In this document: positions 1 through 64,000 of the stretch, piece after piece | Numbering within the stretch: the stretch's first letter is position 1 | Layout of the letters: every line of letters begins with the position of its first letter | Source: Auanema rhodensis | Taxonomy: Eukaryota; Animalia; Nematoda | Direction of reading: 5' to 3' | Assembly (NCBI GenBank): GCA_964057225.1 | Contig: OZ059894.1 | Location: 6,200,001 to 6,264,000, forward strand | DNA length: 64,000 nucleotides | Made by a program: the position numbers and the translations under genes | Notes under the pieces: generated by a model | What the model was told of the DNA's origin: nothing | Databases searched by the model: none | Seen by the model: only the letters and a program-made list of their open reading frames with translations

Positions 1-1898
1 TGTTAATGACAAGTTGATGACGTGAACTTGAGGCAAGACGATGACAGGTTGTTTATAGATAAAGAAACTTTAGTTGTGAAAACTGTCGGGTAACCGATCA
101 GATTATTCAGACCGAATAGCGTAAACTTAAAATAAATGATTCAGAAGAGAAAAGTAAACCAGTAGTATAGAAAATGTTCTTTTTACCCATTTTTCGTTTT
201 TTCAGATTTTCAACCATTTAAAGGCATTTTTGAAAAGTGAGAATATGATTTCAAATTGTTTTCTATTTCTATTTTGGTTTTTTATTTAATTTACAGTCCT
301 GTGCGATGAAGGGTGCACGTCCCTATGTTAGAGGCCCCAGAAAACCCCTTCAAACTGCAAAAAAAATTATTTTTCATATAGTTCATATAGTTTATATTCA
401 GTCGAAATATTTGTTAATATAATTAAATCTGATTTCAATATTTTTTTCTAAATTTATAAGGAAAAATAGTTATTCAAAATAGTCAAGAAAGCAAATAAAC
501 AAGTTTATTGAGTGAGGGTTATCTGCTTCGTTAAAAATGTTTTATATATCATTTGAGGAAAAACAACAAAAAAATAATGTAAAATACTAAGAATTTACAA
601 TTTAATATAAATAAATGTATAGTTTATATCGTATCCTGTCTTTTAGAAAAATACTTTACCAAACAATACACAAGATACTTCAAGAAGTTGGAATAGTCAC
701 AAACTTTTTTTAAAGCCAAGTATCTTCTTTGGTAAAGTATTTCTCTTTCTATTTCTCTTTAATTGTAAATTATTATTTTCTGCGATAATAAAATATTTTT
801 ATTTGATGCTGTAAGCTTAGTAAGTTTAAAAAAGTAATAAAGAAACATCACTTATACTATGCATATTATATTTAAATAATTAAATATTTGAATAATTACC
901 AGAAAAAAACAGACATATTTTTTCTTGAATTAAGATTTTTATTCTATTTCAAGCAATTCATGTTTAAGCAAACTTTAAGTAACAAAGATTGTGTCAATAT
1001 AGAATTTTGACCATGAGAACGTTTATTCACAGGAAATTCCGTTGGTTGAATACTATAGAAAACCTAATTATTATAATCTTTTATATAAATAGAATAAATA
1101 AATATTAGATCCGATTAACAGGTAGAAAGATCTGACACTATTTTTTAAAATTTACTTCAATTTAAAAAAAATATATTTTAAAGAAGATGGTGAAATATAA
1201 TATTATTTTTATGAATTCAACTATTCAATTAAGAATTATGTTATATATCGTATAACAATAGATATGGATATTTCAAAGTTTGCTTAAAGTTTTTTGCTAA
1301 TCTCAATGAACTTCTTCATTTTTTAAACAATTTTTTTGTATAATTTTGAAATATTTGTCTACTTATTGCTTAAATACTTTTTGGTGATTTAACCGTTTTA
1401 TCTTTCAAATTATTGAGAAGATAAATGCATGAACCCTTCTTCAATCATCAATGTGTGCTTGTGCTGGCTTGTGGTTGGAAGTAATGGTTGGTGTGAAGAG
1501 ACTGTGTTTGTCATGACGGACTGTAATCCTGACGGTTTCTCTTAATGTTCCGTGCATATGCTTCGTCTTCTTCTTCTTCGTCTATCGGTTTCGTAAGAGT
1601 ATGTCCTCTCTATATCTCTTTCACTGATGTTCTTGCTGTCTTTGCTACTCTCAATGTCTCTTTGCACAAAGTGTTGATCCCCACTGTTTCCAAAATGCTT
1701 CATGTTGTCTAAGATGCTTCCTCTGGTCCATTCTTCCGCCCTCTCAACACATACTTATATTTCATTTTTTCTTTCTGTCTTCCAGGTTCTCTTCTGTCTA
1801 TCATCCTGCCATAAGATGATGGCTCGTCGAGAATCTACTACTTGACTCTCCGCCTCTGACTTCTGTAGTACAAACAACGCTACCTCATAGCTACTGAG

Positions 1899-1905
1899 TA
1901 TAAAA
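1899..1905 (+). promoter_or_regulatory. TATA box of the Gln/Tyr-rich secreted protein gene
   Basis: GTATAAAAG about 60 bp upstream of the ATG at 1964; a matching AATAAA poly(A) signal lies at 3104-3109. Confidence 0.65.
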
Positions 1906-1963
1906 GGAGTTAGAGAAATCGGTTCAGCATCGTTCTCGAGGTTCGCTTCTCCAAATACTCAAT

Positions 1964-3036
1964 ATGAAAGCGTAAGTTAACGTATTCTAATTCTCACTTA
2001 AAATATTGTGGTACTTTCATTCAAATCTATATTTTTAATCTTTCAGTTTTCTCCTTCTTTGCTTGATTGCTCCAGCTCTTGCTCAGTATTATTACTATTA
2101 CCCAACTTCGTACTATACTCCACTTTATTATTATCCAGCAGTAGCCACTGCCGCGGTTGCTGGAACACAAAACGATGCTTCATCTCAACAACAGGTATGC
2201 AGGTTTATTCAATAAAAAGAAACTACGAAACTGTTAAAATTTCTATGAAAGTTTGTCACAAGTTCTATAAAATGTGTCAAACAATACAAAGAAATGATAA
2301 GTTGATGAGTTTTTCTTCTGAAAATACAAAACGCATTTGAACCCGCTTACAGTATCAGCAACAACAGCCACAACAACAAACTGCATCACAACAGCAGCAA
2401 CCACTTCAAGATCAACAAAGTTATAATCAAAATCAATTAAATCAGAATAATCAGGTATACATAAATACATACGAAATATATGAATGAAACATGTCCACAG
2501 TATGCTGCTCAATATCAACCACAAATGGATCAGCAAACTCTAGCTTACAATGCTGGTCTTCAATCTAATCAGGTACAAAAAACAATTACATCGACAATAC
2601 GCATGAAAAAGTTGAAATCCAAATCTTAAGAATCATCATTTCATAAGTCAAAGATTTTTTTCTCAAATTATGATTATCATAAACTAAGTTAATGATACCG
2701 TTTCAGCAATACCAACAACAGCAACAACCAATGCAAGGCCAACAACCACAACAACAATACTATCAGGATCAACCACAACAATTACAACAACAACAACAAC
2801 AACAACAACCACAGTATACTCAGGTAATTATTCAATTGCCATTGAAATCTGGACATTTTAATATATTCGTTTCATTACAGTATACCCAAAATAATCAACA
2901 ACAACAACAACAGCCACAGAGAGATGCTACTGTTGGAAATGCTGGAACAACCGGCAACACCGTTCAACCTGTAGCTACAGCTCCCTTGTACTATTATTAC
3001 ACCTCTCCATATTACTATGCTTATGGAAGAAAGTAA
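1964..3036 (+). CDS. Secreted Gln-rich/Tyr-rich low-complexity protein (200 aa, 6 exons)
   Basis: Exons 1964-1971, 2047-2194, 2353-2454, 2501-2572, 2707-2823, 2881-3036 with GT-AG introns give an open 603-nt frame: MKAFLLLCLIAPALA|QYYYYYPTSYYTPLYYYPAVATAAVAG, a poly-Q core, then PLYYYYTSPYYYAYGRK*. The N-terminus looks like a signal peptide. Confidence 0.9.
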
Positions 3037-5902
3037 ATGGTATCTCATATTCCCGTTGTCTCTCTTCAGGATCCTCAAACTCTTACCCAGAATTCTATGT
3101 ACGAATAAAGCTTTATATCAAATATGAGTTTTACTTGAGCAATAATTAAACTGCTAGTATGAATGTTGTCATTAATGATACTAAATAACTTAAGTCAAAA
3201 AGAATATTTAATCCTCCAAAAAAAAATGTAAAATCTTCAGACGGCACATTTGGATTAGATGAATCCGGTTATACAGATGGCCAACTTCAAAATTTCTATT
3301 CCCATATCTGTCTATTCTCCTTTTTGCCTCTTTATCTTTTCTTTTTCTTTGTGTCAAATTCTAGAAAAAGAATTGTTGGGTTATAACCAGTTACGAAGTC
3401 TATAGGAATAGATTAAAAATAAGAATTCATATTTCATTTTCAAAAGAAATTTACTACTATATATTTAGTTTTTGAAATACAAATACAAATATATATGTAT
3501 ATTTCTTTTTATTCATTTTCTTTATTCTTATAAATATATGTATTCACATATGTTTGCATATAGTTATATCATGTGAGAGCTGCATGTTATCATAGCAACA
3601 GACACAAAATTAAATAACCTATGATATTCATTAAATATATTTATATATTTTACATATATGCTATATATGCTATATGTATAGAATATACTTTGTTCTATTC
3701 GTTTTTTTATATATTTTAATGTTTATTGCTTAAATAAAACCAAAGTTTTAAACATACAAAGTACATTAAACCTGTGTTGAATCAACGTCATTAAAATGAC
3801 GCCAACTATTTCATTAAAGTTTTGAACGTCTGCTGATCCGGCTGTGCTTTTCTTTTACCATACTTTTCCCGTTATAATACTAATTTAGCTGATTAATTGT
3901 ATTCTTTATCTAAAGTTAATCTTATGTATTAGTATATGTTTTTCTCATTAATACATTGTAGTTCCTAGTAATACTTTGCACAAGTACAAGTCATACTCAA
4001 ATATTTCTTTAACTTTTTTTTTGTTAATTCTTTTTCAATATTTGTTTTGCCTTCTTAGTTCTCTTTTAAATAGATAATACATCTTATATGAAAGTGAGAA
4101 ATGCAAAAAAAAAAGAAAAGAATTAGAATTTGAAAGCTTCAATGAATAAGAATAAATGCAAAGCAATGTGAAATTACAATCACGAACAAGGAGATATATG
4201 ATCTGGTTTCTATCAATCATCGTCATACTAACAAATATATTCTTTGACTTTAAAAGACACAAAGTTGCGACCAAAAGAAGATATGAAGAGTAATGATGTT
4301 TGGCTTCTTCACAAAGTTCCTCTTCTTCTGTCCAATCTATCGTCTTCGTGCATGGCCTCTGTCTCATAAACACAGATCATATCTTCTCATATACTATTTC
4401 GCTCTTATAATTGAACTATCCATATTATTTTTCTTTTTAGTCTAATTCATTAAATCTCTACTGTTCTGTTTCTCTTTTCTCTCCATTTCTCTCCAGCTAT
4501 CTCTCTTTATCTTTTCTATCTTATCCTGTTTCATCTCCAAGCCATATACTGTGATAACAAATATCACACTTGATTCTTCACGTGATGATGTCACTTTTTT
4601 TAAAAAACTTAAGCATATCTAAACCTGTTCATGCTTAATACACCTTTACAATATATTTCAATTAGATTTCCATCCTATCATGTAACAATTTCTTAAAATC
4701 TCTTCATCAATTTTAATCTTCTAACTGTTTTCAATTTTTTCTCCCGGCGTTTAATGTTTTTTTCACTTTGATCAGACAGGTTTTTTTCCTCACTCTTTTC
4801 AGAAAACAAATCTCACAGCTTGATGGCAAATGACGATTTTTTCAATTTTCTCATGTATCGCCAAATCTGTTTTGATGCCATTTTCCTATAAATGCTTATC
4901 GTGTAATCAGATATAGTGCACGTGTGTGCCCTATTTTTCCATTATGACTATACTATTTTTAAAAATATCCAATTGATAATTGATATTAGTCTTAATGATT
5001 ATCGCTCATGGTCCAATATATCTGTTAATAATATAATTTTTATTGTGATTCTCTATCAAACATTATTTGATTTGTATCGTAAGTAGCTTGTTCATTTGAT
5101 TCTACACATAACAGCTGATCTAAAGAAATGAAGAACGACATATAGAGAAGGAGAAAGTTTGTTAAATAGTGGGAGAGTGAGAGGAAAAAAAAAGAAGAAA
5201 CGACTAGTGATCTATAAACTTAAAATATTAATTCCTATCTGAAAAAGAAGTTGTAGACGTTTAGAAAACGACAACAAAAGCTGTAACGGGAGAAAGTGAG
5301 AAGCATAAATGAAAGTTGATTATTGATTGTATATGTATTGACTGAATTGTTTGCATTGTTTGTCATTTAATCAGTAATTTCATTCAATTATCTTGAAGCA
5401 TTTTCAAACATTTTCATAGTTTTGTCCAAGAAGGCACACCATATTTCTTTTTTATTTTTACTGTTCTTGGATGCTGATATAACATCCTCATTAATTTTCA
5501 CTATCTTGCCACTGCTGTAGTAGACGAGTAAGGTGACATCAGATGGTTTCAGTTGACCTTCGGCTCATGTTTACCGCAATTGAGTTCCGAATAAACCCAA
5601 TTGAATCATTACATTTGCTGGAAAAGCTGTCATCACGTGCATTTCCGACCTTCGGCGTTTAAAAACTTCCCGTCTTTTTTTTGGAAATGTTATTGTTCGA
5701 CCTTGATCAGTTAGCTATTCCTATATAGAATTTCAGAAGACAATCTTGTTTTGCTATGCTTTTACAACGATTCTCACTATGCAATTCCGGCTTCTACCTT
5801 ATGCTAATAAGACTTCTTAAATTTTGGAAATTTATTTGATATGCTCTACTTATCGTTATATAGCTTGTATTCTTCGTTACAAAATCAGATTCATCTCTAG
5901 AA

Positions 5903-7786
5903 ATGCCTCCAAATGCCGCTCTCGAGACACATGAAAACATCAACGCAGAAGAAGCTGTGAAAACGGTAAGAGTTAGTTCACTATGTTATGAGGAAATGTT
6001 TCTAATTTCAATTCACGGAACTTTTTTTTCAGCTTCGTGGATTAGTATCAGATGTTATGATACCAAGCTATGATACACACTTCAATTTACTCCGTTGGCT
6101 AACTTCTAATGATTTCAATATGGCTAAATCAGCTCATATGCTTAGGTATTAATTTAATTTTTTAATCTTTCTTCACAATTTAATTGTTTTTAATACTGTT
6201 AATACTGTTTATCTAAAATTAAAATATAGAAAACATATGAAGTGGCGCCGTGAGCGTAAACTGGATGAGACATCAGACTTTCGTGGACTTCAACGATGCA
6301 AAGTGAGATTCATGCTTAGAAAATGAAAAAAATAAGTAAAAATTATTCCAGGTTGCCGAAGAATATGCTCCGTTATCCATAGTAGGATTCAACAGAAAGG
6401 ATGGCGATCGTCTTATTATCATTGATCAAGCAGGTATTAAATGAAACAATTTTTAAAAAATCCTATATTAATGAATACAATAATATTTGGAATATTTTAG
6501 GAAAAATTGACATTAATGGAGTCATGAAATCAGTTCAGCCAACCGAATATTTACATCAGATGTTCCGCACATTTGAAAATGTTTATCGTCTAATCCGACA
6601 GGTTCTTATTTCTGTTTCCAAAACTGAAAAAATTGTTTATAACCATTTTATAATAAAAAAAACAATATAAGAAAAAATTTTTATCAGAGAGAACAAGAAT
6701 TGGGAACTCAGTGTGCTGTTTATTACATCTTCGATCTTGCTGGTTTAACATTTGATCCATTTTTACTCAGTATCGTTAATGGTAAGTTTTAAAAATTTTT
6801 ATTTGTGGTGATAAAAGCTATCAAAATAACAAATTTTTTTAAAACTATGATCCTACTCATAAAATTTTTAAATATTAGGTCCATTCCGTGTTTCATGGCA
6901 GCTTGTCGCTTCGCATTACAGAGATTTCATTGACAAGTTTATAATTGTTAATTCTCCAAGCTACATCAATGTATTATGGTATATTTTAATTTATTTTGTT
7001 TTTTTAATTATAAAGAATATATTAAAATGAATATTAAATATAAAATTCAGGTCAGCTATATCACCTTTCATACCTGAACAAGCTAGAGGAAGATTTGTTT
7101 TTGCTGACAAAAACTTCCATGATGATATGTTGGAACTGTGTGATGCTGAATGTTTACCAGAACGATATGGTGGAAATCTTAAGGATGAAACCGTATTGAA
7201 GTAAGTTTTTGAGCAGACAACATGTAATTCTGATGAAAATAATATTTCAGAGATCCTAAGCCAGTACCAAAAGAATTGTATTGGAAACCACGTGATGATT
7301 ATCCAGGGATGAATCAACTTCATCGCGTATCTGTCCCTGCTGGAAAGCATCGAATTCTCAAATACTTCATCAAAGAAGGAACTAAGATTAACATCTATTC
7401 CCAAAATGAAAATGATATAACATTCTCTTTGCTTTATTCAATGAAAGAAGTAACAATTTTATTTTACTTATTAGCTTCAAATGTATGTTTAGGATGCCCA
7501 AGAAGAAGATTGTGAAGTTGTAATTCCACCAATTCCTAAATGTGGTTTGCCAGCAATGGACTGTTTCGATTATCACTGTGAATATTCTGGTTACTACAGC
7601 TTAAAGTAAGAGTTTAAATTAAAGAAAACTAAATTAAATCTTGTAAATCATAGATTATCTAATGAGGCGTCCTGGCTTCTCCCTTCAACATATCGTTTAA
7701 TGCTTCATGATGAAAATAACATTGAGATCCCTACTCTCAACAAAAACGAAAAATGGATAAAACTTGGAGATAAAAAAAGAAAATAA
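5903..7786 (+). CDS. SEC14-like CRAL-TRIO + GOLD domain lipid-binding protein (ctg-like)
   Basis: The spliced translation has YDTHFNLLRWL and MLRKHMKWR (CRAL-TRIO N-terminus), then YIFDLAGL, HYRDFIDKFIIVNSPSYINVLWSAISPFI, LPERYGG, and a GOLD-like end with GYYSLKLSNEASWLLP. Stop TAA at 7784-7786. Confidence 0.88.
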
Positions 7787-8094
7787 CTTTCAAATAATTA
7801 AAAAATATATCTTTAATCGATTTTAACTTCTAGTACTTCATCTGTACTAAATATAAATCTCACAAATCATTCATATCTTCATCTTTATACTGTAAATATT
7901 AATTATATTCATAACAGCACATGTATGTAAATCATCATAAATGCCATGTTGTAGTGAATAGAAGAAGATATCTATCAATCTTACAAGACTATTGTATATA
8001 ATATTTGTAGATAATAAATATTTTAAAAATATGTTTTTTCAGATTTTATAAATGTTTGACATCTTTTCGAAACTGATATCAGTTTTTTTTTAGA

Positions 8095-8161
8095 TTTTCA
8101 AAATATTAAAACATAATTTGTTTATTAATTATTGAATATTAAGAAATAATTAAATACAAAT

Positions 8162-8218
<57 letters not shown>

Positions 8219-8805
8219 TTATTCTTATTATTATATTTATATTTATATTTATTTTGTTTATTTTTATTGTATTTTTCATAAATTTAGATTTACGTGAACG
8301 TCAAATAGTTCAATGACGTGAAGAAATTTACACGTAAATTTCAAAATAAATAAATAATAATATTCTAATTATTATTTGAAATAAAATAAAAAAAAAAATA
8401 AAAAATAATATTCTAATTATTATTTGAAATAAAAAAAAAATAAAAAAAAAGTTTTATATAATTTAAATAAATTAATATAATATATACAATATTATTAATA
8501 AATATATTATTATAATTAATTAAATGATTTACATGTATTTTCATATAATGGTTTAATCATTTCAAGACCATAAGATGAAATATGCTTATTATCAACAAAG
8601 TAACCAAGACCATTGTCTTCATTATAGAAATTGAAATTATGATTTTCATCTGTGAAAAATGGTTTCAAATCTAATAGTTTGCACTTGGAGCATTTTGCAA
8701 CAGCTCTTTCAATAATACGACGAGTGGCTTTATAGTTTTGTTTAGAATCTTGACGGAAACCCTAAATACAAGAAATAATATTAAAATAAATACAAAAACT
8801 GACCT
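8095..8805 (-). repeat. Inverted near-identical copy of 17827-18507 (last intron, last exon and 3' flank of the second oac gene)
   Basis: The reverse complement matches 17827-18507. The 246-nt exon part looks identical by eye; the differences I saw are in homopolymer/(TTA)n tracts of the flank. Confidence 0.95.
8166..8217. repeat. (TTA)n microsatellite
   Basis: About 17 TTA units; the counterpart (AAT)n is at about 18386-18431 in the source copy. Confidence 0.9.
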
Positions 8806-9013
8806 TATAAAACAGAGTTAATACTTATCCTCTGTAAGCATTGAACAGTTTTTATTGTGTTCAGAAAAAGTAAGCTAAAATAAATAATAACAAATAAATA
8901 ATAACAAATAAATAAATAAATAAATAAATAATAATTAAGTAAAATCTTACATTCTGACAATAAGAATTTAAGACTGAAAAGCCCAGAAGGAAAAAAGTAG
9001 ATGAAGCATACAT
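8516..9013 (-). pseudogene. Chimeric young gene or pseudogene: signal-peptide exon of the 13187 gene joined to the oac terminal exon
   Basis: The exon 1 copy (9013-8951, MYASSTFFLLGFSVLNSYCQN) is followed by an intron copy, a truncated exon 2, a 50-bp linker, and the oac last intron and last exon (8761-8516). Expression is unknown. Confidence 0.55.
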
Positions 9014-9242
9014 ACCAAACACATATATGCTTAATGTTATTTCTTTGATCTTTTCATAGTTTTATACTCATTCAATGTCCATAGAAACTATTTTTCCTTG
9101 TTTTTTTAAAAATTCATTTGTAGCACATTATAGAATATTGAAATATGTCGCTAGGTTTCCAAAACAATTTACAACCTTAATACACCTATAACAATCTTTT
9201 CTAGTTTATGAAACACTAAAAAGTTCAAAAGTACATACATGT
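8856..9242 (-). repeat. Inverted copy (387 bp) of 12958-13344: promoter, exon 1, intron 1 and the start of exon 2 of the orphan secreted gene
   Basis: Reverse complement matches by eye, including the (AAAT)n intron tract. Confidence 0.95.
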
Positions 9243-10054
9243 ATAATCTTAAAGATTCAAAATTAATAATTCCAATTTAAAAAATTGGTAATATTAAAAG
9301 AAATAAAAACAATTGATCATAATTTTTAAACAAATGATTGCCCTATGTTCCTAAAAACGTACCCTGTGCCTCAATGAAATACCACGGCTATACATACATC
9401 TGCAACGTGATATCTGTAGAATTATAATTATTGTACTATATTCCATGATAACTTCTATTCAACGGTTTACATATTATGTCTGAACAAACAATGTGACTTT
9501 CATTTCGACAATCTAATATGATTTGGTCATGAAGCATGAGAATCATATGTACATACGTTTAGGGTTTTCGTTACATATTATATGATTTAAATTATTATAA
9601 TCAATAACAAATAAATTAATTTTAAATATATTCATAAATGTAATACGCTATTTGAACATAATGTTGTTGATAAACGCAAATATTATATAATTGTCTATTA
9701 TTCATGGTTACAATCTTGAAAAAAAGGTTTTACTTCATCTCATTATTCGTATAAAGTTTATTGAAAAATTGAATAAACTATATGACTAATAATATATTCT
9801 TACATTTATTCTTTTCTTTAATATAGTCACCATATTTTCTATGAAAACGTTTTTTCTTTATTATTCTATTCATACATATAAACTATATGATTATGATTCA
9901 AAGGCTTCATACTATATCTTCAAGCAAGTTATATGATCATTTTCAGTTATTGCTTACTAGGCTGAGTTATATTACTTAAGAAAGCTAAACTTGGCAAACT
10001 ATCAATTCAAAACTATATGTTTAATTAGTAAATTTGTTTTATTCATATTTTGTA

Positions 10055-12656
10055 ATGGCTAAACGCTCTGATTTACAAGAACTAAGAGGAATTTTCATCA
10101 TTCAAGTTCTTCTTTTCCATTTTCTACCTAAATATTTTCCAAATGGCTTTGTTGGAGTTGATCAGTAAGTTGTTAAATGAGTTAATTTCATTATAAAGTT
10201 TCAATAATTTAGATTTTTCATATTATCTGGATATCTTATATCTATGGTTTTACACAGAGAGTTACAAAGCCCATTAGACGTTTTAAAACACTTTTATTAT
10301 TCAAGAATTAAAAGAATATTACCTCTTTATTATTTTTTTATTTTAATATCAATTATATCATTATTTGTAATTTTTCCCCCGGCAAATATTGATTTGAATA
10401 TGGATTCTGTAATGCCAGCAACATTATTTTACCAAAACTTGAAAGGTAAAAGTCCTCAAAAAGAATATCGAGCAATGGTCAGTAAATGACAATTAATGAA
10501 TGAAAAAAAAATTATTTTTTATTTCAGTTAGCTATTGCCGAAGATATCTTCACACATACTTGGTCATTGTGTGTTGAAATTCAATTTTATTTTCTAATTC
10601 CATTTTTTTATTTATTGAAACGAAAGTTATCTGTTCGATGTGGATTATTATTGATACTGTTTATAGGTATCACAATCACATCTTTTTAATTTTTTAATTA
10701 ACATTTGTATAGCATTCTTTTCTTTATTTATACACATAGTAAGCCAAGCGGAATTCGCATTTAGTAATGTTGTATCAAGAATTTGGCAGTTTTTCGCAGG
10801 TTTTATTTACATAAAAACACTTTTTAATATGTGTATTTCATTTTAGGTTATACTATTTATTTGATTGAGAAAAAATCACAGAGAAGGGAAGACACTGTTT
10901 CATTTTTGGAGGGATCTCCAGTGAAAAGGCATGGTAATGAGTGATACTGTATAACAACATTGTTTCATTATTTATATTTCAGATGATAATCATGACGTAG
11001 GAAGTTCCCATGAACTTTCATTGGTTTTACAAAAAATTACTTGTTTTTCGGCAGTTATAATGGGCTTTTTCCCAATTCCTATAAATAGTTTAGTGCTTCG
11101 GTAAGCAGAAAATAATATTTAGCAATCTGATTCAATAATTCTTTTTTTCCAATTTTAGGATGAATGTTACCATACTTATAGCATTAACTATTTTTCTTGG
11201 ATCCAATCGTCCTATATTTTCCTGTTTAACAAAATTCTTAGTTTATACAGGTGATATATCCTATACACTGTATCTAGTACACTGGCCTGTCTACGTATAC
11301 CTTCACCTGAATAATCAAATCACATTCTGTTGTAAGTTTACTACACTAAAAACAGAATTTATTTATACTTTAGATGTTATGATGGGCATACAGGCTTCTT
11401 TCATAATTTCTATTATAATACATGAAATATATGAAAAGAGATATCTCACATTAAATCGATGGGGAATATTTAATTTACTAATTGGCTTATCACTCTCAAT
11501 ATTTCTTATATTCAACAATCGACATCATCTAAAAGCTTTGATGTATGGACCTGAACTAGAGTTTGGTTATGAATTTCCCCCAAATATTACAACAAGTGAA
11601 GAAATTATGAGAAACAAAAAACATATTTGTTTATTAATTACAGTAAAAGCTATGGAATTGAATAGAAATTATCTTATTGGAGATTATGATAACGTTTTTC
11701 ATAAAAATTGCTCATACATTGATGGACCAGGACCATTTAACCATTGTATAATAAAGGTTGTTCCTATAAGAAAGCAGAATATTTAAGAAATCTACATATT
11801 CAGGGTAATGACGACATGAAAGAGGTTTTGATGACTATAGGGAACAGTTATGCTCCAAACAATATTCATCCTTTATATGAATATTGTAATAATAGATTTA
11901 AACAAATAGTTATGTATTCAGTACCAGGTTATATAGAATTCTTTCTTAAGCATCTTAACAGTAAAAGCTTCTAGCATGTGAAGTATTATATGAGACTCGC
12001 TTAAACGGATATAGCTGTGCAGGACAAACAGAACGGTTTGTGAACGAAACTGCTTTGTACAAGCCTGATGTTTTGATTATGTACACAAGGTGAGAATTTA
12101 TTAGAAAATCAGAAAATTTACAACCTTCTTAGTAGAAAATGAAAAATATAATTTCAGACATCTGACAATCATGCCCCAAGTAACTCCGTCGTTGAAGCAA
12201 GAACAAGAAGCTCAAGAGACAATTGAAAGTTTATTGAAAGCTCATGAAAAAAATGTGAAAAGAAAAATATATATTCTGCATGCCATGCCACGGCCAAGTG
12301 GAGACGTAACTCGACTAGTCAATGACGCTTTACATTTTGCGAACTCAACATCCAGATATGTTATTGATATGGTATATAACACTAGAATAAATAATTATTA
12401 TATAAATTAAGTTTAGCAAAATCTAGAAGATGCTGCATTTTGGAAGTTAACAAGACGTCGACTCGAAAAAGCTGTTGCTAAATGCTCGAAATGCGCCTTC
12501 ATCGACTATTTGGATACTTTCATGAATTCAGAAGGAATATTTCAGTTTTACGATATCAATACGGGTGTTACCTACTTTAACAGTGGTCGTCATCTTACTC
12601 CTTATGGGCTTCACAAAGTTCGACCAATTTATAAAGAACTTTGCCGAAATATATAA
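10055..12656 (+). CDS. O-acyltransferase (acyltransferase_3 + C-terminal SGNH domain), oac family, paralog 1
   Basis: Motifs: MAKRSDLQELRG, FHF, FPNGFVGVDQFFILSGYL, FYYSRIKRILPLY, HTWSLCVEIQFY, RIWQF, GDISYTLYLVHWPV. SGNH block I is IGNSYA, and the C-terminus has CSKC and FNSGRHLTPYG. Stop at 12654-12656. Confidence 0.9.
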
Positions 12657-13132
12657 TTTTTAAATTGATTATAATTTTATCAGCTAGATCATAAAATAAA
12701 AATATGATAGAATATTCTTGAAATATCCACAACGGAAAACTAATAAAAAGTATGAAAAAAAGAGAATGACCTCAATAAAATGTCATACTGATAAAATGAA
12801 ATGGTCGAATAGGTCTTAGTTTTTATTTAGATATTAAAGTTTTAACGGATTAATAAGAGAAGTATTTCACATTCAATCGTAATTCAGTTTTTATTTTCAA
12901 TTATCTAGAATAAGATCATGAAGATAATCACTTCTATTTATGCAATATTATAGTAACACATGTATGTACTTTTGAACTTTTTAGTGTTTCATAAACTAGA
13001 AAAGATTGTTATAGGTGTATTAAGGTTGTAAATTGTTTTGGAAACCTAGCGACATATTTCAATATTCTATAATGTGCTACAAATGAATTTTTAAAAAAAC
13101 AAGGAAAAATAGTTTCTATGGACATTGAATGA

Positions 13133-13140
13133 GTATAAAA
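13133..13140 (+). promoter_or_regulatory. TATA-like box of the orphan secreted gene
   Basis: GTATAAAA about 50 bp upstream of ATG 13187; the same box is present on the minus strand in the inverted copy. Confidence 0.5.
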
Positions 13141-13186
13141 CTATGAAAAGATCAAAGAAATAACATTAAGCATATATGTGTTTGGT

Positions 13187-13994
13187 ATGTATGCTTCATC
13201 TACTTTTTTCCTTCTGGGCTTTTCAGTCTTAAATTCTTATTGTCAGAATGTAAGATTTTACTTAATTATTATTTATTTATTTATTTATTTATTTGTTATT
13301 ATTTATTTGTTATTATTTATTTTAGCTTACTTTTTCTGAACACATTAATAAAAATTGTGAACAATTAGAAATGATGGTGTCACTTCCTCAGAAAAATTCC
13401 GAGTATGATAATATTAGAATATATTTTAATTTTATTTTAGTTTGTAAATTTTTTTAAATTTTTGGTAAAAATATCATAATTTAAAGAAAAAATGATGGGG
13501 GCCACATTTCATTTAGACCACCTGATATATTTAAAATAAATTTATATTAAGTAACTTTTTATTTTGATAATATTCATAATATTCAGGGTCAATATAATAT
13601 TCCAGAGAACATTTGGTGGAATACTTGCAATTACAATAACTCGAAAAAATGTTTATCTAAATTTTAATTCTTAATATTATATTTATTCAAATTTTGAGGT
13701 AATGGCTTTTACAACATATGCTGGTGAAAGCACGCATGTTCCTTTCGGTACCTCTATAGATCCAAATAAACTGAATATAGTAATAACTTATGGTAATTCA
13801 CTGAACCATATATGGAAGGTATATATGATAACATATATTATATTTTTTTAAATTTAAATATATTTTAGATAGCAATCGGAAATTACAATTTGTCAATAAA
13901 GTTTGAACAGTTTTCAGAAGTGAAATCGGAGACTAGAATTTCTTTAATCAATTGTGCAATAGCTCAAGACATAAAAGAATGTGTCTGCAAATAA
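13187..13994 (+). CDS. Orphan small secreted beta-rich protein (149 aa, 5 exons), absent from the ORF track
   Basis: Exons 13187-13249, 13326-13402, 13587-13650, 13699-13818, 13869-13994 splice GT-AG into a 450-nt open frame in very AT-rich DNA. It starts with a signal-peptide-like MYASSTFFLLGFSVLNSYC and ends CAIAQDIKECVCK*. Confidence 0.75.
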
Positions 13995-15546
13995 TAATCG
14001 ATTTGGAAATATATTTCTAAATTTATTTATAAAAAATAATATGTTGTTTAGTTTCTTCAGAAGGTAGCAACAATTAGTCCAGATCAAAAAGTTAATTTAA
14101 AATTGAAAAGTTTACTGAAATTACCCAATTTATGCAGTTGAAACCAAGTTTCAAACAAGCGAACACCTTCATCTATTTGTTAAATTCGAAAAAAATTTAA
14201 AAAATATAACGAATATACTGAACATTTTGAATATTTTTGAACAAAAAGTATGCTAAAATGAAAAATATACGTTCATAATGATAAGAATAAAATTTAAGGA
14301 TACAGATTCACTGACAACAATAGATTCGGGAGATCAATGAAACACTTGAACGCCTAGAACATATTCGTAGAACATTCCTAATTGGAAACATTTTGATGTT
14401 GATGCACTAGAAAGAAACAATTAAATGATTCAGAAGTAGGCAAATGTTACATTTAATAGAAGAATATCAACGACGTACACAAAATCGGAATTGTCAAAAC
14501 ATAAATCAACTCATCTTATCTCTGTCTTAATCTTTTGCTCACACATTTCTTTATACTAGATATCATATAATATTAAAAATTTACATAATTAAGAAATATA
14601 TACGAGTTGTAAAATATGTCAAAAAATACAAAATAATTCCAATAAACTCTTAACGAACACGAATACTAATGTGTATAATCTTGTCTTAGCATACTGTGTG
14701 ATATTCAATAAGCTAATCAACTAAGCACTTGACGATAAATATGTATTTGATATCTCATCCTGTGTTTTAAGGTGAGGATCTTCGGGATTCAAAAGTCATG
14801 TAAACGGAACTAAATTTTTTTTCGTATTGCAAGCATAAAGATCTCAAAAATTTAATTAATTATATTAGTGAATATGTTCTTTGGATTTATAATTGGGGTT
14901 GGTTTTTACTAAATCATCCAGTTTCAAGACAGGAAATGTCGATGTAGCAAACCGCATACATTAGGTATGAACTACACCTTATCACGTAAGCTAATCATTG
15001 GTTAAATATGATTCAATGTTTAAAACAGTTTCCTTTTTTCAATAAATCTGCCAACCAAATGCTAATACTTCTGATACATTGATGTTTCATCTGTATAAAT
15101 CCACTGTTTCAAAAACAGGACGTATCGAGGTTTTAAAGGATGTAAACGAAATCAATATCTTTTTCTCCGATTGCAGACTAAAAGATCGAGAAACCGTCAT
15201 AGAAAGACAATTGTGAGAACGTACTTGGGGTTTGTACATTTGCGCACCTGTTTTCGGAAAGCATCCAGTTTCCTGATAATAGACTGATATAAAAGATTCA
15301 AAGGTTAGCATCAAGATATATCTTATATTATGCCGGGAGGAGCTTAGAGACAATGACAATGACGAGAACGAAATCAGAATTTACGAACATCCCAACTGTA
15401 TCTTCTTCTTCTTTTGGTCAATCGTTCTTTAAATCAATCAAAGTGAAAAATACGTACATTTCTTATTCAAATTCATACAATTCTTAATATTTTTGAATAA
15501 AACTATATAGTATATTGTTTTAAATAATTATATTTATATATTATAG

Positions 15547-18116
15547 ATGGACAAAAGAGTTGACTTGCAATGTCTACGAGGTATCGCTGTCGTTGAAGTT
15601 ATACTTTTCCATTTCTTGTCACCTATTTTTCCCAATGGATATATAGGAGTTGATGTGTATGTTATTACTTTCTTGGCTAATTTTACAACATTTAATTTTA
15701 GATTTTTCGTGCTTTCAGGATTTTTTATGTCACTTATACTCCATAGAGACAAATCAGATTTTCTATGTATTCTCAAGAATTTCTATTATTCTCGACTCAA
15801 ACGGATTTTTCCGGCTTATGCTATGTTCTTTTTCATAACATTATTACTTCTTTATATTATTTATCCTATTACCAACATTGACACTAGCATTGAAGCAGCA
15901 TTCCCTTCTCTGTATTTCTATTCAACGTTTCTTCAGGAAGAGGGAAAAAATAGAGGATATAAAGCATTAGTTAGCATACAGTTTAGTTCAAGTAATAGAT
16001 TTTTTTGATTTTAGGTACAACTCGGAGCCAATGTCTTTACACATACTTGGTGTTTGGCTGTCGAAATTCAGTTTTATCTTCTGATTCCTTTCTTCTACGC
16101 TGTTGGACGATACATGGGACAACGAAAGTCCTTCTGCCTTTTTCTTCTACTGAGTAAGATCTTTCGAAATTTTGCTAAATTCAATTATATTTTGAGGTAC
16201 TGCATCTTTCCTTTTCTATATATTTGCAAATAGAGAAACCGCTTTCAATAACGTATTCTGTCGAATTTGGCAATTTTTATGCGGTAAGCTCTAGCTGTGT
16301 TATAATTTATATCTTCTATTATACAGGATACCAGGCTTATAGCAAGCTCTTTTCGGAAAAACAAACAAAAGTTGGAGATGCTTGCACTTCAGTAAACGTT
16401 TCTATTACTGAAGACAACAAGAAAATCAACTCTAAAGGTTTATTCTATTATTTGTGAAATTGATATTCACACTTTATTCAGAAAATGATCAGAACATTGA
16501 TTGGCAAAAAATGATGATTCGAGTCGTATATCATTCTCTTTTTTTGATAATTGCATTCTCAGGCTTAACTCCTATTTTCACATTTTCTACTGACTTTTTG
16601 CGGTAAGATTCTGAGCAGAAACAGAAAAACATGTTGCTTTAGTGCCTTGATAACGGTTGCCGCTGCTTTTCTTCTTTACACAGGAGACAATATATCAACC
16701 TTCATTTCAAAGTTGAAACCTCTCGCTTATTTGGGTGATATATCTTATATCCTTTACTTAATTCATTATCCTGTGTATGTTTATCTCAATTTGAGGGATG
16801 AACCCATTGCTGGTTGTAAGTTTAACGAAATGTTCAATCAAAAACTGTCTTTATTCAGGGCGATACATGGGATTAATTATATCTTTAGTGTTGGCCATAA
16901 TTATTCATGAAACTTATGAAAAATTTTATTTGAAACTTCAAAAAGTGCACATTCTTAGCCTTGTGTTTGTGCTGTATGCAATGAGCACTCTTATCATCGT
17001 ATTCAATGGACAAGTATCAACTCTTTTTTTTGGATCAGAGATTGATTTCAGAAGTATCGACTCAAATGCATCAATACGTATTACATTTATCAGTTTTTTT
17101 AGCATTTTTTTTTAATTTTTTCAGAGCAAATAGTTCGATTGAATAACCAATTAAGTAGAGATGATGATAAGATGTTAACTTATCCACTGTGTGAATATGT
17201 AGATGGTAAAGCTCCGTTCGCAGAGTGCAACATTCAGGTTTGATGAATATGAATCGTTGATAATTATGTGAATATTATTTGAGGGTACGAAAACAAACGG
17301 AAGTAGTCTTATGATACTTGGTAACGCTTATGCTCCAAATAATCTTCGAGTAATCTATCCTGCTTGTAAAGATTATGTGAAGAATGTGACCATGCACTCA
17401 AACTCAGGTATATTCCCAGCTAAGATTTCAAATTCTTAGTACTCTTATTCAGTATGTGAAGTTATTTGGGATTCAACGAAAATTAGACATTCTTGTGCTG
17501 GTAACGTTAAGCAATATCTTCAACTGGTGAAAAAGGCCAAACCAGATTATTTATTCCTTATATCAAGGTTTAAATATTCTTTCAAGAATTATAATTATTT
17601 TTAATTTTATGTAGACACATCAGCTTGCTTCAATTTGGAAAACATGTGTCCAAGAAGACAGAAGATCAACGTACAGCCATCGTGAAAAGGAATATTCTAA
17701 ACTATGCTAAACATGTGAATAAAAAGGTTTACATACTTCAAGCCTTTTGGGATAGCCCCGCCTTGCTGACTAAGAAATTGAATGCGCGCTTGTTGAAGCA
17801 GAAGCAAACACACAATCTTTTCCCTGAGGTCAGTTTTTGTATTTATTTTAATATTATTTCTTGTATTTAGGGTTTCCGTCAAGATTCTAAACAAAACTAT
17901 AAAGCCACTCGTCGTATTATTGAAAGAGCTGTTGCAAAATGCTCCAAGTGCAAACTATTAGATTTGAAACCATTTTTCACAGATGAAAATCATAATTTCA
18001 ATTTCTATAATGAAGACAATGGTCTTGGTTACTTTGTTGATAATAAGCATATTTCATCTTATGGTCTTGAAATGATTAAACCATTATATGAAAATACATG
18101 TAAATCATTTAATTAA
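15547..18116 (+). CDS. O-acyltransferase (acyltransferase_3 + SGNH), oac family, paralog 2
   Basis: Motifs: MDKRVDLQCLRGIA, FPNGYIGVDVFFVLSGF, FYYSRLKRIFPAY, HTWCLAVEIQFY, LGDISYILYLIHYPV, LGNAYA, CSKC, VDNKHISSYG. Exon layout is similar to paralog 1; stop at 18114-18116. Confidence 0.9.
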
Positions 18117-18383
18117 TTATAATAATATATTTATTAATAATATTGTATATATTATATTAATTTATTTAAATTATATAAAACTTTTTTTTTATTTTTTTTT
18201 ATTTCAAATAATAATTAGAATATTATTATTTATTTTTTATTTAATTTCAAATAATAATTAGAATATTATTATTTATTTATTTTGAAATTTACGTGTAAAT
18301 TTCTTCACGTCATTGAACTATTTGACGTTCACGTAAATCTAAATTTATGAAAAATACAATAAAAATAAACAAAAGAATTATAA

Positions 18384-18433
<50 letters not shown>

Positions 18434-19545
18434 TTACTTAATTTGTATTTAATTATTTCTTAATATTCAATAATTAATAAACAAATTATGTTTTAATATT
18501 TTGAAAAAATAAATATATTATTAACTATTACAACATATTTTAATAATATTTTTTAAAAATCTAATTTAATTCAAAGTAACTGATTCGTAAAAAAAAATGA
18601 AACTCTGGGTAACAGCCGACAAAGATTAGATTGATTTTGAACTTGGCTGCAACTCATATTTCTCGTATTATTGATATTCGCTGATTTGTGATTGATTCTG
18701 ATAGTAATTTTTTGAAGTTGAATGAAATTTAAATATTTGAAGCTCAAAGTCATTGAATTATGTTCGGCAGTAATATCAATTTTTCTATTGCACTTGACTG
18801 AATTGATTAACGTCATCATCTGTAGAAGGGAATATTTTTTTTTTCAATTTTAATGACGCAAACTCATTTAAATATATTTGAAGTTGCGAAGCGAGAAGTG
18901 CTATTTTCCTCAAACACAGTTCCATCATACACCACTTTACCTTCTATGTATATCTGATCAGTAATATATTATAGTGAATGAAGAATACTAAAATCTAATT
19001 TATATGAAATTATTTTAAATAATTTATTTTAATTGGTATATTTCTTTATATTCATATACAAATTATATTTTATTTTGGTTACATATATTATATATTAAAA
19101 TCATAACTTAATTAAAGGTTCACATTCATCATGTATCAACCTAACAAAAATTTATTAAAATTCAACTTATAATATGACAAATTTTCAATTAAACTCTTAT
19201 ATACATATATTGATCAAACCATATCAGTCTTTGATTTTCTTCTAAATTTGAAATTTAAAAATGAAACTAGTTTGGTTATATTTTCTAAGATTATAGAAAT
19301 TCATTAATTCTGATTATAATGTATAATCTTTGATTGAACCATTTTCCCTAAGATATTCCCATCAAGTAAATGGATATAAAGATTAATCATTTTCAATTTT
19401 TATTTCAAAGATTGGGTTAGAACACTTAAAGCAGCTCTCTCTCTCTCTCTTTCTCTCTATTTTACATTCTGTGTTCTATCTTATATTAATTTTGTAATTA
19501 ATTTTTGCTTCTCAATATAGTGAAAGAAGCATCTTCTCTTTTTAT

Positions 19546-21225
19546 ATGCGATACGAGGAAATTGGAGCACTGGGGTATGCCGGAACGGTATGTTTTCATG
19601 TTTTGGCTGCAAAAACTTTGAAACATTGTTTTCCAGATCGGAATTATCACCATAATCCTTCATATTATTATAATTATTCAATACATAAGAGATAAATCTT
19701 TTCGAAATCAATTTAACTTTTTCTGTATATGTCGATCATTTGTTTATATTCTTAATATCACTACTACGGTTGCAAATATTTATGAAAATATTTTGTTGTA
19801 AGAAAATTTACATACATAAAGTATTTATATTAATTTTATATTTTATAGAGAAACAACGTATTCAAGAGGATTTTTTCATATTGGCTCCTTAACCAATAAT
19901 TTTATAATTTCAATGGATCTATTACTGGCTATTAATAGATTTATTGCTATTACTTTTTGGGATTACTACAGAAGAATTTTCAATAATGTTTCAACTCATG
20001 TCTGTTTCAAACAGTATAGAAATTCTTTTTTATATATAATTTAGGTCATACCAGCAGTATTATTTATTATTTTTATGTTAGAAAAAGGAATTGGGTATTT
20101 TCAATTCCGTAATATACAATTTTTTGAAAGTTGAATTCAACCGTTCTTACTTCAGACTGCTTCTTAAATTTTCAAGTTAGCGACTTTGCTGTTGTTTATG
20201 TAAAAGGAAATTGTGAAAAATTCTCTCTATCTATTAGACAAATATGCATATATATAATGATTGTATCATTTTGTTTAAATACAATAACATTTTTTATAAT
20301 TGCTCGACAATGGGTATGTAACTTTATTTTTATTACTTGATACATATACAACATTTCGCCCTCATTACCGAACAAAACGAAATTGAAGATACAAAGATCT
20401 TTTCTAGTTCTATATCTTAAATTTCTTTATCACTATAAGTGTAAAGAACAGAAGGACACTTTTCAAAAAATAAATCTTGACAAAACAGAACTCGAACATG
20501 ATGTCAGGACTAGACATCGGTTATCAATATGCTATGAAATATGTAATGTTAAATCAAAATTGAATGAACGAAACTGTCTGTTCTATAGACATGTACATCC
20601 TAGATTTACGTACTAGTTCGGATTACAATAGAATTTTGAGATTTAAAAGTAATTTTGCTTTGAAACTAACTACTAAAATATCCTGATATCATCAGAAAGA
20701 ATCATTTTTTGTTTTACAAAATGATTAGGTTTGATACCAGACTGATAATGATGATAAAAGTCTGATCATACCTGATCCAGAATATTTGAAGTTTCTCACC
20801 TAACAAGTAATTAAAGTATATTTTTTTATTTAATTTTATTTACATTTAGAATAATTTATAATATTTCAGTATAAACAAAAAGGAATTGATACTTTATTTA
20901 AACATAGAATGTATAAAAATATGATGATGTTCACTCATGCATATGTTCAAATTCTCATCGCACTTTTTATAACGTTTTTCTTGGTTAGTGTGATACCAAA
21001 GCCATCAAATATATTGCTGAAGTTTATCTTTTTTACATTTAGCTATGAAAATCGTGATTTTGTTGAAGGGTAATTTATTTGAGTTATTCAATCTTTTTTA
21101 TTTTATTTTTTACTTTCAGAATTTTTTTTTGTGTTTTAAGTAAAAAGTATATCAAAAATTTGTGGTTTCGACAACAAAGTTCAACTTTCTTTTTAACACG
21201 TCCTAGTCGATCACTGCTCACCTAG
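19546..21225 (+). CDS. 7TM serpentine chemoreceptor, srx-like (293 aa, 7 exons)
   Basis: Exons 19546-19587, 19637-19797, 19849-19999, 20045-20108, 20156-20313, 20870-21069, 21120-21225 form an intact frame with multiple hydrophobic segments. It carries the LAINRFIAITF..YYRRIF motif typical of Srx-type receptors. Confidence 0.8.
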
Positions 21226-22993
21226 ATCCTGTACTACATATTATAAATATTTCACATCTAAATATATGTGATAAATGACAAATTTAATTAGTAATATCTC
21301 ACGCAAGCTACATTTAAGTCTTAATGAAGCATGTATTACAAATTTTTGGTTGAATTTAGTTGATAGAAATATTGAATTATTTTCCTGAAAAAATAATATT
21401 AAACATTTTTTCAATATTAATTCTTTTTATTCTTTAATAGTTAAACGTATCTCACGAATATTTGTGATCAAGTTTTAAATTTTCAATTTCTATCTTGAAT
21501 GCGATAATGCTGGAGATTATTTTTTGTATTATCATTGACTTTCCATGCTGCAAGATACGAAGGGATATTATTCTCACTAATATTTAATTTCACTTTTCTT
21601 TTCTTGATCATCAATGTATTTGAATAAAAACATATTATCAATACAACAAACTAATTGATAAGTTGCAAACTGGTGCAGAAAATCATTTAGACAAACTATG
21701 AAACATCATACTTAGTATAACTAGTCTGAACAACTTGAGACGAATATGCACGTGAACTGTGCATGAAGTTGTTCAAACAATATAAGTAAGTAATAATCAA
21801 CCAGGTTACGGTTCATACCTTTATTGATGTGGGATAGTTCAAAAACAGTCGTTAAAAAAAACATGTTTTTGACAATTTGAAAAAGATGACGTCGATTGAA
21901 GTTTCTAGTACATGTAATCGAACAAGTATACTTATTTTACAAAATTATTAATATAAACATAGGGTCATCTATTCTTAGGTACAAAATGACGAATATTATA
22001 TATTATTATATTTATATATATAAATATAAATTCAAAATTGACAACTAATTTACTATCTATATGATCTCAAAATAATAATACTACATTCTAGTAATAACTT
22101 GTAAACAATACTGTATATTATAGATAGAAAGACATAAATTTCAGCATAGGATATTCAATTTTGAAGTTTAATCTTTGTTGTTGTTTTCAGAAAACAAAAT
22201 ATTTGGATTAGACATTACCTTATACTTCAAACCTGGACGTGTTAAGAGTTTTTTTTTTGCAAAAATATATAAAAGACTACTGTCCCCAAATAGAATTGAT
22301 AACAAAAATTAGAACATTACATAGATGGTCTGAGAATTTATGATCAATGTTTAAACTAATTATTTAATATTACAACATTTATAAAATAGACTTTTAGATT
22401 CTAGAACAAAAAAAATTAAATTAAGCTATTACAACTTTTTTTCAACTTAAAAATAGTATCTTTAGAATACTGAAAGGAACTTTTTTCATATATCTGTTTC
22501 TAAACATCAGCATCTTTTGAAAATTTGATGTAACATGAGTTATTGCAGTTCTTGAATACCTTATGTTGTATATTTTGAACTAATATGTTTGATTGTTTTA
22601 AAATTAAAACAATTTGAATTTTACTTCGAAATAAGAGACAAATTAATAAATTCAAAAAGTTTTATTCGATTACAGAAATATTTGAAAGCAAAAAATTGAA
22701 GATGCTCCTATCAATTCAATTCATAGCTCCAAAGTAATACCCGTTAGAAGCATCAGAATTGAAGATAAAACTAAGTAATTCTAATAAAATAATTAAAATT
22801 TATTCTTTCTGTTTTTCTTATTAAGATACGAAAGACTTACAATCACTCACTAGTTACTCGTAGTGTGGACTATTGGTGTACATCCAAGACTAATTCATTT
22901 ATTTTTAAAAAAACGCATAGACACGGTTGTATAGAATTCTCAAAGAAAACTCAAAGACACTTCTTCTATCATCTTGTCAATATTAATGGTTTA

Positions 22994-23320
22994 TTACATT
23001 TTAGAAAGATTTGAAGACTCCAAATCAATTAGTTCCAACGGCTTATTCGTGATGACGGAGCGTCCCACATTTGGGAAAAATGACCGTGTCATACTGTAGA
23101 TGCTAGGAATTCCCAACCAATTACAGTTTAAATTACAATCTTCTGAAGTGTTTACTATTTGCTTCAAAAACAAAAACAATTACTTGTTGAATCGGATCTT
23201 TAAAAAATTATCAAGCCTGGTACGACATTCAATTCCTTGTTTTTGTTTTAATTCAAAAGTCATCATTAAACATTTGGATACGGTAGAGTTGGAACATGGA
23301 GAAAAGGTTGATAGCGCCAT
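22994..23320 (-). CDS. Possible small uncharacterised gene (tentative)
   Basis: ATG at 23320, exon to 23184 (AA|gtaatt), acceptor ctacag ending at 23094, open frame to 22994. No recognisable motif. Confidence 0.25.
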
Positions 23321-23591
23321 ATAACAGAAGAAAATCAAAAATTGTTTTATTTTTTTTCTGTGTATAATTATTGTTTTTTCCAGAATTAGAAGTAAAGTAC
23401 AGTTGAATGAAAATAATATTTAATCATTATAGCTTTGATACGAAACAAAAGAAAAAATATACATTCAATTTACATACGAAAATGTATGACTCTATAATCA
23501 TGGAACATGATGCGAATACACGTACAAGTTGCTTACAGAGGCTGAGTTAGCCTACTGATGTTAAAGACACTATGCTAGAAAATGAAAGAAC

Positions 23592-24701
23592 TTATGCCAA
23601 ATTGCGTTGGGGAACAAGAGATTTCAAGTTAAGAGCGTAAAAGTCAGGGACCATGTCAAATCGTTCGTTTTCATGATTCTCCATTATGTCGGTTGTCTGA
23701 TGGCAACCAGACAGAACAAGCAATGTCTTCAAGCCATGATCACGTCCGAACTTGACATCGGTATTAGTACGATCACCAATCATCATGGTGCGAGCGGGGT
23801 CAATACTCCAACGTCTTTGAATGTATTCGAAGGAAGATCTATTGGGCTTTCCAGCTGTTGTTGGCTCACGTCCAGTTGCACATCGAACGGCAGCTACAAG
23901 TGGTCCAGCATCAGGAATGATGACAGATGGATCAGGTCCAGGACATGTTTCATCCTCGTTTGTGGCAACAAAGAGACAATCATTGTTGCGTAAATAGTTG
24001 GAGGCCTTCATGAGCTTGTGGTAATTGAAATGTTTTTCATATCCCACAACAACTGCTCCGACATTTTCTGGTGACTCTTCAAGTTTGATGTCAAACATGA
24101 AAGCGCTACCATCAGAGGTATCATGTGGTTCAGGTCCGTGTCCAAAGTATTCGATACCTTAAATATTAAAATAATAACTATATTCAATCCTATATGTCTT
24201 ACCGAACTCATCCATTTCGTCACGCATTCCTTGGGAACCGATCATGTACACCTTCTTATTTCCTGCCAATCCTGATCGATATAACATATCAGCAACAACA
24301 GCTGAAGGATTGACAATGCTGTCCTTGGTTAGTTTGGAATTATATCCTAGTTTAGCGAGCTTTTTAGCATATACAGCTCGTGATTTAGTAGCATTATTGG
24401 TTAGAACAATAACTCTTTTATTGTGTCGGAGCAAATAGTCGATGAGTTTTGGTGATCCATTAATAACTGAATCTCCCAACCAAAGAACTCCTGGAATAAT
24501 CAATAATTTAATCTTAAGTCAGTTTTTTTCTGTCTTACCATCAGCGTCAAAGATGAAAGTGTCAATATCTCTGATAATTTCCTCAAAGTTGTTACTGTTA
24601 GCAAATAGGGATGGGCACTTATCAGAAAAGTTCTTGATATTAAGCTTGCTGGCTGAATCAAGAAGATTGTTGGGACACTGGGTAGGCTGAACGAATTTCA
24701 T
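23592..24701 (-). CDS. pgph: HAD-IIA phosphoglycolate / glycerol-3-phosphate phosphatase (PGPH family)
   Basis: Motifs: DTFIFDADGVLW (motif I), LTNNATKSRA, AVVVGYEKHFNYHKLMKASNYL, GKP, MMIGDRTNTDVKFG. The ATG is directly preceded by TTTTCAG (probable trans-splice site). Confidence 0.93.
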
Positions 24702-27700
24702 CTGAAAAATGAACTCAATTAAAAAAAGTATGATTTTCATTAAAAAATATATATATAAAGGGAGAAATACTAAATTATGAGATTATATCAAATAATTTTC
24801 ATCACTTAGTCTTAATCGAATGAAAGAAAGAGCTTGTGAATGCCCATCTGGTGATAGATCAGATTTTTACTGAGTTTATATACTCAGAATAGGCGGACCG
24901 ATTGCAAAGAACAAAAGGACGATTGATCATTAAAGATTGTGTTCACGTGAAAAACACCCAGAACTGACGGGGGAAGCCGTCTTGAAGAAGAAGAGAGACC
25001 ATTAAAAATTAAGAGAAACCTGTATCTAAAAGTGATACCGTTATCACTTTAATCAAGGCAAAAAGACTGTACAACACTCAGAAAAGAACAGAAGAAGTAG
25101 AGAAAAAGACTGAACATAAGTGGCAAATTATTAATGGAGAGTAGTAGAGAAAGACAGATAGAGAGAAAAATAAAGAGAGACTTGTAAAGAGTATTAAGAG
25201 AGACGCGACCAAAACATTCCAATGTCAATGAATCGTAACTTGTCTGGTTCCTTGCTTCTGTAGAACAAAGTACGATAGTTACTATTTTTAGTTGAATCTG
25301 GGCCAAAATTTCTTAGTTGTCCGATCAACTTTTTACATTTTTGATCCTTTTGAATATACCTCGATCAATGACTTCTAGAATACATACGACAATAGGCAAA
25401 CTGTGATTTGAAATAATTGGATATAGATTTGATGGCAAGAACGATATGGAGTATATAAAGAGAAATTGAGTGAGGGATTTCATTCTTGCACAGCTGTGAG
25501 TTTGTTTTCAAGCTTTCTTTTGATTGTCTATGAGGTTCTTTATCGTCTCCCGAGCAATGATCTTTTAAACATCTAGAAGAAGCATAGAGAAACATTAAGA
25601 GAGAACTTTGACTTTTGTTCAATTTTTATTGCTACTGATTATGTTTAATGAACGTTATAAGATTACCCAATAAATGATAAATCTTGTACCTTCATCTGGA
25701 TAAAGTCATCCAAAAGTGGACAAAGACTTTGTACCTCTATTTTCCTCGTCCAAAAAGGTTCCCCTTATATAATCAAGCAGTTCATATTTCTATATTTCTC
25801 TTATATTCAAGAGCACATGAAATGCTCAAACCAAATTATTGACAAAAAAAATAGAAAAAAATTCCTTATTTAACTGCATTTTTTAATTTTAAAACAAAAA
25901 TATCTGCAAATGACATATACACACACTTGCACATATGCAGAGAAATAGAGACAAAGACACAGAGACCCTTACTTCCTACATACACACTTATTTAGATTTA
26001 TTTTTAAATATATTATTTAAAACTGTAATATTATAAATATTAAATATAAATAAGAAAACATGTTAGGAGCATCATAGATCTCTCAGCCAAAAATATGTTT
26101 ATAACCATCATAATAGGAATACGACGTTAATTATTTTTAGATGTTCGAACATCAGAATAGAATTCTTATTTTAGAATTGTAATTTTTATAAAACAACATA
26201 TCATATTTATATTTTTAATTTTTGCCAATAATAATAAAAAGGAAGCAATTTTTATTTAACATTTTTAATGTGTGATCTCTTTTTGATCATACCATTCTTT
26301 AAAAATTATCATTTTGCTCTTTAATACAGTCAAATGATTATGCTTTTTCTGATAGTTCTATCGTATTAGCTCATTTCTTTGTCTTAATATTTTTCTATGA
26401 CATTATTCTTACGTCGTTTTCACAGCATTTTGCAGACCATTGAGATAAACGAGGCGAGGGAGGAAGTTTTTGATTGCGTGAGAGACTGATAAACTTGAAA
26501 ACTAATAAAAATGATTGTGTATTTGTGAGTGAAAGGCTAGAGGATAAAATCAAAAAGCTAATACTTCAAGGAGGTACTACAGAGACCATACACAGATACG
26601 GTATGACGACATTTTCTCGAAAAAAAAGTCTTTCAAAAAGGCACATGAAATGTCCATGCACTTCGTATTTTCGCACCTGAACTTCACGTGAAACATCACA
26701 CATCGTCACTGCCAGTGGCACAACGTCCGAAGCATCTGACGAAATAGTGGTGCTTGTAGACAGAATAGAGTAGAACATTCGACGGCTGAAATAAGAGTTT
26801 AAGATCAATTAAACATAATTTAACCCAAAATTAGAAATTTCATTTAAGGCCAAGTGAACTTTTTTTTATCACACGTTGGATAAACTATAACATAGATGTA
26901 GTGTATTTTGAGAACATTTTGGTCCAAATGATGATATCATAGTAAATTTTTAGTCTGGATTTAGATACTCCATCCAAATTACATCATTGTGTTTACTAAA
27001 GTTCAAATTTATTTCATATAAATATATATAAAATTTTCAGAGTTTGAAAAAATTGAAATTATTTGATATCTTCCGCCCGAATGCCAAACCTATGATCAGC
27101 GCGCCCTGTTATCTGCCGTAAAATAGACATAATTCCGGACGTAAGTACAAATTGATCTGAAAATTAAAAATTTTCATTCACGTATTGAACAACGTAATTA
27201 TTGAGAGATGAGAAAATATCGGTAAACCGTTCATAAAACATGAAACTAAAAAACAACTTCATTATCATTTTTTTATTTCCTATGTCTTAATGTTTCAAAA
27301 CAAAATTTAAAAAAAACGACGGTATCAATAGTCGTCTTTTTCAAATCAAACTATTTCAAACTGAGCTCTGATCGCAAATGTTTGCAAGAATTACCACTAG
27401 AAGTAAAAGAATCAAGTTATTTAAACACATGAATAGAAAAAGTTATAAGAGAAAAATATTTGACATAGATCTTCAAGATCAAAAAGTATTCACTTTCAGT
27501 AATTTTCATCTAGTTCACTTAAATGTTGAAATAAACAAAAAACAATAAGATTATGGCTAAATAGAAGATAAAGAAGTAGAAAAAGAGAATAAAACGAACT
27601 TGTGCTGTAAAACGTGGAAAATAGGTATTTCACGAACTTTAGTTAACATGTTTTCACTAAATAATATTTCAAGTTCAACAAATCAGTTCGTATTAAGTAC

Positions 27701-30426
27701 AATAAAATAAATAAATCAATAAAAATTAACTAAAAAATCGTTCAGACTAAAACATATTCAAGGAAAGAGAACCAGTTTGAATATGAATCTACAGAGATCT
27801 TGTATACCAAGTTTATCTTTCATAAATACTTCTCGTAAATATAAGAATAAATATTATATATAAGATATAAAAACACATGTCCAAATTCTTTGCAGTTTGT
27901 AGTTTTTTTATTTTTTTGTTTCTAGGATAACAAAGTTAATGAGACGCCATCGTTGTTTCAGGCTTCAGCCGAACTGTTATCGATCCAGAAACCGGACAGA
28001 CCCGTCTCTCAAGAAAGATTGTGCTCCACCTTGCTGCCATACAATCGATAATAGTTTTTGACGATGTGTTTCATAGAAGCACATGGAATTATTTATTGTA
28101 TAGAATTAATTTTTAGAATGTTGTCTTAATTAATTTCATAAAATTTTATATGAAAATTACAGTTCAATGAGTATTTCTACGAGTAGCTATCATTATCTTT
28201 ATATGAAACATATTGTTTGACTTATGATGAATCACATAAATTGACATTGACAAAACGATGATCAAAAGTTATAAGATAGTTCACGTTTCAGTATTTAATC
28301 CGGTTTTAACACGATTATTAGAGAAAGAAAGTAATCAAGAGGGATAAAAATATATCAGATTCCTTAATTAATACGTGTCTAGATAAGTAAAAGCATGTTT
28401 GTTTACGGAACAAAAAACTAAAATTTAATAAAAAGCATGTTAAAAATTAAAAAAACGGATGAAATATATTGAAACAATAAGAAGAAAGATGCCTATATTC
28501 GATTGTCAGCGATGTTTAAGAGACCATTTTGTCTGCCTCAGGGCTTATCAACTGGAATTTTTGGTTCAGCGTTTTAGAGAATAGACATCTTTTCATTTAC
28601 CTGTCCTCATGAGACACATTATGATTTCGGTTAGATTATTTGGCCTCACCATTGATTGTGTGATCGATTTCAATTGCCCTATTCATTTTTATGCATAACG
28701 TCTAACGTCTAATCATTTATTATTTTTTATACACAATCAAATATATTTTTCAATTTCATTTCATTTAGATAAATATTTGAATAATAACCTTTGAATCATA
28801 TACCTTATTTTAAAAAATTACATTTGAGAAGACATTTATTTTAAATCTAAATGACATACAGAGCGGCTGCTTTTTCCCCACAAAAATAACAACAGAAAAA
28901 TAGTTGCAAAACATGTAGAACGGCTGAATATCTGGAACTCTAGTAACTAAGAAAAACATCACGCTAGAGATGAAGATGAAACGACATGAAAGTCTCATTA
29001 ATTATTAGCTTTTTCTATATTAGTAACTTATGCAAAGTTTTTAGAAACGTTTATAGTTTATAGTAAACACATTTTTTTTTGAAAATGAATGTTTTTTTAA
29101 CAAACTTATTCAAATGGATTATGCAAAGCAATCTGTTTTTAATAATCAATAATTTTGAAATACTACTTAGAAAATCATGAGAACATGGTTTCAAGATATT
29201 ACTTTGATGATGTTTTGATTATTTGTATCAATATTTGGATTAAAATTTTCTTACAATTCTAAACATTAGTGGAACTACAAAATATTTCATGAAACATGAA
29301 AAACACATGTAAACTGAGAAGACCTACAAGCATCTAATCAATACGGTTTCATGAAAAAAGGCAGGGATGCGATATCAATTTCTACGAATAAGTATAGTTT
29401 TATCAATTTAAAGTCAATGGATTCGAACAAACTATTTTAATTGTATATCTTTCCTTGCTTGGCTATTTCTGTTTATTGATAGCAATGCAAATATGAAGAT
29501 ATTTTCTATACAGTTCATTAATTTCATTGATCATACCCGGCGCTAGTTAAAAAATTATGCTACAAAACGTAATGAATGTGTTATTTCTTTTCTTTTTTAT
29601 TTTAATATAACTGATAATTTGTTCAACTACTAGTAATTTGTTTATTATTTAATAACTAATACATTCATGAGTTTTTTTAACGAATTCCACATGGTTTCAT
29701 TCAAATATTTGCTTATTCAATTGTTCAATGATTAATGTTTGAAAGGTTGATGTTACCTGCCATATCGAAATTTCATTGCGTTATTTATTTTTTAAAAATT
29801 TAAGTGTTAATTCTTTTTCGCATGACAATAGAAATATTACTATTTTCAAATAATGATCACTTATGAATATTCAAAAAGTATTTATTCTTTTTGTATTAAT
29901 ATTGCTCATAATTTTTTATAAAGCATTTGACAGTGTTATCTATCCCATCCACGTTCCGCACTTCAATGTTGTTGCGTTGAATTTGCTCTATTCAGAATTC
30001 GCAGACGAGCAACCAATTATTAGAAGAAGGAACGTTCAGAAGCCGTGTGTTTGAACACGTGTTGAATGTCTTTTCACGAGAATGACATGAGACTATCCCT
30101 TTTTACTAAGCAACATCGTCATAACAATCGTGTCGCTTTTATTCTAACTACTTTAATATTCATCTCATGTAACGTTTCAATGCTATTTATTAAAAATTAT
30201 GTTAAAGAATATGCATTTCTAATAAGGACTTACATAGTTAAATACTTATTATTCATTATCCTTAACTTATCTATGTTTTTGTTTTATCAATCGACCTTAT
30301 ACATTTCAGTGCTTTGATAGTATCCAATACATTTAAACGATTTCTTATGTAATTCTCAATTTCAACAAAAGTATGAGTCATTTTTCAATATTTGACGAGA
30401 CTAGATGATACAACTTTTCAGTTGAA

Positions 30427-33400
30427 ATGACGATATGGTCGTGTTCTTATTGTACTCTTAATAATCCTCAAACTTCGATATTATGTGAAGCTTGTGGTTC
30501 AGAAAATCCGTCCGTAAAAAGTAGGAAATCAATCTTGCCTAAAGTTTTAACAACTCCGAGTAAGTTCTTTTCAATTTCTTATTTTATCTAAGCGAACATC
30601 TAGTTTCAAATATGAAAAATGCAGTAGTGGACATTTTTTCTGTAGATAAAGCTCGTCGACCCCCTCGTCCTCCATATCCTCAAAGTAGGTTTCTATTAAT
30701 TTAATATTTTAATTTTCACAACTATGACTACTTTTCAAGATATTGTTGTTGCTAATAGTCCACAAATTCGTGCCCCCCCTGCTCGTCCACCTCCACAAAT
30801 CCCAGCTCCTAGTACATCTTCAAGTGTTTCAAGTATCTTTGGTGGTTATTCTTAAAATTATAGCTTAAGTTTAGCACTTTCTAATGATTTGAATATTGAT
30901 TATTCCATGAATTGGATTTGTAATCAATGTTATTCCTTGAATGCTATAGCTCAAACTACGTGCCCTTCATGCCAAACTGTAAGAAGAGGTTTTAGTTCAT
31001 ATCTTGATAATTATATTATATTTATTTGTTTCTAGGTACACATCAGTCTAATGTTTATGATTCTATATATAAATCCACAAAAGTAAGAAAACTGAATAAT
31101 ATTTCAAAATAAAATATTTTAGAACTCAACTAATACAACACTTTGCTCTGAAATAACAAGTATTGTAGAAAATGACGATGAGAATAGAGCGCGAGCACAA
31201 TATTCAGAAATTATAAATCATTGCAAGTAAGTTTCATTTGTTCATCTTCTCTATATGCCCATTTTAGGTTTTCTTCGAGCACTTTTATAGACGATTCTTT
31301 CCCTCACTCGAGTAGAAGTATTGGAAATATTTGGGAACAGAGTCAAGTTAGTATTGTTGGTGAGCTTTCCTATTTCTTTTTTTTTATTCCTCAAATTTAC
31401 AGAAAGATTACCTACGGAATTAATATGGCTTCGACCTCACCAAATTTTTACGAAGGATGGCCGTAAATGGAATTGGAATGTTTTTCGTGATCCTCGTTCT
31501 TCTGACATTGAACAAGGTATACAAAGGAAAGTTACTTAAGTTTTAAAGTCAATTTTTTTTCTCAGGAAGCCTTGGAGACTGTTGGCTTCTGTCTGCTATG
31601 GCATTAATTGCGGAAAGGCCGGATATTTTGGAAAAAGTCGTTTTAACCAAGATTTATAATACCTGTGGTGTTTATCAGATCAGGTAAATACTTAAATATA
31701 TCTCATAACCATCTCATGAATATCTAAGAGTTTGTGTTGATGGAACATGGAGTGTTGTAACTGTGGATGATTTCTTTCCATGCAGACCGATAAGCCAAAG
31801 TCTCGTTTTTGCTGTTGGCCGAAAAAATCAAGTACAGTTACATACTTTTAACAATTCATGTTTTTACATTGTATAGCTTTGGGTTCCTCTCATTGAAAAA
31901 GCTGTTGCTAAAAGATTAGGTAATTATTCGAAGTTGATAGGTGGTCGCACAATTGAAGGCTTAGCCATTTTGACTGGTAATTTTGCTATTTTAATATACC
32001 TTTTATATAGTTTTTAATTAGGATCTCCTTGTGAAACAATAGTAATTGGAGATTCTGATGAAGAATTCAAAGAACTTATTTGGGCTCGCCTCTTTAGTGC
32101 AAAGTTTATCTTGAAATGTTTCTATAGTTTGATTCTACTTTTCAGAGAAGCTGGTTTTATACTTGGATGTAGTTGTGGATCAGGAAATTCCGATGTCAAT
32201 ACATCTCACTATACAGAAAAAGGAATTATGCCACAACATTCATATTCCATCTTGAATTTAACAGCAGAAGGATCTCATAGGTAAACTTATTTCTGAAGCT
32301 GTTAAATAAAAAGTATTTTCAGGCTTATTAGACTTCGAAATCCTTGGGGAACTTTTGTTTGGAAAGGAGACTGGTCAGATTCCTGGCCTGGGTGGACTCC
32401 AGGTTTTTCAAAATTTTTTAGAATAAAAAAAACGAAAGAATAATCATTCAGAACTTAAACAAAAATTGTTGTTTGAGTCAGTCTCTGGTTCATTTTGGAT
32501 GTCGTTCACAGATTTTACTAAGTATTTTGACTCAGGTTTCTATTAATTGAACGCAAAAAAATATTAGTAAACTTTTAGTTGATATTGCTAAAGTTAGGTT
32601 CCAAACCCCATGGTCAGATTTAAGGATTCCACTTCAATTAGGTGGATCGTATGATCCATCAGATAGGTTCACCGGTTTGACTTTATAAATATTATCTTCA
32701 TTTCATCAGATGTGTACGTTTCATTATTGAAAGACCAACTGAAATGTGTTTCTCTCTCTATCATACGGATGGTCGTCAAACTGAGGACCGGGTTTGTGGT
32801 CAGTTTCTGTTTTCATTTCTCTATCTGTTTAGATAGATCTTCTAATTTGCGTTCATGAAACAACACAGCGCGGAAATATCGGCAAGCTAATATGCAGATC
32901 CCCCCGAAAACTTGAGTCTTTTGTCTGTACAGGTCTCTAGATAATTGCGATATTTAAATGGTTCAGAAATATTTGCAGGCGATTACTTTTTTGGCCCTGG
33001 AGAATATGTGGTTATATGTCACAGCATGTTCCATCTTGGAGACCAAAAACAACCAGGCTGTCTGGCAATTCATAGGTAATGTTAGTAATGAACAAACAGA
33101 ATTCATGATATATTATAGTTCTGCCGCAATTTTTGGGGAACTAATTCCATGCAAACCTACTTCACTGAGAGATTCTTTGTGCCAAGTCTTGATTAAAGAA
33201 GGAAATGAGACTTATGTAGTATTTAGAAACTTAGTTGAGTACCGACTTTTTATTTCAGTTGCATAGTGATATTCTACTTCGTTCACTTTCGAAGGACATG
33301 GGTGGTTTGATTTTAATGGTAGATAACAATCTAGCAAATACTTATTCACGGGTGATGTGAGAACATTTATACTAGCAACAGTTTAATGAAAACTTAAAAC

Positions 33401-33769
33401 AGAACCGATTGTTCATTGAGTACAAACGTTATCTCTTCACGCGGATGCTTACTGATGGCTGACTCAATTCCTCCTGGAACTCGCCAAGTGTGCTTCTTGT
33501 TAACTTATCTTCTTAGTTTTGGCTTTCAGATTACAACTGTACTAACTCAGTTTGAATATCATTCGTCTTATCTGATTAGTCATCGCATTCCCCCCGTAAG
33601 TTATCAAAACAATTCCGGTTTCAGAAGAAACTTGCAGGTTCAACTTTCGACAGTGCCTCAGTTAAAAGAACAAGCTCTAGATGAAAACAGTATAGATTCT
33701 ATGCACTCACCTCTTTTGGAAAACGACACAATAGAGAATCTACACTCTCCCTACGGCGTTTATATATAA
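30427..33769 (+). CDS. CAPN15: Calpain-15/SOL-type calpain with N-terminal RanBP2 zinc fingers and a SOL-homology C-terminus
   Basis: Zinc fingers [10 protein letters not shown]...CEAC and WICNQC...CPSC. Protease core [25 protein letters not shown] (Cys), [15 protein letters not shown] (His), LRNPWG (Asn). SOL-like [21 protein letters not shown]. Confidence 0.9.
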
Positions 33770-35123
33770 ATTTAAAATATGTGATATGGGAAGAAGCATT
33801 TTCTCAAAATTTATGTGATACTCGTAACTAATCATTATTCCTAGTCGGATCTTGTAATACATGGTTCTTTCATAAAATAAAGAATTCTATGTTGGTTTTA
33901 TATTTTGTTTCCTTATAACTCAATAACATTTAACGTTAATATAAGTGGTAACAGTGGCTTACGTGAAGATAATGATTTATTTTGAAGTCTATAGAATAAC
34001 AGACCGGTTGCTTTCTAATGCTGAGCTTTGCCAGTAGTTTTTAAAATTAATTTAACAAAGAATACAGCAAATTTTTACGAGGTAAGAAACGATTTTAGTC
34101 GAGAGAAGAGTTTTTTTATGTAAAAGAGGTGGACAGGTACACTAGAAAAGATTGACCAATTTTAACCTATTAGACATGCTTAATTCTCCCAACTCGCTAA
34201 CTGTTTCATTGAATTTATCTCTGTTCATTCATGCTTCATAGCTCATTCTCCTTTTCTGCCTCTATCTTCATCCCTCTTATTCTCGCTCTCTTTGTCTTTC
34301 TTCAGTTCTTTTTCTTTTAACTCTCCATTGCGCCTTCTCTCTCATCGCCCCAATTGCCTTTTGTGGATTTAATTTCATCCACTTTTGATTGACAGTTGAC
34401 ATTGCTTCTGAATGACACAAACACAACTAGCCACATAACTAAGAAATCACCCTCACTACCGCCAGACAACTACGTAAGTAGGTATACACAGTCTTATTAT
34501 ATTAAAAATTTATTGATTAGACAAATCTTGTCAATCTTATAAGATCTGCAACAGAATTACAAAATCAGTTCTATGAATATAAGCAATACAAATAAGGACA
34601 GAATATGAATTTCGTGAGGATTTTGCTCGTAGGGCAAAGAAACGAAAAGAAGAACATATTACCCAGCACGAGTAGAAACATAAGTTAATCTAAAAGACAT
34701 ATGGTACAAACTCGGGAAAACCCTGTAACAGATGGGTGAGGAGGTTTTGCTTACGAATGAGGACTAAATTAAAGTTATAATGTCACCTATAAACAATAGT
34801 ACAAACGATAAAAAGACAACAGTATTAGCAACAAGATTTTCTGTCATGGAAGAGGAACACGAAAAGCAGTGGCATTGTACCATAAAAAGGAACAAAGTGT
34901 TAATTCGAAAAAAAAGTTTCAGATCTTAGACAACTGAGCATTGCTTGAGTGTCATTACTAAATGAAATTAGGAGAAAGACAAGCTAATGATCAAAAGTAG
35001 CAGTTTTCCGGTCAGATAATCAAGTCATTTGCATTTCACATATCTATGATATTATTAAACATTATAATAAACTAAATAGGAAATAAATTTTAAATAGGTT
35101 AAATTATTGTCTTGGAAGAAAAT

Positions 35124-46034
<10,911 letters not shown>

Positions 46035-48689
46035 CTAATAATCAATATAATTATATTTAATATTACAACAAATTGAAAAGAAGAATAAAAAATATTATGA
46101 GACATAATGAAAAATTTGACTACGTAAATACGTAAACGAATGAGAATGAACCAAATTAAGTGCAATATTGTTAGGAAATAGCTGATGAAAGCGGGTTTGG
46201 TTGGACAGACTCAGCCGTGAATGCCTCGCCGCTATAGGGTCCAATGCAAACAGCCCACCGAATACTGTAGCTAGCAACGGTAATGAAAGAGCGACATAGA
46301 TATCAAAGCAACCACATATGGACTTAATAAAAGTGAAAAATACTAGCAAATGCTCATGAGCAAAATATTCTGAAATATAACTTAACGCCTACTTCTTACT
46401 CCACACATCGCTTTAATGTGTTCTCTAATCACGAAAAGATAGATGAATGACATGACTGTCATCTGTAGATACATGTCAGTTGACCGCCGCTAGAAGATCG
46501 ATTCTGCGCGAATCGCATTCATTCAGATCATGTCTCTAATCATTACGAATATAGATTAGTCTATCAATCAGAAACAACTACTTCAACTAATCATGCCAAG
46601 AAATGATGAGAGAAGGAGGAAGTCTGAAAAGCATCAGCAGTGGCAGCAGACAAGACAAAGCAAGTCAACCAGCAATGGCAGACATCCCAGCTGACAGCTC
46701 AGCAATCAAAATACAGAATGGGGAAGAGCCCTAATTTGCATGCTAATCTCAATCTCAACCATCAAGACACCAAAATACTGCTGGTTTAGCAAATCCGGAC
46801 TTAGGAGCTAACAATAGACCTGGTATAATGAAGAGCAAGGGCAGTATGGTTAAACGAATAGCAAGGACAAGTAGGTGGAGTGAGATAGTGCTGATGATTG
46901 CAAAAGAGGCAAGAGAAAGGAGGAGTATAGTAAGGAGGAGGGGGAGGAGTGGAACAAGGAAAAGGAGGCGGATGCTAGTACCGGAGTTGCCGGAACAACA
47001 ACATATAACGCACAGTACCATAATACGTCATCTTTTCATGAAAACCTCTATAGCGAGAGAAACTAATTGTACGTGGCGACGATTATGGGTTTTTATCATA
47101 GCTCACAGGCCATACCGCAACACTTGATGAAAAAAACTTATCAGTCTTCAAATTACCTATTGATCTGGCTTCAGGAAACAAAACCCCCTAACAACGGCAT
47201 TAATTTAATCAATACCGAAATGCTTAAGAAATAGGTCCCTTCTATATCTGGCCTAAGACAATAGGTGAAATCGATCACATGACTTGTAATAGTCAAGGGA
47301 GAGAAATTCAAAATGATTAATGAGCTACATGAAGGTTGCCCGCAGGTGGCGCTATAGAAACAGGACGACGACAATATCTGACGAGCGCCGTATTCATACA
47401 TATGGACGTGCGCATTAAGAAAGAATAGATTGTGAAAAAAGAAAAAGCTATTCTTAAGAAGCTAACCATTAGGCATCAGACTCACGATACCCAAAAGCGG
47501 CAGGACCAGGAACGGCAGACGCCACAGCATACTGTGCTGCGAGTGCAGTTGGGATTTGGAATGGGCCAGCCTCCTTGTTTGGTGCACACTTAATCATACT
47601 ATCAGCCTACTGAAGCTATTAAAATAGTCAACACCAACTGAGAGTAGCGGTATATCACAAAAATTATTTAAAGATTAAGTCAGAGTGAAGTGGGCGGAAG
47701 TCAAATATTTCTATCCCATTATACGGTTAATGGTAAACATTTTGATAACAGAAACGGATCCAGGTGGATTATCCTATTAGTCCTGGAGACGACGCAGTCT
47801 TTGATACGCCGCTCAGATAATTAGTGAATGAGAAGGGGGGAATACTATAATTGATGAGAAAATTGTCGGTTGCTAGTGATTAAGATAAAGTTACTAATTG
47901 CTAAAGCCATTGGCAAATCCTAAGATTTTTACAGTAGATTTACAGTTAATTGATTATTACTTATTTGAGAAAACTTAAACTGGAATATAACAATATATAG
48001 CAACAAACATAGTATTGATGAAATGGAATACATCATAATCTTCTAGAATAAAAGCACGAATAAGTTCTACTAGGTAAACTATAACAATAGCTAAGTGGTG
48101 AACCTGAATCACGTAACCGGTACTCATAACAGTGGGTTAGAATAAACTGTCATCTCACATTACCCTCAGATCTGAGCGGCTCCTTGTCTACGTCTTACCC
48201 CCGCAAACCGAAACAACTAACGAATTTGCATACGCCGACAAACAAAAGAACTGGCAGATGGCCAAAGTGAGATCATGATTTATGAGCAGTCAAAAAGGCA
48301 AAGAAATACTTAGATGATACAGTGATAGCCAGCTGTATATTGAAATAAATATCAAATTTCAAAAAGAGTGTTAAAAAACAAGTTGTAACTTATCCTCAAT
48401 ATACGGTTTTAATACTTTTTCTATTAATAATACTAAACAGATGCGGTAATGAAACATCAAGCCTAAATTTATATATACATATATATATATAATAGATATA
48501 GATATAACTTCATAACATAATGACAGGAAGACAAGAAAAATGTCAAAATGAAGATTATATGTATGGAATAAATAATGAAAATTGGTTTATGAAAGAAAAA
48601 CGATGTATAAATACAAAAATAATATAGTCAGACTAGTGGCATGATGAGCTTTAGCAACAATATATTCAAAATTCAAAATTTGAAATTTG

Positions 48690-48691
<2 letters not shown>

Positions 48692-48721
<30 letters not shown>
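48692..48721. repeat. (ATC)10 microsatellite
   Basis: Direct reading. Confidence 0.9.
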
Positions 48722-51700
48722 TGCCGATTGGACTACAGACAACAATGAAGAGAAGAAGGAGGAGCGACCTAGGTAACAGCTGCGAAAGTTGGCTGCACAA
48801 GAAAGGTCTACCTCACATTCGTCCTATCATAACGATACGACATCAACTTTGGTGAAAAAGAGTGATGATAGCTTGTCGATAATACAAAATAATAGAAGAA
48901 ATATTGCTATCATTGAGGAAAATTAATGGGCTGAGTTCGATGTTCAACGTAAGATTGACAGTTGCAGGAAACTTTTTAATTACAATTAAGTGAGAGTGAT
49001 GACATAAAATTCACACCAATTAAACTCCCGTAATGGACTAAGCAAACTGTTTTTGAAATACATACTAAAGATGTTTTAGATAGATAATAGAATAAGATGG
49101 TCAACGTAGTCATAAAAGCATTTTATGGTGAGATATATGTGCAATAGATGAGTATCGTAAGTAAATTTCAACAAAATTAACAAGACTTCTGACTTGCCTT
49201 GACGTGTTACTTAAAATAATATATCTGATACAATGTCAAATCATTCATATATCGTTATCAGTTTCATATTACTTTACATAAAAAAACTAACAAAAAAACA
49301 GCTTGCTCCTATCGTTATCTCGATAATGGACAATTGTTGCCAATCGAAGCAACTATATGTTTTACATTGTATCAATTATCACAGTATAACCAATACTTAA
49401 ACAAAACAAATCAAAAAGGAATAATTCTAAACTATACGTTTGTAATATAATATAAGAAGTCGGATAAAGAAACAGTTGCCCTTAGCCTAATCCAATGAAC
49501 TTAAGTGAGGATTATGTAATGGCCAGAAGCAAGTTACAATTAAATCGGCATGAGATATGAATCTTGGTTAAAGATATTTGGGTCTGGGATACTCGCAGAG
49601 CCGAAGCTTTAATAAGATTCTATCAGCAATATCTCGTGGGAACTGCTGAGGGTACGGTAGACAAATATCAGCGTGTGCAATGGAACGCGAAGTTAAAAAA
49701 ACGGAACAATAGGGAGAAGCTGATGGCTAAGCTACAAGATGAAGAAAAGAATTAAATCATAGACAATGTCGTCAACGACACAGTAGTTGCGCGACATATT
49801 GTTTCTTTTAGTGAAATAAATCTGGCGAGTGGCTTGTACAGGGAAGACTGTCGCAAGTAATAAATCAACGACAGTTGCAGACATATGTACACCACCACAG
49901 AGAATGACAGTGAACTTATAAGAGTGAACTGCTTCCAAGCAGAAGTGTTAATGTTAAACAGCAAAATGAAGCCATATACTTGGTCATAAAAAAATTCTTG
50001 AGGTCGTAGATATGAAGGAAATAGACAAGAAGTGACAAGAATAGAATTGATGACCAATGTTCCACCAATCACGGCAGAAAGTTGACGAGGCACATAATGA
50101 GGGGCTAAATAAACTGATACGAACTGGTTAATTATCCTATGATGCGCCATACTAACAATAACTCATCCATTACCGATTGCGGACTATATATTGCGCCATA
50201 GATCGGATGATGCCTTATGGGGGCTAGTGAGGAAACTAGCGGCAGAAATGGAAGACCAGAAAAATCGAACGAAATACCCGCTGTGACTTGTCATCCATCA
50301 TTTCATCTTCATCTGGTCCGCCCTAATATTAAAATCAACGAATAATTTTTAATGCTATGAAATAACAAATATTTTTTTCCATGAAATAAAGAAATCGGAG
50401 AGGGGAGGTCTTAGGAGCTTTCGAATTGTTTTGCATGGGGTTGGAGACAGAATAATGTGGGTAGAGGGCTATGTACGTCACTCACTTTGAAGGGATAATG
50501 TGTGTAAAATCAAGAATGCACAACAGACAGAAAGAAAGAGATGAGAAATTATAATAAATCGATGTCGTGCTCCTAACCACAAATACAAGCAATTCATCAT
50601 ATGAATGTTTTTTTAACTTCAAATAATTATATTAATGTATATGTCATAGCCGATGTACAGTAAACTAAGAACAATAGTAACTGGCGCAAAGGTGAGAAAT
50701 TTAATCCACTTAAGGAGAGGGCATAACCGCGGGTTAAAAGGCTTCAGGTTTTTAGCACATAAAATAATAAAAGAACATACCTCTTTTGTGAGCTGATGCT
50801 GCTTGATGAGCTGCCAATAACTTGTCATATTAGTTTGAAATGGCTCTCACGTAAGATGTTCCCGTTAGGAATACGTTTACGTCATTAGCATACCTCTCAA
50901 TATTTTTACGTGAATGAGAGAAAATAATATCAACCATGCTATTGATTGATTATCTTTTTTTTAACTAGAAAAAAATAGGCGGCAATTTAGTGTGTACAGT
51001 TTTCTTTATATAGTTTTATATTTTGTGTACCTTGAGTAGTTGAAAAATGTTATTCATTGTATTGTTAAATTAATAATTAAGAGAAAACATTCGTATTTTT
51101 ATATGTTGAACAGATAATAAAAATATAAGATAAATTATGCCAATTGAACACGTTTAAGTATAAATATTCTTGTACTTATTATTACACTTTATACAATATG
51201 TAGGATATTATGTTAGTTTTTTTATAGCTCAATCAGTACAGATTTCTATATTTATATGTTGGATCATTAAGCTGATGGCATATTACCAAACCGTAAACGA
51301 GAGGCTGCTCGTGGCAGTTCGTAGTAAAGTTCACGAAATCTCTAACACAAGGTCCAAGGGCTTCTGTTATCCATCTGTTGAATTGCGTCACGGAAAGACT
51401 GAGATGAAGAAGAAGGGAAGACGATTAGTAATAGATTATCATTTTGTTGACCGCCAAGGACGAAATGCGGACCTCCTTTGATGTTCAGGAATCTACTTGC
51501 CGGGATGAACTGGGTAGAATCAGGAGGACAGGTTTGATCAACTGGAATAATGTGGTAGGGGCATAATAATTCAGTTAGTTACAGTCTAGTAAGCTGTCCA
51601 AAAATAACAATTCACCCATTACGCCTAATTCTTATTTCAATATACATTGTCGAGCGTATCTATGTTGTAATCGAGTCGCCTTGAACTGATGAACATCAAT

Positions 51701-52180
51701 ATGAATACTCTTTCTTACTTAAAAAGTGACTTTTAGCAGAAGTTAATGATTCGCTCTAGTCTTGGTGGATGCTGTCACACACAACTCCGTTGAGCCGTCC
51801 AATATTTGGCTTCACCCATCTCGTGCTAAGCTAGGATGTTTGTAGATTACGGTATTCCGTCCAAATTCAATATTAGACTAGCAGTTGACAGCTATATCAC
51901 AATGAACGAACAATATAAGCAATCGGCACACATGACCGCTCCTTAGATAGCTAATGAATACAAGTCGATGATGTTAGCCATCCGGTTAAATAACCTCCTA
52001 TAGGGTACAGAAGATGCTATAATGTTAACAGAAGCATGTTATCAATGTAAGAAGCTTATCATTTTATTTTTATATTAAGATACAACCGCTTACAAGATGA
52101 CACATTTTCAAAATAGAATTGATGTTGTAAAACTCATTTCTTAGTTGACGCGAGACAAGCGTGGTTGTTCACTTATCAAA

Positions 52181-53348
52181 ATGTCGGATTCTAACAATAG
52201 TATGTGTCATTTTGGCAAAATATATATTTTCTTATTTTTTTTTTGAATTTCAGATGAAAATTTATCTCAACCAAATACTATAGTAGTAATGCGACATAGT
52301 GAGAGAATTGATCAAGTCATTCCAAATTGGTTAGGAAATGAAACTACGTATAAAAAAATTGACTTAAATATGGTATTTCTATTTGATTATGGTTTTACAG
52401 TAGTGTTTAAGCCTGCTTCACTTCCTGTTCAACGTTGTCTGCAACATTACCGGTATGATTCACCCATCACCATAACTGGTGATGCTATAGCACGTCTGTC
52501 AGGAAGAGGATTAGACTTGGTTAATCTTGTTCCAGGTATCATCATCTTAATTCTCTTTAGAATATGAGAGATATTATTTATATGTATCAAATATCATAGA
52601 TATCATATACTGTTCACCTTCATTACGATGTTTACAAACAGCATCACTTGTTGCACAAATGAGTGGGTCTAAAGCTTTACTAAGGTTTTTTTTTGAAACA
52701 TTTAATATAAATGTGAGAAAAGTTATTAAGAGTTGAACCAATGTTGTATGAGAATACTATCTCATATCCAAATAATATTCCACATTTTTTAACTAAAGAC
52801 GAAATGAAGAAATTATTTCCTATAGACGACAGTTATGTACCCTTAATGCCAGCAGAAGATGTAATTTCATTAATTTTTATCACTTGAAATGAAAAAAAAG
52901 CTTTTCAGCTTTTCAAGGAGCATGAACCAACTAGCCAGTATAACTTCCGTATTAACGAACTTATTCAGCGTATTGCTGTCTTTGGAGAACCATTTCATAA
53001 GTCCTCAACTACTGTTCTAGTATGAACCGAGTATCTGCTTATAATAGTCAAGTTGAATTGTTCAGATAGTGGCTCATGCATCAACTGTTGATATGGTAGT
53101 AGGTTTTTTGAGAAGCCGCCCTCGTATGAGCAGTGATGAAGATCTGGACAAGATCGGAGATAAAATACCCTATTGTGGCACAGTAACACTTAGGAAGGTT
53201 GTTGTGCTATCATCTTAAACTATCTATATCCAAGCTGAATCATTTACAGAAAGGACGTTATTGGTCTCCAGACTATTATGCTATTCCATTCAACACGAAT
53301 AGCATGTTCACAAATCGTATGAACTGTAAATTTCTTAATAGACCGTAA
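52181..53348 (+). CDS. Histidine phosphatase superfamily protein (STS/UBASH3-like phosphoglycerate-mutase fold)
   Basis: Motifs: VVMRHSERID (RHx motif), YDSPIT, IYCSPSLRCLQTA, RVEPMLYE, IVAHASTVD. Stop at 53346-53348. Confidence 0.88.
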
Positions 53349-53519
53349 TTTATGAATCATGAACAGTAGTGCTGTAGGAAATATTTCATTTGTCATATTT
53401 TTATTTTAAATATGATTAAAATATGTACAAAATGGAAGATATTTAATTGGAAGACGTAGCATATATTATATGGTTTTCCATTATATTCCCTGTTTAAAAC
53501 ATGAGGCTTCTGTATTTCA

Positions 53520-56500
53520 TCATAATATTGCTTTTACCGGATTTTCTCTGGCAGTAACACTTTTCTTATAATCTGAGTATATTCCAATCGGAGCTGTTGA
53601 TCGGGAACTTCGTGGCGTGACACTTCGTTGATCGGGTGTTGTTGGCAAGCTTTCAAAAGCGATCGGAGGAGTCTCAACTGATGAAAATAGTTTTTTCCTA
53701 AACATATTATGGTAACATACTTTTTCTTTCTTTAATGATGGATTGCAGTGGTGGTGGACTGTTTTCACCTTCTATACGACTTATTAACCAGAAAGTCTCC
53801 ATGACCCCTTTTCCCTAAAAGCTCTAGGTTGAAAACATCATCATGTCTCTAAGGGATACCTTAATAATAACTTCACCCCGACTTTCTGTACGAAAACCTC
53901 CTATTACTTCAGTTATCATATGATGAGCTTCCGATGAAAGATGAATATGACCAGCTATTAACAAAGAAAACATTTTCCTCATATTATTAAAGACTTACAT
54001 TTTCCATTACTCTCCATTCTACTAGCTGTATTTACAGTATCTCCGAACAAACAATATCTGGGCATAGTTAATCCGACAACTCCTGCCACTACAGAACCTG
54101 CAAATAATTGTTTTCTTTATCTTCGAACTAATATATTAGAACCTGAATGAACTCCGATACGAAGATTTATTCGCTCAGAAGGCATATGTGAAATTCTGAA
54201 ATCTCTAACTCCAGCCATGAAAGCTAAAGAAAGATTAGCAATAGCCCGAGCATGCTCATTTCCGTTCCGATGTGGAAGACCGGAAACACATAAATATCCA
54301 TCACCAATAGTTTCAACCTAATTTCAAATATTATGAAACAGTTATAAGATTATATAATACCTTATAAACATCACTTTGTTCAATTATATTGTCTAATATA
54401 TTATATAAATCATTAAGAAGTGTTACAACCTGAAAATCGGATTCTTTTCTTCAACTAATAGGTGCAAATACCTGTAGTGGTGTAGATTTACTAGCTAATA
54501 TTGTGAACTGAACAACATCAGAGAAAAATACTGTAACACTGTCAAAGGTTTCAGGTTGAACTGCTTGTCCTAGTTTCAACTTTTCAGCTACTTGCCTAAA
54601 TTCAAATTCATATAAGTCTTTGGAATAAAAAAGAATTTTACCTCGGTAACATTCTATATAATAAAACATCTGATTTTTTCTTTTCTTCAACCAATTCTTT
54701 TGTTCTAGATGTAACTTCTTCTTCTAATGTAGCTGCATATGTTTCCATTATATTGAAAACATGATCCATTAAGTTATCATTTCTATAAAAAACTAACAAT
54801 AATAATGAAAAGATCTTTTTTTTGCCTTCCACTATGAAGAGATTTTAATAAATTTCTGATCTGATCTAATGATGGTCGTTTTTCTGGATCCTGACCCCAA
54901 CAATCCCGAATAAGTTCAAGCTAAATTCAATCGTTGTCAACTAAAAACAATAAAAGAAACTACTCACTAGTCCTGGATTTATGTCAATACTTTCATGTAC
55001 TGTTAATTCTGGACGAGGTGGTTGCCCCCTATCACGTTTAAGCCAATAAATAATAGCTGAAATGGGATTAAATTTTTCTGATAATGGTTAAAATATAAAC
55101 TTTCGGCTGGCTCTTTTCTGTTATCTAAATCCCATGCTGGTTTTTTGCTAATTAACTCCGAACATATAATAGCAAAACTATATACATCTGACTTTTCATT
55201 GCCATGTGTCAGACCCCTGAGAACTTCTGGTGCAGTCCATAACCAATCTACATATATCTTGATTGTCAAAAATAAAGAGAAATAGAAATATTTGCCTTCA
55301 CTACTCATAGTTGTAGCTTCTCTTATTTTTTCTAATCCAAAGTATGATAATTTGACTTGAAACCTTTCGTCTACCAAACAAGTTTCAGAAGTTAAATATC
55401 CGTGATATTTGATGAATGATTTGTGAATATAGCTTAAACCCTATATGTAATATTATTATTATTGATTATATGGAAAAAAATATTTCTTACTGATATGATA
55501 TCTCTTATTAATGAAAATATAAAGAAATAGTCCATTGTTATTGATCCTTTTGTTATTACATCTTTTAAACTTCCTCTACCACAATATCTCAAATAAACAC
55601 TTAATTAGCTATGCTATATGTTTTTCTATTACTTCCAAATTGACATTAATTCTGGCCCATCTAAACACAAACCAAAAAATAAATTCAAATTATCGTGTTC
55701 AGTTTGTCTGAGCTAAAATGTATGAACGATTCTTTCAAAAGTGTCTTGCTTTATACCTGTCTTAACTCACTAGCATCATCTTCATCTGGTTTTATTTTCA
55801 TGTTGTGTTTTAAAGCTCCAACCTTATCTCCCTAACAAAGAAATTGTTAGGAATTCATGAAATATTCCTATTTTACTTACATCTAACATGTAAAACTTAT
55901 AGTGTCTTGTCTCTATTTTTGAATCAAGTGTCATCTTAGTAACAATAGATGAAGGACCACTACTAATCGATCTGCTACTCTGTTCACCCTTTGGCTAAAT
56001 ATTTTCATGAAACGTTGAAAAAAAAACATTAAAAACTACTTTTTTTTGTATAGTTTGTAATTGTGAGTAAGGAACTTGCCACATCATATTGAGCCTTTCC
56101 ATTTCTTTTCGTTTCGACCTTAATTTTAAAAATTCTTTTAAAATGAAAATAATTTTTTTGAGGTGTGTTTTTCATTCATTGTAAAAATAAAATCAATGAA
56201 CTAAAGTTCAATGTCTGCAACTTTTCTCACCTTATAGTATAAAAAACTCCTGAAATTGCTGCTGCAATTGCAAAGAAGATAAGAACACCAGCTATGATTA
56301 CCCAAACTAGATAGTTGGAAACAAAATCAACTGGACACTAAATGAATATATTGCATTCATTTCATGAAAAATTCATAATTGGTACGTTATCTCCTTTGAA
56401 GCCACATATTGGCACCACAAGAGGTGGACCTTTATTTTCACGATTAACGAAAACTTCGGCAACACTGGTGTAGTGTGGAGTAAAATTCTGAATTTCATAT

Positions 56501-57611
56501 AGATGGAAACCTTCAGAAGAAAAAAACGTACAGATGCATATCCGTTGACATAGACAGCACCATATTCTTCTGGTGAACCTTGACGATTTAAGGCTCGTAG
56601 AAAAAATGTAACAACTCGTGAGCTGTTTTCATTAAATTGAATCTTACCGGAAACACCTAACAAAATATTCTCTAGATAATGTAGTAAATAAGCAAGTAAC
56701 ACCTTGAAATTCAACTTGAGAATATGACATGATAAGTTTGCCATCGTCAACTAATTCAGATAAAGGCATCGTTGGATTTGCTTTAACTGTTGCATTGATC
56801 ATGTAAGCAAGCATGAGAACAGCATCGTGCAACTGTCCAGCATACATAGATACCTGAAGTTATATTTCTTGAATTCAGTTTCCCCTATGCCTCAAAATAT
56901 CAAAGTTTACTTACACGTGTACGATTAAAACAATCAGTAGTACAGTAAAAAGGTTTCAATGCCATCCGTCTAATGACATCTTCTCCAAATTTTTCATATT
57001 CGGCAGAAACTTCACCTCCTGTCATTGCAATCTGTAAAATGTTTCAAATTTATAAAAAACTTTATACGTTTTCAACATCAGTAATAGCAAGAGTATATTT
57101 GAAAGCCTCTCTAGCATCTTCATCCCTCCCATCGTCAAGATCAGATTCCCATGCGAAGTGTTCCGTTCCATCTGGTCGTGTAATAACTAATATACATAAA
57201 TATGTATATAATAAAAACAATATTAAAAATAACAAACCATATCCTTTGCTTTTTGTATCAGCAAAAATATATAGATATTCATCATTAGCATATCCATTGT
57301 CATAAGCTGATAACATAAATTGTCTTTTCAACTCATATCCTTCCGCAAAGCATACAACAAATACTGTAAAATAATTATTCAGTTTAAAATATTTTGGAAA
57401 ATTAATTCTTAATCGTGAACTGTTATTAATATGAATATCATACTATCCATCTAATGTGCATATAATTAATTTTACATCAAATCAAATATTATTAATATGA
57501 ATACAAAGTGCATATACTAACTCATAGTTTGTATGTTTATTAATTCATCAGGCATAACCTATATAATCTAATTCAAAGCATGTTAATTATAATCAATATA
57601 TGTCTATATAT

Positions 57612-57644
<33 letters not shown>

Positions 57645-59181
57645 ATAATGACATACACTTATGAACTAAAAATATTAAATAAAAATTATACAAAGTATAG
57701 TATAAGTTTTATATTTGTTTCATAGTTTTATCTCCAAGTTTTGTGTTTAGATCATAATTTTTAGAATATAAATGTATGCATGTATGTATATAATACAAAT
57801 ATCATTGAATTGAATGTTTTGTTTATGTATACATTCAAGTTCTTTGAACGTGAAATGACTTACTACGTGCACGCTGATGAGCTGTATACAGTGTTGATTT
57901 AAATTGTTCCATGGTGGCATTTGTTATTTCGATTATAAGTGAAATATCCACGAAATCAGACATGCTCGTAACACTCTAGAAAAACTCACTTCGTGCTCTT
58001 TGACTTGCATTTCGTAACGAATTTAAGAGTCCTTCAGTGCTAACATCTAATATCTCCATCGTGAACGATATTGTTATATGTGAAAGTAATGAAATAGCGG
58101 ACTGTAAAATATTTTTCGAAAGCTGCGGTCCAGTTGATCTTTCTATTTCATCTCAATGTGGTTTATGAAGATTTTTGTTAGCCTTTTGATTTAATATTGC
58201 TCCTAGATGATACCTGTAGTGCTGTTTTCATATCTTCACATTTTTCCTTGTCCATATAATTAGAATAAACATAAGCAAATTCAGATAAGTTATACTCCAA
58301 TAGCACTCGTCGAATAGCAACAGATAAGCTGAGAAATAATGATTAAACACTCTTATCTTTCTTTTATCTTTATATGAACCTTAGTGAGCTGGCAGCTACA
58401 CTAGCTATAGTTGGAAATCGTACTCGATCATTCAAACGATGAGCTGTGGATAATCCCCAAGTAATAATGGGAGTATTATAATATTTTCCGAAAACACCCG
58501 CAACATCGGCAGCTGTAGAAAAGATAGGATTCATAAAGACATTAGTACAAGGTTTATGAAAATAAAGATTGGCAGATTTCAGCATATTAGATGTACCTGA
58601 GCTACATACGGGCCCTATTATTGCTGCCAGATCTACATGTCGTTGAAGAAGCAAAGATTCTCCGGCCATCTGATCTCCTTGACATTCATCAAATGCTATT
58701 GTATAACTAAAATAAGATAAGATATCTGTAAAACTCTATAAATTATGTGCATACTTTATAGTGAATTTGGATAAGATTCCTTCTCTTTCTATTTTATCTC
58801 TTGCGATTATAGCTGCGGAAGCTGATGTTTCATAGCCTACTGTATCCATCATAGTTGTAATATTTCTTACCATAAACAATGCAACTTCCAAGGGTAAAGT
58901 ACCAGGTCGTATTGGATTTTGAGCAAAAGATATCTGGAACAATTTGTCAACTGGCGATTCAACGAAAAAACTATTAATTTTCAAAAACTAATTTTAACAA
59001 TGTGTTACACTTCACGTGCAACACGTGAAAGAAAGGTTATTTTCTATTTGATGGGCGTACATACGGTTGTCAATTCTCAAAGAGACAATCATCAAAAACT
59101 ATTATATATTATAAATAAATTTTAAAAGTTGAAACTTACAGAAACTAATAGTAGACCTAGCCATACTTGAGATGGATTCAT
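53520..59181 (-). CDS. Receptor-type guanylyl cyclase (gcy family)
   Basis: Signal peptide [21 protein letters not shown]-receptor ectodomain [44 protein letters not shown]. Kinase-homology [23 protein letters not shown] and LWTAPE. Cyclase [36 protein letters not shown]. Confidence 0.95.
57621..57643. repeat. (TA)n microsatellite in a gcy intron
   Basis: Direct reading; preceded by a short (CA)n. Confidence 0.85.
57864..57975 (-). CDS. gcy alternative ectodomain exon B
   Basis: Acceptor tttttctag, 112 nt, donor gtaagt; encodes [37 protein letters not shown]. Confidence 0.85.
57990..58101 (-). CDS. gcy alternative ectodomain exon A
   Basis: Acceptor ttttacag, 112 nt, donor gtgagt; encodes [37 protein letters not shown]. 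Confidence 0.85.
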
Positions 59182-59480
59182 TGTCACGAAGCAATGAGCT
59201 AAAAACTGTTAACTAGGATAGACTTTGCTATATTATGATAATGAAGGGCTTCTTGAACTAGTTATTACTACTGTATTATGGTTGTGGAGCTTCCCATTGA
59301 GGGCGCAAATCCCTTTTATGAGAAAATCGAACACTATTACATTGTTTTTAATTCAATCTTGTAATCGTTAACAATAATGTTATTCACTACCTTAATACTA
59401 TACATGGCTTTCAGGTTGTATTATATTTTGAAATAAACATCACATAGAAAAACAATAATTTAATATATTAAAACTCGTTT

Positions 59481-60264
59481 TCACAAATTATTGAATTGCC
59501 TTATTTTTTTGGCATTGTATTCTTCATAAAACTTAGCATAGGCATTCTCATTGTCTCCAGCATATTGGTCTAATAGATCAAAAACTTTCTGGGGTTGTTG
59601 TTTTTCTGAATGAGATAAAATAAACTTATATGGGATGAGCAAGAGTTCCATACCTTCGGCGTGTCTTTTGCTTATACGATGAAGTTCAAACTGACGATTA
59701 GCTTCTTGCAGTTGCTCGTATCTGAAATATTCAGAAAAACAATTGTTCAAATATATAATAACTTTAGCAATGCCTACTTTTGAACAGGTAAAATTTCTTG
59801 AAGGTATCGATTTATATGTTGCTTGACAGTGGGCTCGTCCGCTCCTTGTCCTCGTGCTTCTGTGATTAGCTCGTGCAGTATTTGCTGTAAATGGAAAAGA
59901 TCGTTGCTGAATATCATCCGGACCTAAGCAAATATGAACTCAATTTTTTTTCTGTTTGTTCATAAAAACTCAAGTTACTTGTTCTCATTGAGGGCAAAAA
60001 TACCTGTTGATCATCAGACAAATGTGTTGCATATGGAGATATTGGACATGGTCCACCTGCAGGCTTGAGATTTACAGGAGCTGGCATAGGTTGATAAGGA
60101 GCTGGGAGACGATTGTACACTATAGGCTAGAGCAATGATCTTATTATAACATAAAAATACCAATTTCTTACCTGAGATTGATAGACTGGAAACGGCTGAT
60201 ACAGAATTGGAATAACATTTCCTTCAATTATAGCGACGAGTAATAGACAAATGAACTTATACAT
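59481..60264 (-). CDS. Small secreted protein with a Pro/Tyr/Gln-rich N-terminus and a helical C-terminus (171 aa, 5 exons)
   Basis: Exons 60264-60172, 60126-60004, 59884-59778, 59721-59654, 59605-59481 are in frame; signal peptide MYKFICLLLVAIIEG. Confidence 0.82.
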
Positions 60265-60932
60265 ATTTAACTTTTTAAAAGCAGTTAGCTATTTGGATAG
60301 AGCACGACCAGACGAAGTAATATCGAAATACAAGTGACCAGTTGTGTTTTAGCAGATCGAATTCAGGTTCATTCTCTCGATCCTCCCTCCCATTGAAAGG
60401 TTAGCGAGTAGCAGAGAGAAGTAGACAAATAGGAAACAATTGCGAGAGGATTCGTTGAAAAGTCAACAGATTAACAACAACTACGTGAGTTAAGAACCCT
60501 CCGTAATACAACAACAGAAATGACCAAACGATTTCGAAAAGAAAATTCATTTGCACACAACATTACGATTCTGAGAAATACGAAAATTATAAATTATCTT
60601 AATACATAAATCTCTTGACTAATCCATTTGCAATATGATCATCGGAAACACCTAAAGCGAATATGAACAATACGTGGAATAGTAAAGACCTCTATTGAAA
60701 TCAGGATAATAGGATCACAAGAAAGAACACTGAATATGAGGGTGACACATTAAAAGGCATGAAGGATTGATTAATAAGAGGAAGCATGAGGGAAACAGTA
60801 ATACTAGATTTAAGAGAGACATTTTTTACTTATTTGATTTAGTCATCTGTCTTCAAGACACTAAATCATATTTTGTAACAAATGAAAACAGAACACCATG
60901 ATATATTCACAAGTCCTAGTTAACTAGCAGTG

Positions 60933-63418
60933 CTAAACAGTCTGAGTAACAGCGGCACCTTCGGCTTTCCATTTGTACTTTGCCGCAGAACTTTCTCCAC
61001 CAGCATTACCACTGCTAGCCGCATCAGGAGCATGATAAAAATAGCAGCTTGCGTTGTAGCATGCAGCTCCGTAACGACAGGGCTAAAATATACACAAAAT
61101 AAAAATATAAAAAACTATTCTATACCTGAGGATGTTTAAATGTACATCCAACCTTAGTGCATCCAGCTCCAAATCGGCAAGGCGTGAACGAGCTCAGCTG
61201 AGGAGGTTCAGCAGCAAGTGGAACAGTAGGCCTAGAGCAAAAATATATTCGTTAACGATTCAATAGCATACCCGACGTCATCAACATCAATAGGTGTTGA
61301 TGAAGCAAGAGGTAGTGGTCTTTTCGGTGGAATAGTAGGCATAGGACCATTTACTTTTCCGCCATGCGTGAAACTACATCCCGACTTCGTACAGTTCATT
61401 CCATATCTACATGGTGGATGAATATACAAGCAACGATTGCCAAATGTACAATTTGGGAAATTTCTGAAAATAATTAGTTATAAAATAACATTTAGAAACA
61501 AATAAATTAGAGCTGAAACTTACGTGCACGTTTTCGATGGATGAGCAAAAGAGCACGAATCACCCAGCCTACAGCTTGGCCAGAACTTGCAACGTTCAGG
61601 AGGTTTTTGTCCATCTTCTTTCTAGAATAAAACTTATACAGCATAAGGGAAAAGTTCAAGATATACCGGCTGGAAATTGCCGCGACTCAACTGATGCGTG
61701 GGAGGTAGCACTTCATCATCGATAACAGTTCTAGCAGAAGCTACGATAGCATCTATTTCATCCTCTAAAAAATTAATTTAGCATATATATAGAAAAGATA
61801 AGTCAGCAAGTCCTACCATCGTCGTCCGACATACCATCGACATTTATTTTACCATCCCATTTCGAATAAGTTGGAGATACCCGTTCATTATTGTCCCTAC
61901 CGTGACTTTCATTTTTCTTTTTTTCTGGGACAAAAACATCTACATAAATATTGTTGAATACACATTATTTTTGATTTTCATACCACTATTGAGCTTTCTT
62001 TTAGTTGCTGCTTTCAGGCAATGTTCCTTTCCACCGTTCAAGGTAACTGTAATACGGGGTCCAGCCTTTTTGTGGTTATTTCCAACAACGAGTCCTGGAT
62101 CATTCTCATCTCTGTATATATTGATTATAGTACCAAATGAGCATCTACACATACTCTTCAGCATCCATAACAATAGATTTGCCTGGTGGCACAGTTAGCC
62201 TGTTAATCAAAGAAGTTTTAGCTGGAGCTTCTTGTGGTTTATATTTTGAAGATGATGGCTAAAAAAATGTATATATATTTTTTGAATATATCTTAAAATT
62301 TATGTACTTTAGCGGCACCTGACGAGCTTCCATACCCGGCACTAGCACTAGCTTCCGATAATGCTTTCATAAACATTTGAGATCTTGATTTAGCTTCTTT
62401 TTCACTGCAAAATTTCGTTTGAAACATAATAAATATTTTAAAAATATACTCTGGAATAGGACGAGGTTTTCTCTTTACAATAACTTGCGATGAAACTCTG
62501 GCCATTTCTGGACTAGCATTCATGTTTCTCGATGTTACTACGGAAGACGGGACCTTGAAATAAATATTTAAATTTATAAAATAACTAAAATACCTTTTTG
62601 AATGCATTTTCATCGGAATCATAGGAAGCTTCAGAGCATGATCTCGACCTGGAACGACGACTCCTTGATTTAGTATTTAATTTGACACGTCGATCTTCTT
62701 CTCTCCTTTAGTGAAAGTAAAATTACAATAATCAAAAAGATAAAAATATAACTATACTTTTCGCGTTCTCTCCGTCTTCTTTCATCCTCTCGTAATCTTT
62801 CCTGTATAATAATAATTATTATTAAAAAATAGAAAATAAATTACCTTTTCTTTTCTTTCTTTTTCACGTTCTTTTTCTTTTTCTCTCTCCTTTTCTCTCT
62901 CACGTTCTTTCTCTCTCTCTCGTTCTCTTTCCTTAGCTTTAGCTCGATTTTTTTCTGTAGAATCAGCTGGTTCACCCTTAGGCTCTCGTGGTCCAGATAC
63001 ATCCTAAAAATTAATCATTTAGTTTCACTTGATAGGAATATTAACTTTTTTTTTATGATCCTCATTAGGCTTAGGTTTCGAAGAACTTCCAGAGCCGCCT
63101 GTTAACCTTTCACACACTTCAAATAACCTGTAACAGAAATTATATATACATATATAATTCCAGTATGAGACGTACCAATCAACAAATGTCCCTGTAGCTT
63201 TTCCCATGAATAGGATTAAGTTGTCCTTCATTTCAGCCATGTCCTTCTTATTAGCTATCATAAGCATTATATACTGAAGAAGGTCTTTGTCTGCAGACAC
63301 ATCGAGTTCTTCCAATTTTGTTTTGATTGCCAACTGAAAACTTAAGTTGCAAAATTTTATAATAGAAGAAACTTACTTTTAATTTGGTAGAAATTTCTTC
63401 TGTAAATGCGGTACCCAT
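60933..63418 (-). CDS. sut-2: ZC3H14/Nab2-type nuclear poly(A)-binding CCCH zinc-finger protein
   Basis: N-terminal PWI-like AIKTKLEEL...LLQYIMLMIANKK...LILFMGKATGTFVDWLF, then an RE/KE-rich tract. Five C-terminal CCCH fingers start at ERCKFWPSC and include NFPNCTFGNRCLYIHPPCRYG, PCRFGAGC and PCRYGAAC. Confidence 0.88.
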
Positions 63419-64000
63419 TTTTGACCACTAAAAAATTATATTAATTTAACATTTTGGTGAAAACTAAATAAAATAATGCATTTTAATCTATTTAACACGT
63501 AAAAATAAACATTTGGAGGTTTATCATAGAATAGGCAAACAACGTCGTTTCGAATTTGCAAAAGTATATTCAAAGTTTGGGGCGTGGCCAGCTGTGCAAC
63601 GGGTGCATGGCAATCTCTCCCCTGGCGAAATATGTTCAACTGTTGATAATCAGCAATAAGATTTACATAAACATTTTAATGTACACATTGAGTTGAGAAC
63701 TTTTTTATAATATAATGTCAATATATTTTTTCATTAAAATAAAAGTAACATTCGCACTGAATTAAATGTTTATCATTGTTAAAATGATATAATCAACATC
63801 GTAGACGTGGATATTTAAACGATATAATTAAGCTTAAGATATTGATCGCAGAATAGGGTGTCCTGTGTAATCTATCATATTGATGATCTATCGCTGAAAC
63901 CTGTGTTCGCGCGATCGTTCTTTCTCTGGTCGTGGTATAATCATGCTCTATGTATTTCAGTTAATGTGATTAATCATTAGTGGGGTGTTTACCTCTTTCT

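What the first reader, a model, noticed from the sequence alone, without database searches (positions are those of the whole stretch)
57864..58101. Sterically enforced mutually exclusive exon pair that swaps part of a receptor guanylyl cyclase ectodomain
Seen: two tandem exons (A 58101-57990, B 57975-57864), each exactly 112 nt, phase 0 in and phase 1 out, with canonical acceptor and donor and an open frame. They align without gaps (13/37 identical, both ending QRAR) between ...[10 protein letters not shown] and IFVVCFAEG.... They are separated by only 14 nt (gtgagtttttctag), far shorter than the other introns here. Splicing both shifts the frame (224 nt). Retaining the spacer keeps phase but reads S-E-F-F-TAG, with the stop formed by exon B's own acceptor. 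Each exon carries a different N-glycosylation sequon (NAS vs NAT). Established: nematode receptor GCs act in sensory neurons, and their ectodomains can set stimulus specificity. Inference: one locus makes two receptors with different ectodomain segments, diversifying by exon duplication rather than gene duplication. About 65% divergence with no indels or stops suggests both exons are under selection. I do not know of this arrangement in C. elegans gcy genes but cannot check.
Basis: partly seen in the sequence, partly recalled or inferred. Interest (0 to 1): 0.88.

Follow-up and report, generated by a model that had tools for sequence, protein, structure and literature searches.

The report
Twin alternative exons in worm receptor
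A nematode sensory-type receptor gene carries two diverged copies of one small exon only 14 bases apart, so a usable message can hold only one; this probably gives two receptor versions from one gene, a layout known from other worm receptors, but use of both copies was not shown.

Summary
On the minus strand, two 112-nt exons (58101-57990 and 57975-57864) lie 14 nt apart. Both are phase 0 in and phase 1 out, with good splice sites. They sit inside a transcribed receptor guanylyl cyclase gene.

- **Homology:** the peptides are homologous (13/37 identical; 0 of 100,000 shuffles reach their score), while the DNA similarity is erased.
- **Constraint:** the divergence looks selected, not random. 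Exon B keeps its frame, length, exon-like GC and strand-core residues.
- **Exclusivity:** including both, neither, or the spacer gives early stop codons. RNA-verified introns in this gene are 43 nt or longer.
- **Precedent:** C. elegans egl-15 exons 5B/5A are also 14 nt apart, also lie in a receptor ectodomain, and set ligand specificity. So this is a new member of a known kind.
- **Location:** the cassette is the least conserved ectodomain exon of the family. It aligns to the ANP-receptor segment holding hormone contacts His185, Glu187 and His195.

Not shown: no RNA contig covered the pair, and no sister genome could be reached. Seven related genes in six other species carry a single copy. 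The scan has noted other exclusive exon pairs in this genome, but none in this gene.

The parts
53510..59181 (-). Receptor guanylyl cyclase gene. The predicted start codon is at 59181. RNA contigs reach down to 53510.
   Evidence: Pfam finds ANF_receptor, kinase-homology and Guanylate_cyc in stop-free pieces. Spliced contigs at 99% identity or more show GT-AG joints.
58214..58328 (-). Exon 5, the common upstream exon. It ends ...[10 protein letters not shown] in phase 0 and holds Cys185.
   Evidence: Sequence and translation. The Cys aligns to Cys164 of the rat ANP receptor.
58102..58213 (-). Intron between exon 5 and exon A, 112 nt, GTATCA...TTTTACAG.
   Evidence: This intron is predicted; no RNA contig covers it.
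57990..58101 (-). Exon 6A, 112 nt. It is the copy closer to the homologues and keeps the family's conserved N-x-S sequon just before RAR.
   Evidence: It shares 14-16 of 37 residues with strongylid exon 6. It scores 28.3 bits against a family exon-6 profile.
57976..57989 (-). 14-nt spacer GTGAGTTTTTCTAG: the donor of A abutting the acceptor of B. If retained it gives an in-frame TAG.
   Evidence: It is far below the 43-nt smallest RNA-verified intron and below the roughly 40-nt minimum reported for C. elegans.
57864..57975 (-). Exon 6B, 112 nt, the diverged copy. It lacks the conserved sequon and instead has NAT in the loop between strand and helix.
   Evidence: It scores 14.2 bits over the full length of the family profile, second best of all ORF pieces in the window. 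Its GC is 37.5%, against 24% for introns.
57364..57863 (-). Intron between exon B and exon 7, 500 nt, 19.8% GC, with a TA/TG microsatellite. It holds no third exon copy.
57238..57363 (-). Exon 7, the common downstream exon. It starts (a)ta = I, then FVVCFAEG, and holds Cys235.
   Evidence: An RNA contig (X1 record 5) covers 57238-57363 and is joined to 57186. The Cys aligns to Cys213 of the ANP receptor.

Best explanation
An old tandem duplication of a 126-bp unit (acceptor, exon 6, donor) left two homologous exons in a receptor guanylyl cyclase gene. Their only separation is the donor of A joined to the acceptor of B.

**How exclusivity works (inferred)**
- A 14-nt interval cannot be removed as an intron.
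- Factors binding the donor of A and the acceptor of B probably cannot both sit there, so defining one exon shuts out the other.
- Any message with both exons plus the spacer, or with neither exon, meets an early stop and is expected to be degraded.
- Only messages with exactly one copy encode a receptor.

**What differs between the two products**
- They differ in 24 of 37 residues.
- The segment is one strand-loop-helix unit in the second lobe of the ligand-binding domain.
- It lies inside a conserved disulfide loop.
- The buried strand residues are kept. The loop, the helix surface and the glycosylation site differ.

**Shown:** the anatomy, the homology, the frame logic, transcription of the gene, the constrained divergence and the structural position.

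**Inferred:** that both exons are used, that a regulated switch chooses between them, and that the two receptors differ in what they sense or in their partners.
For: - **Anatomy and frames:**
- **Homology:** 0 of 100,000 shuffles reach the score.
- **Constraint:** if 65 of 112 nt are changed at random, mean amino-acid identity is 5.7/37 against 13 observed. BLOSUM 52 or more occurs in 0 of 50,000 trials, and the frame stays open in only 8.5%. Synonymous sites are saturated.
- **Composition:** exon B has exon-like GC, 0.375, against 0.243 for introns.
- **Family match:** A and B are the two best matches in the whole window to a profile built only from homologues.
- **Intron sizes:** RNA-verified introns are 43 nt or longer.
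- **Precedent:** egl-15 5B/5A has a 14-nt spacer and let-2 9/10 a 30-nt one; bet-2, gly-5 and gly-6 are similar. These short introns were never seen excised. egl-15 exon choice sets ligand specificity.
- **Variability:** exon 6 is the least conserved ectodomain exon in the family, 0.45 against 0.49-0.65.
- **Structure:** in a model of a homologue (pLDDT 90) it forms one strand-loop-helix unit.
- **Ligand site:** it aligns to ANP-receptor residues 173-208 between Cys164 and Cys213. That stretch includes the hormone contacts His185, Glu187 and His195.
Against: - No RNA contig covers either exon or their junctions. The one contig that crosses into exon 6 shows only six unlisted letters.
- Exon B matches the family profile weakly, 14 bits against 28 for A, and has lost a conserved glycosylation sequon.
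- Seven related genes at six loci, from six other species, have a single copy. Their annotated isoforms never differ in this exon.
- No sister-species locus could be examined.
- The signs of constraint would also remain if B fell out of use only recently.
Confidence: 0.68

Rival explanations
1. Only exon A is used. Exon B is an unused or very rarely used duplicate. It may be a recently silenced former alternative exon, or a decoy whose use is negligible.
For: - A resembles strongylid exon 6 (14-16/37 identical, scores 59-72) more than B does (8-12/37, scores 26-46).
- B scores only 14.2 bits against the family profile.
- B lacks the conserved N-x-S sequon before RAR.
- No RNA evidence exists for B.
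- Related genes manage with a single exon.
Against: - B keeps its frame, its exact length, a consensus acceptor and a perfect GTAAGT donor, although DNA similarity to A has eroded completely.
- Random decay to the same nucleotide divergence never reproduced the protein similarity.
- B's GC is exon-like while the adjoining intron is 19.8% GC.
- The strand-core residues are kept, and the differences fall on the loop and the helix surface.
Confidence: 0.24
2. A different splicing pattern joins parts of both copies. For example, a cryptic GTT donor inside exon A (after codon 19) could be spliced to the acceptor of exon B, keeping the frame and adding 19 residues.
For: - GAT|GTTAGC inside exon A lies in phase 0 and would leave an intron of about 69 nt (reading).
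- GTT donors are used in this gene, for example the RNA-verified GTTTGT at 57237.
Against: - The product would duplicate a beta strand within a compact lobe.
- The candidate donor is weak next to the GTGAGT at the end of A.
- No RNA evidence supports it.
Confidence: 0.05
3. The tandem pair is an assembly or sequencing artefact.
For: Nothing beyond the tandem layout itself. One homologue in the database (Ostertagia, P0013) does show an exact 70-residue repeat that looks like such an artefact.
Against: The two copies share 47 of 112 nt and have no blastn match to each other. Artefactual duplications are near-identical.
Confidence: 0.01

Closest known systems
[quoted passage not shown]
   Same: - Two adjacent alternative exons lie in the ectodomain of a single-pass receptor.
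- They are separated by exactly 14 nt.
- That short intron was never seen excised.
- The choice of exon sets ligand specificity.
   Different: - egl-15 is a receptor tyrosine kinase, not a guanylyl cyclase.
- Its exons are multiples of three. Here each exon is 3n+1, so frame and decay add a second safeguard.
- Regulators are known for egl-15 (ASD-1/FOX-1, SUP-12); none is known here.
- Use of both exons is proven for egl-15 and not here.
Other C. elegans short-intron exclusive clusters: let-2 9/10 (30 nt), bet-2 3a/3b, gly-5 9b/9c, gly-6 8a/8b
   Same: The intervening intron is below the roughly 40-nt minimum, which physically prevents double inclusion.
   Different: All five C. elegans clusters have exon lengths that are multiples of three. 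None lies in a guanylyl cyclase.
Frame- and NMD-dependent exclusive clusters in C. elegans (19 clusters with exons not 3n)
   Same: Double inclusion or double skipping shifts the frame and creates early stops.
   Different: Those clusters have normal-sized intervening introns. Here the steric block and the frame block act together.
Mammalian ANP receptor (NPR-A) hormone-binding domain
   Same: - It has the same fold (phmmer E 7e-11).
- The swapped segment aligns to residues 173-208, between the Cys164-Cys213 pair.
- That stretch holds the hormone-contacting His185, Glu187 and His195.
   Different: - The alignment is a low-identity one.
- The nematode receptor's stimulus is unknown.
- I found no report of an exclusive exon pair there.

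Membership tests
Receptor guanylyl cyclase | Extracellular ANF_receptor (periplasmic-binding-protein type I) domain | tested here: met
   PF01094 hits on stop-free pieces: 29.9 bits for one piece and 19.9 bits (below the curated cut-off) for another. Match to solved ANP-receptor ectodomains, E 7e-11, via homologue P0040.
Receptor guanylyl cyclase | Single transmembrane helix after the ectodomain | tested here: met
   Exon 13 encodes a hydrophobic run, [23 protein letters not shown], followed by basic residues. This was read directly; no predictor was run.
Receptor guanylyl cyclase | Kinase-homology domain followed by a class III cyclase domain | tested here: met
   PF07714/PF00069 at 42.5 and 39.3 bits. 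PF00211 at 50.3, 54.0 and 23.9 bits on three pieces.
Receptor guanylyl cyclase | cGMP synthesis regulated through the ectodomain | not testable with these tools
   This needs biochemistry.
Homologous mutually exclusive exon cluster | Adjacent exons that are homologous, with the same length and the same phases, each with its own splice sites | tested here: met
Homologous mutually exclusive exon cluster | Mature mRNAs contain exactly one of the exons, and each exon is seen in some mRNAs | tested here: inconclusive
   Three small RNA runs were laid on the gene. Contigs cover 53510-57363 in patches and nothing from 57364 to 59200.
Homologous mutually exclusive exon cluster | The downstream frame is preserved whichever exon is chosen; double inclusion or double skipping is unproductive | tested here: met
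   Translations of the A, B, A+B and neither forms.
Steric-interference class (egl-15 / let-2 type) | Intervening intron shorter than the minimal excisable intron | tested here: met
   The spacer is 14 nt. The smallest RNA-verified intron in this gene is 43 nt. The minimum reported for C. elegans is about 40 nt.
Steric-interference class (egl-15 / let-2 type) | Exon lengths are multiples of three, as in all five C. elegans cases | tested here: not met
   Both exons are 112 nt (3n+1). This is a descriptive regularity of the known cases rather than a requirement. Here the frame adds a second block.

The most novel reading that the evidence does not exclude
One sensory receptor cyclase gene makes two receptors with different stimulus or partner specificity. 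It does so by a binary splice switch that swaps the most variable part of the ligand-binding domain, which by homology contacts the ligand. The switch is possibly set differently in different sensory neurons. This would be a substitute for the gene duplication that otherwise diversifies this large nematode family.
Probability: 0.3. Interest if true: 0.65.

Novelty: new member of a known kind. Interest (0 to 1): 0.42.

Why it matters
Nematodes sense salts, gases, temperature and peptides with dozens of receptor cyclases, and these are thought to diversify by gene duplication. A swap-exon inside the ligand-binding domain would be a second route to that diversity. It would also mark, within a 37-residue cassette, where specificity may lie in a family whose stimulus-binding sites are still poorly mapped. 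Its layout copies that of egl-15. The two-colour splicing reporters and isoform-specific mutants developed for egl-15 could therefore be applied directly. I found no report of such an exon pair in a receptor cyclase: a catalogue of C. elegans exclusive exons lists no gcy gene, and a review of these receptors in sensory processing mentions no isoforms.

Tried and rejected
- **RNA junction test.** Only three small runs of this organism were offered. Their contigs stop at 57363. One contig runs six letters into exon 6, but those letters were not shown.
- **Search for the window's own protein or a sister species.** All searches were blank or returned only distant homologues (48% identity or less): representative search, profile of window exons on a homologue scaffold, profile of the two exon ORFs, and exact look-up of a neighbouring ORF.
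- **Annotated isoforms of homologues.** Those of A. ceylanicum, H. contortus, S. hermaphroditum, C. japonica and P. redivivus differ elsewhere (exon 7 skipping, N-termini), never in exon 6.
- **Tandem repeat in Ostertagia protein P0013.** It is an exact copy and was set aside as an artefact.
- **A third exon copy in the flanking introns.** None found.
- **Competing RNA stems around the pair.** Only AT-rich, low-complexity pairs of 71-82% complementarity; none was taken further.
- **Fox-1-type GCAUG element.** One copy lies inside exon B, but the motif is at chance frequency in the window.
- **dN/dS between A and B.** Synonymous sites are saturated, so no ratio is defined.
- **One-to-one orthology.** The tree leaves the window gene in an unresolved fork on a long branch. 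The single-copy genes elsewhere are therefore not proven orthologues.
- **Folding the two window isoforms themselves.** The spliced protein has no reference to hand in, so a homologue was modelled instead.

Full report
**Observation**

Reading the minus strand and translating it confirms two 112-nt exons, A at 58101-57990 and B at 57975-57864.
- Each exon is open in only one frame.
- Each is entered in phase 0 from exon 5 (...[10 protein letters not shown], ending at 58214) and left in phase 1 into exon 7 (I-FVVCFAEG).
An RNA contig fixes that start.
- The acceptors are TTTTACAG and TTTTCTAG, and the donors are GTGAGT and GTAAGT.
- The 14-nt spacer is exactly the donor of A followed by the acceptor of B. 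The repeat period is therefore 126 nt, as expected from a minimal tandem duplication of acceptor, exon and donor.

The peptides share 13 of 37 residues without gaps. Their BLOSUM62 score of 52 was reached by none of 100,000 shuffles. At the DNA level only 47 of 112 positions agree, and blastn finds no exon-to-exon match. That rules out an assembly duplicate and shows the duplication is old.

**The gene**

Pfam finds ANF_receptor, kinase-homology and cyclase domains in stop-free pieces. Exon 13 encodes a transmembrane helix. Three small public runs of the same organism gave spliced contigs at 99% identity or more. Their joints are GT-AG (one is GC-AG), and they skip 43-51 nt, once 112 nt. So the gene is expressed, and its verified introns are at least three times longer than the spacer. 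No contig covers 57364-59200, so the decisive junctions were not observed.

**Exclusivity**

I translated the four possible forms.
- With A alone or B alone, the frame runs on into exon 7 and through the whole ectodomain.
- With A plus B, a stop comes six codons into B.
- With neither exon, a stop falls in exon 7.
- With the spacer retained, the reading is S-E-F-F-stop.

Kuroyanagi et al. 2014 (PMC4165533) put the minimal C. elegans intron at about 40 nt. They list five clusters whose intervening introns are too short to be excised. Among them is egl-15 5B/5A, at exactly 14 nt, and such short introns were never seen removed. All five have exon lengths that are multiples of three. Here the exons are 3n+1, so the frame-and-decay safeguard known from 14 other C. 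elegans clusters is added to the steric one.

**Is exon B a working exon?**

No RNA evidence could be obtained, so this rests on sequence evolution.
1. Changing 65 of 112 bases of A at random gave a mean of 5.7 identical residues, against 13 observed. It never reached the observed similarity score in 50,000 trials, and it kept the frame open in only 8.5%. Synonymous sites are saturated.
2. B has 37.5% GC, the same as the other exons (37.2%). Introns average 24.3%, and the adjoining intron is 19.8%.
3. A profile built only from exon-6 equivalents of 19 homologues picks A (28.3 bits) and B (14.2 bits, full length) as the two best of all ORF pieces in the 64-kb window.
4. In a confident model of a homologue's ectodomain (pLDDT 90.2), the cassette runs from the end of one helix through a strand, a loop and a second helix. 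A and B agree at alternate strand positions (I, S, E, I, with F/L and M/I). They differ in the loop and along the helix.

Together these points make a long-dead copy unlikely. They cannot exclude a recent loss of use.

**Comparison with relatives**

The nearest proteins available are strongylid receptor cyclases, at most 48% identical over the ectodomain. Caenorhabditis proteins are at 36-39%. One source labels a Pristionchus member gcy-7. The window's own proteome and any sister species are absent from the searchable collections.

Six fetched loci carry seven related genes, from H. placei, P. tenuis, D. viviparus, H. contortus, A. ceylanicum and C. angaria (two genes). Each gene has one exon-6 equivalent with the same boundaries. 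Annotated isoforms never differ there. A tree leaves the window gene on a long branch in an unresolved fork, so these are relatives, not proven orthologues.

Exon A is nearer to strongylid exon 6 (14-16/37) than it is to B. B is nearest to A and to one C. angaria gene. A looks like the ancestral version and B like a fast-diverged copy. A keeps the family's N-x-S sequon before RAR, while B has a NAT sequon in the loop instead.

**Where the cassette sits**

Exon 6 is the least conserved ectodomain exon in the family: mean column conservation is 0.45, against 0.49-0.65 for the others. Through a homologue, it aligns to rat ANP-receptor residues 173-208, between Cys164 and Cys213. The window protein has the matching cysteines at 185 and 235. 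In ANP-receptor crystal structures, His185, Glu187 and His195 bond to the hormone (bioRxiv 10.1101/2020.07.09.196394). The aligned window positions differ between A and B (F/L, M/I, G/Q). The alignment is of low identity, so this mapping is approximate.

Reviews state that nematode receptor cyclases detect cues through their ectodomains (PMC8045692). A review of these receptors in sensory processing mentions no isoforms (PMC5225109).

**Verdict**

- The anatomy is real and non-random.
- The most likely reading, about two in three, is a genuine exclusive exon pair giving two receptors that differ in a variable cassette which, by homology, lies next to the ligand.
- The mechanism has an exact precedent in egl-15, where exon choice sets ligand specificity (PMC2777236). 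So this is a new member of a known kind. I found no earlier report of one in a receptor cyclase.
- The main rival, about one in four, is that only A is used.
- Junction reads and a sister-species locus would settle the question.

An earlier scan note calls this an Auanema-type genome. I did not test that. The scan has noted many other exclusive exon pairs in this genome, but none in this gene.

Noticed in passing
window 54783-54825 (-): A 43-nt GC-AG intron (AAG|GCAAAA...TTATAG) in the same cyclase gene. A spliced RNA contig, X3 record 10, shows it cut out.
   Followed up: partly
window 57032-57076 (-): The exon 8 donor is ambiguous. GAT|GTTGAA gives a 45-nt intron that matches the homologues' exon boundary. 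AAC|GTATAA gives a 36-nt intron. Both keep the frame, and no RNA contig covers the site.
   Followed up: partly
window 58513-58596 and 57187-57237 (-): Two introns of this gene, 84 and 51 nt, are multiples of three with no in-frame stop. Retaining either would insert residues rather than truncate the protein.
   Followed up: no
window 57600-57660: A (TA)n/(TG)n microsatellite lies inside the unusually long (500 nt), very AT-rich intron that follows exon B. The other predicted introns of the ectodomain part are 44-206 nt.
   Followed up: no
window 57961-57965 (-): A single GCAUG (AGCAUGU) lies 10 nt into exon B. This is the core of the Fox-1 family site that regulates egl-15, but the motif is at chance frequency in the window (71 found, 82 expected).
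   Followed up: partly
P0013 (Ostertagia ostertagi KAK6032553.1), residues 202-341: This protein contains an exact 70-residue tandem repeat spanning the exon 6 equivalent and most of the exon 7 equivalent. It is probably an assembly or annotation artefact, not an exon pair.
   Followed up: partly
P0030/P0031 versus P0018/P0032 (Ancylostoma ceylanicum Y032_0211g2200): Annotated isoforms skip the 42-residue exon 7 equivalent in frame. That would delete a strand and a helix of the ligand-binding domain.
   Followed up: no
L006 1001-6044 (Caenorhabditis angaria): The gene model P0058 fuses a 7TM chemoreceptor (Srd/Srh/Srj/Str hits) to a receptor cyclase. This is likely a merged annotation. A second cyclase gene follows in tandem.
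   Followed up: no
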